Position numbers and translations under genes: made by a program. The notes under the pieces are model-generated. The model made no database searches, was not told the origin of the DNA, and saw only the letters and a program-made list of their open reading frames with translations. From Candidatus Obscuribacteraceae bacterium (GTDB lineage Bacteria; Cyanobacteriota; Vampirovibrionia; Obscuribacterales; Obscuribacteraceae), in the NCBI GenBank assembly GCA_044229845.1, contig JBGASG010000004.1:128001-192000 (forward strand): a stretch of 64,000 nucleotides of DNA, written 5' to 3'. Shown in pieces: positions 1 to 64,000 of the stretch. Each line of letters opens with the position of its first letter. The stretch's first letter is position 1.

Positions 1-257
1 TCGCCTACCAGCAGATGCAGGGCACAACGAACACCGAAGGCTGGCTCAATAACAATCTGTCCCTGGTCGACGACAAGGCAAGCAAGGGCAAGCCTACCGA
101 CTCAACAACTCAAACTCTGTCGACCGACCCGAGCGAGACGCCGGAACCGCCGCCGCCCGAGTATGCGGTCAAGCAAAATGAAGGCCGCGTGTTCCTGGCT
201 TCGGATGATACCTATCCATCCGAAACACCCGAACCACCGCCGCCCGAGAACGCTTAG
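1..257 (+). CDS. hypothetical protein, C-terminal part (runs off window start), ends with two PSETPEPPPPE repeats
   Basis: Frame open from position 3 to TAG at 255-257; duplicated Pro/Glu motif. Confidence 0.55.
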   Translation, partial: AYQQMQGTTNTEGWLNNNLSLVDDKASKGKPTDSTTQTLSTDPSETPEPPPPEYAVKQNEGRVFLASDDTYPSETPEPPPPENA

Positions 258-266
258 GCTGGAGGA

Positions 267-2816
267 TCAGTCGAGCAACCGGTCTAGACCGTGAATAAGT
301 GATGGTGCAACCAGGCTGACGGTTGCAGCCACCAGTCCGACGCGCCCTTTGGCTCCCAGTTTTAACGCCGACCAGGCCGACAATCGATAGGCACCATATC
401 CGGTACCAGCGAGGATGGTGGCGTCCGCCGCCACGCGGAAGCCCGTGCTGGGAGACATATTATTGGCCAGGTTATAGACGTGCGAACCGACGTCCATGTA
501 GCCGCGTGTGATCGGATTGACTCCCAACATCGCGTCCTTGACTTCGCCCTCGTTCTTAACCGTCGGGATGCCGGAGTTGTTCAGTTGCAACTCGATTGGC
601 ACTTGCGACTTGGCGAACAGCGCCGTTCGCATCCAGCCTGGCAGCGGATTGTCGGTACGCATCCGGTAATATGGAACGCCGGACCCATCAAGCTTTTGCG
701 CTATGTCTTTCACAGAAACCGACAGATCGCGACCAGCAGCATTCAACTGAAAGTTGATGCCGCGAATATTCTGTAGCGCCGGTCGTCCTTGCTGCTGAAT
801 CAGGTCAAATGCAGGATCATCGAAAGTGATTGATTTGAGAGTCGCCGCTCCGGCACTGCGATCGATCGAGATCTGTTGCGGTGCGCTGAGGTCAAACTCG
901 ATGTGCGGCCCGGTCATCGAAATTTTGTCTGTGGCTCGGGCGAAATTGCTGATGGCATCGTCGAGGCGCACGCCAGTGCGTTTCTCGAAATTATTGAGAG
1001 TATTGGCAGGCGAGAAATTGCCATTTCCAAGCGACTGCACTTCGTTGAGCATGTCGCCCGTGTCCATCTCCAATCCGTGAATGCCGCGCGTGCGGACATG
1101 CTGCTGCAAACGCTCGACTACATCCAGGGGCTCTTCCGGTTTAGGCTGCTGCGTGTGCGAGACCGGTCCGGTGGCTTTCGGGTGGGCTTTGAGAAACTGC
1201 CAGATGGTGTTGACGGTGCCGTCGATATCGTCGGGAACGTGATGGCCGCCGGCGATAGTGTATTCGTTGACCTCGACGCCGTTCTTCGGATTGACGTATC
1301 GGCGCTCTGTGACGTTGCCGTGGCGCTCGACCACGGGCGCCGCCGAGATTTCATTTTGCTCGACCCAGTATCTGGTCGCATAGTCTTGGGGCTTGAAGTT
1401 AGGCAATCCGACTGCGTTCAGCGAAGCCGGGACATTTTTCAGTCCATCATAAGGAATGATTTCATCTTCGGTTCCATGCATGTTCAAGATGGAAATCGGG
1501 GCTTTGAGCGGAGGCTCCTTGCCGCTCATGGCGCCGCTAATAATGGCTACGGCAGCGACTTTATCCGATAGCTCGCCGGCGGCGCGGTAAGCCATCATGC
1601 CACCATTGGACAGTCCACCCATAAAGATGCGCTGGGGGTCTACTTTATAGTTCTGCTCCGCGGTATTAATGATATGGCGAAGAAACCCGACGTCATCAGC
1701 ATGTTCGCCAGGGGCCGTCAGACCGTTCTCGGTGTCCCAGGCGCGCCATTCTTCGCGGCCGGCCCAGGTGCGCGCATCAGGATAAACCGCGATGAAACCT
1801 TCGCGATCGGCTACCTTACTCATTTTCGTCAGGCGAGCGATCTCGGCGCCATCCTGCGAGTGTCCGTGCAACAGGAGCACCAGTGGCATCGGCTTGGCAG
1901 GGTCGTAACTGGGTGGCACGTGAATCTTGTAGTGCCGCTCCACGCCGGATATCGTGGTGGAGAAGTCGTAGTCGCCCGGCTTGGTGACATCGACTGGAGT
2001 GCCGGTGGAATTTTTCGGCACCAGATTGGCGTCGCCGGGGGTTGCCGGGTTGGGTTTGCCAGGGTTGGTAGCGCCGGTCCCGGTTCCGCCTTCCACATGG
2101 ACAGAGGTCGCGGGAGCGGGGTTATCCGGTTCAGTCTGGGAAAGCAACTGCTTGTAGATCTGACGCAGTGCCGGGTCGACAACCTGTCCGACCCATTTCG
2201 GATTTGATTCGGCGAAGAGAGCCACCTTAGAGGCTTCATTCAAGGCATCAGAAGTAAGCAATCCGGCAATTGAAGGTCCTGTCGTCTTGGCCGCGTCGCT
2301 GAACACCTGGCTGATACGCGCCGTGCCGAAGCTGCCGTTGGCGAGGACTGGAATCTCCACGTTGACGACATTCGGCATGCCGAGAATGCGCTGGGCCGCG
2401 GTGGGCAGCGGGCTGGCGAATTCGGCGTTGAGGACCTTGTTGCCCGCCTGGTCCTTACCCAAGTGAGCGTTTTTGAGCGCGGCCGCGTAGTCGGAGCCAA
2501 AGAACGATATGTTGAGCGAGACGCCGTCGATATTCGACAGCGAGTGCGTGTTGCGGTCATAGTCGAAACTGACGCTGCCGCCGAAATTCAGCGTTTTGAC
2601 CTCAATATTGCTGTTCAGGAAATCGCCGCCCACCAGCACCGACGTCGGTGCATCCCGTTGAATGGTGATGCGCGGTCCGGACTGGTCCACAGAACGAATC
2701 CCGGTCAATACGGGCGCCAGTTCATTAAGCGCCGACTGCGAGAACGTCGTTTGGGCGTCCTGGACTACAGGCACCAGCTTCGGGCTAATTTCGATGGGCT
2801 GATCTGCGGCGGGCAT
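267..2816 (-). CDS. LpqC/PHB-depolymerase-like alpha/beta-hydrolase (esterase) flanked by two copies of an unknown beta-rich domain
   Basis: RHYKIHVPPSY..PMPLVLLLHG, G-L-S-N-G nucleophile elbow, HGTED (Asp), GGHH (His). Start set at ATG 2816 (GGAAG upstream); ORF extends to 2870. Confidence 0.8.
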   Translation of the reverse strand: MPAADQPIEISPKLVPVVQDAQTTFSQSALNELAPVLTGIRSVDQSGPRITIQRDAPTSVLVGGDFLNSNIEVKTLNFGGSVSFDYDRNTHSLSNIDGVSLNISFFGSDYAAALKNAHLGKDQAGNKVLNAEFASPLPTAAQRILGMPNVVNVEIPVLANGSFGTARISQVFSDAAKTTGPSIAGLLTSDALNEASKVALFAESNPKWVGQVVDPALRQIYKQLLSQTEPDNPAPATSVHVEGGTGTGATNPGKPNPATPGDANLVPKNSTGTPVDVTKPGDYDFSTTISGVERHYKIHVPPSYDPAKPMPLVLLLHGHSQDGAEIARLTKMSKVADREGFIAVYPDARTWAGREEWRAWDTENGLTAPGEHADDVGFLRHIINTAEQNYKVDPQRIFMGGLSNGGMMAYRAAGELSDKVAAVAIISGAMSGKEPPLKAPISILNMHGTEDEIIPYDGLKNVPASLNAVGLPNFKPQDYATRYWVEQNEISAAPVVERHGNVTERRYVNPKNGVEVNEYTIAGGHHVPDDIDGTVNTIWQFLKAHPKATGPVSHTQQPKPEEPLDVVERLQQHVRTRGIHGLEMDTGDMLNEVQSLGNGNFSPANTLNNFEKRTGVRLDDAISNFARATDKISMTGPHIEFDLSAPQQISIDRSAGAATLKSITFDDPAFDLIQQQGRPALQNIRGINFQLNAAGRDLSVSVKDIAQKLDGSGVPYYRMRTDNPLPGWMRTALFAKSQVPIELQLNNSGIPTVKNEGEVKDAMLGVNPITRGYMDVGSHVYNLANNMSPSTGFRVAADATILAGTGYGAYRLSAWSALKLGAKGRVGLVAATVSLVAPSLIHGLDRLLD

Positions 2817-3010
2817 CAGACATCTTCCACAAGAGACCTCTATTCTTATGGAAAATGTCGCCCAAGTCATTGTTGAAACTACGTAGTCAGCCTCATGTCA
2901 CAATTCGCGGATTGCGTCGGTGGCGACCCGCGTAAACTTTTCGTGTAAAACCGGAATTCCCGAGCGGCACCATATTTGGTGGCAAGGCGAGCACCGCCAG
3001 AGATCCGTGT

Positions 3011-3604
3011 CTAAAAGGATTGATTGCCTACGGCAGCGGTGTCCAACCGAGAGATCCAGTTAGCCTTTTCCGGATGGTCTTGCGGCGCCGGCATGTACCA
3101 GATGCGCACAGGCAGCCCCTCTTTAATCGGTCCGCCATGGGATGTCGCGTTGCGAAATCCAGGATTGGTCATGTCGAAGTCACTGTATGCAAATGGAATT
3201 CCGTTGACTCTAAAGCTCTCATTTTTATGTCCGGAAGCGGGCATGGGATCGAATTGGGAAACCACACCCTCTACCTTCTGGTGCGGTCCATGCTTCAAGT
3301 ATTCGAGTGCCTGGCAGTGGTGCATGAAGCTAGCACCCATGACACTTGTGACAATCAGGCAGATGGTGCCACAGAAGATGCCGGCGATGATTCGATTGAA
3401 TCTTGCGGCGGATTTTTCATTTTCGCGAACGGTTTTATTGTCGGCTACAGAGATGCGAACATCGGATGATCGGCGATGGACGCTTGGTCCTGCAATTACG
3501 ATTATGAGCGAGATGGCGATGAAGAATACCGGCAAGAAAAGCGCTTGTATCCATCCATCCCACGGATTCACCCGGGCCACATCAAACACAGTCTGGTAGT
3601 TCAT
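3011..3604 (-). CDS. hypothetical membrane protein (2 TM helices plus soluble domain)
   Basis: ORF with two hydrophobic segments; start at ATG 3604 because the longer ORF overlaps the rRNA terminator. Confidence 0.65.
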   Translation of the reverse strand: MNYQTVFDVARVNPWDGWIQALFLPVFFIAISLIIVIAGPSVHRRSSDVRISVADNKTVRENEKSAARFNRIIAGIFCGTICLIVTSVMGASFMHHCQALEYLKHGPHQKVEGVVSQFDPMPASGHKNESFRVNGIPFAYSDFDMTNPGFRNATSHGGPIKEGLPVRIWYMPAPQDHPEKANWISRLDTAAVGNQSF

Positions 3605-3659
3605 CGCACAATGGTACACCGGCGCCACCAGAAGTGGTGCACAGCAAAGCTGTGCACAG

Positions 3660-3693
3660 AAAAAACCCCTCGACTTATTCAATCGAGGGGTTT
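3660..3693 (-). terminator. Rho-independent terminator of the rRNA unit
   Basis: AAACCCCTCGA/TCGAGGGGTTT inverted repeat with U-tract on minus strand just after 5S. Confidence 0.8.
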
Positions 3694-3698
3694 ATAAA

Positions 3699-3815
3699 TC
3701 CTGGCACCGGGCTATCTTTCCGGGCGGTCTCCCGCCAAGTATTGTCGCTGCTGACCGTCTTTACCGTCGTGTTCGGGATGGGAACGGGTGTGTTCCGGTC
3801 GCATCGGCACCAAGA
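3699..3815 (-). rRNA. rrf: 5S rRNA
   Basis: Reverse complement contains ACACCCGTTCCCATCCCGAACACG, terminal helix TTGGTGCC/GGTGCCAGG; about 117 nt. Confidence 0.95.
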
Positions 3816-3963
3816 AGCTTTAGGTCTGGCTCTTCTTGGGGATCTTTTCAGATCACTGCGGGCACTGGAGCCCTATTTAAGAGCCGTAACCTGAGACTGC
3901 ACACCTGAGAAGGTTTGGCTATGTATTTCGATTCGAGGATCTAGCATCCAGTGATAGATCAAC

Positions 3964-6920
<2,957 letters not shown>

Positions 6921-7036
6921 GATAGACTTGTCACTCAGCCGCAATGCTCACGCCGACTTTCGCCGACGAGGGCACCGCATTTGGTGCAAGCCTGATCTAT
7001 TTCGATACTAGACTTTCGTTTCTATTGTTTCTCAGA

Positions 7037-7055
7037 TATGCAGTTTTCAGGGTAC
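7037..7055 (-). promoter_or_regulatory. boxA-like element / 5' arm of the 23S processing stem
   Basis: GTACCCTGAAAACTGCATA resembles cyanobacterial boxA (GAACCTTGAAAACTGCATA); partly complementary to GTGCAGTCTCAGGTTAC downstream of 23S (about 3886-3902). Confidence 0.6.
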
Positions 7056-7114
7056 GGACCAGAATTGATACGGCTTCTGGAGCGCCGTCACGTATTGACC
7101 CGTGCGAATTGCTT

Positions 7115-7144
7115 ATAGTACCAGATATCTTTCTTGCCGTGCAA
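7115..7144 (-). promoter_or_regulatory. putative internal sigma70 promoter upstream of 23S
   Basis: TTGCAC-N18-TACTAT with TG extended -10. Confidence 0.5.
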
Positions 7145-7344
7145 TCCGTTCAATGAAATTCACTGAAGAATTGCTCTGCGAGCGAACCCTGGTGTTTCGA
7201 GGGTCATACACCGAACATTCGCGCTCACCAAGCAGTTAGCTCGTGACCGCGGATTTATAAGAGTATCACACCGACTTGGAGCTATCCGCTCTTTGTTTTC
7301 CGATGTGAAGGGAGCGTTGGAAACGCTCACCCTACCTCAATCTC

Positions 7345-7417
7345 TGGAGGCTAGCGGAGTCGAACCGCTGACCTTCTCCGTGCAAAGGAGACGCTCTACC
7401 AACTGAGCCAAGCCCCC
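7345..7417 (-). tRNA. tRNA-Ala(TGC)
   Basis: Full cloverleaf, G3:U70 identity pair, anticodon loop TT-TGC-AC; CCA not encoded. Confidence 0.97.
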
Positions 7418-7545
7418 ACAGTACTGGTTTCTTCCTTATAGAGGATCTGGTTGGGTGCACATCGAGCCGTTAACAATGTCTTCAAGCTTTGAAAACGGTT
7501 GTGTTACAGCGGGCAGCCGCCAAACATATTTATAGGGAGGAAAAC

Positions 7546-7619
<74 letters not shown>

Positions 7620-7630
7620 TCAGCGTATTC

Positions 7631-7659
7631 ATTCTATCTATAGCCGCCTTTTTAGTCAA
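7631..7659 (-). promoter_or_regulatory. sigma70 promoter driving tRNA-Ile/tRNA-Ala/23S/5S
   Basis: TTGACT-N17-TAGAAT ending 11 nt before tRNA-Ile. Confidence 0.8.
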
Positions 7660-7753
7660 AAGCAGACCTGAAATTTGCGGGTTTTGTGAACCCCCAACGC
7701 TTGTCTTCTCTCCAGCCCCGGCACCGGTATCGCGGGCAGTGACCGTTTATCTA

Positions 7754-9964
7754 CTACACAGAGATTGCGGCTTCTTCTTTCAGCTTCTGGAAAGCTTCTT
7801 CCGGATCGACTTGCTCGCTCGTGATCTTATTCATTATGTAGGAGATGGCGAAAACGCCCTCGTCAAGCGAGAGTGTATTGGCGCGAACGGCTTCGTAAAT
7901 ACGGACGATCGCTTCGATGCAGCGGTCGTCGAGCACTCCGACCATCGACAGCGAAGTGGCAACGATCAACGGCGTACGCACGGCGAGTGCCAGAGCGTTC
8001 TTGATGTCGGCCTCATGGGCAACGCTAGACAGCATGAGGAACTTGTTGAACGCCAGCTGGCTGTTGTCAACTTCTTCGGTGCCGATCTCGGTTTTCTTCG
8101 GCTCAGGATCTTGCGGCTCAACAGCGGCGCCCTCTTCGACGAGCGCCTCCAACTGATCTTCATAGGTCTTACTGGAGACCGGCGCTGCCACTGCTTCCTG
8201 CTGCGCCTGTTGAATTTGTTTCTCCTGCTGCACTTGCTTGGCTTCGCGCGCGGCTTTCGCTTTGGCATCAGCCTCAAGAAGCGCTTTGCGGGCGGCTTCG
8301 GTTTCCGCTTCGATAATCTGCATGCGCAGCAATTCCACTTCGCTCAATCCACCGGCACCGATAGCCGGTCCGGGCGGAGTCGATGGCGCTTGCGGCGGCA
8401 AAGTGTCTTTATCCAGACCACGCAACAGTCCTTTCGCTTGACCGATCGGTACATGCACCGGTCCAGCGGGCATCGGCGCTGCGGGCGGCGGCTCGGGCGC
8501 TTTCTCTGGCTCAGGTTCAGCCTGCGGCTCCGGCACGGAAGGGACCGTCAGCCCTTTAGGCTTCGACGGTTCAGTGGCATAGGAAAAAACTTTCGGGGGT
8601 CGCGTCGCCGTCAGGTCTGCATCGCCATCGAGGGCAGGCTGCGAGCCTGTATTTACATTAAGAGCGGGTTGCGAGCCGGTGTTGGTCTGTTCAAACATAC
8701 CGCCGCCGCCGCGCACGTTCTGCATAGACTTGGCAAAAGCTTCTTCCAGGTCGGCCATCACCATCTTTTTCTCTTCGGTATGGCTGGCTTTTTGGGCCAC
8801 CTGACCGGGCATGGCAATGGCGCGCATCTGCTGCGTTTCATCCTGCGGCATGATGATGTTGCCCAGCACGGTGCTGGATGCCATAGGTCCGCCGGCGCCG
8901 ACTTCCGGCTCCGGTTCGCTCAACAAGCCACCCTGAAGATCTTCCATAGATATGGCTTTCATCTGCAGAGTGTCGGACAGCACTTGCGGTGGTGCCGCCT
9001 TGGTTGCCAGCGACATCTTGAGGGCGTCTAGAGTTTCTTGTTTGACTGGAAATGCACAGTGCACCTCCCACAACTCTTGATAGGCATCTTCAGGACTGCA
9101 TGTACCGTTGCGGGCCGCAGTCTGCAGCTCGATGGCGGCCGAAAGCGTTTCTTCCGAGACCAGTCCGTTCTGCACCAGCATCGTGCCGACGTTTTTGTTT
9201 TGCTCCAGCCCCATCTCGACCGCATTGCGCACATCGAACTCGGTGGCGATGCCGGCACAAATGACCAGATCGCCTAATTTGAGGTTGGCTTTCTGAGTCT
9301 TCTTCTTTTCTTCGTCGTCGACGGACAGCTGTCTTTTGTAGGCGATATTGAGCGCCTTGATGGCTACATCACGCTCGACCTTGCCGTCCCGGATCAATAC
9401 TTGTGCGTTGAGGGCGGCGTTCAGGAAAGTTTCGGTGAGCACGCCGGAAAGCACCAGAGTGCGTCCCAGGGGCAAACCGGTAGAGTTACTCTTCAGCCTG
9501 GCTTTCTCTACCTGTTCCGTTGACAGAATTCCGGCATCAATAAGGAATTCACCCAACTGACTGACGGGGTTGATGTCTTTGCCGCCGGCAGAAGGCGCAG
9601 TATGACCAGCTCTTCCCAGGGCATCGGCGAAGCTTATGCCGGAACGATGAGCCAGGCGCAAGGCCCGCACCGCGTTATAGAGGTCGAGTGAGCCGTCTTT
9701 GATCATGTCTTGCGCCTGGATCGCCATGTCCAGGTGCTTACGCTGAATGTAATTCATGGCCAGCAGGATTTCGCCCACGCGGGCTGTATTGGTTCCCGCC
9801 TGCCGCATGGCATCGGTAAGCACTTCCTGAGGAATAATTCCAGCTCTCACAAGCAGGTCGCCAAGCCTGACTTGAGCATTCTTACCCGCCCAGAACGACT
9901 GGGAAAGCAGACTCGGGGACTTACCTGATTGGTCTTGCGACACGGAATTCCTCTTGCACTCCAA
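7754..9964 (-). CDS. stand-alone tandem MshEN-like (putative c-di-GMP-binding) repeat protein with Pro-rich linker
   Basis: RLGDLLVRAGII..RVGEILL, QLGEFLIDAGIL..PLGRTLVLSGVL, KLGDLVICAGIA..NVGTMLVQNGLV, plus a degenerate C-terminal unit; no ATPase motifs. Confidence 0.75.
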   Translation of the reverse strand: MECKRNSVSQDQSGKSPSLLSQSFWAGKNAQVRLGDLLVRAGIIPQEVLTDAMRQAGTNTARVGEILLAMNYIQRKHLDMAIQAQDMIKDGSLDLYNAVRALRLAHRSGISFADALGRAGHTAPSAGGKDINPVSQLGEFLIDAGILSTEQVEKARLKSNSTGLPLGRTLVLSGVLTETFLNAALNAQVLIRDGKVERDVAIKALNIAYKRQLSVDDEEKKKTQKANLKLGDLVICAGIATEFDVRNAVEMGLEQNKNVGTMLVQNGLVSEETLSAAIELQTAARNGTCSPEDAYQELWEVHCAFPVKQETLDALKMSLATKAAPPQVLSDTLQMKAISMEDLQGGLLSEPEPEVGAGGPMASSTVLGNIIMPQDETQQMRAIAMPGQVAQKASHTEEKKMVMADLEEAFAKSMQNVRGGGGMFEQTNTGSQPALNVNTGSQPALDGDADLTATRPPKVFSYATEPSKPKGLTVPSVPEPQAEPEPEKAPEPPPAAPMPAGPVHVPIGQAKGLLRGLDKDTLPPQAPSTPPGPAIGAGGLSEVELLRMQIIEAETEAARKALLEADAKAKAAREAKQVQQEKQIQQAQQEAVAAPVSSKTYEDQLEALVEEGAAVEPQDPEPKKTEIGTEEVDNSQLAFNKFLMLSSVAHEADIKNALALAVRTPLIVATSLSMVGVLDDRCIEAIVRIYEAVRANTLSLDEGVFAISYIMNKITSEQVDPEEAFQKLKEEAAISV

Positions 9965-10137
9965 AATGCCTAAGTGCGAAGCTCACTAGATCGGTCATGC
10001 CACACCAGGGACAGAACCTATCGCCTCCGACAACATTAATACCATTGATCGACTGATATTCATCAAATATCAACACACTGGTTGACTAAAGATGTCAGCT
10101 TGGGCACATTCCTATGTAACCGGTTCAAGCTAACCCC

Positions 10138-13100
10138 ATGCTGATATTCACGCTGTCCGTCAAGAGCAATTCTCAATTCGTCGCCGTCCTCAGTGAAGTT
10201 CGCAAACACTCGGACGTGCGTTACGGCATGTTGCGAGTAGCTTCCAGCGAAACCAGCGGTCGCATCTTCATTGTCGACGGTGCCTTCATCATCGGTTGCG
10301 AATTATCTGACGGTAGAAAGGGCGCCGTCGCGCTCACCACACTGCTCTCCATGGAGCGGGCCATCGTCGGCTTTCTGGAGATGCCTCGGCGCACCGGCGG
10401 CGGCGGGGTGGCGGTCAACATCGAAAACATGGTCAATGATTGCAATGCGTCCCAAGACGAAAACGTCGGCAACGTGCTGCGCCGCATCCTCAATCAAGCG
10501 CCGCTTACGGATCTGCCCGCGGGCGCCGACGCACCCAAACAGCCCGCACCGCACAGTCTGATGATGCACGTTATCCACAACCAGGTGCGCAAGGAGCTCG
10601 GACCCACGCGTGATGCCACTAGCAGTGGTGCGGCAGCAACACTCACCGAAATCGTACTGCGCAATTTAGATACGTACAACAAGTTACTGCAGAGGCTGGA
10701 TCGTGCCCCGGACAAAAACTTCATCAGCCGCTCGGAACTCTTGTGCGCCGACATCGCCATGTTCGAGTCGCTGCTCGAATCTTCGCACCGCAACACTTAC
10801 GCCGCCCAGAGCGTCAAGCGTTTGCGCCAGACTTTGCTCAAATTGATCAAGCGCGCCCGCGCTCAACCGTTAGACTACGAGCCGGTCGCCGCTACCGCTG
10901 CACCGGCGGCACCGACGACGTCGCAGCCAAAGCCCGCAGCACCGGCGGAAGATCGCGAGGAAGAGGCGATCACGCCGGCCGGACTGGTCAACAATCTGGC
11001 ATCCACGCTGCAGCATGACATCTCGAATTTGCCTGACTCCGAAGCTGCTTACACGCAGGCAGACGAAGCGCCGGCAGCCAGCGCCGGCGGCGGCGCACCC
11101 AGCTATTCCAAAGTCGTCACCTCCGATACCGGCTCGATTCGCGTTTTCGCCACCGACACCGACTTCGAAGACGGTGGGTTGACCGGCGGCGGCGGGCTGA
11201 CCAACAGCGACACCTGGGAGTACGGCAGCGACGATCCTTTCGATTGGGGAGAATCGCTGTTTCTCTCAGAGGAAGAACTTTCCACGCAACCGGCAGAAAG
11301 CGAGGCGGACGAAGAAGAGCCGGATCGCAGTTACAAATTGGACACCGGCGCCGATAACGGTGCTCGCATCATGTCGGCGGCAGCAGCCATGAGCGCCGTG
11401 CCGCCTTCACCGAATTTCAGCGCCGAGCCTCCACCGGCGTCAACAGAACCAGCACCAACCCCATCGGCACCACTGGAGCCGGCGCCGGCAGAACCGGCAC
11501 CGCCGCCGCTTTCCGCATCCAGCAGCGGCACCCACTCGCGCGTCAGCGGTGCAACAGAGATTCCAGAGAATCTCCGATATCCGCATGCCGGGCTGTCGGG
11601 CGGACTTGCTCACGAACACGACGCCAAAGACAAACCGACCGATTCCAGCTTCCGCAGAGAACTGAAACAAACCGACTCGCTGGCTAAAAAGCGCATCGAG
11701 AAACACGCCAAGTCCAAGGACACACGCGGTTTTGTCGTCGGCATTCTGGTTCTGGGTCTGCTGGGCGTGGGCGGTTATTTCGGCTATGTTTACTACCTGG
11801 CACCACCGACACCCAAACAACTATATGATCGCGCACTGCTCGCCGAGCAGCAGAAGTATTATTTGCGCGCTCGCGAACAGGTCGACAAAGCCATCGAGCA
11901 AGAGCCGAATTTCGCTCCCGCATTTCTTTTGAGAGCACGCCTGCACACGAATAACGGCGAGTACGCCGACGCGCTTGCCGATTACAATCGAGCCACCCAG
12001 TTGGGCTCGACTGACGACGAGTCTGTCTTGAAAGCTCGCGCCGAAGTGGCTTTCAAAGCCGATGCCTGGGCCGATGCCCAGGATGCCTTGAAGAAACTTC
12101 TGGAGAAGTCTCCGGACGATCTGGAACTTCATCAGAAGCTGGCCACAACGTACCTGCGCCTGGACAAATCGAAGATGAATCCAGACGAAGTCAAGGCAGC
12201 TCTGGAGCAGGCCGTCGAACACTACACGCGCGCCATTACCGGCGGTGCCGCCGATCCGGGTCCGATTTATCGCAGCCGCGGCATGGTCTACGAAGAACTG
12301 AAAGACTTTCCCAAAGCCACCGCCGATTACACGGAGGCGATCAAACTCAACCCGCAAGATCAGCTGGCCTACGCCCGCCGCGGCTCACTCTATCTGAAAA
12401 ACGGCGATGCCGACAAAGCATTCGCCGACCTTTCCAAGGCAGTCGAGAAAGCCCCCAGCCCCGAAGCCCTGGTCGATCTAGCCAGCATCTACGAAAAGAA
12501 AGGCGACCGCGCCAAAGCCGGCGGGCTTGCCGCTCGGGCGCTCGAACTCAACAGTAAAAACGTCGGCGCCTTGATTATTCGCGCCAACAGCTATCTAGCC
12601 CAGAAAGCATTTCCTCGCGCTCTCGATGACTACGACGCTGCCATGCAGCTCGAACCGGACAACGCAACGGTCCGCACGCTGCGGGAGAAAGCTCTGTCGG
12701 CGTATCGCGCCGCTTCACCATCGGCGGTGCGAGAGCTGGAGTCTTCCGATCAACCACGTAAGTTGCCGCCCATTCCAAAAAATATGCCGGAAGGCTCGCT
12801 GATCTTGAAAGGATACGAGCAGCTGCGCGATGGACACACTGATGTTGCCATCCAGATGCTCACCGAAGCTTTGAATAAGGAGCCCTCGAACGAAACAGCC
12901 AGGCGATACCTGGCACATGCTTACTTCCGGGCCCATCATCCGGCTCAAGCAGCCGAACAATTCAAGAGCGTCGCCGGTACCGCCGAATTGACCGAAGCAG
13001 ATCAAATTGTTTACGGCGACGCCTTATCACAGGCGAATCAGCCTGCCGAAGCAGTCGAAGTTCTCAATACCGTTGTCGCCAACCGGCCGACGTCAGTCGC

Positions 13101-13305
13101 CGCTCGCGTTCTTTTGGCTCGCTGCCTGCTTAAAACCGGAGATCGTGCCAAGGCCCAGCAAGTAGTCAATGACGGGTTGCAACTGACAAGTGATCCGGGC
13201 GAAAAACGTGAACTTAATGCGGTGCTGGCGTCCGAATCAGGAGCCGCTCCCAGCCCCAAACCAGACAATTCTTCAAGTCCGAATAACAATTCCGGAACGC
13301 CGTAG
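10138..13305 (+). CDS. PATAN/DUF4388-like domain, low-complexity linker, single TM, TPR array
   Basis: GMLRV..SGRIFIVDGAFIIG..G..AL..LL pattern; TM GFVVGILVLGLLGVGGYFGYVYYL; many TPR motifs (AYARRG, ALADYNRA). Confidence 0.75.
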   Translation: MLIFTLSVKSNSQFVAVLSEVRKHSDVRYGMLRVASSETSGRIFIVDGAFIIGCELSDGRKGAVALTTLLSMERAIVGFLEMPRRTGGGGVAVNIENMVNDCNASQDENVGNVLRRILNQAPLTDLPAGADAPKQPAPHSLMMHVIHNQVRKELGPTRDATSSGAAATLTEIVLRNLDTYNKLLQRLDRAPDKNFISRSELLCADIAMFESLLESSHRNTYAAQSVKRLRQTLLKLIKRARAQPLDYEPVAATAAPAAPTTSQPKPAAPAEDREEEAITPAGLVNNLASTLQHDISNLPDSEAAYTQADEAPAASAGGGAPSYSKVVTSDTGSIRVFATDTDFEDGGLTGGGGLTNSDTWEYGSDDPFDWGESLFLSEEELSTQPAESEADEEEPDRSYKLDTGADNGARIMSAAAAMSAVPPSPNFSAEPPPASTEPAPTPSAPLEPAPAEPAPPPLSASSSGTHSRVSGATEIPENLRYPHAGLSGGLAHEHDAKDKPTDSSFRRELKQTDSLAKKRIEKHAKSKDTRGFVVGILVLGLLGVGGYFGYVYYLAPPTPKQLYDRALLAEQQKYYLRAREQVDKAIEQEPNFAPAFLLRARLHTNNGEYADALADYNRATQLGSTDDESVLKARAEVAFKADAWADAQDALKKLLEKSPDDLELHQKLATTYLRLDKSKMNPDEVKAALEQAVEHYTRAITGGAADPGPIYRSRGMVYEELKDFPKATADYTEAIKLNPQDQLAYARRGSLYLKNGDADKAFADLSKAVEKAPSPEALVDLASIYEKKGDRAKAGGLAARALELNSKNVGALIIRANSYLAQKAFPRALDDYDAAMQLEPDNATVRTLREKALSAYRAASPSAVRELESSDQPRKLPPIPKNMPEGSLILKGYEQLRDGHTDVAIQMLTEALNKEPSNETARRYLAHAYFRAHHPAQAAEQFKSVAGTAELTEADQIVYGDALSQANQPAEAVEVLNTVVANRPTSVAARVLLARCLLKTGDRAKAQQVVNDGLQLTSDPGEKRELNAVLASESGAAPSPKPDNSSSPNNNSGTP

Positions 13306-13403
13306 GCGTTGCGATAAGGTAAATGGTAACATCCGTGATGCCAAAAGGCGTTTGCTGGGCACATCATTTCTTAGGACGCTTTGCTTTATCCGGTCGTTAG
13401 CGG

Positions 13404-16400
13404 ATGCTGCTCTTTACACAACCCATAAATTCCAACCGGCAATTGTCCGATGCATTGTCGCGGGTGCTTCAGCATCCGGAAGTGCAATACGGCATTTTGC
13501 GCATCACGGACGGCGTGACCAACGGACGCATTTTCATTGCCGACGGCAGCGTGTTCGTGGGCGCCGAAGTAGTCGGGGGCAAGATGGGCGCCGAAGCAGT
13601 CTACCGTCTGCTGCATCTCGAAGATGCCATCGTCGGCTTCTTGCAAGTGCCGTTCGAACCGATGGATGACAGCACCTTTGTCGATATACGCACACTGCTC
13701 TTTGAAATGGAGCAATCGCCCGACATCAAGCTCTCCGATGCATTGCTCAAGATTGTCGGCAACACGGCCAAAGACCCCGATACGCCGCCACCCGCAGCCG
13801 GCAGCATGGAATCACCGGCGCGCTTGATGGCTGATGCCATCCACACCCAAGTGCAAAAGGAGCTGGGCAAGAAAGCTTCTGATACCACGGACGGTGACAG
13901 CGAGAAATTATTGCTGGACAACCTCAACTATTACAACAAGCTGCTCAGCCAGCTGGACCGCGCGCCGTACAAAACCTGGTTATCGCGGGCCGAACTTTTG
14001 AACGCCGATCTGGTCGTCTACGAGTGCTTGCTGGAAGGCGAAGAGCGTCAGACAGAAGTCGCCGCAGCCATGAATCGCCTGCGCGAAACCCTCACGAAAG
14101 CGATCGTGCGCGCCGCCGAGACCGCTGCATTGCTCGCCGAAGTAGACACTCCCTATCAATCCACTTCCGAATTGTTTAAACCAGCCGCTGCTCCACAGGC
14201 TCCGGCTGCGGTTTCCGAAAGTAATCGGGTCGACGAAGTAGCAAAAGCCCAGCCCCCCGAATCGGCAAAGCCGGCCACTCCGGTCAGCTCCGCGCCGCCA
14301 CCGGTGTCGGAAGCCAACCGCATGGACAAAATTGCGGTAGCCAAGTCGCCGCACGACGGTACCAATGCCGGACCGGCGGCAACACCTTCGCCGCCGTCGG
14401 CACCGCCACCAGTTTCTGCGGCCAACCGCGTCGACAGAATTGCCATGCCGGCCTCCAGCGTTGCCGCCAAAGCAACCGGCGGTCAAGCAAAACCGGCGCC
14501 GGCAGCTGCCACCACAGCATCAAAACCGGCCGCGGCTGAACCGCCGAAACCGGCGGCTGCGCCACCCAAGCCAGCACCAGAGCCACCCAAGCCAGCACCA
14601 GAGCCACCCAAGCCGGCACCAGAGCCACCCAAGCCGGCACCAGAGCCACCCAAGCCGGCACCCTCCACTCCACTTTCAGACGCGTCCAAAGCCACCGTCG
14701 ATATTGCCAAGCCCGTGGCCACCGCCGGTGACGACTCCGGGCGTTCTGCCTCGCTGGCGGATGCCTGGCAGAAGGCGCTCGCGGAAGCCGAATCCAAGCC
14801 GGCGGAAGAGTCCAAGCCCACCATGTCCGCAGCCGAGCGTGCGGATCTGCCGGAAGAACTGGCTAACTTGCCGATCTCTGCCGCCACCGAAGAATACGAA
14901 GCGTTCGACGACCAGAGCTTTCCAGGTTTCAACGCACCGCCGGCAGCGCCGGCCGCGCCACCCGCCGCGCCTGAGGAAGATGCCGCACCACTGCTCATGC
15001 AACTTACCTCACTGGCGGCGTCCTCCAGCAAAGAATTCAAAAAGCCGACGCCGCTTGGTGAGCCGGACGATCCCAACTCATCGACGATCCAGACTAAGGC
15101 CATCAAAGAGAGCGACCTGCCCGACTGGGCCAGAGATGAAGCTCCTGCCGCCACCGCCGCCAAGCCACCCGCCAGCCCGGCACCAGATACGGTGCCCGCC
15201 AAACCGGCGCCCGCACCGGTGACCGGCAAGTCACCAACTGGTGAGCAAAAGAAAGAACCACCCAAGCCGGCCGCCGCCAAACCTAGCAGCAGCGAGAAGA
15301 AGCCTGCAGAAACGCCACCACCGGCCCCGGCAAAGCCCGCCGCGTCACTTGACTCCCTGCTCAGCTTCGATGATGAAGACGAGTCAAAGCCGGCTCCGCC
15401 GGCCGCTGCCTCTGCTGAATTTGACCCGGACGCCACGCTCACCGACCCGGTGACCGCCATTTCGGCGAGCGAATCCCTTTCCTCAGAAGATGAAGAGGAC
15501 ATGTCGGTCTGGGATGTCTATGAATCACCGAAAGATAAAGCGGAAGCCGCGAAAATCGATACTTCCAAACCGGTGAGAGCCTCTGCGCTCGATGACGATC
15601 TGTTCGGCGATTTCCAATCGGCTCGCAAACCGGCAGTGACAGCCACCCCGACTCCGGCCGCTGCCAGTCAGACTCCCGCACCGACTGCGGAAGAAACAGC
15701 CAAAGACACTTTCTCCAAACTGGAATTCAAACCGGCTCGCCCGGCGACCGGCTCGCAAGCCAGTGGTGAAGCCGTTTCCGCCTTGCAGGCAAAACTCGAT
15801 GGCACCGCACCGACAGGCAAGCCTTATGTTCCTGCCGGCAAACCAGGTGCCACCGGAAAAACGGGACAACAAGGCAAGCCCGCTTCACCCAATCAATCTC
15901 CGGCGGGCAGCGGCGCCGTGTCGTACCAGTCACCCATGGGACCCGATGACGAGATGCCGTCGTCAGCCGCGGAAGATTACACGCGTGAAGCGTTGAACGC
16001 CATTCCCACCCCCGGCAAGGGAGCACCATCATCAGCATCGGCCTCGTCGATGTCTGCTTCTTTGGATGCGATTCCGACACCCCTGGGCGCAACCCCGACA
16101 ACCGCTCTAGATGCCATTCCCACTCCCGGCAGCGGCAAGGCGAAAGCGGTTCCGATCGACCAGTCCGCACAGGATGCGGCCAAAGGCAACGCGGCCGATA
16201 CGTTTGCCGATGGACCAAGCAGACTGATGGGCAAAATCGCTACATCAAAATCAAGTCAGGTGCAGCTGGGCGCCACACCAGGCGCGCGCGGCAAGACCAA
16301 CGAAGCGCTGGTCAATGCGCTCTCGCAGATGTTCGAAGGTCTGGAAATCGACGAAACCGAACTGGACACCATCGAAGAACAGGCAAAGAAAGCCGAAGAA

Positions 16401-18071
16401 GAGAAGCGTCGCTTCAAACAAGAAATTGCCGAAGCGGAAAAACAGCAAGATATGTTGTCGGCCGCGGCTATTGCCAGCATTCGCACGCAAGAGGCTCAAG
16501 CCGCCGACAAAGAACTGCGCACCGAGTTGAAGTCACTCAGGCAACAACAGACTTTCAACAAGCGCTACCTAATCGGCGGTGCGGTCGCCGGCGTTCTGGT
16601 TCTCGGCACCATCGTCTACTTCGTCTTTAATCCGCCCGGTCCCTCGATTTCCAGCGACATTCAATCAGCCAAGCAGCACCTGAAAGACAATTTGCGTTCG
16701 GTGGCTCGCGAAGAGATCAAAATGGCCATCAGCAAAGATCCGAAGAGCGCCGAAGCACACCAGATTCTCGGACAGATCTTGTTCGAAGAAGGCGAATACA
16801 CTGAAGCTCTCACCGAATTGAAACAAGCTGAAACGCTGGGCGCCAAGCCCGATGCAGCGACACTGCACATGATGGCGGAATCGGCGATCAAAACTAAAAA
16901 CTGGAAAGAAGCGCGAGCAATTACAGAGCGTCAAATCAAGAAAGGCTCTACAACAAAACTGCAAGTTCAGCTCGGACGCATCGAGCGCGACTCAGGCAAC
17001 TGGACAGCAGCATTGCCCTACTTCAACAAGGCGATCAGCGGCGGCTACAAAGAAGCGTACCGCGAACGCGGCGAACTGTACTTCAAATTGAAGCAGCCCA
17101 AGAAAGCGCTCGGGGACCTCGACCAGGCGATCAAGAGCAACGATAAAGACATGCGCGCACATCTTTTGCGCGGACGCTGCTACCTGCAAATCGGCGATAC
17201 GAAATCCGCGCTCGCAGACTTCGCTAAGGCGCAAGCGCCACTGCACCCCGACGCAAATGTGCTGTCCTATCAAGCCATCGCTTACTTCCGCAGTGGGCAA
17301 TACGAGAAAGCCATCGAAGCTGCCAGCAAAGCGCTCGACATAGATCAAAATTCGGTGCCGGCTTATATGGTCCGCGGTGATGCCTTCATGGCGTTGCGCA
17401 CATACCAGCGCGCCGTCAATGACTTCGATCAGATTCTGCAACTGGACGAGAAAAATCCCGAAGCCAAACGCAAACGCCAGGCCGCATACGTCGCTTACCG
17501 ACGCAGCGCCGCTCGCGGTGATGTTTATGGACTGCAGTCGGAGTCCGTTTCCATACCTGCCAATCTTTCCGGCGCCCAGCTGGTGCAGCGCGGCTACGAG
17601 CTGTTGCGCTCCGGTCAGTACAACCAGGCGACAGCATATTTCACCGCCGCGCTCAAGAAGCAACCTAACGATGCCACCGCGCGCATGTATCTCGGTCACG
17701 CTCTCAACAAATCCGGACAGGATTCTGATGCAGCCGAGCAGTTCCGCCTGGCTGATCAGATGGGCGCCCAAATGCGTCCGCTCGATCGCGCTGCCTGGGC
17801 TGACTCTCTGCTTTCCGCCGGACAGAGCGAACAAGCGAAAACTATGTTCGAGCAGATTCTGCAGTCATCGCCAAAACTGCTTGCCGCAAGAATGGGACAG
17901 CTGAAGGCTTATATCGCCCTCGGCGATCGCAAGAAGGCCGAGTCGCTGGCCCGTACATATATGGTGGATTCCAACGAACAAGAACAAGAGGCGTTGTCCA
18001 GTCTGTTCAGGAAGCAAGACGACAGTCCGCCGCCTCAGCAGGAGGAGCAAAAGGCCCCTCCAACAGGTTAA
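13404..18071 (+). CDS. paralog of the previous gene: PATAN/DUF4388-like domain, very long Pro/Ala linker, coiled coil, TM, TPR array
   Basis: N-terminal ~240 aa aligns by eye with 10138..13305; TM YLIGGAVAGVLVLGTIVYFVF; TPR repeats. Confidence 0.75.
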   Translation: MLLFTQPINSNRQLSDALSRVLQHPEVQYGILRITDGVTNGRIFIADGSVFVGAEVVGGKMGAEAVYRLLHLEDAIVGFLQVPFEPMDDSTFVDIRTLLFEMEQSPDIKLSDALLKIVGNTAKDPDTPPPAAGSMESPARLMADAIHTQVQKELGKKASDTTDGDSEKLLLDNLNYYNKLLSQLDRAPYKTWLSRAELLNADLVVYECLLEGEERQTEVAAAMNRLRETLTKAIVRAAETAALLAEVDTPYQSTSELFKPAAAPQAPAAVSESNRVDEVAKAQPPESAKPATPVSSAPPPVSEANRMDKIAVAKSPHDGTNAGPAATPSPPSAPPPVSAANRVDRIAMPASSVAAKATGGQAKPAPAAATTASKPAAAEPPKPAAAPPKPAPEPPKPAPEPPKPAPEPPKPAPEPPKPAPSTPLSDASKATVDIAKPVATAGDDSGRSASLADAWQKALAEAESKPAEESKPTMSAAERADLPEELANLPISAATEEYEAFDDQSFPGFNAPPAAPAAPPAAPEEDAAPLLMQLTSLAASSSKEFKKPTPLGEPDDPNSSTIQTKAIKESDLPDWARDEAPAATAAKPPASPAPDTVPAKPAPAPVTGKSPTGEQKKEPPKPAAAKPSSSEKKPAETPPPAPAKPAASLDSLLSFDDEDESKPAPPAAASAEFDPDATLTDPVTAISASESLSSEDEEDMSVWDVYESPKDKAEAAKIDTSKPVRASALDDDLFGDFQSARKPAVTATPTPAAASQTPAPTAEETAKDTFSKLEFKPARPATGSQASGEAVSALQAKLDGTAPTGKPYVPAGKPGATGKTGQQGKPASPNQSPAGSGAVSYQSPMGPDDEMPSSAAEDYTREALNAIPTPGKGAPSSASASSMSASLDAIPTPLGATPTTALDAIPTPGSGKAKAVPIDQSAQDAAKGNAADTFADGPSRLMGKIATSKSSQVQLGATPGARGKTNEALVNALSQMFEGLEIDETELDTIEEQAKKAEEEKRRFKQEIAEAEKQQDMLSAAAIASIRTQEAQAADKELRTELKSLRQQQTFNKRYLIGGAVAGVLVLGTIVYFVFNPPGPSISSDIQSAKQHLKDNLRSVAREEIKMAISKDPKSAEAHQILGQILFEEGEYTEALTELKQAETLGAKPDAATLHMMAESAIKTKNWKEARAITERQIKKGSTTKLQVQLGRIERDSGNWTAALPYFNKAISGGYKEAYRERGELYFKLKQPKKALGDLDQAIKSNDKDMRAHLLRGRCYLQIGDTKSALADFAKAQAPLHPDANVLSYQAIAYFRSGQYEKAIEAASKALDIDQNSVPAYMVRGDAFMALRTYQRAVNDFDQILQLDEKNPEAKRKRQAAYVAYRRSAARGDVYGLQSESVSIPANLSGAQLVQRGYELLRSGQYNQATAYFTAALKKQPNDATARMYLGHALNKSGQDSDAAEQFRLADQMGAQMRPLDRAAWADSLLSAGQSEQAKTMFEQILQSSPKLLAARMGQLKAYIALGDRKKAESLARTYMVDSNEQEQEALSSLFRKQDDSPPPQQEEQKAPPTG
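14561..14662 (+). repeat. 21-bp coding tandem repeat, about 5 copies, encoding PPKPAPE
   Basis: GCCACCCAAGCC(A/G)GCACCAGA in tandem. Confidence 0.9.
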
Positions 18072-18101
18072 AAACGGCGGGGCTTCTTACCCCGCCGTTT
18101 T
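18071..18101. terminator. bidirectional Rho-independent terminator
   Basis: AAAACGGCGGGG-loop-CCCCGCCGTTTT between convergent CDS and tRNA. Confidence 0.85.
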
Positions 18102-18109
18102 CGAATGAT

Positions 18110-18182
18110 TGGAGATAAGGGGATTCGAACCCCTGACCTCACGGGTGCGATCCGTGCGCTCTACCAACTGAGCTATATCCCC
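18110..18182 (-). tRNA. tRNA-Ala(CGC)
   Basis: GGGGATATAGCTCAGTTGGTAGAGCGCACGGAT-CGC-ACCCGTGAGGTCAGGGGTTCGAATCCCCTTATCTCCA; G3:U70. Confidence 0.96.
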
Positions 18183-18293
18183 ATAAAGGGAACGTTCAAC
18201 ATTATAATCCGGAATCTGTCGAATCAGTTGCCTTCCATCCAGAAGCTGTAAAGCGGAGCGGAGTTGTGAATACCATGAAAGGAATGTCCTGAC

Positions 18294-21200
18294 ATGAAGA
18301 GCGAAACAGCTCCAGGTGATTCGCTCGACGGTTTTGAAGAGCCGGGAGAGCCGGAAGAAGAGGGCGAGGAGGAAGAAGAAACTCCGCAGGAGTCCCGGTC
18401 GGTAAGCTTGCTGTTTCTGGCTGTAACAATTCTCTTCCTGGGTTCCGGACTCTCCAGCTTGATCTACCAAGTGATCTGGCTGCGCATGCTGTCGTTGATC
18501 TTCGGTTCCACAACCTTCGCCACAGCCAGCGTCCTGGGAGTTTTCATGGGCGGGCTGGCGCTCGGTTCGTTTCTTGCCGGTCGCTATGCTGATCGGCTGC
18601 AACGACCTTTGCTCTGGTACGGCATTCTGGAAGCCATCATCGGCATCTGGGCACTGGCCGTGCCCTTGTTGTTCGCAGCGGCCGAGCCGCTTTACGCCGC
18701 AGCATTTCAAGCATTTCACCTCTCGGTCATTCCGTTCAGCGTACTGCGGCTACTGATGGCGGCACTGATTCTGATCGTGCCCACCGCCTGCATGGGGGCG
18801 ACTTTGCCGCTTTTGGCGCGCTTTGTGACCACCGAACTTTCCGCCGTCGGCAGAAAAGTCGGCACGCTGTATTCATTCAATACACTTGGTGCCGTGGGTG
18901 GTGCCATGATCGCCGGCTTCTTTCTCTTGCCGGCGATTGGCTTGAAAGCCACCATATTCTCGGCAGCCGCTCTCAACTTTGTGCTCGCCGGTATCGTTGC
19001 CGTGCTGTCTCGCCGCCAGGAAACCGGCAAGGTCCTGGCGCTCACCGAAGCTCCCGAACAGAAAGAGCGGGCGCCGCTACCCTGGACGATCAAAGCAGTG
19101 TTGATCTCGTTTGCGATCTCCGGCAGCTTCGCCATGATTTACGAAGTGGGATTCACGCGGGCTTTGCTGATGGTGATTGGTTCCACAACCTATGCCTTCT
19201 CGATCATGCTCTCGACATTTTTGATCGGGCTTTCATTGGGCAGCCTCTGGGTCGCGCGCTTTGTCGACCGCCTCTCGCGTCCGGTGGTGGCTCTGGCAAT
19301 CACACAAATATTGACCGGCATCGTCGCCTTCGGGAGCCTGAAAGTATTCAATCTCTTGCCGTGGTGGAACCTGCAACTGGCTTCTGCGTGGCACGCCAAC
19401 TCCGACATCGGCATGTTGATTCGCTTTCTCCTTTCGGGACTGGTGATGTTTCCCTTGACGCTCTGCCTGGGCGCCGCCTTCCCGATCGTGGTCAGATGCT
19501 GCACCTCCGAACTAGATCGAGTCGGGCGTTCAGTCGGCACCGTCTATTCAGTCAATACCATCGGCGCCATCATCGGTTCCCTGGCAGCCGGTTTCCTTTT
19601 GATTCCCAACTTCGGCACCGAAACGGCTTTGATCGTCAGTTGCGCCGGCAACGCGCTTCTGGCTATGTTTCTTCTTTCAACGCAGCAAAAAACACTCAAG
19701 CGCTCGGAGAAAATTGCCGCCTGGGTGGTGGCATTCCTGGCTTTCTTCTGGGCCGTGAAAGCTCCGACAGTCTGGGATCACACTTTGTTAGCCCATGCGC
19801 AAGCAGAGCGCCGCAAGCTTTCTACAGATCGCGCCCTGCCCTATCCCGATCTGTACACCCTTTTGAAAGCTATCGAAAGCAGCTGCAAGCTTTTGTATTA
19901 CAAAGACGGCGCATCATCTACGGTGGCAGTTCTGGAATACAACATTCACGGAAATCTGACACACTCGCTGGTGACCAACGGTCACGTCGACGGTTCCGAT
20001 ACTGCAGACATGCCGATTCAATGCATGTTGACGGGCTATCCGCTGCTGATGAAACCTGAGGCGAAAAGCGTCTGCGTGGTGGGTTGGGGATGCGGTGTAT
20101 CCACCGGTGTGGCGACACGCTTCCCGGTGCAATCGATCACCGCCGTCGAACTGGAGCCCTCGGTAGTCGAAGGCGCCCGCTATTTCCATCACGTGAATCA
20201 CAGTCCCGAACGCGATCCTCGCGTCAAGCTGGAATTCAATGATGGAAGAAACTTCTTGATGGCCACCAAAAACAAGTACGACGTCATCGTTTCCGAACCT
20301 TCTAACCCCTGGCAGGCGGGGGTTTGCAACCTGTTTACCCGGGAGTATTTTCATATCTGTCACGAACGCCTCAACCCGGGCGGCGTGCTCTCTATCTGGC
20401 TGCAGACCGTGGAGGTGCCGCCCGAAAACATTCGCGGCGTGCTGCGCTCGCTCACTGATGAATTCAAGCATGTAGTGGCGATGCGCATCACCTCCGGCAA
20501 TGTCATCCTCATGGCTAGCGATCAGCCCCTCCCGATTCCAGTGCAAGCCACCAATTATTTGCTCAGCAAAGACCCGAAAGTTTCTGCCGAAATGCGCAAG
20601 ATCGGCATCAACAGCGCGGCAGATCTAATCGCCAACCTGGCTCTCGATGAGGAGTCGGCGCGCAAGTTTGCCGAAGGCGGCGTCGCCAATGTCGACGATA
20701 CAAACAAACTCGAGTATTCAGTCGGCAAGACATACGAAGAGAAAGAATTTCTGGAACAGAACCTGGAAGGATACAGGCACGCCCGGATCAAAGACTCCAT
20801 GCTCAAGCAGATTGACTGGGGGACGCTCGACAACAAACAACGTTCGCTGGTGCTGGATCTGGCAGCTGCTAATTGCTTGCGTTTAGAAGATCCTGAGTAC
20901 GCGGAGCAGTTGATCAACACGGCCTTAAAAGAATCGCGCGATCCGTTGACTCTGGAGTGTTACGGACAGGTGCAGGCACACCTTGGTCATCCGAAAGAAG
21001 CCTTGGCAGCCTGGGCTGAGGCCCTGAAAATTGACCCGACCAATCGCGAGATTCTGGTGGCGCGAGCCCGGACAAGTGCCTACATGGGTGACATGAAACA
21101 GTGCCGGTCCGACTCAGAAAAATTGGCGGCGCTGGAAAAGGATCCCAAAGAGAAAGCTTACATGACCGCTCTGTGCGAGTTTCGCTTCGGCGGCAAAGAA

Positions 21201-21779
21201 GCGACGCCGGAGAAGATCTTAGGCATTCTGGGCAAGCTGCCGGAAGACGCGGAATACGTGCGCAAAGCTCCGGCGGTATTATATTTGGTGGCAACGCAGG
21301 AAGCCCGAGCGCACAAAATCGAACAGGCGGAAGTCCACTTACGCCAATACCTGATCTTGCGCCCGCAGGACGTCGATGCCGTCAAACTTCTGGGGTCGCT
21401 GCGCATGCTTCGCGGTGACCCGGCGGAAGCCTCGGCTCTCTGGCAGTACGCAGCAATCCTCGGACAAAGGCAATATCGCCGCCCCTTACAAGATGCGTTC
21501 ACGCTCAGTCAACAGGGGCGCAACAGTGAAGCGCTCAGCTCACTGGCCAAGGCGGTGGAGCTCTGGCCGTCTGACAGCCAGAGCGTTTCGTTGCTCAGCA
21601 AGATGGCAAAAACCGAGCCGAAGGCGCAGACCCTGTTGCAAAAATTGCAGGTGCTGCGACCATACCTGGGCTTCGAGCCGGCATTCCCACACGGGGCGCA
21701 CCAGCACAGAGTATTGGAGATACCGAAATCCGGCGAAGCAGCGAAATCCGGCGAAGCACCGTTACCGGCCGGTCACTAA
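18294..21779 (+). CDS. fused MFS-like membrane domain / spermidine-synthase-like SAM-dependent domain with C-terminal TPRs
   Basis: Many TM helices (SGLSSLIYQVIW, GTLYSFNTLGAVGG), VVGWGCGVS glycine loop, AVELEPSV, DGRNFL, YDVIVSEPSNPW. Confidence 0.85.
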   Translation: MKSETAPGDSLDGFEEPGEPEEEGEEEEETPQESRSVSLLFLAVTILFLGSGLSSLIYQVIWLRMLSLIFGSTTFATASVLGVFMGGLALGSFLAGRYADRLQRPLLWYGILEAIIGIWALAVPLLFAAAEPLYAAAFQAFHLSVIPFSVLRLLMAALILIVPTACMGATLPLLARFVTTELSAVGRKVGTLYSFNTLGAVGGAMIAGFFLLPAIGLKATIFSAAALNFVLAGIVAVLSRRQETGKVLALTEAPEQKERAPLPWTIKAVLISFAISGSFAMIYEVGFTRALLMVIGSTTYAFSIMLSTFLIGLSLGSLWVARFVDRLSRPVVALAITQILTGIVAFGSLKVFNLLPWWNLQLASAWHANSDIGMLIRFLLSGLVMFPLTLCLGAAFPIVVRCCTSELDRVGRSVGTVYSVNTIGAIIGSLAAGFLLIPNFGTETALIVSCAGNALLAMFLLSTQQKTLKRSEKIAAWVVAFLAFFWAVKAPTVWDHTLLAHAQAERRKLSTDRALPYPDLYTLLKAIESSCKLLYYKDGASSTVAVLEYNIHGNLTHSLVTNGHVDGSDTADMPIQCMLTGYPLLMKPEAKSVCVVGWGCGVSTGVATRFPVQSITAVELEPSVVEGARYFHHVNHSPERDPRVKLEFNDGRNFLMATKNKYDVIVSEPSNPWQAGVCNLFTREYFHICHERLNPGGVLSIWLQTVEVPPENIRGVLRSLTDEFKHVVAMRITSGNVILMASDQPLPIPVQATNYLLSKDPKVSAEMRKIGINSAADLIANLALDEESARKFAEGGVANVDDTNKLEYSVGKTYEEKEFLEQNLEGYRHARIKDSMLKQIDWGTLDNKQRSLVLDLAAANCLRLEDPEYAEQLINTALKESRDPLTLECYGQVQAHLGHPKEALAAWAEALKIDPTNREILVARARTSAYMGDMKQCRSDSEKLAALEKDPKEKAYMTALCEFRFGGKEATPEKILGILGKLPEDAEYVRKAPAVLYLVATQEARAHKIEQAEVHLRQYLILRPQDVDAVKLLGSLRMLRGDPAEASALWQYAAILGQRQYRRPLQDAFTLSQQGRNSEALSSLAKAVELWPSDSQSVSLLSKMAKTEPKAQTLLQKLQVLRPYLGFEPAFPHGAHQHRVLEIPKSGEAAKSGEAPLPAGH

Positions 21780-21872
21780 CTAACATGTATCGGAATACTG
21801 CTCCCGCAAACCCACAGGCGTCGCACCTGGGTTAGAATGTGCGGTCTTAACCGTCTGTTAGTGAGGGACGAT

Positions 21873-22514
21873 ATGAAAAAACTAGTTGGCGCGTTGTCAG
21901 CGCTTGTCATCACGGCAGCCATGGGAGCATCTCTGTCCGCTCCCGGTTATTGCGCCCCTGAAGCCGGCGCTCAAATCGCCGCCGGTAGCAAAGCGCCCGC
22001 CGTAAAGCTCAAGGATAGTCACGACAAGCAAGTTTCGCTCGACGATTACAAAGGCAAAATCGTCGTGCTGGAATGGGTCAACTTCGACTGTCCTTTCGTG
22101 AAAAAGCACTATGACTCAGGCAACATGCAAAAACTGCAAAAGACATACACCGGCAAGGGTGTGGTCTGGCTCTCGATTAACTCGTCGGCGCCTGGACGTC
22201 AGGGCAACTACGACGGCAAGAAAATCAACGAATTGCTCACCGAAAAGAAAGCCACGCCGACCGCCTACTTGTTCGATCCGACTGGAGAAGTCGGTAAGGC
22301 ATATGGCGCGAAAACAACACCTCATATGTTCGTGATCGACAAACAAGGCAGCGTCATTTACGCCGGTGCCATCGACGATCATCCGGGAGTAGATGCGACC
22401 GAGATCTCCGCCTCCAAAAATTACGTGCAGCAAGCACTGGATGAAGCGCTCGCCGGCAAGCAAGTGACGACGGCCGCAACCAAATCGTACGGCTGCTCCG
22501 TCAAGTATCAATAG
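21873..22514 (+). CDS. secreted thioredoxin-like redoxin (AhpC/TSA family)
   Basis: Signal peptide; VVLEWVNFDCPFV, TTPHMFVID, YGCSVKY. Confidence 0.85.
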   Translation: MKKLVGALSALVITAAMGASLSAPGYCAPEAGAQIAAGSKAPAVKLKDSHDKQVSLDDYKGKIVVLEWVNFDCPFVKKHYDSGNMQKLQKTYTGKGVVWLSINSSAPGRQGNYDGKKINELLTEKKATPTAYLFDPTGEVGKAYGAKTTPHMFVIDKQGSVIYAGAIDDHPGVDATEISASKNYVQQALDEALAGKQVTTAATKSYGCSVKYQ

Positions 22515-22529
22515 GGAGTTTTGAAAGTA

Positions 22530-23147
22530 ATGACTAAAGCAAACACAGCAGCAGTCTGGGCAATCGCTGCAGCCTGCATACTCACGCAATCCACAGTTGT
22601 CGCGGCGGCAGAGTGGTCGCTCGATCCGGCTCACTCGAGCGCCGGATTCAAAGTCCGCCACATGATGGTCTCGAATGTCAGCGGACAATTCGGAGGCGTC
22701 ACCGGCACGGCTGAGTACGACGGCAAAGACATCAAATCGCTGAAGGTCAATGCCGAGATCGATGCCACTACAGTTAATACCGGCGACAAAGCCCGCGACG
22801 AGCACCTGCGCAAAGCCGACTTCTTCGACGTCGAAAAATATCCGAAGATGTCATTCAAATCGACCAAGGTCGTGCCACAAGGCAAGGACAAATTTCAACT
22901 GGTCGGCGACTTCACGCTGCATGGCGTGACAAAGCCGGTCACGCTGGAAGTGGAAGGACCTTCGGCCGTCATCACGGATAAGAAAGGCGGCACTCGCACC
23001 GGTGCCTCAGCGACGGCGACCTTGAAGCGCAAAGATTTCGGCATCAGCTATGGTGGCGTGCTCGACAACGGCGGAGCCGCAATCGGCGATGACGTCAAAA
23101 TCGAATTAGAAATCGAAATGACCAAGGCTAAAACAGCCAGCAAGTAG
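22530..23147 (+). CDS. yceI: YceI family polyisoprenoid-binding periplasmic protein
   Basis: WSLDPAHSSAGFKVRHMMVSNVSGQF, RDEHLRKADFFDVEKYP, GDFTLHGVTKPV. Confidence 0.92.
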   Translation: MTKANTAAVWAIAAACILTQSTVVAAAEWSLDPAHSSAGFKVRHMMVSNVSGQFGGVTGTAEYDGKDIKSLKVNAEIDATTVNTGDKARDEHLRKADFFDVEKYPKMSFKSTKVVPQGKDKFQLVGDFTLHGVTKPVTLEVEGPSAVITDKKGGTRTGASATATLKRKDFGISYGGVLDNGGAAIGDDVKIELEIEMTKAKTASK

Positions 23148-23154
23148 TTCAGGC

Positions 23155-23646
23155 TCAGGCAGCCGAACCTTGACCGGCAGCGCGCAACGCTGCCAGTTGT
23201 TTGTGCGCCTGCATGCCCCGATAAATGAAGAAGAGCGCCAGCCCGTGGAAACCTATGGCAATCCAGTTGGCAGTCAGCACGTAGAGCAGCGCGTCGGCAC
23301 CATAACAGATCATGCCGAGCATAAATGCCCAGTCGTGTCCTTTTCTGGCGAAGGCGCCGAAAAGGACGAATAATCCCGACACGACCAGATCGGCAACAAA
23401 CGCACAAGCCTTGGCGGCAATTACCATGTCGCCGCTGGCACCCTTGGCTAATGCCAGGGCGATTCCGTCGATGAACTGGGTCATGCCCAAACCGATCACA
23501 AATCCGAAGTCGCTGTTGCTCATGGCTGCGATCGAATTGACCAGCGAGAGGGCGGCGATCCAGTAAAACCAGCGCGACCCCGATGCGTGGAGGCGCTCCA
23601 GGTCTAATTCACGGGCTACCGATTGGCGATCAGGGGGCTGATTCAT
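23155..23646 (-). CDS. hypothetical membrane protein (4-5 TM)
   Basis: Hydrophobic ORF (WFYWIAALSLVNSI...), GGAG RBS upstream. Confidence 0.7.
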   Translation of the reverse strand: MNQPPDRQSVARELDLERLHASGSRWFYWIAALSLVNSIAAMSNSDFGFVIGLGMTQFIDGIALALAKGASGDMVIAAKACAFVADLVVSGLFVLFGAFARKGHDWAFMLGMICYGADALLYVLTANWIAIGFHGLALFFIYRGMQAHKQLAALRAAGQGSAA

Positions 23647-23700
23647 AGCCGGCTCCAGCTAAGGGCGTATCTCCTTTATGCCCCCGAAGTGCGGAACCTT

Positions 23701-25212
23701 CTACGTTGATCGCAGCAAATCCGAGCAGAAGTATTGGATAAACTCTCGGCTGGCGTCGCTGATTTTGGCGGCACCAAAGATAACCTCATCGATAGCCGCA
23801 ATCTCTGCATCAAAAGGCTGAGTACCGGAGGCAAACGCGCGGCGCGCAATCGAGGTCAGCCGCCGCTTCTGCGCAGCCGAAAGTGAGATGAGCGGAATCC
23901 GCGCTACATAGCCGGAGGTAATCATGTTGGTGCGCAGCAAAACGCCGCGAACCAGATATGTGACAAGCGTGCTGTTCAAATACGCAAGCAGCCACCAGAT
24001 ATCTTCACTCTCCGGAAAAATATTGGCGTTGACGCCGAACAACGCACCGGCAGGCAGATAGGTGGCAGCAAACGACACGCCCATCGACGAACAGGAAATC
24101 CCCTCTCTGAACAACAGGTGGTGGTTGCGCACGATAAAGTTGGGGACGGCGCGCGAGATTTCCAGAAAGTTCGCATCGATGTACTGCACGCCTTCATACC
24201 GAAAGCGCTGGCGTCCCGGATTCTTATAGAACGGCACCGTAAATGGTGCGCGCCGCCGCGCCGAAATATACCGCGCATCGTTGCCTGTGGAGATGCCGGT
24301 CGCACAGGCAAAAACATCTCCCAGGCGCGGTCCTTCAAAAAGCGTTCTGACGTCTACAGGGCAACCGATGACAAATTGCAGATGATCGGTCTCACCAAGC
24401 ATCAAATCAACAAAGGGTGTTCTGGAGAAACTGCCCGAGGTCAGCTGTTTCTTGAACTGACGCGTATCCGGTGGACGATTGGCTGTCTTTACGATCGGCA
24501 ACTGGTGCTGGTTTCCCTTCTGCAAAATGATAATGCAAGTGCGCACGTCAGCGCTTTGCTGATGAAACAGGTCAGTCGGGCATAGTGCCACCAGATGCAC
24601 CGCACATTGCGAAAAAATCCGGCGCCGTAAGGCTGCATGCATGCGCGCGGTCAGAAACGAATCGAAGGTCAAAAGACCGATGAACGCGCCGTCAGCGGCC
24701 ATATCGATAAGGGCGGCCACGAACATGGCAAACATATTGCCGATGCCCACCTCGGGAAACGCGTCGGACAGCCGTTTCTTATTAGCCCTGACATAATCTG
24801 CTTCGTGGCAATTGTAGGGGGGATTGGCGACCAGCAAATCATGCGGCAACGGTTTGCGGCGTGAGGAGTTTTTCCACCCGGCGTAAAACTCGAGAAAGTC
24901 GCGTCGCTCGAAGTTGCATACATATTCGTGCGACGCGGCGAAATTTTCGATGTCATATCCGGTGCAGGACAGTTCTCGATCTATAAATGGTGCAAGCAAT
25001 TCCTCTTTGCCCACACAAGGATCGAAGACGCTTTCAGCATCGGGAGCCAGGTGCAAAAGCTGCTCTGCGAGAAACTGCGCGACGAAGTCGGGCGTGCTGT
25101 AATAACCGGCAGCGCGCCGGTCCAGTCCCGAATCAGTCAATACAGTTTTGGTGCCGCGTCCCACAATAAAAAGTTGGGGCAAAAGCTTGACATTTTCAAG
25201 AGCGTGCCCCAT
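23701..25212 (-). CDS. N6-adenine DNA methyltransferase (gamma class, TaqI/Eco57I-like) with C-terminal target-recognition region
   Basis: GYYSTP (motif X), FDPCVG (motif I variant), NPPY (motif IV), WLLAYLNSTLV typical of TaqI-like C-terminal region. Confidence 0.8.
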   Translation of the reverse strand: MGHALENVKLLPQLFIVGRGTKTVLTDSGLDRRAAGYYSTPDFVAQFLAEQLLHLAPDAESVFDPCVGKEELLAPFIDRELSCTGYDIENFAASHEYVCNFERRDFLEFYAGWKNSSRRKPLPHDLLVANPPYNCHEADYVRANKKRLSDAFPEVGIGNMFAMFVAALIDMAADGAFIGLLTFDSFLTARMHAALRRRIFSQCAVHLVALCPTDLFHQQSADVRTCIIILQKGNQHQLPIVKTANRPPDTRQFKKQLTSGSFSRTPFVDLMLGETDHLQFVIGCPVDVRTLFEGPRLGDVFACATGISTGNDARYISARRRAPFTVPFYKNPGRQRFRYEGVQYIDANFLEISRAVPNFIVRNHHLLFREGISCSSMGVSFAATYLPAGALFGVNANIFPESEDIWWLLAYLNSTLVTYLVRGVLLRTNMITSGYVARIPLISLSAAQKRRLTSIARRAFASGTQPFDAEIAAIDEVIFGAAKISDASREFIQYFCSDLLRST

Positions 25213-25387
25213 AGTATGAAAGCCATTTTAGGCAGGCGCACTTTTCGCGTCTTTGACCTCTCTCTTACTAGAACGAAAAATCGGTTCCTCTGCAGGATTT
25301 GCAATCCGCTATTTCTTGCTGCGGTTCCCCATCTTCACGCCCTTGCACAATCTCTCGCATCCATTTTGGAAAGCGGAGGTAACTTCT

Positions 25388-26602
25388 TTGAACACGTTGA
25401 AGAATAAGAGTCTGATTCCGGTGCGGCTCGGTCGCCTGCTGCAGGCCGCCGGCATCATTCAACCCTCGGCCCTGACGACGGCGCTGGCATGTGCTCGCAC
25501 GCGTCATATGAAAGTCGGCGAGATTCTCTGCGAATGCAACCTCGTGCGCGAACCGGTTCTGCAGGCGTCCCTGGAAGCACAACGCCTGGTGCGTGAATCG
25601 CTGCTTTCCTTCGAGCTGGCAGTGGAAGCTCTCAGACTGGTGCAGACCCATAACATGGGCATTCATCATGCCTTGAAGAGGCTGGGCTGGAATGCGGAGA
25701 ATCAATTCGACACCAGCGATTCGCTTTCGCGATTGCTGATTGCCGTGCACGCCGCCAATCAGATGCAGCTCGACCAGGCGCGCTGGATGGCGCAAAAACG
25801 ACAGATTACTTTTGGAGAAGCCCTGATTCAGGAGGCCGGGTTGCCGCCTAAACTCCTGATCGCGGCACTGGACTCGCTGGTTCTCATCCGGGACGGCAAG
25901 CTGAACGCACAACAAGCGGTGGACGCTCTGACGCGCGTCAAACGCGAGGGGATCACCATCTACGAAACTCTGGAGGAGCCACCATACCCGGTGGCGCGCA
26001 TCGGCGAGCTGTTGACGATGTCGGGAATCTTGAGCGAAACAGATGTGACCCACGTGCTGGAAGTTGCATTGCTGGAACAGAAGCGCATCGGCGAAGTCCT
26101 CATGCAGTCCGCGTTGATCACGCCCGTGGTCGTTGACGGCTGCCTGCGCACGCAATCGCTGATCTCGCAGGGACGCCTGTCTCTGTGCGACGGCATTGAT
26201 CTCTTGCGCAGCGTCCACGAACAGCAACGCAGCCTGGAATCAGTCGTGCGCGAAATGATCGCGATCAGGCTCCAGGCTTGCGGGCTGCTGCACCAACTCA
26301 ACTTCATCAGCGATGCGGAACTGTTCGAAGCCGGACGCATTCTGGAAAATCTCGGCGATCCGATGCTGGCATTTGCCTTGAACGGACGCATGAATGGCTT
26401 TCTTCTGCAGACGGCAGTGGAATGCTCGATTCGCATCTACGAAAAGTCGATTACGCTCAACGAAGCCTTGAATGGGCTGACCTACTGCGCCAGCGGGCAA
26501 GGCAGCCTCGACTCCTACATCGAGCAAGTAGAACTTGCCGAGCTGCGCACCTTCTTTGGAGGGACACAGCAAGGAGCGCACCAAGTAGCGCGCAGCGCCT
26601 GA
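25388..26602 (+). CDS. stand-alone tandem MshEN-like repeat protein
   Basis: RLGRLLQAAGII..KVGEIL, ITFGEALIQEAGL, RIGELLTMSGIL..KRIGEVLMQSALI; TTG start 25388 after GGAGGT. Confidence 0.75.
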   Translation: MNTLKNKSLIPVRLGRLLQAAGIIQPSALTTALACARTRHMKVGEILCECNLVREPVLQASLEAQRLVRESLLSFELAVEALRLVQTHNMGIHHALKRLGWNAENQFDTSDSLSRLLIAVHAANQMQLDQARWMAQKRQITFGEALIQEAGLPPKLLIAALDSLVLIRDGKLNAQQAVDALTRVKREGITIYETLEEPPYPVARIGELLTMSGILSETDVTHVLEVALLEQKRIGEVLMQSALITPVVVDGCLRTQSLISQGRLSLCDGIDLLRSVHEQQRSLESVVREMIAIRLQACGLLHQLNFISDAELFEAGRILENLGDPMLAFALNGRMNGFLLQTAVECSIRIYEKSITLNEALNGLTYCASGQGSLDSYIEQVELAELRTFFGGTQQGAHQVARSA

Positions 26603-26653
26603 CGGCACCCGCGCCTCCGACGGATTACCGTCTCTCTTCTCCAACCCCCTGCT

Positions 26654-26685
26654 AAGCCGCGCGGACAAGCCTTCCCGCGCGGCTT
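26654..26685. terminator. hairpin between convergent genes
   Basis: AAGCCGCGCGG/CCGCGCGGCTT inverted repeat. Confidence 0.55.
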
Positions 26686-26698
26686 CCCCTTGCGGTCT

Positions 26699-27625
26699 TT
26701 ACTTGCCGGCTTTAGCAGTCAGTTGGTTGCAGCAGCGCGGAATGTCGTCGATCACTGATTCTTGTGTCGGCAGCCAACCCAATTTGCGGGCGCGTTCTCC
26801 ACGGATGCGCGAATTGGATCCGAGCGCGAAGACTGCCATGCCCTTGCCCCATTTTTTCGTCGCTTCAGCAATCGGCCATTCTTCGACGGCGGCTTTAATC
26901 TTCAGAGCTTCGCGAATTTTTTCTGCGATTTGCTTGAATGTCGTTTCGCCGCTTTCGGCGAAGAAAAAGACGCCGCCTTCCGGAGCAGCCTTGATCACCG
27001 CCATATAGAGTTGCGCTAGGTCCTGGATATGAATCGTCGACCAGGTGTTTTCACCTCGCCCGACGCAGCGCACCACGCCGCTCTCGATCGCTTGCTTGAT
27101 CAAAGCGGGCACTTGCTGACTTTCCGAATTGACACCCTTGCTCTCGCCGTAAATCAAACATGGGCAGATGACTACAGAACGAATTCCTTGCTTGCCTGCC
27201 GCCAGCACTTCGTTATCGATGGCGACGCGTGCTTTCTTTTCGGCTTCGGGAGTGAATTTGCTGTCTTCTTTGAAAACTTTGTCCGACGGTTCGCCATTAG
27301 CCTGGTCGGACACAATGCTGGATCCGCTGGTATGGATAAGGACTTTGTCAGTGCCTTCCAGCGCCTTGATCAGGGTTTCGACTGTCTTCGCGTCGTCCGA
27401 GTCGGCGGCGTTCACGACAATATCCGCTTCCTGAGCGTGCTTGGTCAAAAGAGCCGCATCCGACATTTCGCCGACCACAGGTTCGATGCCCTGTTTCTTC
27501 ATTTCGGCGGCTTTGTCCTTGGACCGGGTCAGCCCTTTGACCGTGTACTCGTTTTCAGCCAACAGCGCTGCAACCGCGCCGCCAATATAACCGGACGCCC
27601 CAACAACGAATACCTTTAATGACAT
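26699..27625 (-). CDS. NAD-dependent epimerase/dehydratase family (atypical SDR)
   Basis: GASGYIG Rossmann motif, LIHTSGSS, HIQDLAQLY. Confidence 0.85.
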   Translation of the reverse strand: MSLKVFVVGASGYIGGAVAALLAENEYTVKGLTRSKDKAAEMKKQGIEPVVGEMSDAALLTKHAQEADIVVNAADSDDAKTVETLIKALEGTDKVLIHTSGSSIVSDQANGEPSDKVFKEDSKFTPEAEKKARVAIDNEVLAAGKQGIRSVVICPCLIYGESKGVNSESQQVPALIKQAIESGVVRCVGRGENTWSTIHIQDLAQLYMAVIKAAPEGGVFFFAESGETTFKQIAEKIREALKIKAAVEEWPIAEATKKWGKGMAVFALGSNSRIRGERARKLGWLPTQESVIDDIPRCCNQLTAKAGK

Positions 27626-27718
27626 TCCTCGAACTCCGTTTCGACGAAGACAGACAACGCCTTGATTTTACTGGATTCACTTTGCCAAGCGCGACGGTAG
27701 CTTTCCAAGCGCGAACAG

Positions 27719-28996
27719 TTACTTTGCCAAGCGCCCGGTCACCTTGACGAACTTGCGCCGTCCGATTTGCAGCACGAAGGTATGACTGTCGTCCGGCGTG
27801 ACCATGGCATTTGCATCCGACCACGGTTCACCGTCCACTTTGACGCCGCCGTCTGCAAAACTGCGTTTGGCTTCACCTGTACCACCAACGAGCTTTGCCT
27901 CAGCAAGAACTCTAAACAGCATCATTTCTTCCTGCACCACATACGATGGCATGTCTTCAGGCGCCTGCCGTTCGCTGTGTACACGTTTCCATTCTTCCTG
28001 CGCCTTATCGGCCGCCTCGGCTCCGTGGTATTGCAACACAATCTGGTGCGCCAGGCGATGCTTAACTTCCATGGGATGCGCCCCGCTCTTCAGTTCAGCA
28101 GCAATTGCGTCAACTTCCGCGCCGGTCAGGCTGGTAGCCAGGTTGAAGTATTTAACCAACAGTCCATCGGGAACGCGCATCGACTTGCCGTACATGTCGC
28201 CGGCGGCTTCCTTGAGGCCGATGTAGTTGTCGTAGGTCTTGGACATCTTCTGCACGCCATCGGTGCCTTCCAGCAACGGCAGCAGATACGCGAGCTGTAC
28301 ATCCATGTCAAAACGCTCTTGCAAATCGCGCCCTTGCAAAATGTTGAAGCGTTGATCGGTTCCGCCCAACTCCACATCAGCCTTGATGGCAACTGAGTCG
28401 TAGCCCTGCAAAATCGGATAGAACAACTCATGCAATCCAACAGGCAAGCCTTTCTCAATGCGGTCGCCGAATGCTTCTTTTTGCAGCATCTGGTTGACAG
28501 TCGCTTTCGCAGCCAGTTTAAGAACCGCATCCAGAGTCAAGGGTGCCAACCAATCTGCATTGTTGGTCAGTTCAATTTTGTCGAGATCGAGAATGGTGCT
28601 GATTTGTTCGAGGTATGTTTTGGCGTTGGCTTGCACGTCTTCGGCAGTGAGATTGGGGCGGGTTTTGTTTCTCCCAGAGGGGTCACCAATCTGCGCAGTA
28701 AAGCCGCCGATGATCAACACGACCTGATGCCCGTGGTCCTGAAAACGCTTCAGGGTGCGAAACTGCACCGCATGCCCCAAGTGCAAATCGACGTGGGTTG
28801 GGTCGACACCCAGCTTGACGCGCATTTTGCGCCCGGCAGCCTGGCACTCCATGATCTTGCGGGCCAGTCCTTCGGCGCCGTCCGGAATTACTTCCGCGCC
28901 TCGAGAAAGCTCCACTGCCTCTGCCAAAATCTCAGGCGGAATCGGGGCATCCTTGCCTGATTTGCCGTCCTTCACCGTCTGCTGCACGTTCACCAA
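27719..28996 (-). CDS. tyrS: tyrosine--tRNA ligase
   Basis: KLGVDPT..LHLGH, YPILQGYDS, GGTDQRFN, KMSKT, C-terminal S4 domain. Confidence 0.97.
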   Translation of the reverse strand: MVNVQQTVKDGKSGKDAPIPPEILAEAVELSRGAEVIPDGAEGLARKIMECQAAGRKMRVKLGVDPTHVDLHLGHAVQFRTLKRFQDHGHQVVLIIGGFTAQIGDPSGRNKTRPNLTAEDVQANAKTYLEQISTILDLDKIELTNNADWLAPLTLDAVLKLAAKATVNQMLQKEAFGDRIEKGLPVGLHELFYPILQGYDSVAIKADVELGGTDQRFNILQGRDLQERFDMDVQLAYLLPLLEGTDGVQKMSKTYDNYIGLKEAAGDMYGKSMRVPDGLLVKYFNLATSLTGAEVDAIAAELKSGAHPMEVKHRLAHQIVLQYHGAEAADKAQEEWKRVHSERQAPEDMPSYVVQEEMMLFRVLAEAKLVGGTGEAKRSFADGGVKVDGEPWSDANAMVTPDDSHTFVLQIGRRKFVKVTGRLAK

Positions 28997-29155
28997 TCAA
29001 TCTCTCCCGCCTAGTCTCCCAAGATATCAAAACGATTCGTTGCAAGGAGCCGCTTTTGCTTGCTCCTGTGCATTCAGTTCGCTAAGATTCCATATCTTAC
29101 GGCGTTTCTATAAGAAATCCCATATCCCGCCATTTTGCACGGAGGCATTCGCAAC

Positions 29156-31771
29156 ATGGCATCTCCTTACAGCCCGCAGGAAATCGAAGAGAAGTGGCAG
29201 TCCGCCTGGGAAGAGGCGGGCATTTATAAAGCCAAGGACAATGACACCAGTCGTCCGAAGTTTTACTCACTCGTCATGTTTCCCTATCCGTCGGGCGACC
29301 TGCACATGGGTCACATGCGGGTGTACACCATCTCTGATGTCATCTCCAGACAACGGCGGATGATGGGTTATAACGTCCTCAATCCTATGGGTTGGGACGC
29401 ATTTGGTCTGCCGGCTGAGAACGCCGCCATCAAGCACAAAAAACATCCGGGCGACTGGACCTCCAACAACATTCGCCACATGCGCGATGCGCAGTTGAAG
29501 AAACTGGGCACCAGCTACGACTGGGAAAGAGAAGTCACAACGTGCAACCCTGACTACTATCACTGGACCCAGTGGATCATTTTGCAGTTGTACAAAGCCG
29601 GTCTGGCTTATCGCAAAAACGCACCAGTCAACTGGTGCCCTTCTTGCGCCACCGTACTGGCTAACGAGCAGGTTGAGAACGGCGCCTGCTGGCGGCATCC
29701 GGAGACGCGTGTCGAGCAGAAGCAGATGGAGCAGTGGTTTTTGAAAATCACCGCCTACGCGGATCAACTGCTGGATGATCTGGAGAAACTGACCGGCTGG
29801 GCGCCGCAAGTGCGCGTCATGCAGCAAAACTGGATCGGCAAGTCGCAAGGCGCCGAGCTTTCCTTCACGGTGGAAAGCAAACCGAATATTCAGATCAAAG
29901 TTTTCACCACGCGCGCCGATACCGTATTTGGTGTCAGCTATCTGGTTCTCGCTCCGGAAAATCCGCTGGTCGCCGAGCTGACCACGCCCGAAAACAAAGC
30001 GGCGGTGGAAGCGTACGTGGAAGAAGCGAAACGCAAGACCGAACTCGATCGCATCACTACCGAAAAAGCAAAGACCGGAGTGCCGCTGGGCACACACGTC
30101 CTCAATCCCTATAACGGCGATATCGTACCGATTTGGGTCTCCGACTATGTGCTGATGTCGTACGGCACCGGCGCGGTCATGGGCGTGCCCGCTCACGATG
30201 AGCGTGATTTTGAGTTTGCCAAGAAATTCCATCTGCCGATCACCGAAGTAATTTCACCGACCGGCGAAGCCAGCGGCGAGCTGAAAGCGGCATTTCTGGA
30301 AGACGGCACGATGGTCAATTCCGGACAGTTCAACGGATTGAAATCCGACGAAGCCCTGCCCAAGATGATCAAATGGGCAGAAGAAAACGGCGTCGGCAAA
30401 GGACGCATTCAATATCGCCTGCGCGACTGGCTGATCAGCCGCCAGCGTTATTGGGGCTGCCCGATCCCCCTGGTGCACTGCGAGCAATGCGGAGTGGTGC
30501 CGGTGCCCGACGACCAGCTGCCGGTGACGCTGCCTCTGGATATCAACTTCACCGGCGAAGGCGGATCGCCGCTTACAAAATTAGATGCTTGGGTCAACAC
30601 CACTTGCCCCAAATGCGGTGGCAAGGCAAAACGCGAAACCGACACGATGGATACATTTATTTGTTCCAGCTGGTATTTCTTCCGTTATGCCGATGCCCGC
30701 AACGACAAGCAAGCCTGGGACACCGCCAAGGTCAATTACTGGATGCCGGTAGACCAGTACGTCGGTGGTATCGAGCATGCCATTTTGCACTTGCTCTATT
30801 CGCGTTTCTTCACCAAAGCTCTGCGCGATATGAAACTCGTGGACTGCGACGAACCCTTCACCAACTTGCTGTCGCAGGGCATGGTGACCAAGTTTTCACC
30901 GCAATCAGGACGCATCGAAAAGATGTCGAAATCGCGGGGCAACGTAGTCGGCACTACCGATTTCTTCCAGCGTTACGGCGCCGATGCCGCACGACTGTTC
31001 ACACTGTTCGCCGCGCCACCTGAGCAAGAACTGGAGTGGTCGGAGGAAGGCGCCACCGGACAATTCCGTTTCTTAGGCCGCATTTGGCGTCTGGTTCAAG
31101 ACCTGGTCGACAAGGGCGTCATCGCGGAAAGCGGCAAGGCCCGCCAGTCTTTCGGAGACGCAGGCATCACCAGCTTCGAGGGTTTCGACTCGCGGGGCAA
31201 AGCCTTGCTGCAAGCGGTGCACCGCACCATAAAAGCGGTCAGCGACGATCTCTCGCAGGAACGGTATCAATTCAACACCGCCATCGCCCGCTGCATGGAG
31301 TTGGTCAACGCGTTATACGCGTACGTAGGCGGTGGCGCCCACGGTGGCGACAGTGACAGCGGCAATGGCGCTGGCGGCAACGGCAGTGACGGCAGCAAAC
31401 GCTTCACCGCCCAGGAGAAGGATCTGCTCTCCTTCGCGGTGCGCAGTTTGTTGTTAGTGCTGGCACCGATGGCACCACACTTGACGGAAGAACTGTGGCA
31501 TCAGGCTGGTTATTCGGACGGCTCCACAGACTCCATACACACACACACCTGGCCGACCTACAAAGCGGAACTGACCATCGCTGATGAAATCGAACTGGTG
31601 CTGCAGGTGAACGGCAAGCTTGTCAGCAAGGTTCTCGCCCAGCGGGGTTTATCAGACCCACAGGCGCAAGAACTGGCACTAGCCGATACGAAAGTGCAAA
31701 AGAAAATCGAAGGGCAATCCGTGCGCAAGGTGATTGTGGTGCGCGACCGCCTGGTCAATGTCGTGGTGTAA
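29156..31771 (+). CDS. leuS: leucine--tRNA ligase
   Basis: [15 protein letters not shown]1 editing [32 protein letters not shown]-terminal LVNVV. Confidence 0.98.
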
Positions 31772-31907
31772 ATCATCAACAGGCATTGCGATTATCTGAC
31801 TTACTTTCAGTTACAAAGAAACTGCATTTGGGTATTCTCAGTTAGAAGGCGGCGATTTAGCGTCGCCCTCTAGTGGTGACTCATCTGACATGAGATAATT
31901 CGGCGTT

Positions 31908-32909
31908 ATGACTGGGATTCGCAAAGCCAAACAAGAAGAATATAAGGAGCAAGCCAAGCAGCCAGCTTTGACTTTGCTGGCGATGATCGGACCGCCCCTT
32001 ATCAACAACTTCATGTCTCCGGTCGCCGAAAACATGAACAACCTGACGGTGCACGCGTTCACCGCCAGTAAGGCTTATAGCTTGCTGACAAAGCAAGACT
32101 GGGGCGGGTTGGCTAACTTGTGTTATCAGGCGACATTCGATCACATGACAGGCTTCCTGTTCATGATCAACCTCTCTTTCATGTATATCTTCGGGTCCTG
32201 GCTCGAGAAAAAGCTCTGGGGCTGGCGTTACTTGTCCTTTCTACTCCTGGCGGTTTTCGTGCCCTGGGCGATTTTGTTTTACGACGTGAAGAGTGCGCCG
32301 TCGCTCGTCGAAAAAATGTTTGTCAGCCCCATGCTGATGCTTCTGTTCATGGCCGGCGGCTATGCTGCCGTGAAGCCGGAAAAACCGTTCGTCCCGGCAG
32401 ACTGGGTGCGCCCGAGCTGGAAAATCTTCCGCCAGGAGCGCAAAGTCCCGCTGATGGAGATGTACTGGGTTTCTCCATGGGTGTTCGTAATCGTCTTGAT
32501 TGTCTATGCCAGCCTCATCAACGTGGGAATGGGCATCAACCGCCGTATGGTCCTGGATCTGCCGGGCGGCAGCCCGATGATGGCTCAAGCACACCGCTGG
32601 ATGATCGGTCGCATCGACCAGGCCGACCAGATAGCCGCCTTCTCATGGCTGGCAGCAATCGGAACGCTGGCAGCCGGCGCCATTAGCGCCCCGACACTGC
32701 TCATGATTCGCATGACGACCCAAGCGAAGCGGTCCGGCGGCGTACTGCAGCAGCGCGCATTACAGCACTATAAAGAATTGCGTTCGCTGGACATGACCCA
32801 CGACCAGGCGCTGGAAGGCACTTCCAAATTCCTGGCCGTGCCTCTGGACATCTGCCGAGACTGGATCGCCAAAGGGCAGGCAGCGCTCAAGCAAGAGAAG
32901 AAGAACTAA
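31908..32909 (+). CDS. rhomboid-like membrane protein, probably catalytically inactive
   Basis: TFDH..FLFMINLSFMYIFGSWLEKKLWGWRYL matches rhomboid TM2 region; GxSG and catalytic His not found. Confidence 0.6.
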   Translation: MTGIRKAKQEEYKEQAKQPALTLLAMIGPPLINNFMSPVAENMNNLTVHAFTASKAYSLLTKQDWGGLANLCYQATFDHMTGFLFMINLSFMYIFGSWLEKKLWGWRYLSFLLLAVFVPWAILFYDVKSAPSLVEKMFVSPMLMLLFMAGGYAAVKPEKPFVPADWVRPSWKIFRQERKVPLMEMYWVSPWVFVIVLIVYASLINVGMGINRRMVLDLPGGSPMMAQAHRWMIGRIDQADQIAAFSWLAAIGTLAAGAISAPTLLMIRMTTQAKRSGGVLQQRALQHYKELRSLDMTHDQALEGTSKFLAVPLDICRDWIAKGQAALKQEKKN

Positions 32910-33031
32910 GTTCAAGCCTGTCCCATGCCATTACAACCAATTAATCGCTTTTTGGCTTAAAAGCGCACAACGGTTGCGGTTTTCGGACCATGTTAAGATA
33001 GGCACCTTCATCTTGGCAGGCGCCCGAGAAT

Positions 33032-35008
33032 TTGATGCCTTCTCTAGGAAACATTTCCAGCGAATCCGTGACTGATACAGCCCCCCGCTCACCCGGAAAG
33101 ACGCTGACCCCCCTCGACCGTGCGGACCAGCCCGATAGCGTGCCGCACCACTGGTGGCGGCGTGTCGCCTGGTTGCGCATCCTGCAAGTGGTGCTGGATG
33201 CCCTGCTGGTCGCGGCGGCCCTGTCCGGCGCTTTCCTGATTAGATTTGATGGCTCGCTGCATACCGCCTACACGCGCCAGCTCCTGTATTTCCTGCCGGC
33301 ATTCGTGGCGCTGCGCCTGATTACCAATTATTTCTGCGGTGTGTACCGCCGCCTCTGGCGCTACACCGGACTGGCGGAGACTGTCGAACTGGCAGTCTCG
33401 GTTTTGATCGTCACCACTTTGTTTGTCATCGCTCGCGCCCTGGGCTGGCTCAATTTCGACGGACGACAATTATCCTGGGGCATCTTGCTGACTGAACCGG
33501 GCGTCACGTTTCTTCTCCTGTCGGGCGCCCGCGTCTTGCGCCGCCTGCAGACCGAACACAATCAGCGCCGGCACTGGCGCCAGCCGGTACGCAGCCGCGC
33601 ATTGATCGTCGGCGCCGGGGACGCCGGACAGATGGTGGCGCGCGAAATCATGCAGCGCCCCGATGTCGGCATCGATGTCGTGGGCTTGATCGACGATGAT
33701 CCGCAAAAGACCCAGAAACGCATCGGGCACCTCACCGTATTCGGTACCACGAAAGAACTGGCAAAACTGTCCGAAGACTTCTTCATCGATCAGGTGATCA
33801 TCGCCATGCCGTCGGCACCGCCGGCGGAAATTCGCCGCATCCTGGATATTTGCCGCATCTGCGAAGTGCAAGCTCGCATCTTGCCGGGGCTGTTCGAATT
33901 GATCGACGGACGCGTCAGCGTCAACCAGCTGCGCGAAGTATCGCTCGCCGACTTGCTCGGCCGTGAAGCGGTAGACATGGACAGCGCTTCCATTGCCGGC
34001 TACGTTGAGAAACGGACAGTGCTGATCACCGGCGCCGGCGGCTCGATCGGCAGCGAACTGTGCCGCCAGATTATGCGCTTTCAGCCGCACGAATTGATTT
34101 TGCTCGGTCGCGGCGAAAACAGCATCTTCACGATCATGGAAGAGCTGAAACGCAGCGTCGAACCGGTAAAGCTGACACCAGTCATTGCCGATGTGCGCGA
34201 CTACGATCGGTTGTTGTATTTGTTTGAAAAACACAAACCGCAAGTCGTCTTCCATGCCGCAGCACACAAGCATGTCCCCCTGATGGAAGCCAATCCCAGT
34301 GAGGCTGTCAGCAACAACATCGGCGGCACACAGAACATCGCCAACCTGGCTGATCAATTTGGTGTAGAGACTTTCGTTCTCGTCTCCAGCGATAAGGCCG
34401 TCAATCCCACCTCGGTCATGGGCGCCACCAAGCGCATTGCGGAACTGGTGATTCAAGATCTGGCGAAACGCTCGCGCACCAAATTCGTAGCAGTGCGCTT
34501 CGGAAATGTGCTGGACAGCCGAGGTTCCGTGCTGCCAATCTGGCGCCAGCAGATCGCTGCCGGCGGACCGGTGACCGTCACCCACCCAGACGTCACCCGC
34601 TACTTCATGATCATTCCGGAAGCGGTACAACTGATTATCCAGGCCGGCGCCACCGGCATGAGCGGCAACATCTTCGTACTGGATATGGGCAAACCGATTC
34701 GCATCGTCGACCTGGCTCATGACCTGATCAAACTGTCGGGGCTGACGCCTGGCGAAGACATTGAAGTGGAATTCGTCGGTCTGCGTCCAGGCGAGAAACT
34801 GCACGAAGAGCTGCTCACCGCCGAGGAAGGTCTGACCAAGACTACATACAAAAAAATCTTCGTGGGCGCCCCGCAATCGATAGATTCGGCGTGGCTGACC
34901 AGCGAGTTGCGCGGGTTGTTTACAGCCGCCGATAACGAAGATGAGAAGAGCGTCCGCACCTGCCTGGGCAGTATGGTGGGCGGAAACCTGGCAAAGAAGC
35001 TAACATAA
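33032..35008 (+). CDS. membrane-anchored nucleoside-diphosphate sugar 4,6-dehydratase (CapD/PglF/WbpM family)
   Basis: N-terminal TMs, IVGAGDAG, TGAGGSIGSELCRQ, HAAAHKHVP, SSDKAVNPTSVMGATKR, GLRPGEKLHEEL. Confidence 0.93.
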   Translation: MMPSLGNISSESVTDTAPRSPGKTLTPLDRADQPDSVPHHWWRRVAWLRILQVVLDALLVAAALSGAFLIRFDGSLHTAYTRQLLYFLPAFVALRLITNYFCGVYRRLWRYTGLAETVELAVSVLIVTTLFVIARALGWLNFDGRQLSWGILLTEPGVTFLLLSGARVLRRLQTEHNQRRHWRQPVRSRALIVGAGDAGQMVAREIMQRPDVGIDVVGLIDDDPQKTQKRIGHLTVFGTTKELAKLSEDFFIDQVIIAMPSAPPAEIRRILDICRICEVQARILPGLFELIDGRVSVNQLREVSLADLLGREAVDMDSASIAGYVEKRTVLITGAGGSIGSELCRQIMRFQPHELILLGRGENSIFTIMEELKRSVEPVKLTPVIADVRDYDRLLYLFEKHKPQVVFHAAAHKHVPLMEANPSEAVSNNIGGTQNIANLADQFGVETFVLVSSDKAVNPTSVMGATKRIAELVIQDLAKRSRTKFVAVRFGNVLDSRGSVLPIWRQQIAAGGPVTVTHPDVTRYFMIIPEAVQLIIQAGATGMSGNIFVLDMGKPIRIVDLAHDLIKLSGLTPGEDIEVEFVGLRPGEKLHEELLTAEEGLTKTTYKKIFVGAPQSIDSAWLTSELRGLFTAADNEDEKSVRTCLGSMVGGNLAKKLT

Positions 35009-35064
35009 TTGATTGCGCAAGTGCAGAGGGGGTCCTCGAATCTCCTTAGGGCAAATCAACAGAA

Positions 35065-35931
35065 GTGTTGAAATCAAGAGGAGCGCTGGATTTGATTTCC
35101 GCTCAGTTGTCTCAGAAAGAAGAGTCGTTGGTCGCGCGCCTGAAAGCGCTCGACAGCGTTATTGTTGCTTACTCCGGTGGTGTCGATAGTTCGCTTCTGG
35201 CATATTACGCGCGGCGCGTTTTGCAGGATGCCGCCTTGATTGTCATCGCTGTGTCTCCCAGCCTCGCGCAAGACGAGCTGTCGGCGGCGCGCGCGCAAGC
35301 CGAGGCGTTCTCCTTCAATCTTCTGGAGATAGAAACCAACGAACTCGACAAAGACGAATACGCCCGCAACGATGCCATGCGCTGCTACGTATGCAAAGGA
35401 ACTCTTTTTGAATCTCTGCAGAAACTGGCGGCCGAGCGCGGAATGCGTCACATCGCCTACGGAGCCAACGTGAATGACTTGTCGGATTTTCGCCCCGGTC
35501 AAAAAGCCGCCCGCGAGTTTTCCGTCGTCAGCCCTCTCTTAGATGCCGGACTGGGCAAGGAAGAGATTCGTCAATTAGCTTATCAAGCCGGTCTGCCGTC
35601 ATGGGACCGTCCGCAGGCAGCTTGTCTTTCTTCGCGTTTCCCGACATTTGAAAAAGTCACCATCGAAGGATTGTCGCAAGTAGATCGCGCGGAGGCGTTT
35701 CTTCACTCGCTTGGCTTCAAGCAAATACGCGTGCGCCACCACGGCGACATCGCCCGCATCGAGATTGATGAGCCTGAGCTGGAGGCATTTTTGAGCGACA
35801 CAGCGCTTTTGTCACGCATCTCGGCGCGACTCAAAGAATTTGGCTATCGCTACGTGACGGTCGACCTGGAACCTTATCGACAGGGTTCTTCCAATCGCCT
35901 CACGGCTGCGGTTGCGGAAGCGGAGAGCTGA
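35065..35931 (+). CDS. larE: ATP-dependent sulfur transferase LarE (PP-loop; nickel-pincer cofactor biosynthesis)
   Basis: AYSGGVDS, RCYVCK, DFRPG, ACLSSRF, RVRHHGDIARIE. Confidence 0.92.
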   Translation: MLKSRGALDLISAQLSQKEESLVARLKALDSVIVAYSGGVDSSLLAYYARRVLQDAALIVIAVSPSLAQDELSAARAQAEAFSFNLLEIETNELDKDEYARNDAMRCYVCKGTLFESLQKLAAERGMRHIAYGANVNDLSDFRPGQKAAREFSVVSPLLDAGLGKEEIRQLAYQAGLPSWDRPQAACLSSRFPTFEKVTIEGLSQVDRAEAFLHSLGFKQIRVRHHGDIARIEIDEPELEAFLSDTALLSRISARLKEFGYRYVTVDLEPYRQGSSNRLTAAVAEAES

Positions 35932-35938
35932 GCGAAAG

Positions 35939-36715
35939 ATGGATGCAGAGCGACTGGCAGCGATACTGAATGCGGTGGCACGAGGAGAAGCCACCGTCGA
36001 AGCCGCCATGGAGCAGCTAAAGTCATTGCCCTTCGAAAATCTTGGGTTCGCAAACATAGATCTGCATCGCACATTGCGCCAGGGAATGCCTGAGGTGATC
36101 TTTTGCCCCGGCAAACAGATCGAACAAATCATCGCCATCGCCAATCAGTTGCGCAAGCATCACGCGCTGGTGATCGCCACTCGCGCCGATCAAGAAGTGG
36201 CGGAGCGAATACTGGAGCTGGACCAGGCAGCGGAATATGATGCCTCGGCGCGCGTATTATACTGGGGCACCATCCCCGGTGCCGACCCGCAGTTACCGAC
36301 CGTGGCAGTTGTCACCGCCGGTACTGCCGACCTGCCCGTCGCCGATGAAGCGGCATTTGTGCTCTCCACCCTGCGGGTGCCGGTGGTGCGTCTGAATGAT
36401 GTGGGCGTGGCGGGTATCCACAGACTGCTGAACCAGTTCGACCGGATACGTCACGCGCAAGTGACGATCGTGGTCGCCGGCATGGATGGCGCTTTGCCTA
36501 GCGTCGTCGCAGGAATGGCTGCCGGGCCGGTGATTGCCGTACCGACTTCAGTTGGTTATGGCGCCGCCTTTGAAGGACTGGCAGCCCTGCTCACCATGTT
36601 GAACTCGTGCGCGGCCGGCGTCACTGTGGTCAACATCGATAACGGATTCGGGGCCGCCGTTGCAGCCCATCGACTGATCAGCACCTTGCCGATTGTTGGC
36701 TATCGAGTACAATAG
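35939..36715 (+). CDS. larB: nickel-pincer cofactor biosynthesis carboxylase LarB (PurE-like)
   Basis: DLHRTLRQGMPEVIFCPGK, TAGTADLPVA, DVGVAGIHRL, AGMDGALPSVV, PTSVGYG, NIDNGFGAA. Confidence 0.94.
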   Translation: MDAERLAAILNAVARGEATVEAAMEQLKSLPFENLGFANIDLHRTLRQGMPEVIFCPGKQIEQIIAIANQLRKHHALVIATRADQEVAERILELDQAAEYDASARVLYWGTIPGADPQLPTVAVVTAGTADLPVADEAAFVLSTLRVPVVRLNDVGVAGIHRLLNQFDRIRHAQVTIVVAGMDGALPSVVAGMAAGPVIAVPTSVGYGAAFEGLAALLTMLNSCAAGVTVVNIDNGFGAAVAAHRLISTLPIVGYRVQ

Positions 36716-36719
36716 CCCA

Positions 36720-37289
36720 ATGAATGTTGTTACCGGCTTCGTGATTGGTATTGCCATCCTGGCTTTGGTCATCGCCTTCGTCATCTCACGAATGCTCAAA
36801 CAATATGATGTCCTGCTCGGCGCCGAGAATATCGCTGACATGTCGAGGGCGCTGATTGAGTTAAAGCGTCTGTCCAACGGCGATCAATTGCTTTCCGAAA
36901 CACCCACCGACGTGCCCACGACACTGCGCGCGCTGACCGGTGTCGGCATGCGAGTGATCTATACAGTGGTGGCAAATCAGAGAATCTATCATCATCACAT
37001 CTCACTGTCCTATTCCGGACAGCCGATTGCACACAGCGCCGGCATGACGCTCGCTTCGTGGATCGCCTATACCCTCGATGTGCCGACTGAAAAAGTCTCC
37101 GTACCGGTCAACATGGGCAACGGGTCAGTGCGGCATATTCAGTTTCAGCTCGACGAAGCAGCACAAAGTACATTTGTTGCACGCCCCGTGAAAGTCGTGA
37201 AGAAACCCGACGTCACGCCAGACCTGTGGAAACAAGTCATGTCCAATCGCAAAGCGATCGAAACAAATTCACTCGCGGTCGGGAATTGA
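36720..37289 (+). CDS. hypothetical protein with N-terminal TM anchor
   Basis: ORF directly after larB; hydrophobic N-terminus. Confidence 0.65.
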   Translation: MNVVTGFVIGIAILALVIAFVISRMLKQYDVLLGAENIADMSRALIELKRLSNGDQLLSETPTDVPTTLRALTGVGMRVIYTVVANQRIYHHHISLSYSGQPIAHSAGMTLASWIAYTLDVPTEKVSVPVNMGNGSVRHIQFQLDEAAQSTFVARPVKVVKKPDVTPDLWKQVMSNRKAIETNSLAVGN

Positions 37290-37344
37290 GTAGCCGCGCT
37301 GCCATAGGTTGGCGAAGCGACATCCGAACCCGGTACCAAGGAAG

Positions 37345-40300
37345 TTACTGCGGCAAGGCTGCCGCTCGACGGGTCAACTCTTCATCCAGACGATCTACTG
37401 TTTTCTGAGTCAACCAAGGTCGGACTATCTTGGCAAATTTTTGCGCGTCGCTGGTTGAAAGATCGCGAATGTAGTACGCGATGAAATCTTCATGATCGAT
37501 CTGCTTTCCCCCGGCTCTCAGAAATTCATTCTGATACGCCAGTGCTCGATCGAGGGGATCTTTGGACCTCAGAAGTCCAAAGAGAGTTTCGCTTAGGGGC
37601 TTTCCTTGAGACAGACTCTCTCTAACAGACGCGGCATATGTGGATAGCAGCTTTTGGAAATGAGCATCGACAGCCTGCGATTGGGCTGGATGTGACCAAC
37701 GCAATTGTTGGATCAGGTCGGCCAGACTGGTCAATACTTTGTCGTTAGCTTCCCCGCCAGCCTTAACACCAGCTTGAAATAACAGGAAAGCGCGTTCCTT
37801 GTCCGCGGCGTTCAATGCAGCCTCGAAAAATGCCTGCCCCTGTCCCTGAAATCCTTTATGCTGCAAGGCGTGCTGCAACACCTGGTCAGCTTGTGGCGTC
37901 GACAGCCCTCGCAGCGCGTCTTGGAGGGACTGCCCATTAATTGCCCCTCGCGAAGCCACAAAGTCGAGCAGCGCTATTCGCGCTTCCGGTGTAGGAATCT
38001 GCGCGAACCAGGATCTGACGACGCGAACGTCGGACGCATCTTTAACGATTGTCGGATTGAGGCTGACTTCCCGCAACAGATTCAATGTCGCCGCGCTTTG
38101 ATCTTGCTTGACCAGATAAGACAGCGCTTCCAGGGCAACTTTCTGATCACCGGTCTTAACACTTGATTCGACCAATTGGCGCGTGCGATCGGCAGGCAAG
38201 ATGCTATCAGCCACGGCCCGCCCCGATGGTGTCTCGCGCAGTTGTTGTAAGAATCTCAAGTGATTGACGATCTGCTCTTGCTGAGAGCCTGATGCGATGT
38301 CTTTCTCAAGTTGACGCCTGTAGACAGGCAAAATTTCCTTCTCCACGTAGGCGATTCGCTGTCGCAGTACTTCGGCAGTTACTCCCAACTTTGCAGGATC
38401 GGCTGTGTCCAGAACGCGCTTGAGGAAGGCGGCCGCCGCAATCGAGCGAGCCGGCGCATTGTGCACAAGCAGAGAAAATTCCTCGGCGCTACCACGCAAG
38501 AACTGCTCTCCGAAGTGCACGGCCCAGTTCTCGCCCACATCTTTGGTTGCGTACTCGCGAGCATAGAATCCGTTTCGTTCGACCCTTGCCGCCTGCTCGA
38601 AGGCAGCAAATTCTTCGGTAAATTTGAATTGCAGTGTATGGGCATTCTCGTGTTGCAAAACAAAGAGTAGCTGATCTGCTTTCGTGCCTCCGAAAAAGCG
38701 AATTTCAAATTGGGTGGACGCGTCAGCCAATACTCCATATGAGCCCTGCGGCTTGATTTTTTCCTCGGTTAGCTGAATGCGTTTTATTGCAGAGTCGCGG
38801 CTGGGTAGAAACGGCAGCGACTGCAAGACTTGTTCCGGCAATACAGCGTCACGCAATGGGTGTTTGCTGAGCGTCTCTTGAGCGATTCGAGCGGCCTGCG
38901 CCTTGACCGGATCCGTTGCATTGACTTCGGCCGCAGCCAAGCGCAGTTGCCTAATCTCATCCAGCTTAGCAGCGTAAGCCTTGTCGATCACAAACTCAAG
39001 ATCCGAGCCGCGCACCTTGTAAATCAGAACATCGCGCTCTTCAGTTGGAATTCGCTCGTTCTCTTTAAGCGGCGGGCGGCGAGCGTCAGAAATGGGTAAC
39101 TGAGCTTTGTCGGCGCGCGGTGGCTCTAGCAGCCTGTCCAGTTCAGGTTGATTGAGAGCGTTGCGCGGGCGAGTTTCATCAAATCCGAAGCGCCGCAAAA
39201 ACTCCTCTCCTTTTTGCCGCGCCACATTTGGGTCTAACCCCGCCTTCCTGACTATGCTATCGAGCGTTGTCCCTTCCAGATCACCAGGTACTTTCGATCG
39301 CAGAAACGGCAACGCGCCAGCTGTAAAGACGCCACCAAGAATAAAGGCGGTCAGGGCTCGTGAGAGTGTCTCGGCTGTGGGCTTGCCATCCAGTACTGAC
39401 TCCAATGCCTGAATCAAACTGTTGGACCCTCCGCCTATCAACGAGGAAGGTAAGAGTTCGTTCTTGATGAAATCGCGCACCAATCGGCTGCCGTGCTCTG
39501 CCAGTCCTTTTTCGACTGCCGACTTTAACGCGGCTTCCTGACCCGGCTTTGCGAAGGCCGCAACAAAACGCTCGAACTCCGCCTGATGGATTTTGCCACC
39601 ATTCTCGAATGAGTTTCTGACCAGCCTCGAAAGCTCAACCGCGAAAGCTCCCTGCCGCTCTTCAGGAACCAGACTCTTAGCCAGTTTTGCTGTGGTAAGG
39701 GCTGTCTGATCGCCGAGCTGCAGCAGCCTGGTCAGGTGCTCAGGTCTGAGGAAGTTGAGAGCCGCGAGCGACCCGCCCAGAAGCGCATCTCGCAATATAC
39801 GCTGATCGTAGTCCTGCCCCAGGAGCAGCGCCTTACCAATTGGACGAGCCTCGGCTGCCGCCAGAATGGCAATGGCTCTGAAGGCCAGGTGCACTCCCGG
39901 ACTGCCGGCGGGCAGGGTGGCCAGAGTAATTGCCAGGTCTACAACCAGGTCGGCTGTGGCAGTCTTGGAGTCGATAAATAATCTTAGAGCGTTCTGAGTA
40001 TTCTCTATGAGCCGCTGCTGTTCTTGAAGAGGCAACTCGGCAAAACGCTTTGATGCTTCTGCCAAACGAGCGGCGTGTTCTTGATGCGCATTATCAGCAA
40101 GCACACCCGTGCCGGTAAACAGAGCAGCGAATTCAGCAAACCAACCTCCTCGACTCTGATAATACTCGCGCAAACTTTGATCGAAAGCCTGTCTTTGATC
40201 GCGCGGTATTTCTTTGCCCAGGCGCCCAAGCTCAAAAGCATCTCCCTTGGAGAAAGTCGATTCTAGTGAGTGCTCAAATGAGCCGTAGTTTCTCTCGTAT

Positions 40301-42501
40301 CGATCTTTGAGAGCCGGGCGCAGCCCCGGTGGTAATTCGTCGAAAGCAGCTTTTACAGAAGCTTTGTCCTTCGCCGCGATCGCCAGGCGCAAACGATCAG
40401 CAGGGTCTAAAAAACCATTTTCAGCCGTCCGCAGTGCAATGGTTCTCTCTTCGGGGGACCAATAGCCTATGATGCGCTTTTGCAAGTCGCCGTCGCCAAG
40501 AAACTTTTGCCGTTCTTCGGGACTAGCATTAGCAATCTGCCTGGCAAAAGCAATGCGATCATAAGTGCCAAGACTTGCCTGCTGCGCAAGCGGCAAGCTG
40601 CCTTTCTCCAGAAGCGGCTTGACGTAAGCCTCAAATAAGTCAACTTTGCCATCGACCGCTTTTATTGGCTGCGGTCGATCGATTTGATTGAACAAATCTT
40701 TTGAAACCTTAGGAAAAGCCTGGCTTAGAGCCTCTTGCAGCCGACTATCTTCCGGACGCGGATTGAGTATGCGATCCTTCAGGTTCGGATCTTTTCTGAT
40801 TGCCTCTTGAATGTCTTGCAACAGTTGTCTGACTCGTTGCGGGTCGGTAGCAAACGTGCGAGACTCGGCCGCGAGAAGCAGTTTATCCGTCAAAGGAAGT
40901 TCAGGTTTACGCCCTTCGGCAGCCTGCTGCAAAAGGCTGCGCGCCGCGTCTTTGCCCACATCGCTGCGTACGAGAGAGAGTATGGTTTCATCTACTTCTT
41001 TTCTGTATTTCTCGTCGCGGGCATGTCTTTCCAGCGAACCTTTATCTATGCCCTCCAGCAGCCGCAAAACTCGCTCGTCGTCAGGAATACCGCGTTGTCC
41101 TTCTTGCTTCAAGTTGAACAAGAATCTACCTGAGGCAACAATCGACTGTTCGAAACTTCTCACCTCGGGAGCAAATTTTTGGTCCAGGATTCTCTCACTG
41201 CGGGACAGCGCATCACCAGATTGCAAAGTGCGCAGAAGCTCGCGCACGCGCTCCAAGTAGGAGGGATCTGATTTTGCTCTTTCCCAATCAGCGCGACTGA
41301 TGTTTTGTAGATCGCTTTGGATAGCCGTCTCGCTGCCGTTGCGAAAAACACCGCGCTGCTGAGCCAGCTTGGCGATCAACTCGCTGCCACCATCATTGAT
41401 GTAGTCAAGCCACTTGATCGCTTCCGTAGGGTTGGTGGCATCGGTCAGGACTTTTTTGGCGTCGTCGTATTCTTTCAAAGACTGCAGTTGGCTGGGATTC
41501 AGTTCGCCAGGATTGCCGCCCTTGTCGAGCCATTGCCTGAGCCTCTCTCCTTCCCCGATAGCCAGCCTGCGATCGGCTGGCAGTTGATCGATGGTCTGCT
41601 TTATCGCAGCTTCGCCGGTGGAGACAAGACCAATTTGCTCCTTGAGGAGCGTTTTAAAGGACAAGCGTCCGGTTTGCAGCAACTCTTGAGCCAGGCGCGA
41701 CTCGCGCGTCGGATCGTAAGAGACCTCGCCTGTGATTCTGTCCACAGACGGCTGCCCGAAAGTCTTGGTAATCTCGGCCGGACTGAGCTCCTTTTGCAAG
41801 CGCTGGCGTCCCGCTTCACTCGCCGTGCGTAACGCCCGCTCGAAAAGATGGAAGTTTCGCTCCGTCAGGGCAGCGCGAGCCAGATCTATATCATCTTGAG
41901 GAGTCCGCTGATCGGTGCCCTTCAGAAAGATGCCCAGCGCCTTTTGCTCCGCCTCTGACAGGCGCCCATGTTTGGCGAGCCGATCGAGAAGATTGGTGCC
42001 ATCGGTTTGCTGTGTTAGTAACTTGAGTTCGCGGATTTGATCGGAGTTGAGCGTCGACAGCGTATCGGTCAATTCCTTGAATGTGGTGCCCGGCTTCAAG
42101 AGACTCTCATTCAGTTCACGCAATAGACGCTCCACCCGATGCGCGTCGAATCTCAGATCTGCACTTCTGGGTTGTCTATCGGGAGCAGGCACCTCCGAAT
42201 TAGAGCCGCTGATTGCGTTTCGTTCTCCAACCAGGGTGACCGGCAGCGTCGGCAGGCGCTCGCCCGCCCTCAACAGATCTGGCTGGCCAAGAAACGCTAC
42301 CTGCGGCAGTGCGTCGCCACTGTCGCGAAGTGTCAGGGAGGGAAAGCCATGTCTGATTGGTTCCGCAGCGGCCAATGCCACCGCCGGCGGCGGCGCCTCG
42401 ACTCGCATATCTACTAAAGGAAAGACTAGTGCGGCTTCTGGCGCCGGTTCCGGCGCGTCCGTCCGCAGGGCGAGTTTAGACTCGGAATCCGATGAATCCA
42501 T
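37345..42501 (-). CDS. 1718-aa hypothetical protein: helical (annexin-like) repeats, central hydrophobic segments, HExxH zinc-metallopeptidase-like domain
   Basis: LQHENAHTL...YATKDVGENWA; hydrophobic VVDLAITLATLPAG, AFILGGVFTAGALPFL; no signal peptide. Confidence 0.7.
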   Translation of the reverse strand: MDSSDSESKLALRTDAPEPAPEAALVFPLVDMRVEAPPPAVALAAAEPIRHGFPSLTLRDSGDALPQVAFLGQPDLLRAGERLPTLPVTLVGERNAISGSNSEVPAPDRQPRSADLRFDAHRVERLLRELNESLLKPGTTFKELTDTLSTLNSDQIRELKLLTQQTDGTNLLDRLAKHGRLSEAEQKALGIFLKGTDQRTPQDDIDLARAALTERNFHLFERALRTASEAGRQRLQKELSPAEITKTFGQPSVDRITGEVSYDPTRESRLAQELLQTGRLSFKTLLKEQIGLVSTGEAAIKQTIDQLPADRRLAIGEGERLRQWLDKGGNPGELNPSQLQSLKEYDDAKKVLTDATNPTEAIKWLDYINDGGSELIAKLAQQRGVFRNGSETAIQSDLQNISRADWERAKSDPSYLERVRELLRTLQSGDALSRSERILDQKFAPEVRSFEQSIVASGRFLFNLKQEGQRGIPDDERVLRLLEGIDKGSLERHARDEKYRKEVDETILSLVRSDVGKDAARSLLQQAAEGRKPELPLTDKLLLAAESRTFATDPQRVRQLLQDIQEAIRKDPNLKDRILNPRPEDSRLQEALSQAFPKVSKDLFNQIDRPQPIKAVDGKVDLFEAYVKPLLEKGSLPLAQQASLGTYDRIAFARQIANASPEERQKFLGDGDLQKRIIGYWSPEERTIALRTAENGFLDPADRLRLAIAAKDKASVKAAFDELPPGLRPALKDRYERNYGSFEHSLESTFSKGDAFELGRLGKEIPRDQRQAFDQSLREYYQSRGGWFAEFAALFTGTGVLADNAHQEHAARLAEASKRFAELPLQEQQRLIENTQNALRLFIDSKTATADLVVDLAITLATLPAGSPGVHLAFRAIAILAAAEARPIGKALLLGQDYDQRILRDALLGGSLAALNFLRPEHLTRLLQLGDQTALTTAKLAKSLVPEERQGAFAVELSRLVRNSFENGGKIHQAEFERFVAAFAKPGQEAALKSAVEKGLAEHGSRLVRDFIKNELLPSSLIGGGSNSLIQALESVLDGKPTAETLSRALTAFILGGVFTAGALPFLRSKVPGDLEGTTLDSIVRKAGLDPNVARQKGEEFLRRFGFDETRPRNALNQPELDRLLEPPRADKAQLPISDARRPPLKENERIPTEERDVLIYKVRGSDLEFVIDKAYAAKLDEIRQLRLAAAEVNATDPVKAQAARIAQETLSKHPLRDAVLPEQVLQSLPFLPSRDSAIKRIQLTEEKIKPQGSYGVLADASTQFEIRFFGGTKADQLLFVLQHENAHTLQFKFTEEFAAFEQAARVERNGFYAREYATKDVGENWAVHFGEQFLRGSAEEFSLLVHNAPARSIAAAAFLKRVLDTADPAKLGVTAEVLRQRIAYVEKEILPVYRRQLEKDIASGSQQEQIVNHLRFLQQLRETPSGRAVADSILPADRTRQLVESSVKTGDQKVALEALSYLVKQDQSAATLNLLREVSLNPTIVKDASDVRVVRSWFAQIPTPEARIALLDFVASRGAINGQSLQDALRGLSTPQADQVLQHALQHKGFQGQGQAFFEAALNAADKERAFLLFQAGVKAGGEANDKVLTSLADLIQQLRWSHPAQSQAVDAHFQKLLSTYAASVRESLSQGKPLSETLFGLLRSKDPLDRALAYQNEFLRAGGKQIDHEDFIAYYIRDLSTSDAQKFAKIVRPWLTQKTVDRLDEELTRRAAALPQ

Positions 42502-42628
42502 GCCTGTTTCACCTGCTCATGCAATTGTTGGGGGCTGAGCATACGGTAGCGAAAACTCCTGGGATTCCCATGGAGCATTCGTGGCAGATTCGTGAAACGT
42601 CAGAGTCTTGGGGACAAGGGTGCGGAAT

Positions 42629-43000
42629 CTATGAACGTTGTTTTTTCTTCAAGAAGACTTCCACTTTCTCGATCGGTCGCCCGAGAATCGCTTTGTCGCC
42701 GCATTCTACGATCGGTCGTTGCATCAAATCAGGATGCTTCACCATCAGCTTGATCAGCTGGTCTTCAGTATGCTTGCCGCTGCCCAGATCCAGTTCTTTG
42801 TAGAGAGCATCTTTGCTGCGCAGCAAATCGCGCGCCGGTAGTTTCATCTTCGCCAGCAGCTCGCGTAGTTTCTTCTCACCGACAGGCTCTACGTAGTAGT
42901 TGATCTTGTCGTAGTCAACGCCACTCTCACGCAGCAATTTATCCATGTTGCGGCAAGTGGAGCAGGTCGGTTTTTCGTAGACAGTGATTCGCTCTGTCAT
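42629..43000 (-). CDS. ArsC/Spx/YffB family protein
   Basis: VYEKPTCSTCR, HPDLMQRPIV, LGRP. Confidence 0.88.
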   Translation of the reverse strand: MTERITVYEKPTCSTCRNMDKLLRESGVDYDKINYYVEPVGEKKLRELLAKMKLPARDLLRSKDALYKELDLGSGKHTEDQLIKLMVKHPDLMQRPIVECGDKAILGRPIEKVEVFLKKKQRS

Positions 43001-43020
43001 GGTGTTGCTGGCATTCCTGG

Positions 43021-44322
43021 CTATTTGCTTTCGTCTTCCTTGGGCGGCGGCTCGTTGGGATTGAAGTCGGGATAAGTGCCGACATTGACAGCCAGAGTTG
43101 TGGCCGCTTTGTCACGCAATACCAGGATATTCAACGTGTCGCTGACCTTGCGGCTGAGCACGTAATCCTTCACTTCCTTCGGGCTGTGCACTTCCTTGCC
43201 GTCGATTTTTTGAATTACATCTCCGGTTTGCAGACCGGCGGCTTTACCGGGGCTGTGCGGGACGAATCCGGCGATCAAGACACCTTTGGTGGTGGCAGGC
43301 AATCCGATACTCTTCAAAGATGTTTCATCCAGGTCACGCATTTGAATGCCCAACCACGGTCGCTTCATGGTGCCGTGCGCGATCAGCTCGGTGACGACAT
43401 TTTTTGCCACGTCGACCGGTATCGAGAATCCGATGTTTTGCGCTCTGGCATAAATCGCCGTGTTGACACCCACCACTTCGCCTTTCAAATTCAGCAGCGG
43501 ACCGCCGGAGTTGCCGGGGTTGATGGCGGCGTCTGTTTGCAGGAAATTGATATTACCGTTGACGTCCATCAGCGTTCTGCCGATGGCAGAGATGATGCCG
43601 AGCGTGACGGTGTGGTCGAAGTTGAGCGGGCTGCCGATGGCGATCACAAACTCGCCGGGACGCAGTCCGGTTGACGTGCCCATGGGCAACACCGGCAGGT
43701 TGGTGGCGTCGACTTTAACCACCGCCAGATCCGAAAACTGATCGATTCCGACGACTTTACCGGTCATCACGCGCTTGTCGTTGAGGGTGATCTTGATCTG
43801 GTTGGTTTCTTTGCCGGTTCCGACCACGTGTGCGTTGGTGACGATGTAGCCGTCTGGGCGCACAATGAAACCAGATCCGGTATCACGCTTTTCCCAGAAT
43901 TCTTTGGGCGGCGCTTGTGCTTCCTTGGTGCCGTCCGGCGCCGGCGGCGCACCATCGAGCTGATTGGGCGACATCCGCTGCCCACCGAAAAACAACTGCA
44001 ACATGCCGAGGATGTCCTGGGAGGAAGTGCCCTCAGGAAGCCGGAGTCCGTTCAGCGATTCGGGAAGCTTCATGCCGTTCAAAGACCCGATGTTCGGCAT
44101 GGTCACTTTGTTCATGATCTCGATGTTGACGACGGCCGGTGCGGCTTTTTCAGCAACATCCGCGACCGTGTTGGCGCCGAAGATAAAAGCACCCGCCTGA
44201 CTGCTGGCCGAGCGCGAAGCCGTGCCGCCGTCATTTTCTTGCGCGAAAGCAGGCGCATAAGCGGAGCTGCCGAAGAGAACGAGCGATGCGGCGGCCAGCA
44301 GTTTCTTCTTTGTCACTAGCAT
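43021..44322 (-). CDS. htrA: HtrA/DegP-family serine protease with one PDZ domain
   Basis: Signal peptide, GSGFIV..TNAHVV, DLAVVK, QTDAAINPGNSGGPL, C-terminal PDZ. Confidence 0.93.
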   Translation of the reverse strand: MLVTKKKLLAAASLVLFGSSAYAPAFAQENDGGTASRSASSQAGAFIFGANTVADVAEKAAPAVVNIEIMNKVTMPNIGSLNGMKLPESLNGLRLPEGTSSQDILGMLQLFFGGQRMSPNQLDGAPPAPDGTKEAQAPPKEFWEKRDTGSGFIVRPDGYIVTNAHVVGTGKETNQIKITLNDKRVMTGKVVGIDQFSDLAVVKVDATNLPVLPMGTSTGLRPGEFVIAIGSPLNFDHTVTLGIISAIGRTLMDVNGNINFLQTDAAINPGNSGGPLLNLKGEVVGVNTAIYARAQNIGFSIPVDVAKNVVTELIAHGTMKRPWLGIQMRDLDETSLKSIGLPATTKGVLIAGFVPHSPGKAAGLQTGDVIQKIDGKEVHSPKEVKDYVLSRKVSDTLNILVLRDKAATTLAVNVGTYPDFNPNEPPPKEDESK

Positions 44323-44337
44323 AATGTGGTTCCGTCC

Positions 44338-45537
44338 TTAACGTCTGCCCATTCCGAGCTGCTGCGCACTCTGGAAAACCTTTCCTTCCGTGAGAATCGA
44401 CGGCGCGATAATCACTTCCACTTCCTGCATTTCCTTCAGGTTGGAAGCCCCGAGCGTGGACATGCTGGTTTTCAGCGCTCCGACCAGGTTTTGCGAACCA
44501 TCATCGACTGTCGCCGGTCCCATCAGAATCTGTTGCAGCGTAGCGCCGCTGCCGACTTTGATGCGAGTGCCGCGCGGCAGAACCGGACTGGGAGTCGCCA
44601 TTCCCCAGTGAAATCCATTGCCCGGCGCTTCGGTCGCGCGCGCGAAGGGCGAACCGATCATGACGGCGTCGGCACCACAGGCGATGGCTTTGCAGATATC
44701 ACCGCCCACCACCATGCCGCCATCGGCTATCAATGTCACTGGCCGTCCGCTCTCCGCTTCATAGTCGCGCTTAGCGGCGGCGCAATCGGCGATGGCGGTC
44801 GCCATCGGTACACCAATACCGAGCACGCTGCGCGATGTGCAAGCCGCTCCGGGACCGACGCCGACGAGAATGCCGGCGACGCCGGTTTGCAACAAAGCCA
44901 GCGCGGCATCATAAGTAACGCAATTGCCGACAATCACCGGCACTCCGATCTCTTTGCAAAACGACTGCAAGTCGAGTTGCGTGTTGCCTTCGGCAGTGCG
45001 GTGTTCGATGCCGGTGACGGTCGATTGCACAACCAGAATATCCAGTCCGGCTTTGACAGCGGCCGGTCCATATTTGCGCGCCATGTTCGGCGTCACCGAT
45101 GCTGCAGCCAGGACGCCCTGCGCCTTGATTTCTTTGACGCGTTTTTCAATCAACTCTTCACGCACAGGCTCGGCGTACAGCTTTTGCATAACTTCGACGA
45201 ACTCGCGGTTATCGCAATGCGTCACGGTCTGGTAGGACTCGAAAGTGCTTTCGTAGCGTGTCTGCAATCCTTGCAGATTCAAAACACCAAGCGCGCCCAT
45301 CTTTCCGAGCGCGCCTGCTACTTTTACATCTACGACACTGTCCATCGCCGACGCGAGAATCGGCACCGCCAGCTTATGCCCCGCGATGTTGACTGATACA
45401 TCGCATATATCTATGTCCAGGGTCAGCGAGCCCGGGACCAGCGCGATTTCATCGAACCCGTAGGCGCGCCGCGTCGGCTTGCCTCGCCCGATGAACATTC
45501 CGCCTGCCGTCAGCTCTTCTTTGGTAACCGTCTGCAT
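44338..45537 (-). CDS. guaB3: GuaB3-family IMP dehydrogenase
   Basis: RRAYGFDEIALVP, ASAMDSVV, GVGPGAACTSR, IADGG, HWGMATPSPVLPRGTRI. Confidence 0.9.
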   Translation of the reverse strand: MQTVTKEELTAGGMFIGRGKPTRRAYGFDEIALVPGSLTLDIDICDVSVNIAGHKLAVPILASAMDSVVDVKVAGALGKMGALGVLNLQGLQTRYESTFESYQTVTHCDNREFVEVMQKLYAEPVREELIEKRVKEIKAQGVLAAASVTPNMARKYGPAAVKAGLDILVVQSTVTGIEHRTAEGNTQLDLQSFCKEIGVPVIVGNCVTYDAALALLQTGVAGILVGVGPGAACTSRSVLGIGVPMATAIADCAAAKRDYEAESGRPVTLIADGGMVVGGDICKAIACGADAVMIGSPFARATEAPGNGFHWGMATPSPVLPRGTRIKVGSGATLQQILMGPATVDDGSQNLVGALKTSMSTLGASNLKEMQEVEVIIAPSILTEGKVFQSAQQLGMGRR

Positions 45538-45652
45538 TTAGGTCTCCCTGAAAATCGGAAAGTGGGCATCTACAGCGCCTCACCGCGCGCTTTGAAGCAC
45601 ATATTAGCACCAGTTATAGTTGTGCTGATGTAAAGAACCGATGATTTGATAC

Positions 45653-46858
45653 ATGCGTCCCTTAAAACCGCTCACAGTCATTGGTCTCAACAGCGGCACA
45701 TCGATGGATGGAGTCGATGCTGCCATGTTCCGAATTATTCCAGTGCGCCGCACCGGCGGGGGCAATGGTTCGGCCGCCACGTTACGCCTGGAAATCGAGA
45801 TGCAGGACAGCTTGTTGCATGGGTTCGAGCCGGCATTCAAGCGCAAGATGCAGTCTTTGATCGCAGGGGGCAGCGTATCTCTGGAAGAGCTCTCCCGGCT
45901 GAATGTGGCGTTGGGCGAAGTTTTTGCACAGGCGACACTGGCGCTACTCCGGCGCACTGGCATGACTCGCCACGAAGTCGATCTGATCGGGTCGCACGGG
46001 CAGACCATCTGGCATGCACCGGCAATCAAGAGTTTTGCCGGCATCCCGACGCGCAGCACGCTGCAACTGGGAGAACCGGCAATTATCGCCCAGCGCACCG
46101 GCATTCCTGTAGTTGCTGATTTCCGTGTTCAAGACATGGCGGCCGGCGGTCAGGGCGCTCCGCTTGTGGCTTTCGCCGACGAGGTTATCTTTGGTGGCAC
46201 GGGCACGCCTGTCGGTGTTTTGAATATCGGCGGCATCGCCAACATCACCGTGCTCAACGAGCATGGCGACGCAGTTATGGCGTTCGACACCGGTCCAGGC
46301 AACATGCTCATGGACCACGCGATGAGCAAGCTCTTCGGCGAAGAATTCGATGAAGGCGGCGCCATCGCCGACTCTGCGCAACCGGATGAGAAGTGGCTGA
46401 CAGAACTGCTGGCTCAGCCCTACTTCCAGGTGAAGCCGCCCAAGACCACCGGACGCGAGCTCTTCGGCACGCAGTATTGCAACAAATTGATCGATGAAGG
46501 GCGCAAGCGCGGCTTGAGCAACGAAGCAATCGTGTCGACTTTCACCTCTTTGACGGCTCGTTCGATTGCCGACGCCTACGAGCGTTTTGTGCTGCCCGTC
46601 GAGAAACTCACCATGGTCGTCCTTGGCGGCGGTGGCGCCGACAATGCCACTTTGTGCAAGCGCCTGCAGAAAGCGTGGCCGCATAAACTCGCAGCCGGTT
46701 GGAAGCGCCATGAAGATTTCGGCATGTCGACGAAGTACAAAGAAGCACTGCTGTTTGCACTTCTGGCTTACACGACGCATTTCGGAATTCCCAACAACGT
46801 GCCGCAATGCACAGGTGCCGGAGGGCGGGTCTGCCTGGGGAAAATAGTCCGCCCGTAA
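45653..46858 (+). CDS. anmK: anhydro-N-acetylmuramic acid kinase
   Basis: IGLNSGTSMDGVD, GSHGQT, DMAAGGQGAPLV, NIGGIANIT, FDTGPGN, PPKTTGRELF. Confidence 0.96.
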   Translation: MRPLKPLTVIGLNSGTSMDGVDAAMFRIIPVRRTGGGNGSAATLRLEIEMQDSLLHGFEPAFKRKMQSLIAGGSVSLEELSRLNVALGEVFAQATLALLRRTGMTRHEVDLIGSHGQTIWHAPAIKSFAGIPTRSTLQLGEPAIIAQRTGIPVVADFRVQDMAAGGQGAPLVAFADEVIFGGTGTPVGVLNIGGIANITVLNEHGDAVMAFDTGPGNMLMDHAMSKLFGEEFDEGGAIADSAQPDEKWLTELLAQPYFQVKPPKTTGRELFGTQYCNKLIDEGRKRGLSNEAIVSTFTSLTARSIADAYERFVLPVEKLTMVVLGGGGADNATLCKRLQKAWPHKLAAGWKRHEDFGMSTKYKEALLFALLAYTTHFGIPNNVPQCTGAGGRVCLGKIVRP

Positions 46859-46935
46859 CTGAACCGGCGCGCTGATAAGTGGGTACATAGGCATCGGAAT
46901 CGCAATAGCAATCGCAATCGAAATCGAGAAATCAC

Positions 46936-48168
46936 GTGGCTACTGAAATCGAAGGTATGGTGTCGTCCGACCTGCACATACCGCCTGGTATCAACTATGA
47001 ATGCACCAGTTGCGGCAAGTGCTGCGGAGGCTGGGCCGTGCCCCTGACACCGGAAGACTACGACCGCATCGTCGAAGTCGACTGGGCGGCGCACCATGCC
47101 AGTTTCCACGCCAAGACCCTGTTTCGCGATCTGAACAAACACGAAAAGGTCGACACGCCCTACTCTCACAAGATAGTCTCGGAAACCGGCGTTTGTCCGT
47201 TTCTTGCCGACAATTTGTGTTTCATGCACAGCAAGTTCGGTTCGGAATTCAAGCCGACGATTTGCCAGCTGTTTCCTTATGCTTTCAGTGTCACTCCCAG
47301 TGGTGTCTATGCCACTGTCAGTTTCGTCAGCATGGGCAGCCTCTACAACTCAGGCCGGCCGCTTGCCGAGCAGCGAGAAGTGCTGGAGAAAAAGTATTCC
47401 GAATTCAAGCGACTCTACACAAACTACAAACCCGACTGGTCGAAGATCGAGCTGACCAAGGGACAGCCGCTCACGTGGGATGAATACCTGTCCATCGAAA
47501 AGGAGATGCTGGCGATTCTCGATGACACCACTTTGACGATCGAAAAACGCCTGCTCAAAATGTCATCGTATCTGGTATCACAGGTAAAAGCCGGGGGCAG
47601 CGCCGCCTCCGCCACCGCGGCCGCAGAATCGGCTCAGGACGCGGATGCGCTGACCAAGCTGGACCGGCACATTCTGGTCAACTTCCACCGCATGTACTAC
47701 CCGACCAAAACACTCAAACGCGGGCAAGCAGATTTCAGCATCGCCCGCCTCTTCGCTCAATATCACTTAGGAAGCGATAAGATTCTGGTTCCCGGCGAGA
47801 AATACAAAATTGCCGATCTCAAAGACTACCCGTGGCCGGATGATGATCCGGAAATGGATAGTCTCTTATATAGGTATATCTACTCTTTCATTTTCGGGAA
47901 GAAGTTTTTCGGAGCAGGTTTCGGGCACGTAAGCGTGATCGCTGGCTTCCATCACTTACTGATGCTCTACTGTCTGATTAAACTACAGTGCAAGGCCACT
48001 GCTAAATTCAGGGGAGCCATCCTACCTAATATGTTGGACCTGGCGCTGACTGTCCGCCAAACCGAACGCCAGGTCGGGGAGACGAAACTGGGCGGTTATG
48101 CCGCCGCCGCCTTCGAGATGCTGCTCTTCAGCCCCGGGCGGGCGCGGCGTTTCATCGCCAATACCTGA
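46936..48168 (+). CDS. YkgJ/CxxCxxCC Fe-S cluster protein, FliB (flagellin lysine methylase)-like length
   Basis: CTSCGKCC, CPFL..NLCFMH, KPTICQLFP plus long C-terminal region. Confidence 0.8.
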   Translation: MATEIEGMVSSDLHIPPGINYECTSCGKCCGGWAVPLTPEDYDRIVEVDWAAHHASFHAKTLFRDLNKHEKVDTPYSHKIVSETGVCPFLADNLCFMHSKFGSEFKPTICQLFPYAFSVTPSGVYATVSFVSMGSLYNSGRPLAEQREVLEKKYSEFKRLYTNYKPDWSKIELTKGQPLTWDEYLSIEKEMLAILDDTTLTIEKRLLKMSSYLVSQVKAGGSAASATAAAESAQDADALTKLDRHILVNFHRMYYPTKTLKRGQADFSIARLFAQYHLGSDKILVPGEKYKIADLKDYPWPDDDPEMDSLLYRYIYSFIFGKKFFGAGFGHVSVIAGFHHLLMLYCLIKLQCKATAKFRGAILPNMLDLALTVRQTERQVGETKLGGYAAAAFEMLLFSPGRARRFIANT

Positions 48169-48170
48169 CC

Positions 48171-48281
48171 TGTGCTGGATCCGCACATTTTCGAGCTCTG
48201 CGTGCGCACTTTTCGCATGTCGAGCCCCGTTTTAATGTCGAGGTGAGCACAGGAATGCAGAAAATGTGCGGATCCGGCACA
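48171..48281. repeat. long inverted repeat (22-bp arms, 1 mismatch) able to form a ~110-nt hairpin
   Basis: TGTGCTGGATCCGCACATTTTC (48171-48192) / GAAAATGTGCGGATCCGGCACA (48260-48281). Confidence 0.8.
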
Positions 48282-48424
48282 CCCCAGCAGGGCGGACTCG
48301 CCGCCTCAGCCTGGGCCGATGGAGGCTAACTGTGCGAAAAGTCCAGGTTTATCGCATATTTGGTCCACCGCAGGTGCTTAGATTTGCCGCCAGTTGGGCA
48401 TTTAACCTTTACGGGGAACCGAAC

Positions 48425-48498
48425 TCTGCACTATTTTTCGAAAATGTAGTGCAGATAACAACAGGGATGTTGACTACTGCTCAGTTCTAAGTTAGTCT
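48425..48498 (+). promoter_or_regulatory. palindromic operator plus sigma70 promoter of pilin-like gene 1
   Basis: TCTGCACTA-N13-TAGTGCAGA (48425-48455), TTGACT-N17-TAGTCT (48470-48498). Confidence 0.7.
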
Positions 48499-48584
48499 TG
48501 CCAGACAGATTGCTTTCGGCAACCCTCGGTCCTCTTTTACTAAACAATCGAGCTTCTTTTCACCGCGTCAGGGAGATGCTTCCT

Positions 48585-49088
48585 ATGAAAACATTGTCCA
48601 AACTTACTATGGCCGCCGCTATGTCCCTCGCCCTCACCGCCCCAGCAATGGCGCAAGATGTGTTCGGAACAGCTGATACCGGAGCTACCGGTGCCACCAA
48701 CAGCAGCGGCAACACCACGTTGACCCAAACCCAAATGAACGGCGTACAACAAGCCCCAGAACTGCAAGGTGCCACCAACGGTACCGTCGGTCCGCAAGGC
48801 GATGATGCCACCGTCATTATGGGCGTCAACACAGCCGGTACGGTTCGCGTGAACAACCTCGCCAACTTGGAAGCGTTGCTCAACATCATCGCGAACGGTA
48901 TGGAAATTCTTGGTATCGCCTGGGGCGGACCGACAATGATCATGGGCTTCATGCACATGGCTGCCGGTACGCAAGATGCTATGAAGCGCGTCCTTTGGGG
49001 CGGCGCTGGTGTGACAGGCGGTCTCGCGACCCCTGGCTGCATCAACTGGCTCGTTGCATCGGCTCGCGACGCCAACCTGTTCAGCTAA
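48585..49088 (+). CDS. secreted VirB2/TrbC-pilin-like protein, copy 1
   Basis: Sec signal peptide ending AMA|Q, Gly/Thr/Asn-rich segment, then two hydrophobic helices separated by a short charged loop (GTQDAMKR). Confidence 0.7.
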   Translation: MKTLSKLTMAAAMSLALTAPAMAQDVFGTADTGATGATNSSGNTTLTQTQMNGVQQAPELQGATNGTVGPQGDDATVIMGVNTAGTVRVNNLANLEALLNIIANGMEILGIAWGGPTMIMGFMHMAAGTQDAMKRVLWGGAGVTGGLATPGCINWLVASARDANLFS

Positions 49089-49110
49089 TCGCTGTACGGA
49101 TCTAGATATA

Positions 49111-49142
49111 GGAAGGGGCGGGCAACCGCCCCTTCCGCTTTG
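49111..49142 (+). terminator. Rho-independent terminator after copy 1
   Basis: GGAAGGGGCGG-GCAA-CCGCCCCTTCC then GCTTT. Confidence 0.8.
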
Positions 49143-49260
49143 TCAGTCACTCCTCGACTTCATCGACTCCCATGGATAACCCTGTCACCGGCACTCCTTC
49201 AAAGTGCTACTTTGAATAAAGGATCACCCAGAGCATCTCCAACCACGTGGGTACGAGACC

Positions 49261-49557
49261 ATGAAACTGCCATTCTCCAGCCTAGTCTTGCGCGCTTCCG
49301 GCTTGCTGCCGGCGGTCTTTATGTATGCGAGCGAAGCGGCTCATGCCTGTGGTGGTAGTGGTGGTCCAAATCTCTTTCAGGTGGGTCTTCTGACTTTGGC
49401 TACCGCCTGCTGCCTGTTCGGCACACCCTTTATCGCCTTCGGGTTCATCAACTTTCTGTCCGGCGACACCAGAGGGGGCGCTCTGCGCGTCCTTACCTTT
49501 ATAGGTGCGATGGGCATAGTTGTGACCTCGATAGTCGTGCTCGAACACACCCACTAA
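49261..49557 (+). CDS. small divergent pilin-like membrane protein
   Basis: Signal peptide ending AHA|C; GTPFIAFGFINFLSGDTRGGALRVL aligns with GPTMIMGFMHMAAGTQDAMKRVL of the neighbours. Confidence 0.55.
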   Translation: MKLPFSSLVLRASGLLPAVFMYASEAAHACGGSGGPNLFQVGLLTLATACCLFGTPFIAFGFINFLSGDTRGGALRVLTFIGAMGIVVTSIVVLEHTH

Positions 49558-49606
49558 GGGCATCCAGGCGCCTTTGCGCCGGCCGCCCAAACAAGTCCCC
49601 GAAAAA

Positions 49607-49681
49607 TCTGCATTTTCTTCCGGAAAATGTAATGCATTTAACAAAATAACGGTTGACTTGTAAGGGGGTTGCACTTAATCT
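49607..49681 (+). promoter_or_regulatory. operator plus sigma70 promoter of pilin-like gene 2
   Basis: TCTGCATTTTCTTCCGGAAAATGTAATGCA (49607-49636), TTGACT-N17-TAATCT (49653-49681); same spacing as copy 1 within 1 nt. Confidence 0.7.
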
Positions 49682-49773
49682 ATTGCCTACGGTTGCGTTG
49701 CAACTATTTTCTGCCCGAACCTTACTAACTATTCGAATACCAATTTCTCTCTCGCCTCGAGGAGGTTTCTTTT

Positions 49774-50280
49774 ATGCGTATTAACCTTACCAACCTCGCC
49801 CTCGCCGCCTCTACCGCCCTCGTACTCGGCGCTCCAGCAATGGCGCAAGACGTGTTCGGTACCGCTGACACCGGAGCTACTGGTGCCACCAACAGCAGCG
49901 GCAACACCACTCTTACCCAAACCCAAATGAACGGCGTTCAACAAGCCCCGGAACTGCAAGGTGCCACCAACGGTACAGTCGGTCCGCAAGGCGATGATGC
50001 CACCGTCATTATGGGCGTCAACACTGCTGGTACAGTTCGCGTCAACAACCTGGCCAACTTGGAAGCGTTGCTCAACATCATCGCCAACGGTATGGAAATT
50101 CTGGGTATTGCGTGGGGCGGACCTACAATGATCATGGGCTTCATGCACATGGCCGCCGGCACCCAAGATGCCATGAAGAGAGTGCTGTGGGGCGGCGCCG
50201 GTGTAACCGGTGGTCTCGCAACCCCAGGCTGCATCAACTGGCTAGTCGCATCGGCTCGCGACGCCAACCTGTTCAGCTAA
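49774..50280 (+). CDS. secreted VirB2/TrbC-pilin-like protein, copy 2
   Basis: GAGGAGG RBS; mature sequence identical to copy 1. Confidence 0.7.
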   Translation: MRINLTNLALAASTALVLGAPAMAQDVFGTADTGATGATNSSGNTTLTQTQMNGVQQAPELQGATNGTVGPQGDDATVIMGVNTAGTVRVNNLANLEALLNIIANGMEILGIAWGGPTMIMGFMHMAAGTQDAMKRVLWGGAGVTGGLATPGCINWLVASARDANLFS

Positions 50281-50301
50281 GTTTTTCCCCCGCCAACGCC
50301 A

Positions 50302-50333
50302 ACCAGGGACCTCCCGAAAGGGAGGTTTTTGGT
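50302..50333 (+). terminator. Rho-independent terminator after copy 2
   Basis: ACCAGGGACCTCCC-GAAA-GGGAGGTTTTTGGT. Confidence 0.85.
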
Positions 50334-50412
50334 ATTTTCAAATCGTTTTGAAGACTCTCAAATCCCGCTCATAGAGCGGGATTCTGCTTTGCGCGAGCTA
50401 GGGTAAAGCGCC

Positions 50413-50441
50413 TTGAGTGCAAGAAACAATCGTCGTAAGCT
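50413..50441 (+). promoter_or_regulatory. sigma70 promoter of pilin-like gene 3
   Basis: TTGAGT-N17-TAAGCT followed by the GGGTTGC-GTT-GTAACCC element also seen after the copy 2 promoter. Confidence 0.6.
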
Positions 50442-50528
50442 CAGCTTATGGGTTGCGTTGTAACCCAGTCCACAGTACTTACTTACTACTTGTTTCACCA
50501 TTCATCTCCACAGGGAGGTCGTTTTACT

Positions 50529-51038
50529 ATGGGTAATTTTCTGACCAAACTCACACTGGGAGCGGGCGTCGGCTTGATGCTCGCTGCACCAGGCGCGATG
50601 GCACAAGACGTTTTCGGCACTGCCGACACCGGAGCGAGCGGGCTCCAGCACTCGAGCGGCAACACAACACTCACACAAACCACCATGAACGGAGTACAAC
50701 AAGCACCGGAATTACAAGGCTCGACTTTCGGCACCATTGGTCCACAACAGGAAGACGCCACAGTGATCATGGGCGTCAACACTGCCGGCACGGTTCGCGT
50801 GAACAACCTCGCCAATTTAGAAGCTCTGCTCAACATCATCGCCAACGGCATGGAAATTCTCGGCATCGCCTGGGGTGGTCCGACCATGATCATGGGCTTC
50901 ATGCACATGGCCGCCGGAACGCAAGATGCGATGAAGCGAGTCTTGTGGGGCGGTGCCGGAGTCACCGGTGGTCTGGCTACGCCAGGTTGCATCAACTGGT
51001 TGGTGGCATCAGCCCGCGACGCCAACCTGTTTAGTTAA
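50529..51038 (+). CDS. secreted VirB2/TrbC-pilin-like protein, copy 3 (variant N-terminal mature segment)
   Basis: GGGAGG RBS; identical to copies 1 and 2 from DATVIMG to the C-terminus. Confidence 0.7.
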   Translation: MGNFLTKLTLGAGVGLMLAAPGAMAQDVFGTADTGASGLQHSSGNTTLTQTTMNGVQQAPELQGSTFGTIGPQQEDATVIMGVNTAGTVRVNNLANLEALLNIIANGMEILGIAWGGPTMIMGFMHMAAGTQDAMKRVLWGGAGVTGGLATPGCINWLVASARDANLFS

Positions 51039-51079
51039 TAGATAGAACAAAGCATTTCATCCCTCGAAATGAGGAAAGG

Positions 51080-51111
51080 ACCAATGACCTCCCGCAAGGG
51101 AGGTTTTTGGT
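51080..51111 (+). terminator. Rho-independent terminator after copy 3
   Basis: ACCAATGACCTCCC-GCAA-GGGAGGTTTTTGGT, near-identical to the copy 2 terminator. Confidence 0.85.
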
Positions 51112-51282
51112 TTGTGAGCCCGTGGGAGCGCAGGGGGTCTTAATCGCCACCCGGGAAAAGGCACCGAACAACGGGATTGTCATGAAGCTCGAGCGAGTTA
51201 CGTTATACCGGGATTTTTTTCCACGACACGGTTGAGACCTCTCCTCAGCTCTAAAATTGTTGAAAGCGGGAGACACTGTGAC

Positions 51283-52029
51283 GTGACTGACACATCGGAC
51301 AAAACGAGCAGAGCTACACCGGGACGAGATCGTCTTGCGAAAGCTCGGGTTGCGGTCGTTGGAATTGAAGAGCATACGTTGATCGCGTTGGCGCAGCTGG
51401 CCGACGCCGGCATTGGTTTCATCAAAGTCATCGATGACCGCCAGGTCACCGCTGAAGACATTTCACGCGCATTCTTCTTTTTCCAGAACGACGAAGAGAA
51501 CCAGCCGCGGACTAGCGCCGCTCGCAATCTGATTTACAGAGAGAACAAGACAACGAAAGTCGAAGTAATCGACCAGAAATTCGACGCTCATAATGCTGAG
51601 CAAGTACTTGGCGGAGTTGACGTAGTCATTGACGGACTGAGCAATTGGCAGGACAAACTTCTGGCATCCGATGTTTGCATGCAATTGAAAACACCATTGG
51701 TGCATGCCGGATTGAGCGGTCTCGACATTCAGGTGTTTTGCATGATTCCCACAAGGTCGGCATGCCTCAGATGCGTGTTCGCCAAGTTGGGTATGGAGGA
51801 TTTTGCCGCCACCACCAGTGCCACCAATAATGGACATCCGCGACTCGGTCCTCTGGCTGCAATCGCCGGATCCCTGCAGGCGCTTGAATGCATCAAATTG
51901 CTCGGGGACATTGGCACAGTTTCGCCAACCCGTTTAATGAAGATCGACGGTCTACGCGGCGACATGTTGGACTTCCGCGAACTCACGCCACGCAGCGACT
52001 GTCCCGATTGCGGTCCCTCTCGTCTCTAA
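51283..52029 (+). CDS. ThiF/MoeB/HesA-family E1-like protein with degenerate nucleotide-binding loop
   Basis: RLAKARVAVVG, DVVIDGLSN, CLRC and CPDC Zn sites, GSLQALECIKLL; GxGxxG replaced by GIEEHT. ORF could start at 51232. Confidence 0.8.
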   Translation: MTDTSDKTSRATPGRDRLAKARVAVVGIEEHTLIALAQLADAGIGFIKVIDDRQVTAEDISRAFFFFQNDEENQPRTSAARNLIYRENKTTKVEVIDQKFDAHNAEQVLGGVDVVIDGLSNWQDKLLASDVCMQLKTPLVHAGLSGLDIQVFCMIPTRSACLRCVFAKLGMEDFAATTSATNNGHPRLGPLAAIAGSLQALECIKLLGDIGTVSPTRLMKIDGLRGDMLDFRELTPRSDCPDCGPSRL

Positions 52030-52041
52030 CCGGCGGCGGGT

Positions 52042-52800
52042 TTAGTCTTGCGAGGAAACTTTGACGTCAGGCGACGCTTGCTTCAAAGCCGCAATTATTT
52101 TCGGAGCGCGATCGCCGCAACGATTGCGGATCAATGTTTCGAACAGAGCCCATTGACGCTGAGTTTCTCGAATAGCCAGTTCGCGGGCGATGTTGTAGTA
52201 AGTCGTCTTGCCTGCGACTTTCTTTCCTTGATCCGTGGTCGGATTGTCTTTGCTGAAGTTCACTGCGTTGTCCAACGAATCCGCGGCATTCGCAACCAGT
52301 CCTTCATATCCACCAGGAACCCGGGACCAGTCCACCAGTGGAATCTGCAAGGGGTCGCCTCTGAATTGCGGTCCCTTGAGCGAAAGCTCCACATAATTTG
52401 ATTGGCTGTAAAAGTCCTGCGCGCTATGCAACAACATCCCGAAGTGACGTAACGCATTGGCGCGGCTTTCCTGATCGGTGTCCGCTTCGCATGCATAATT
52501 CAAGGCGCTCTTCTTCTCTCGATCGATATACGAGAGAGCCGACTCCACCGTTTTAGCCGCAAAGTGTCGGCGGCTATCTTTCGCGCCTTCACTTTCTTTT
52601 TTGTCCTGAGCCTCGTTGGCGTCGATGATCAACTTCAGATTCGAGCTGCCGATGGTCCCCCGCAGTCCTTCTTCGGTGATCTCCGCGTGCACCTTGCCGC
52701 CCTGTCCGTCCGAAGAGCTGAATGCCAAGCCTGGTGAGGGCTGCATCGAAATGAGCGTCACTGCCAACCCCTTTACAAGGAGATCCGAGTTTAATTTCAT
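52042..52800 (-). CDS. secreted Het-C/VWA7-N-like protein (Zn-dependent phospholipase C/P1 nuclease fold)
   Basis: Signal peptide, VHAEIT, RHF, FGMLLHSAQDFYSQSNYVEL. Confidence 0.6.
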   Translation of the reverse strand: MKLNSDLLVKGLAVTLISMQPSPGLAFSSSDGQGGKVHAEITEEGLRGTIGSSNLKLIIDANEAQDKKESEGAKDSRRHFAAKTVESALSYIDREKKSALNYACEADTDQESRANALRHFGMLLHSAQDFYSQSNYVELSLKGPQFRGDPLQIPLVDWSRVPGGYEGLVANAADSLDNAVNFSKDNPTTDQGKKVAGKTTYYNIARELAIRETQRQWALFETLIRNRCGDRAPKIIAALKQASPDVKVSSQD

Positions 52801-53003
52801 GCGAGCCGCCCCAAATGGACATTAGGCCATTATTCTATCCTGCCAATCCGCGCCTGCAAGCCAATCGGCCGGATCCGCACCCCCTTGCGGGCATCTTTTC
52901 CATATCCCCGCGAGCTTTTCCGCCGACGCCAAGTGATTGGGTTCTAATTCAGAATCATCTGATTTTTAGCCATAATGAGACGGATCAAACGCGAAAGGAA
53001 GGC

Positions 53004-53942
53004 ATGGAAACGCCCACCACCGCCGGTGCATACGCACTGAATATGCATTCGGCGCAAGCAGAGCCCACACAATCGAATTTTCTTTCCAAAGAACTGAACG
53101 ACTGTGTTTTCGTGGCTTTCGATACGGAAACTACCGGGCTCAGCCCAATGGCTTCCAGATTGGTGGAACTATCCGGCGTCAAGTTTCGTGGTTCTGGCGA
53201 GGAGATTGACACCTTCTCGTCCTTGATCGATCCTGAAGTCCCAATCCCAGCACGCACCACAGAGGTACACGGCATTACGGACGATATGGTGAAAGGCGCG
53301 CCCACTTTCGAGGAAGTGGTACCGCAATTCTTCAACTGGCTGAACGCTCGCGGTCCAGCCGGTATCAAAATGCGTCCAGTTCTCCTTGCCCATAATGCCT
53401 CGTTCGACATCAACTTCCTCGATATAGCCATTGCCAAACTTGGTTTGCCGATTCCGGAAAACCAGGTTGTCTGCACATTAGCCCTTTCCCGCAAAGTGCT
53501 CACCGACGCGCCCAACCATCAGCTGCGCACGTTGACCGAACACCTTGGAGTCCCCAGCACCACGTATCACCGCGCACTGGCCGACAGTCATCACGTACGA
53601 CACGTCTTCCTGAAATTGCTCCAGCGCATCCAGAATTGCACCCTGGACAAAGTAATGTCCCTGGGCGGCAAACTTGGATTCAGCCAGGGAGCATCTACTC
53701 AAGATCGTCGCGCGCTCTTCGAGCGTCCGGTGTTTCAGTGCATTCAGGAAGCGATGGACAACCAGCGCAGCGTGATGATGCAGTACGCCAGCACCCGCAC
53801 ATCAATCAGGTGTGTGAAACCACTGACGGTGCTCTTCTCTCGCGGCATCTACTACCTGCAAGCCTACTGTCACCAGACGGGAAGCGAGCGCACCTTCCGT
53901 CTCGACAAAATCATCCGCATGGAAATCATGAGCGAAGAATGA
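53004..53942 (+). CDS. DEDDh 3'-5' exonuclease (DnaQ-like) fused to a C-terminal WYL domain
   Basis: FDTETTG, HNASFD, HRALAD; C-terminal VKPL..YYLQAYCHQTGSERTFRLDKI. Confidence 0.88.
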   Translation: METPTTAGAYALNMHSAQAEPTQSNFLSKELNDCVFVAFDTETTGLSPMASRLVELSGVKFRGSGEEIDTFSSLIDPEVPIPARTTEVHGITDDMVKGAPTFEEVVPQFFNWLNARGPAGIKMRPVLLAHNASFDINFLDIAIAKLGLPIPENQVVCTLALSRKVLTDAPNHQLRTLTEHLGVPSTTYHRALADSHHVRHVFLKLLQRIQNCTLDKVMSLGGKLGFSQGASTQDRRALFERPVFQCIQEAMDNQRSVMMQYASTRTSIRCVKPLTVLFSRGIYYLQAYCHQTGSERTFRLDKIIRMEIMSEE

Positions 53943-53943
53943 T

Positions 53944-56043
53944 ATGGACACGCCTATGAAACGAATGCATTACCGAATACTGCCCGCCCTTTTGGCAGTT
54001 TCACTGAGCGTCGGCGTCAATGCCGGCGCTTTCGCCGATGAAGAGGAGGATGCGGCAGCCAGTCTTGGCGACCTCACTCGCATCAACGGCAAGCTACCCA
54101 TGGCCACCGACACGGTCGAAATGCAAGTGCGCATCAACGGCCCTTTGCCTGTTCAGCAAAAGATAAAACCACCCAAGGCGGCTAAGCCCCCCAAGGTGAA
54201 ACAGGCGCGCCAACAGCCGCAGCCGGCTGCGCAACCAGTGGTGCAGCAGCCCGATCAATCAGTGCAGGTCATGCAGTTCGGCGAAGCGCCGGCGGTGCAG
54301 CAGTCAGACTCGCAGTCGCAGCAGCAACCGGCGGTAAAACCTGAGCGCAAGAAACTCAATCCGTTTGCTATCGGCAAAACTGCCGTCGCCAAACCCAAGG
54401 CGCCAAAAGCCGGCGAACAGACCGCTGCCGTCTTCCAGGAAGTGCAGCCCAAGGTCAAGAAACAAAAGAACAAGCCTGCCAAACCTGTCAAAGTAGCGAA
54501 GAAACAAAAAGACGAAGCGCTGCCGACCGAAGCGGTAGAAGCACCGCCACTCACTCCGGAAACAGCACCGCTGGTGCTGCCGGTGTCGCAAGAAGAAACC
54601 GCAATTACTCCGGAACCGGCTCTGCCACCACTGTCCGATGAAGAGACCACGCCGAGCGAGGAGCCGCCAGCCAAGCCAGTCAACAAAACACGTGTTGAAG
54701 TAGAGGTTGCCGACGATCCCGAAGATGGCGTCTCCCAGCCGAAAGGCGGATTATTCAACGGCATCAAAAACTTCGGCGGCTACAAGAAGTCTTCAGCCCG
54801 CAAACAAGCCTCGCGCGAAAAGGCTGAAGCGGCAGCAAAACCACAAGCGCCTGCAAAACCAGCCGCCAAGGCAGCTGCACCAGCGCAGAAGCCCGTCAAA
54901 CAAGCAAAAGCGGAGCCCAAACAACCCAAGCAACCCGCACCGGTTAAAACCGCCGGTAAGGGCTGGGGGCTGTTCGGCGGCGGCAACAAATCCAAGACCG
55001 CAGCCGACGTCAACATCACCGCCGACGCAAGCGACACCGCGCTGCAAGGCGACCAGGCAAAGGCAGTGCTGAAGCACACCTTGATGGGTGACTCGTTCTT
55101 CAATCGCAAGGACTACACCAATTCTTTGATCGAGTACCAGATGGTGCTCAAAGAAGATCCGGAAAACTACAAAGCTCACTTCATGCTGGGCAAAGTTTTG
55201 ATTGCGATGAACGATTACAAAGAAGCGCTGCGCGAATTCGACAAAGTGGTGGCACTGCGCCCGCGCGCCAGCGATGCACACTTCATGCGCGGAGAATCCC
55301 TGCGCCTCATGGACGACTCAGAGGCGGCGTTTGAAGAATACAAACGAGCCATCAAACTGGACAAGAAAAATGCCATGGCTTACACCTACCTTGGTGAATG
55401 CTACCGGCAAAAAACCTGGTACCGCCCCGCACTCCACAATTGCCATCGCGCCCTGGCAATTGATCCGAAGCTGGTCGCACCACACTTAATCGCAGCCCAG
55501 TGCTACGCAGTGCTCTTGCAACCGGAGAACGCTTTAGACGAATACGCCAAGGCGATCGAGAAGTCACCGCAAGATCCATCCGTGCGCACCCGCTACGGTC
55601 AGGCACTCGGCAAAATGGAGAAATGGGACAAAGCAGTCGCCGAGTTCGGCACGGCGATCGAAGTTGACCCGAAGTTCTCCGAGGCTTATGTCGGCCGCGC
55701 CTGGGCACTGGGCAACACCGGTCACCTGCCGGAAGCATTGATGGACGCCAAACAAGCGGTTTCGCTGGCACCGAACAATGCCGATTCCCACTCGATTTTG
55801 GCTTGGGTCTATTCGAAGAAACGTGAACACAACGCCGCCGTCACGCATTACCGCCTGGCGCTCAAACTCGATCCCAAAAATCCGCGCCGGCACAAAGCCC
55901 TGGCTATCGCGCTCGGCGATGCGGGCGACTTGAACGGTGCCATTGCGGAAATGCTCTACACGACCCAGATGCTGCCCAAAGACTACGAAGCCAAATTGCA
56001 TCTGCAAGCGTTCATGGACAAACGAGCCGCCGCGCCGCAGTAA
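53944..56043 (+). CDS. secreted TPR-repeat protein with Pro/Lys/Ala-rich N-terminal half
   Basis: Signal peptide (AFA|D), tandem TPRs in C-terminal ~320 aa. Confidence 0.8.
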   Translation: MDTPMKRMHYRILPALLAVSLSVGVNAGAFADEEEDAAASLGDLTRINGKLPMATDTVEMQVRINGPLPVQQKIKPPKAAKPPKVKQARQQPQPAAQPVVQQPDQSVQVMQFGEAPAVQQSDSQSQQQPAVKPERKKLNPFAIGKTAVAKPKAPKAGEQTAAVFQEVQPKVKKQKNKPAKPVKVAKKQKDEALPTEAVEAPPLTPETAPLVLPVSQEETAITPEPALPPLSDEETTPSEEPPAKPVNKTRVEVEVADDPEDGVSQPKGGLFNGIKNFGGYKKSSARKQASREKAEAAAKPQAPAKPAAKAAAPAQKPVKQAKAEPKQPKQPAPVKTAGKGWGLFGGGNKSKTAADVNITADASDTALQGDQAKAVLKHTLMGDSFFNRKDYTNSLIEYQMVLKEDPENYKAHFMLGKVLIAMNDYKEALREFDKVVALRPRASDAHFMRGESLRLMDDSEAAFEEYKRAIKLDKKNAMAYTYLGECYRQKTWYRPALHNCHRALAIDPKLVAPHLIAAQCYAVLLQPENALDEYAKAIEKSPQDPSVRTRYGQALGKMEKWDKAVAEFGTAIEVDPKFSEAYVGRAWALGNTGHLPEALMDAKQAVSLAPNNADSHSILAWVYSKKREHNAAVTHYRLALKLDPKNPRRHKALAIALGDAGDLNGAIAEMLYTTQMLPKDYEAKLHLQAFMDKRAAAPQ

Positions 56044-56066
56044 TTAGCCTGCCTAGTCCACGCGCC

Positions 56067-56621
56067 TCACTTGTAATCATCCCCCGCCCTGGCGACCACA
56101 TGGGCAAGTATCGAAGCGGCGGTAGTTTTTAGCGGACCAAGTTTCGGCAAAAGAGCCATCGCGGCAAACGGAATCACTAAATCTGTGACATCGGTTATGT
56201 CTGTGGTTGCTTTGTTGTTGAACAACATCGCGTCCAGAGGTTGCCTGACAGCATACGGCACCATCAACACACCAAGTTTGCCGGAATACCCCTGAAAGGC
56301 TTTGGACAGCGGCATTCGTCCTGGTCCCGGCGCCGTCTTCAGTAGGGACAATGTTGTCTCCATCCCCAGAGCGAGCAGAGGCGCTGCTGTGGCATACAGA
56401 TGCAAGACATTTGCGCCTGCCGACAGCTGTCCAGGGACGGGTGCATCCGTTGGTTCCACTGCGTTGGGTGGGTCAAGTGCATGCGTGAGCTGGGTACTTG
56501 GCTGCTGCTCACTTCGAGCAGGAAGGATGTATGAGTTGAGGGTACCGCCTTCCGTATTGGGTTCGGGCGTTTCGGCTTCGTTCAGGGGCTCCCCTTCAGT
56601 CCCGAATCCAAATGTATCCAT
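56067..56621 (-). CDS. hypothetical protein with hydrophobic C-terminal helices
   Basis: 184-aa ORF with GAGG RBS; no recognised motif. Confidence 0.55.
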   Translation of the reverse strand: MDTFGFGTEGEPLNEAETPEPNTEGGTLNSYILPARSEQQPSTQLTHALDPPNAVEPTDAPVPGQLSAGANVLHLYATAAPLLALGMETTLSLLKTAPGPGRMPLSKAFQGYSGKLGVLMVPYAVRQPLDAMLFNNKATTDITDVTDLVIPFAAMALLPKLGPLKTTAASILAHVVARAGDDYK

Positions 56622-56732
56622 CGTTTTAGCCTCTCATAACTCCCTTCGCAATTGAGGGTAAGTCATGAGCCGTGAGCTAATCCGGAACAGCTTGAGAATA
56701 TTCTGTGAGCAAATCTTTTGCGCTGCAATCTT

Positions 56733-58754
56733 TTACACAGTGCGGACTGGGTTGGGGTCGGTGAGCAAAATCTCCGTCTGTGCGTCCAGTGCTTCGGCTT
56801 CGATGTGCCGGTTGGCACGGCGCAGCAGTTCTTTGTAATTGCGGAGGATCGTGTGCATAACCTCGCACAGTTCGTCGCTGGTCGCTACTGGAAGCGAGTT
56901 CCAGGCATCGAGAGCGCGCTTGAACTGCGCTTCGCCGTCTTGATATTTTGCTTGCTCGGCATACATTTGAGCGAGCGCATTGATCACTTGCAGTAGATCC
57001 GTAATCGCCGCTTCGCGCGCTTGTTCGTCCAGCAATCCGCTGCTGTTCAAGAAGGAGAGCTTGCGCACGTTCTTTTCGTGCAGCGAAATCGCTTCCTGGT
57101 AGAGCTTCGCAGCTTCCGAATAATTGCTGCGCTCATATTGAATCTTGCCCAGCCCCTGCAGGTTGACGGCGCACGTTTCATGGCTGCGCCCGTAGAAATG
57201 CTCGCGCAGCGACAGCGCACGCTCGTGAAGTTTTTCAGCTTGCTCGATAGCACGCTGTTCGTAAGCCAGTTTGGCGAGCGTGTCGATGTGCGGGATTAAG
57301 CGTGCGTCTTCCTCACCGCCGATCTTGCTGATCAACTTAATACTGGCATCAGCTAAAAAATGCTCCATCGAAGTCTTGAATTTGGTCGGCAGTCCGGCAT
57401 CGCGCGGTTTGACATAGTCGTCGCGCGTGCGCAGACGCTGCGGACGCACCGTCAAGTGCGCCTTAATCGTCGTCACCTGTTCTTCTTTACCTTGCGAACT
57501 CTGCCCGACGTCGATGCTCATCGCCGGCGGATTGGTGATCGGAGCCGCCTGACTCTTCGGGACCGAAGGCATAGTCTTGGCTTGCGCCGACGCCGAAGTT
57601 GAGAGGGGCGGCACATATGCAGGCTTGAATTCAACCGGATTGGCCAGCTTCGGAAGAGTCGAGACGGATTTCACCGCCGGTGGTGGCGCTTCAGTCTGGA
57701 TAGGTCCGCTGCGTTTGCCGATTGGAGTGGGTGAGAGACGGCGCCACATAACCAGCAGGTCGCCTGGCGATGCTTCGCGCTGCGCTGGTCGGCTTGTCTG
57801 TCCGGAACCGTCCGGATGCAAGTCGTAGCGAGTTCCATCTAAAAAGATGCGGCGAATGATGTCTTTCTTTTGAATGCACAGAGTGCCGTCCGGCTCAACG
57901 CTGACGCGCCCTTCCAGGCAGTATTCATTGTCTTTGTCGCGAGCCGTCCAGACATGTCCGTCATCAGTATCCCAGGCAAGCCGCGCATAAATAAACGCAC
58001 ACAACTCGCCCTGCTGGTTGTATCGATACTGAGCGGTGCTGCCGTTAGTAAAGCGAACTTTGGAAATGGGGCCGCTGTCTCGTCGCTCGATCGCGGCGCC
58101 TTCGGGAATAACAACTTCCGGCACCGGTGCGGACTCGGCTGGCTCCGCGTCGGAAGACGGCTCTTCCGTCAACTCGGGAGCAGATTTCAAAAATAGGGAT
58201 TCCGCCTCGGGCGCCGGCAAGATCGCCGTCGGAGCCGGATCTATAAATGCCTGTGGCGGCGGTGGCGGAATCGGCGCCGGTGACGGCCACGAGGGCACAG
58301 CGGAAAGGTCCGGCGCGCTAAGCACTGGAGTGGCGCTGCGGACCGTAGCTTGCTGAGCCTGGGCTTGCAGCTCTTGTTCAATGGCCGCCAGACTGGTTTC
58401 ATCAGAGATGGTCTTAGCCGAAGCCAGCGGCAACGTGTCTTTGCGAATTGGCTGGTCGTATCGCACGTTGTCGGTGACGCCGTCCGAAGAAGCAAAGGCT
58501 GCTTCCAGAGCTGCCTCGATGGCAGCCTTGGTCGAATCATCAAATTTAGGCTTGGACTTTTCGTCTGCTGGCATGACCAGTGGCCTCAGATCTACCCATC
58601 GTCCATCGGCGTCCCGGCGTGGTGCACCACCTGTGGTGGTATGCAAATCATTAATATGTCGCGCAGAACTAGCCGTTTTTTCAGGCTTAGTAAGCATATG
58701 AGCCTCGTGTAATGTTCGTAGTTGGTCTGCAGGGCCAGACCAAACAGAGGTCAC
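56733..58754 (-). CDS. Pro-rich protein with a YD/RHS-like beta segment and C-terminal kinesin-light-chain-type TPRs
   Basis: YRYNQQGEL..VSVEPDGT..HPDGS; AEKLHERALSLREHFYG, NLQGLGKIQYERSNYSEA. Confidence 0.7.
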   Translation of the reverse strand: MTSVWSGPADQLRTLHEAHMLTKPEKTASSARHINDLHTTTGGAPRRDADGRWVDLRPLVMPADEKSKPKFDDSTKAAIEAALEAAFASSDGVTDNVRYDQPIRKDTLPLASAKTISDETSLAAIEQELQAQAQQATVRSATPVLSAPDLSAVPSWPSPAPIPPPPPQAFIDPAPTAILPAPEAESLFLKSAPELTEEPSSDAEPAESAPVPEVVIPEGAAIERRDSGPISKVRFTNGSTAQYRYNQQGELCAFIYARLAWDTDDGHVWTARDKDNEYCLEGRVSVEPDGTLCIQKKDIIRRIFLDGTRYDLHPDGSGQTSRPAQREASPGDLLVMWRRLSPTPIGKRSGPIQTEAPPPAVKSVSTLPKLANPVEFKPAYVPPLSTSASAQAKTMPSVPKSQAAPITNPPAMSIDVGQSSQGKEEQVTTIKAHLTVRPQRLRTRDDYVKPRDAGLPTKFKTSMEHFLADASIKLISKIGGEEDARLIPHIDTLAKLAYEQRAIEQAEKLHERALSLREHFYGRSHETCAVNLQGLGKIQYERSNYSEAAKLYQEAISLHEKNVRKLSFLNSSGLLDEQAREAAITDLLQVINALAQMYAEQAKYQDGEAQFKRALDAWNSLPVATSDELCEVMHTILRNYKELLRRANRHIEAEALDAQTEILLTDPNPVRTV

Positions 58755-58944
58755 CCAGGGGCACGAGATAAGCTAAAAATACCAGTAATAGCCTGGATTT
58801 CAAGCGGCAACCCGCGCCCTCAATGGGAATTCTACGTATGAGAGCGGAGCCGATTTAACGCAATAATCCGCACCAGCGGACCTTCGACCGGTGTTTTTAA
58901 ATGTCTTCAATGTGCACGAATCGCGCAACAAACAGCAACACGCG

Positions 58945-59559
58945 TTATGCCTTGTGCTTGGTGGTGCCGGGCTTCGTAACCGGTTTTCCGTCGCGGCACA
59001 TCACGCATTCGTCCGGCTGGTAGTTGGACAGCTTCAGAGTCAAAAGCTTGATGAACGGCACATCAAAACTGACGCTGCCGCCGCTGCGATCGATGATGGC
59101 ACCCACGCATACAGGCTTGCCGCCGAGCTTGCGTACAAGTTCTACGACCTTGCGTGCGGAGCCACCAGTGGTGGTGACATCCTCGACAACCAGAATCTCT
59201 TCATCCGGCTGAATTTCAATGCCCCGACGGATTTCGAATTCACCATCGGGACGTTCGGCAAAGATTCCACGCACGGGCTCGCCAGGCGGCAATGCCTTAT
59301 CCAGTGCCATCGCCACCAGCAGCTCCCAGTGAACAGCGCCCAGCGCGGGTCCTGCCACGGTCCGCGGTTGCAAACCCGCATCCAGGACCTTCTCCACTAA
59401 AAGCTCGGCCACCGCCAGCCCATGCCGGGGATACTGCAAGAGCCTCTGGCACTGCATGTACTGGTCGCTGTGCATTCCGCTGCTCAGCAAAAAGTGTCCT
59501 GTGTGCCAGGCGCCTACATCCCGCATCACACTTTCGATGTCGAGCACTTTTGTCTCCAT
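58945..59559 (-). CDS. pyrE: orotate phosphoribosyltransferase
   Basis: GHFLLSSGMHSDQY, GPALGA, LVVEDVTTTGGS PRPP motif, C-terminal KPG. Confidence 0.95.
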   Translation of the reverse strand: METKVLDIESVMRDVGAWHTGHFLLSSGMHSDQYMQCQRLLQYPRHGLAVAELLVEKVLDAGLQPRTVAGPALGAVHWELLVAMALDKALPPGEPVRGIFAERPDGEFEIRRGIEIQPDEEILVVEDVTTTGGSARKVVELVRKLGGKPVCVGAIIDRSGGSVSFDVPFIKLLTLKLSNYQPDECVMCRDGKPVTKPGTTKHKA

Positions 59560-59651
59560 TGTTTAGTCCTCAAGCAGGTCTTCAAGTATACTCCAGCCTC
59601 GATCTGGTATATTCAGCAGCGGTAGCTCGCGCATTCAATAGGAATCCTGTC

Positions 59652-60362
59652 ATGAAACCCTTGATCGGCATCGGTCCGGACATCGAAGGCGATAAACCAC
59701 GCAAGGTGGTTATTCAATGTCATTACGTTGAAGCAATTCAACGCGCCGGCGGCATTCCCATCATCATTCCGCCGATGAGCGATCAAGATTTGAAAGTGAT
59801 TCTGCACAAGCTGAACGGCATCATGCTGACGGGCGGCAGAGACTACAATCCGAGTCTCTACAACGAAACTGCCTGCTCACAAGTGGAACTCTGCGACGAA
59901 ACCCGCAACGAGTTCGATGTGCGACTCATGCAGGCCGCTATCGAAGAAACCAAGCTGCCGGTGCTCGGCATCTGCGCCGGACTGCAGCTCCTCAACATCA
60001 GTCTGGGCGGCTCACTGATACAGGATATTCCATCTGAAAAGCCCGAGTCGCCTGTCGTCCATACCAGTCACAATGGCTGGAATGAAGGCTTCACCCATCA
60101 TGCAGTGCGCATTCAGCCACAGTCCATGTTGGCTAAAATCTACTCCGAAGAAGAGCTGAGTGTTCCCACTTCTCATCACCAGGCGATCAAAAATCTTGGC
60201 AAAGGCCTGAAACCCACAGCTTATGCCGATGACGGTATCATTGAAGCGGTCGAACTGGAAGGTCGGCCGTTCACCATCGGCGTCCAGTGGCATCCGGAAC
60301 GCGATTTCGAAGGCAACCGCGCCCTGTTCGAAACATTCGTCAAGCACGCCGCCCAAGCATAA
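59652..60362 (+). CDS. gamma-glutamyl-gamma-aminobutyrate hydrolase family (peptidase C26, class I glutamine amidotransferase)
   Basis: LTGGRD, PVLGICAGLQLLN..GGSLIQD, SHHQAI, GVQWHPE. Confidence 0.9.
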   Translation: MKPLIGIGPDIEGDKPRKVVIQCHYVEAIQRAGGIPIIIPPMSDQDLKVILHKLNGIMLTGGRDYNPSLYNETACSQVELCDETRNEFDVRLMQAAIEETKLPVLGICAGLQLLNISLGGSLIQDIPSEKPESPVVHTSHNGWNEGFTHHAVRIQPQSMLAKIYSEEELSVPTSHHQAIKNLGKGLKPTAYADDGIIEAVELEGRPFTIGVQWHPERDFEGNRALFETFVKHAAQA

Positions 60363-60377
60363 AGAGCACCACAGGTA

Positions 60378-61388
60378 ATGACACAAGGAAAACCGCGTCG
60401 CATTCTGGTCACAGGTGGAGGCGGCTTCATCGGCAGTCACGTGGTGGATGCGCTTCTGGCACGCGGAGACCGGGTGACCAGCCTGGACAATTTCAATCCT
60501 TTCTACGATCCGGCCATCAAGCGACTCAACATCGAAGAGCAAACGCACAACCCCGACTTCACCCTGGTGGAGGGAGACATCCGCGACGGCAGCAAGTTAG
60601 CGCTCGCTTTTGAAAACGGTCCGTTTGACGTCGTCGTACACCTGGCTGCTATGGCGGGCGTGCGCCCATCTCTTGCCGATCCTGAACTGTACATGGACGT
60701 GAATGTGCTGGGCACGCAAAGACTGATCGACTTCATCAACCTCAAGCAAACTAAATTGCCCCGATTTGTGCTCGGCTCATCGAGCTCCGTCTATGGCGAG
60801 CGTCCGCATGGTGCATTCAGCGAAGAAGATCGCGTCGACCGTCCCGTTTCACCTTATGCAGCATCAAAGGCTGCGGCAGAACTGGTCTGCCATGCAGCGC
60901 ACAAAATAAATGGATTGGACGTCGCCGTACTGCGCTTCTTCACAGTGTACGGACCGCGCCAGCGCCCCGACCTGGCAATTCATAAGTTCTGCCAGTTGAT
61001 CGAAGCCGACCAGCCGGTCGAGATGTTCGGCAACGGCAAGACGGCACGCGACTACACTTATGTGCATGATATCGTATCTGGTGTTACAGCGACGATCGAC
61101 AAACGCTTGCCTTCGGGCTTCGAGATCATCAATCTCGGGCGCGGCGAGCCCGTCACTCTCGATGACATGGTGAAAGCGCTGGAGAAGGCGCTCGACAAAC
61201 ACGCCATCATCGAGAAGACGCCTCCGCAAAAGGGCGATGTGCCATACACGCACGCCAACATTGATAAGGCGAAAAAACTGCTCAGTTACGACCCGCAAAC
61301 AACTCTCGATGAAGGCGTACGCTTCTTTGTGGAATGGCAGCGCTCCGTCAAAGAAAAACTGGGCAGCAGCACTTTCACGCACGCCTGA
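60378..61388 (+). CDS. NAD-dependent nucleotide-sugar epimerase (UDP-glucuronate 4-epimerase-like)
   Basis: TGGGGFIGSH, HLAAMAGVRPS, SSSSVYG, YAASK, RFFTVYGPRQRPDLA. Confidence 0.92.
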   Translation: MTQGKPRRILVTGGGGFIGSHVVDALLARGDRVTSLDNFNPFYDPAIKRLNIEEQTHNPDFTLVEGDIRDGSKLALAFENGPFDVVVHLAAMAGVRPSLADPELYMDVNVLGTQRLIDFINLKQTKLPRFVLGSSSSVYGERPHGAFSEEDRVDRPVSPYAASKAAAELVCHAAHKINGLDVAVLRFFTVYGPRQRPDLAIHKFCQLIEADQPVEMFGNGKTARDYTYVHDIVSGVTATIDKRLPSGFEIINLGRGEPVTLDDMVKALEKALDKHAIIEKTPPQKGDVPYTHANIDKAKKLLSYDPQTTLDEGVRFFVEWQRSVKEKLGSSTFTHA

Positions 61389-61462
61389 AGCGCCGGACCC
61401 GCCGGACCCGCCGGACTGATCATATAATTACTTATATAGGCTCCCGGGAGTCCCAGATCTGG

Positions 61463-62155
61463 ATGCAGCCACAGGCGCACGACGCCATCCGCAAGCTTCC
61501 CTTTCCTGACCTGGTCAAGTCGGTTCTCTGCCTGGCGATCATCTTTTTGTGCGGACAGCTGGCCCTGGTTTTCCCTTACGGTCGCACCGATTCGGGGACT
61601 GCAGGTCAGATAGTCGTGCTGGGATTTTTGCCCTGGCTGTACCTTTTCTATACCGCCATGCGACTCTTCAAATGGGCCAACAATGGACAGATTGACACCC
61701 GGACGATCAGATGGATCTGGCTGCATCTGCTCGCCGTGGTAGCCACGCTGGCAGGCGAAGTGCTGCTTTCCTGGGCGCTGATCGACAGCCGTTACATGCT
61801 CGGCGCGCCCTTCGGCAAAATTACCGAGTTGCATACGGCACCGACGCTGGCACTTTGTTTTGGTGCGCCATTTCTACTCGGCTTGCCCGCCTGCTTCTCG
61901 TTCAGCTTTGCCATGGCGCGCCTTGCCGGAGCGCCGCGCGCAGGTTTCATGCCGGGACTGCTCCTGTCCGTCGGCTTGCTCCATCCATTCACATTACTGG
62001 GCGCCACCACCAGCGGCATCGTGCTCTTCGGCGGACCCGCAGCTCTGGCAGCAGTGAGTTCCGAGTGCGTCTGGATATTCGCGGCTACCATCGGACTTTT
62101 GCTGGGAACGCTGGCGCTCGAGTCGTTAAGGGTCAGGCTTGCGGGGCTGTTTTGA
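61463..62155 (+). CDS. hypothetical integral membrane protein
   Basis: About six hydrophobic segments. Confidence 0.6.
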   Translation: MQPQAHDAIRKLPFPDLVKSVLCLAIIFLCGQLALVFPYGRTDSGTAGQIVVLGFLPWLYLFYTAMRLFKWANNGQIDTRTIRWIWLHLLAVVATLAGEVLLSWALIDSRYMLGAPFGKITELHTAPTLALCFGAPFLLGLPACFSFSFAMARLAGAPRAGFMPGLLLSVGLLHPFTLLGATTSGIVLFGGPAALAAVSSECVWIFAATIGLLLGTLALESLRVRLAGLF

Positions 62156-62173
62156 CGTTCGAGATCATCGCAA

Positions 62174-63046
62174 TCACTTGTTGCCGGACGACGGCAGATT
62201 TCCGCCTGGAATCAGAATATTCGAGCCGTGCGGAACATAAATTACTTCCGCATTCGGATTCAGTTTGCGTATAGCTTCCAGCCGCACATACTCGGGGCTT
62301 GAACCAAGCGCTTTGTTGGTGGCGAGAATCTTGTATGCTTCGGCATCAGCTGCGGTGCGCGTAATGTCGGCTTCTACTTTCGCCTTCTGCAATTCGTTGC
62401 GCTTCGCTTCCGCTTGCTGCAGCGCCACTTGTTTCATCTCCACCGCGTTTTGATACTCTTGCGAGAAACGCAAGTTGGTCAGCGAGATCAATTCCATCTC
62501 GATGTGACGCTCGGCAAGTTTCTTCTCGACGTACGCGCGAATAGCGGCTGAAACTTCCTCACGATTGGCCAGCAATTTATCGACCGGTTGTTTTGCAATC
62601 TCCGCCTTCAGCGCTTCGCGCACCACCGGTGTCACCACCTTGGTGTCGTAATCGAAACCGACGCTCTGATAAAGCGCGCCTAAAAATTCCGGCACGGGAT
62701 GGAAGTTGACGGTGATGTCGGTGTGAATCACTTGCTGGTCGGCGGAAACCGCTTCCTCACCAGTGAAAGTCATGTTCTGCGTGCGTATGTCGTGCGTGTA
62801 AACGGTTTGCAAAAACGGAATGATCAGATGAAACCCGGTCGGCAACACAGTCTTCTGCACACCTTCCATGCGGTTGAACACGACGCCGGCATACCCCGGC
62901 GGGATGACAATGGCAAAGGAGGTGCAGACGAAGATACCGCCGAACAGAATGAAACCCAGGATGCCGCCCAGCTTAGCCATTTGGTTTTTCGTGGCGGCAA
63001 AGACCACGATGCTGGCAATGGTCAAAAGAAATAGAATCGATTCCAT
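62174..63046 (-). CDS. prohibitin/SPFH (band 7) family protein
   Basis: N-terminal TMs, IPPGYAGVVFN, GFHLIIPF, FSQEYQNAVEMKQVALQQAE. Confidence 0.9.
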   Translation of the reverse strand: MESILFLLTIASIVVFAATKNQMAKLGGILGFILFGGIFVCTSFAIVIPPGYAGVVFNRMEGVQKTVLPTGFHLIIPFLQTVYTHDIRTQNMTFTGEEAVSADQQVIHTDITVNFHPVPEFLGALYQSVGFDYDTKVVTPVVREALKAEIAKQPVDKLLANREEVSAAIRAYVEKKLAERHIEMELISLTNLRFSQEYQNAVEMKQVALQQAEAKRNELQKAKVEADITRTAADAEAYKILATNKALGSSPEYVRLEAIRKLNPNAEVIYVPHGSNILIPGGNLPSSGNK

Positions 63047-63056
63047 TTAGCAGTCC

Positions 63057-63407
63057 TCAAGGCTGGTCTTGTTTTTTCGGCATCTTTAGAAGTTTGGGCT
63101 CTGTAGAGCCCCGCTTTTCCCGCTCCACTTTGAGCGTCTCGGTATCCAGTCCGCTCATCTTCAAGTGATTGAGCAAGAACTCGTTCGTGAACTTTAAATC
63201 GGCAATCTCGTCCTTCAGCTCCAGAAGCTGCATTTCTTGCGCCTCGATACGCTCGCGCAAGTGCTCTTCGGCTGCCGGCAACATCAGCCGGTAGCGCTGT
63301 TTCATTTTTTCTGAGTAAGCCTCTGCCAGGGGGCGACCGATAGCCGCAATTGTGACAACCGACACAACGCCCAGAAACATGAGAAATGCCACTTCAAAGG
63401 CGATCAA
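63057..63407 (-). CDS. small TM plus coiled-coil hypothetical protein
   Basis: N-terminal TM, heptad-rich C-terminus; 10 nt upstream of the prohibitin gene. Confidence 0.65.
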   Translation of the reverse strand: MIAFEVAFLMFLGVVSVVTIAAIGRPLAEAYSEKMKQRYRLMLPAAEEHLRERIEAQEMQLLELKDEIADLKFTNEFLLNHLKMSGLDTETLKVEREKRGSTEPKLLKMPKKQDQP

Positions 63408-63457
63408 GAACCCACCCAGCCCCTAAATGACGACAATATACACCTTGCGACAAAAAG

Positions 63458-63487
63458 TTGACACAAAATCGGGATCACAGGCATAAT
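63458..63487 (+). promoter_or_regulatory. sigma70 promoter of the tRNA
   Basis: TTGACA-N18-CATAAT ending 10 nt before the tRNA. Confidence 0.7.
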
Positions 63488-63497
63488 CAGAAATTGC

Positions 63498-63571
63498 GTC
63501 ACGGTAGCTCAGATGGTTAGAGCGAGGCACTCATAACGCCTAGGTCGGCAGTTCAATTCTGCCCCGTGACA
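63498..63571 (+). tRNA. tRNA with CAT anticodon (probably elongator tRNA-Met; Ile2 not excluded)
   Basis: GTCACGG acceptor paired with CCGTGAC-A, loop CT-CAT-AA; G1-C72 paired and no GGG/CCC anticodon stem, so not initiator. Confidence 0.9.
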
Positions 63572-63698
63572 GATTTTTCGCCGCCCAGTGCGGATTCCCC
63601 AGCAAGCAAAAAGCCGAGCACCAGATTTAGTGCGCGGCTATCACCATATGCAGTGGCGTGAAGAAACGCTGCGGCGCGGCGCGCGCAGCGCGTTTCTT

Positions 63699-64000
63699 TT
63701 ATGAACCCTCTTCGGGTCCGCCTTCTTCGTCGGTGTCCATTTCGCTTGCCAGTTCTTTGACAAAGGCGATGACACGCTCAAATTCTTCGTCGCTTTCGAT
63801 GGTGCGGAAAATTGCCTGATCGTCCTTTTGAATCAACTGCATGATGACGGTGGAAGCTTCTTCCTTGTCTTCATCCTTGTTTTCACCGGCTTCGCCCATA
63901 TTGAGCAACAGCGCATATTCTTTGCCTTCGAATTCGAAGACGCCCAGAATGCGGCAGTCATAAGAGCGACCATCTTCTCCCTCGAGAGTGATGATTTGTT
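63699..64000 (-). CDS. DUF1292-like acidic protein (5' end beyond window)
   Basis: Frame reads QIITLEGEDGRSYDCRILGVFEFEGKEYALL...IESDEEFERV. Confidence 0.75.
   Translation of the reverse strand, partial: QIITLEGEDGRSYDCRILGVFEFEGKEYALLLNMGEAGENKDEDKEEASTVIMQLIQKDDQAIFRTIESDEEFERVIAFVKELASEMDTDEEGGPEEGS

Follow-up and report, generated by a model that had tools for sequence, protein, structure and literature searches.

A near-invariant two-helix membrane protein of the Obscuribacterales is a candidate pilin of a domesticated T4SS

Introduction

The Obscuribacterales are uncultured, non-photosynthetic relatives of cyanobacteria. In a Candidatus Obscuribacteraceae genome, a stretch of 64,000 nucleotides that we refer to as the window carries three genes for almost the same small membrane protein, which raises the question of what this protein does and which machinery, if any, handles it. 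A first-pass annotation had taken the genes for VirB2/TrbC-like pilin genes that arose by a single old duplication, and had suggested a conjugative-type pilus decoupled from a mobile element, with no T4SS nearby.

Results

Three gene copies encode a near-invariant protein

The array and its flanking elements are listed in Table 1. It was noted previously that copies 1 and 2 encode an identical mature protein under strong purifying selection, and both statements hold: over the 144 mature residues 35 codons differ, none of them changing the amino acid (37 of 432 nucleotides). Copy 3 differs from each of the other two by 10 residue changes and 60-61 synonymous codons. All 10 changes fall at mature positions 12-50, before DATVIMG as originally described, and five of them lie inside the otherwise conserved stretch LQGATNGT..GPQ.D, outside the free linker. 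The mature protein is acidic, with a net charge of -5. The 98-aa ORF between copies 1 and 2 matched no family above the cut-off.

Table 1. Coordinates of the array and associated elements within the window.
Feature	Position	Strand	Description
Candidate promoter, copy 1	48441-48498	+	AAAATGTA element, -35 TTGACT (48470-48475), 17-nt spacer, -10 TAGTCT (48493-48498)
Leader motif TTACTA, conserved	48537-48542; also 49722, 50483, 50524	+	
Copy 1	48585-49088	+	167 aa; residues 1-23 signal peptide, about 24-56 variable between lineages, then the conserved module of 111 aa
Conserved module (family A), copy 1	48753-49085	+	N-motif APxLQGATNGTIGP, GVNTAGTVRVNNLANLE, two-helix membrane hairpin, C-tail NWLVASARDANLFS
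Terminator-like hairpin after copy 1	49111-49136	+	z -6.2; weak U tract
98-aa hydrophobic ORF between copies 1 and 2	49261-49557	+	Unrelated; low-depth RNA contigs
Candidate promoter, copy 2	49653-49681	+	TTGACT, 17 nt, TAATCT
Copy 2	49774-50280	+	168 aa; same mature protein as copy 1
Terminator-like hairpin after copy 2	50302-50332	+	z -5.9
Candidate promoter, copy 3	50413-50441	+	TTGAGT, 17 nt, TAAGCT
Copy 3	50529-51038	+	169 aa; 10 substitutions relative to copies 1/2, all within the first 50 residues of the mature protein
Intrinsic terminator after copy 3	51086-51105	+	

Each copy had been credited with its own promoter, ribosome-binding site and terminator, a claim that is upheld in part. 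A Shine-Dalgarno-like sequence precedes every copy, and the hairpins downstream have z scores of -5.5 to -6.2, with none of 200 shuffles equally stable. The pattern TTGA-N2-N16..18-TANNNT is present before all three window copies and upstream of 43 of 72 family A copies from 19 genomes, where shuffled sequences gave a mean of 4.5. TTACTA occurs at most 90 nt upstream of 57 of these 72 copies, compared with 52 among the genome's 2181 other long ORFs. A scan for consensus promoters, however, returned none on the + strand, the copy 1 candidate falling under the scan threshold, and the hairpin after copy 1 has a poor U tract.

RNA contigs from four sludge studies start at 48520-48534 for copy 1 and at 49697-49740 for copy 2. 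Their depth on copies 1-2 was 22-249, compared with 2-5 on neighbouring pieces, in runs picked because they contain this stretch and with contig depth unable to rank genes; contigs on copy 3 were shallow, and stretches of the window lacking RNA contigs were not counted as silent. The host organism is transcriptionally active in sludge, and the deep contigs on copies 1-2 make an abundant product, as envisaged earlier, probable.

The array belongs to an order-wide family

Rather than a single old duplication, the search for orthologues in relatives revealed an order-wide family. Family A, defined by the conserved module, is encoded by 106 of the 107 Obscuribacterales genomes, and tandem copies are frequent. 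Sampling across the class gave family A in 100 of 100 genomes of the order and in none of 201 other Vampirovibrionia, and the family A profile had no match when a further 250 genomes from the phylum were searched. It was not found on plasmids, where two chance matches were the only hits. In 14 of the 106 positive genomes the best E-value exceeded 1e-50, that is, there was no intact close copy. Five of these were inspected: in three the module or the upstream neighbour was broken at a contig end, one also lacked the neighbour gene, and one gave no clear cause. Real loss of family A may have occurred in some of the 14.

The arrays of 19 genomes differ on average at only 5.2 of 88 core residues, and the N-terminal segment changes between genera. 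The neighbours scanned encode AnmK, a CxxCxxCC protein and ThiF, and the synteny with guaB/anmK/thiF is kept in a distant genus, in line with the earlier view that the array does not lie on a mobile element. A suggested link to the predator Vampirovibrio found no support: family A was not found in the 201 other genomes of the class, and the Vampirovibrio system is a T-type T4SS that the accessible text of the source describes as largely plasmid-borne (PMC4451040).

Two T4SS-type operons are conserved in the same order

None of the eight window proteins scanned is a T4SS component. The statement that no T4SS lies nearby is nevertheless true only locally, because the genome has T4SS-type operons elsewhere. 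The order carries two such conserved chromosomal operons, A and B, both with a VirB4 gene, and the array is remote from both in its own genome and in a second genome. VirB4-1 was found in 50 of 50 genomes of the order and VirD4 in 48 of 50, compared with 0 of 151 others of the class for each. VirB4 matches PF19044 above cut-off, and the best NCBIfam score of VirB4-1 is to the CD1110 family; VirD4 matches PF02534 above cut-off in three relatives and was not found in the window's own genome, where operon B breaks at a contig end. VirB4-like genes, whose absence from the genome had been named as counting against the first proposal, are therefore present, and they are core to the order. In place of a decoupled pilus gene the array probably serves a domesticated chromosomal T4SS. 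Co-distribution of family A with VirB4 is in itself weak evidence, since any order-specific core gene would show it.

In three genera operon B runs in the order family B hairpin, VirB6/TrbL-like gene, DUF2225, small membrane gene, VirB4-2, single-TM gene and VirD4, and in two of the three a relaxase-like Replic_Relax gene follows VirD4. The hairpin protein at its head defines a second family, B, present in 101 of 107 genomes, mostly at 80-100% identity, with tandem copies and VIT fusions. Other operon partners match below cut-off, namely PrgI (E 0.005-0.007) and TrbL_4 (E 0.003, with no match found in the window's own genome), and the label VirB8-like was given from size and position only. Operon A contains no recognisable pilin gene.

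Family A has a pilin layout and weak profile similarity

The proposed arrangement of a signal peptide (assigned by eye from the sequence) followed by a two-helix membrane hairpin with a short loop agrees with hydropathy and with an AlphaFold model of the core (mean pLDDT 79; helices 26-67 and 74-106). A full-length model built on the near-invariant alignment reached a pLDDT of 51 and was set aside. Leads towards the VirB2/TrbC membership first proposed come from profiles and a language model, and are weak. Searches of Pfam, NCBIfam and PDB sequences with the protein and two alignments identified no pilin or other family, and neither the PF04956 (VirB2/TrbC) nor the PF18895 (T4SS_pilin) HMM matched above cut-off, one of 31 family members reaching E 0.069 with the latter. 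Alignment with T4SS_pilin proteins by hhalign was in register over 66 columns (E 0.011, probability 3.8%). When ranked against 250 membrane-hairpin decoys, four of five T4SS_pilin sequences, three of them near-identical, fell in the top 1-3%; both TrbC sequences were unremarkable and one unrelated decoy scored far above. Searches to deepen the T4SS_pilin profile yielded only seven close proteins, three spurious viral loci, two genome loci and no plasmid match, which leaves the profile test underpowered. None of the weak PF18895 or PF04956 matches fetched from the order lay at a locus with family A or B.

The nearest named language-model neighbours of families A and B are VirB2/TrbC, T4SS_pilin and DUF2976/IceB2. 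Family A lies close to DUF3852 (0.83) and DUF4134 (0.82), and family B (0.87-0.88) to DUF4134, DUF2976, a cluster with TrbC on 17% of its members, and DUF3852; all scores are below 0.9 and are therefore leads only. DUF2976 is described as the candidate major pilin of ICEclc in the accessible text of PMC10018362. A Foldseek search with the core model, suggested as a check, gave no match at E<=0.001, and the best VIA-align hits (Z up to 8.6) were generic helical hairpins that exclude nothing; the rows shown for either program contained no conjugative pilin. Three further candidates, the ATP synthase c-ring, the type IV pilin and the Flp pilin, were dropped, as the protein has a cleavable signal peptide and none of their motifs. 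An alignment of families A and B made by eye was unsupported by hhalign, which detected no homology between them.

The module is reused at the C-terminus of membrane VIT proteins

Families A and B each also form the C-terminal tail of membrane VIT proteins. For family A the module stood at the C-terminal end in 120 of 120 longer homologues listed, the partners being membrane proteins of 900-1200 aa, and a VIT-type body was recognised in 161 of 165 members of at least 300 aa. Conservation differs between the two settings: in the fusions (n=132) the outer motifs are 81-88% conserved and the membrane hairpin 34%, whereas in close stand-alone homologues (n=119) the hairpin is 96% conserved, a figure biased upward because it was taken from top-scoring matches. 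Stronger conservation of the hairpin in the stand-alone proteins would be expected if it packs against its own copies. Five other proteins of the genome have the N-motif alone. The C-motif lies within a membrane Ser/Thr kinase, and 13 of 15 kinase loci fetched gave matches, several of them weak.

A PEP-CTERM signal consists of a PEP motif, one TM helix and a basic tail. The family A protein, with two helices, a non-basic tail and no NCBIfam match, does not carry one; a paralogous VIT protein adjoining the genome's exosortase ends in PEP-CTERM instead of the module. The body of the fusion protein matched TIGR04477 (sorted_by_XrtN), TIGR04286 (MSEP-CTERM) and TIGR02921 below cut-off.

Family A C-termini have Asp at -6 in 320 of 324 sequences and Ala at -5 in 292 of 324, the protein ending in Asp followed by ANLFS, and these conserved residues mark a possible cleavage site. 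The window's own genome, which is 88% complete, yielded two tandem LepB-like S26 peptidases and no separate TraF-like gene.

Discussion

We think it probable, with considerable room for doubt, that family A is the major VirB2-like pilin of a vertically inherited chromosomal T4SS of the Obscuribacterales and that its module doubles as an address tag. Once exported by Sec and freed of its signal peptide, the propilin would sit in the inner membrane, neither of its termini facing the cytoplasm, from where VirB4 and VirB6-like proteins would extract it and polymerise it into a pilus or an envelope-spanning channel. Operon A would be the likely machine, operon B being headed by its own hairpin family. 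Several gene copies would supply dosage, co-assembly may be what keeps copies identical within a lineage, and the exposed N-terminal 33 residues would be free to change between genera. VIT proteins and kinases bearing the module or its motifs would remain membrane-anchored, and their outer motifs would be a tag recognised by the same machine, by its maturation enzyme or by the pilin pool. More tentatively, and with doubt prevailing, there may be two domesticated T4SS, each with its own near-invariant pilin that has been turned into a protein-sorting tag: VIT surface proteins would have given up an exosortase PEP-CTERM tail and taken on pilin module A or B, and these proteins and the motif-bearing kinases would be addressed or processed by the pilus machine or its maturation enzyme, or would themselves monitor it.

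The fusions themselves suggest a different reading, in which the module is mainly a sorting or anchoring signal analogous to PEP-CTERM, or else a scaffold that is abundant in the inner membrane. The short proteins would then be minimal high-copy carriers, no pilus would be made, and the T4SS operons would be co-distributed with the module merely because both are order-specific. The terminal position of the module behind VIT-type bodies, the PEP-CTERM on the paralogue beside the exosortase, the motifs found singly in other proteins and kinases, and the lack of significant pilin homology all accord with it. We nevertheless consider it unlikely: the passenger of the stand-alone protein is only about 33 residues, its hairpin is far more conserved than that of the fusions when a mere tag would need none of that, a VirB4/VirD4 operon starts with the parallel family B, and the array has no dedicated sorting enzyme beside it in the loci examined.

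Invariance, multicopy arrays and deep RNA contigs would suit any abundant polymer, and fold searches returned only generic hairpins, among them ATP synthase c-rings (Z 7.0-7.3). A sheath, fimbria, amyloid-like structure or ring-shaped membrane oligomer assembled independently of a T4SS is still improbable, as it leaves family B inside a T4SS operon unexplained, the fold matches are no better than unrelated rows, and no assembly genes adjoin the array. Most improbable of all is a cyclic peptide or circular bacteriocin precursor. Circular bacteriocins are cationic when mature and are encoded next to transporter and immunity genes; a leader, hydrophobic helices and the possible cleavage site marked by Asp -6 and Ala -5 would fit such a precursor, but the mature protein here is acidic, transporter, immunity and maturation genes are absent among the neighbours scanned, and this is an invariant core gene of a whole order whose module is fused to large membrane proteins.

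On the pilin reading that we favour, family A shares with VirB2/TrbC, T4SS_pilin and DUF2976/IceB2 proteins a cleaved signal peptide and a two-helix hairpin with a short basic loop, and some T4SS_pilin proteins have a similar succession of signal, low-complexity linker and hairpin. It departs from conjugative pilins in an N-terminal extension of the mature protein by about 65 residues, of which half are invariant and which the first-pass annotation had already pointed out. It also gave no HMM match, was not found on plasmids, and is reused as a C-terminal domain. The cyclic H-pilin TrhA loses five residues after Asp69, the first of them Ala, according to the accessible text of PMC12037004; the likeness to TrhA and RP4 TrbC is a resemblance only.

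The closest parallel for the whole arrangement is in Patescibacteria (CPR), whose T4SS, as far as the accessible text of the reports goes, likewise combines lineage-wide chromosomal VirB4, PrgI/VirB3-like (weak here) and VirB6-like partners with tandem pilin-like genes (PMC12102498, PMC12857230). There, however, VirB2 array members share a mean of 25% identity (PMC12102498), in contrast to the near-identical copies here, pilin genes are often near virB4 whereas array A is remote, and relaxases are mostly lacking whereas operon B has VirD4 and Replic_Relax; two machines with two hairpin families occur here, and VIT fusions are not mentioned in the portions available (PMC12102498, PMC12857230). 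Bartonella Trw and Anaplasma also have amplified pilin genes in a domesticated T4SS (as cited in the accessible text of PMC12102498 and PMC12857230); their virB2 copies diversify within the genome, whereas those of family A are homogenised within a genome and variable between genera. Exosortase-sorted VIT proteins resemble the fusions in their body, at scores below cut-off, and one paralogue has PEP-CTERM beside the exosortase; the tail here differs in being a two-helix module of 100-111 aa, which multicopy genes also encode in free form.

We found no description of such a system in the Obscuribacterales in the literature searched, which lay mostly outside subscription journals (supplementary tables of T4SS surveys could list these genomes), and no known lifestyle marker for the order in print. 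An envelope protein that is near-invariant and apparently abundant, together with two order-wide secretion operons, is a concrete target for a study of sludge enrichments, and would bear on cell contact in the order, be it predation, symbiosis or chromosomal DNA exchange. It is operon B, with VirD4 and a relaxase-like gene, that the last of these options concerns. That two hairpin families independently show the fusion pattern hints at a means of addressing surface proteins that has not been described, and gives an entry point to the VIT proteins of bacteria. If a pilin does serve as a sorting signal, this would be a new route for protein display and would point to a contact-dependent lifestyle of the whole order.

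Three genes for a near-invariant hairpin protein

The three pilin-like genes of the first-pass annotation (copies 1 to 3) were borne out by the sequence and ORF calls. The mature 144-residue proteins of copies 1 and 2 are identical, as claimed, all 35 codon differences between their genes being silent, and copy 3 varies in its N-terminal part, all 10 replacements falling within the first 50 mature residues. Each gene is preceded by a Shine-Dalgarno-like sequence and followed by a stable hairpin, in agreement with the proposed separate RBS and terminator. As to the separate promoters, a generic scan found none on the + strand, but among 72 copies of the family in 19 genomes, 43 share a TTGA..N16-18..TANNNT pattern (4.5 in shuffles). 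The leader motif TTACTA occurs with 57 of the 72 copies versus 52 of 2181 background ORFs. In several genera a AAAATGTA..ACA element lies upstream of the -35 box, replaced in genera g26 and g29 by a CATGACC direct repeat; both are possible regulator sites.

RNA contigs from four sludge metatranscriptome studies (0 to 4 differences; 32 of 91 pieces shown, from runs selected because they hold this stretch) had depths of 22 to 249 for copies 1 and 2, 3 to 4 for copy 3 and 2 to 5 for neighbouring pieces. The genes are transcribed; since the runs were preselected and the depth of contigs is an unreliable gauge, these figures do no more than hint at a high transcript level.

Across the arrays of 19 genomes, the 88-residue core shows a mean of 5.2 differences between genomes and 0 to 3.3 within, and fourfold sites within one genome differ by a mean of 14 to 61%. 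Within a genome, the 33 residues preceding the conserved module are 90% identical and the signal-peptide regions only 55%; for the 33 residues, identity is 78% within a genus and 40% from one genus to another. Several arrays cluster by genome or genus in a DNA tree, a large part of which lacks resolution. At fourfold sites, orthologues in the source genome and a congeneric genome, G072, are 2–4% apart and paralogues 43–45%, so copies 1 and 2 are older than the split of these genomes. This pattern points to repeated amplification or slow gene conversion, with strong selection for one same protein from all copies in a cell.

Distribution of the family

Searching 5.8 billion proteins gave 1023 relatives of these genes (family A); wherever the 120 listed carry a name, it is Candidatus Obscuribacterales. 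Of 107 genomes of this order, 106 have family A, with 1 to 34 matches per genome (fusions and divergent members counted). Across the class, it was present in 100/100 order genomes versus 0/201 others, and its profile had no matches in 250 further genomes of the phylum. Fourteen of the positive order genomes have no close intact copy; among the five checked, the array was at a contig end in three, a neighbouring gene was also missing in one and one was ambiguous. The array is not on a mobile element, because its neighbourhood (guaB, anmK, a CxxCxxCC gene, thiF) is kept on the chromosome of a distant genus. The suggested link to Vampirovibrio finds no support: no family A member turned up outside the order, and PMC4451040 describes the system of Vampirovibrio as T-type and largely plasmid-borne.

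Divergent stand-alone 'minor' members are numerous elsewhere, some with long Gly-rich N-terminal repeats (P0121–P0126). Ordinary TrbC pilins, separate from families A and B (see below), exceed the Pfam cut-off in 4/107 order genomes (L154–L157, L180) and probably come from acquired conjugative elements.

Structure and family assignment

With a diverse alignment of the core, AlphaFold confidently predicted a hairpin of helices (mean pLDDT 79; helices 26–67 and 74–106), the first 25 residues being uncertain. The protein had no sequence family match in Pfam, NCBIfam or the PDB, and fold searches with the core returned only generic hairpins. Weak leads came from language-model neighbours (DUF3852, 0.83; DUF4134, 0.82) and from an in-register 66-column alignment of the family profile with five T4SS_pilin proteins (E 0.011). 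Against 250 membrane-hairpin decoys, four of these five sequences, three of them near-identical, were beaten by just 3 to 8; two TrbC sequences were unremarkable, and the top score was an unrelated decoy. Membership of VirB2/TrbC, as first proposed, is therefore not established.

Asp stands at -6 in 320 and Ala at -5 in 292 of 324 family A C-termini, recalling, as a resemblance only, the cut site of H-pilin TrhA, which is cleaved after Asp69, loses five residues beginning with Ala and is then cyclised (PMC12037004). A peptidase search of the genome turned up two enzymes of LepB type, and no gene for a separate TraF-like one.

T4SS-type operons and a second hairpin family

The first-pass annotation saw no T4SS nearby; elsewhere, the genome has T4SS-type operons, with two VirB4-like ATPases on contigs C17 and C13. 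VirB4-1 occurs in 50/50 order genomes, mostly at 75–86% identity, and in 0/151 others (E 1e-30), and a second paralogue (about 30–34% identity) in most order genomes. The closest plasmid VirB4 proteins, the best 25 of at least 5000 records, are only 22–26% identical.

Two operons are conserved among loci from three genera; their VirB3, VirB6 and VirB8 labels are weak. Operon A, by riboflavin genes, encodes a lipoprotein (weak OEP and DUF4352 matches), two large VirB6-like membrane proteins, DUF2225, a PrgI-like protein, VirB4-1 and two small single-TM proteins. In the source genome, no DUF2225 or PrgI-like gene was recovered between the VirB6-like gene and VirB4, whose frame falls short of that in relatives. 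Operon B comprises a 144-residue hairpin gene (family B), a VirB6/TrbL-like giant, DUF2225, a small membrane gene, VirB4-2, a single-TM gene and VirD4, directly followed by Replic_Relax in two of the three genera. VirD4 was detected in 48/50 order genomes versus 0/151 others; it was not found in the source genome, where the operon ends at a contig break. Operon B is possibly a chromosomal DNA-transfer machine. Several secreted low-complexity proteins upstream of it had no Pfam match.

Family B occurs in 101/107 order genomes, mostly 80–100% identical and often in tandem. Its language-model neighbours (0.87–0.88) are DUF4134, DUF2976, a cluster with TrbC on 17% of members, and DUF3852; PMC10018362 lists DUF2976 as the candidate major pilin of ICEclc. 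Families A and B have no detectable homology, yet behave alike, and the family B gene heads operon B, where a pilin gene is expected. No recognisable pilin gene was found in operon A. Since family A is an orphan with the same range, it would, by elimination, belong to operon A.

The closest parallel known is in Patescibacteria, which have a chromosomal T4SS with VirB2 arrays; array members there are on average 25% identical (PMC12102498; PMC12857230). In the text covered, PMC8600333 deals with one Melainabacteria genome and plasmids only. We found no published description of either operon or family in the literature covered, main texts mostly outside subscription journals.

Positions of features (C, contigs of the source genome; L, loci fetched for comparison)
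Feature	Position	Remark
Copies 1, 2, 3	window 48585-49088, 49774-50280, 50529-51038	+
AAAATGTA..ACA element	window 48441-48463, 49621-49644	other loci L185, L186, L187, L196, L200
1718-aa ORF	window 37345-42501	-; upstream of genes labelled by eye as arsenate-reductase-like and HtrA-like
Operon A	C17:20254-35079 (L012, L221)	order-wide, chromosomal; relatives L068, L071-L072, L075-L076
Operon B	C13:1-9400 (L219), C11:163-879 (L220)	order-wide; relatives L070, L073, L077, L118, L119
Solitary extra VirB4-1	C13:100029-102914 (L013:8090-10912)	66% identity; outside any operon
Fourth close family A gene	C14:119241-119831	stand-alone; between IS605-family genes
Divergent family A member	C1:154863-155549	stand-alone, Ser-rich
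Divergent family B member	C11:28856-29503	stand-alone
Lone N-motif proteins	C1:202824-204530, C10:25774-27675, C22:281743-282906, C19:110503-114045, C1:458825-460651	
Exosortase	C18:138458-142455 (L014)	top-scoring models XrtQ and XrtT, neither above cut-off; by VIT protein with PEP-CTERM-like tail
Membrane Ser/Thr kinases	C3:136440-141649 (L218)	two, adjacent; one with C-motif twice in predicted loops, other with weak N-motif
Altered copy in G072	L184:7033 region	changed, extended C-terminus; the fourth copy beside it is intact; may be a duplicate in decay

The module at the C-terminus of other proteins

In all 120 longer homologues listed, the family A module forms the C-terminal end, and 161 of 165 members of at least 300 residues have a VIT-type body; two such fusion genes are in the source genome. 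Family B ends roughly 1000-residue membrane proteins in 9/9 long loci fetched; these are taken for VIT proteins from the layout seen in one full sequence, for which no NCBIfam model gave a match. A paralogous VIT protein adjoining the exosortase ends instead in a PEP-CTERM-like tail. The fusions keep the outer module parts (A, 81% and 88%; B, 89% and 81%), with hairpin conservation of 34% (A) and 30% (B); in close stand-alone copies, a set biased to top hits, the hairpin is conserved at 96% (A) and 93% (B, one pair).

The N-motif, LxGATNGTIGP, stands alone in five other, unrelated proteins of the source genome, two of them VIT proteins. The C-motif lies within a membrane Ser/Thr kinase, with matches, several weak, in 13/15 kinase loci fetched. 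The two adjacent kinases of the source genome, with relatives in 20/61 genomes, are possible sensors of the pilin pool.

VIT domains lie outside the cytoplasm in exosortase substrates, and both ends of a propilin face outward. With their VIT domains placed likewise, the fusions would have both module ends facing outward, as in a propilin. The stand-alone hairpin would pack into a polymer, and the fusions would use it as an anchor while retaining the surfaces recognised by a partner. We consider that family A probably serves a domesticated T4SS as its major pilin; that the family A module doubles as a tag on other proteins is a more tentative proposal, with the odds somewhat against it.
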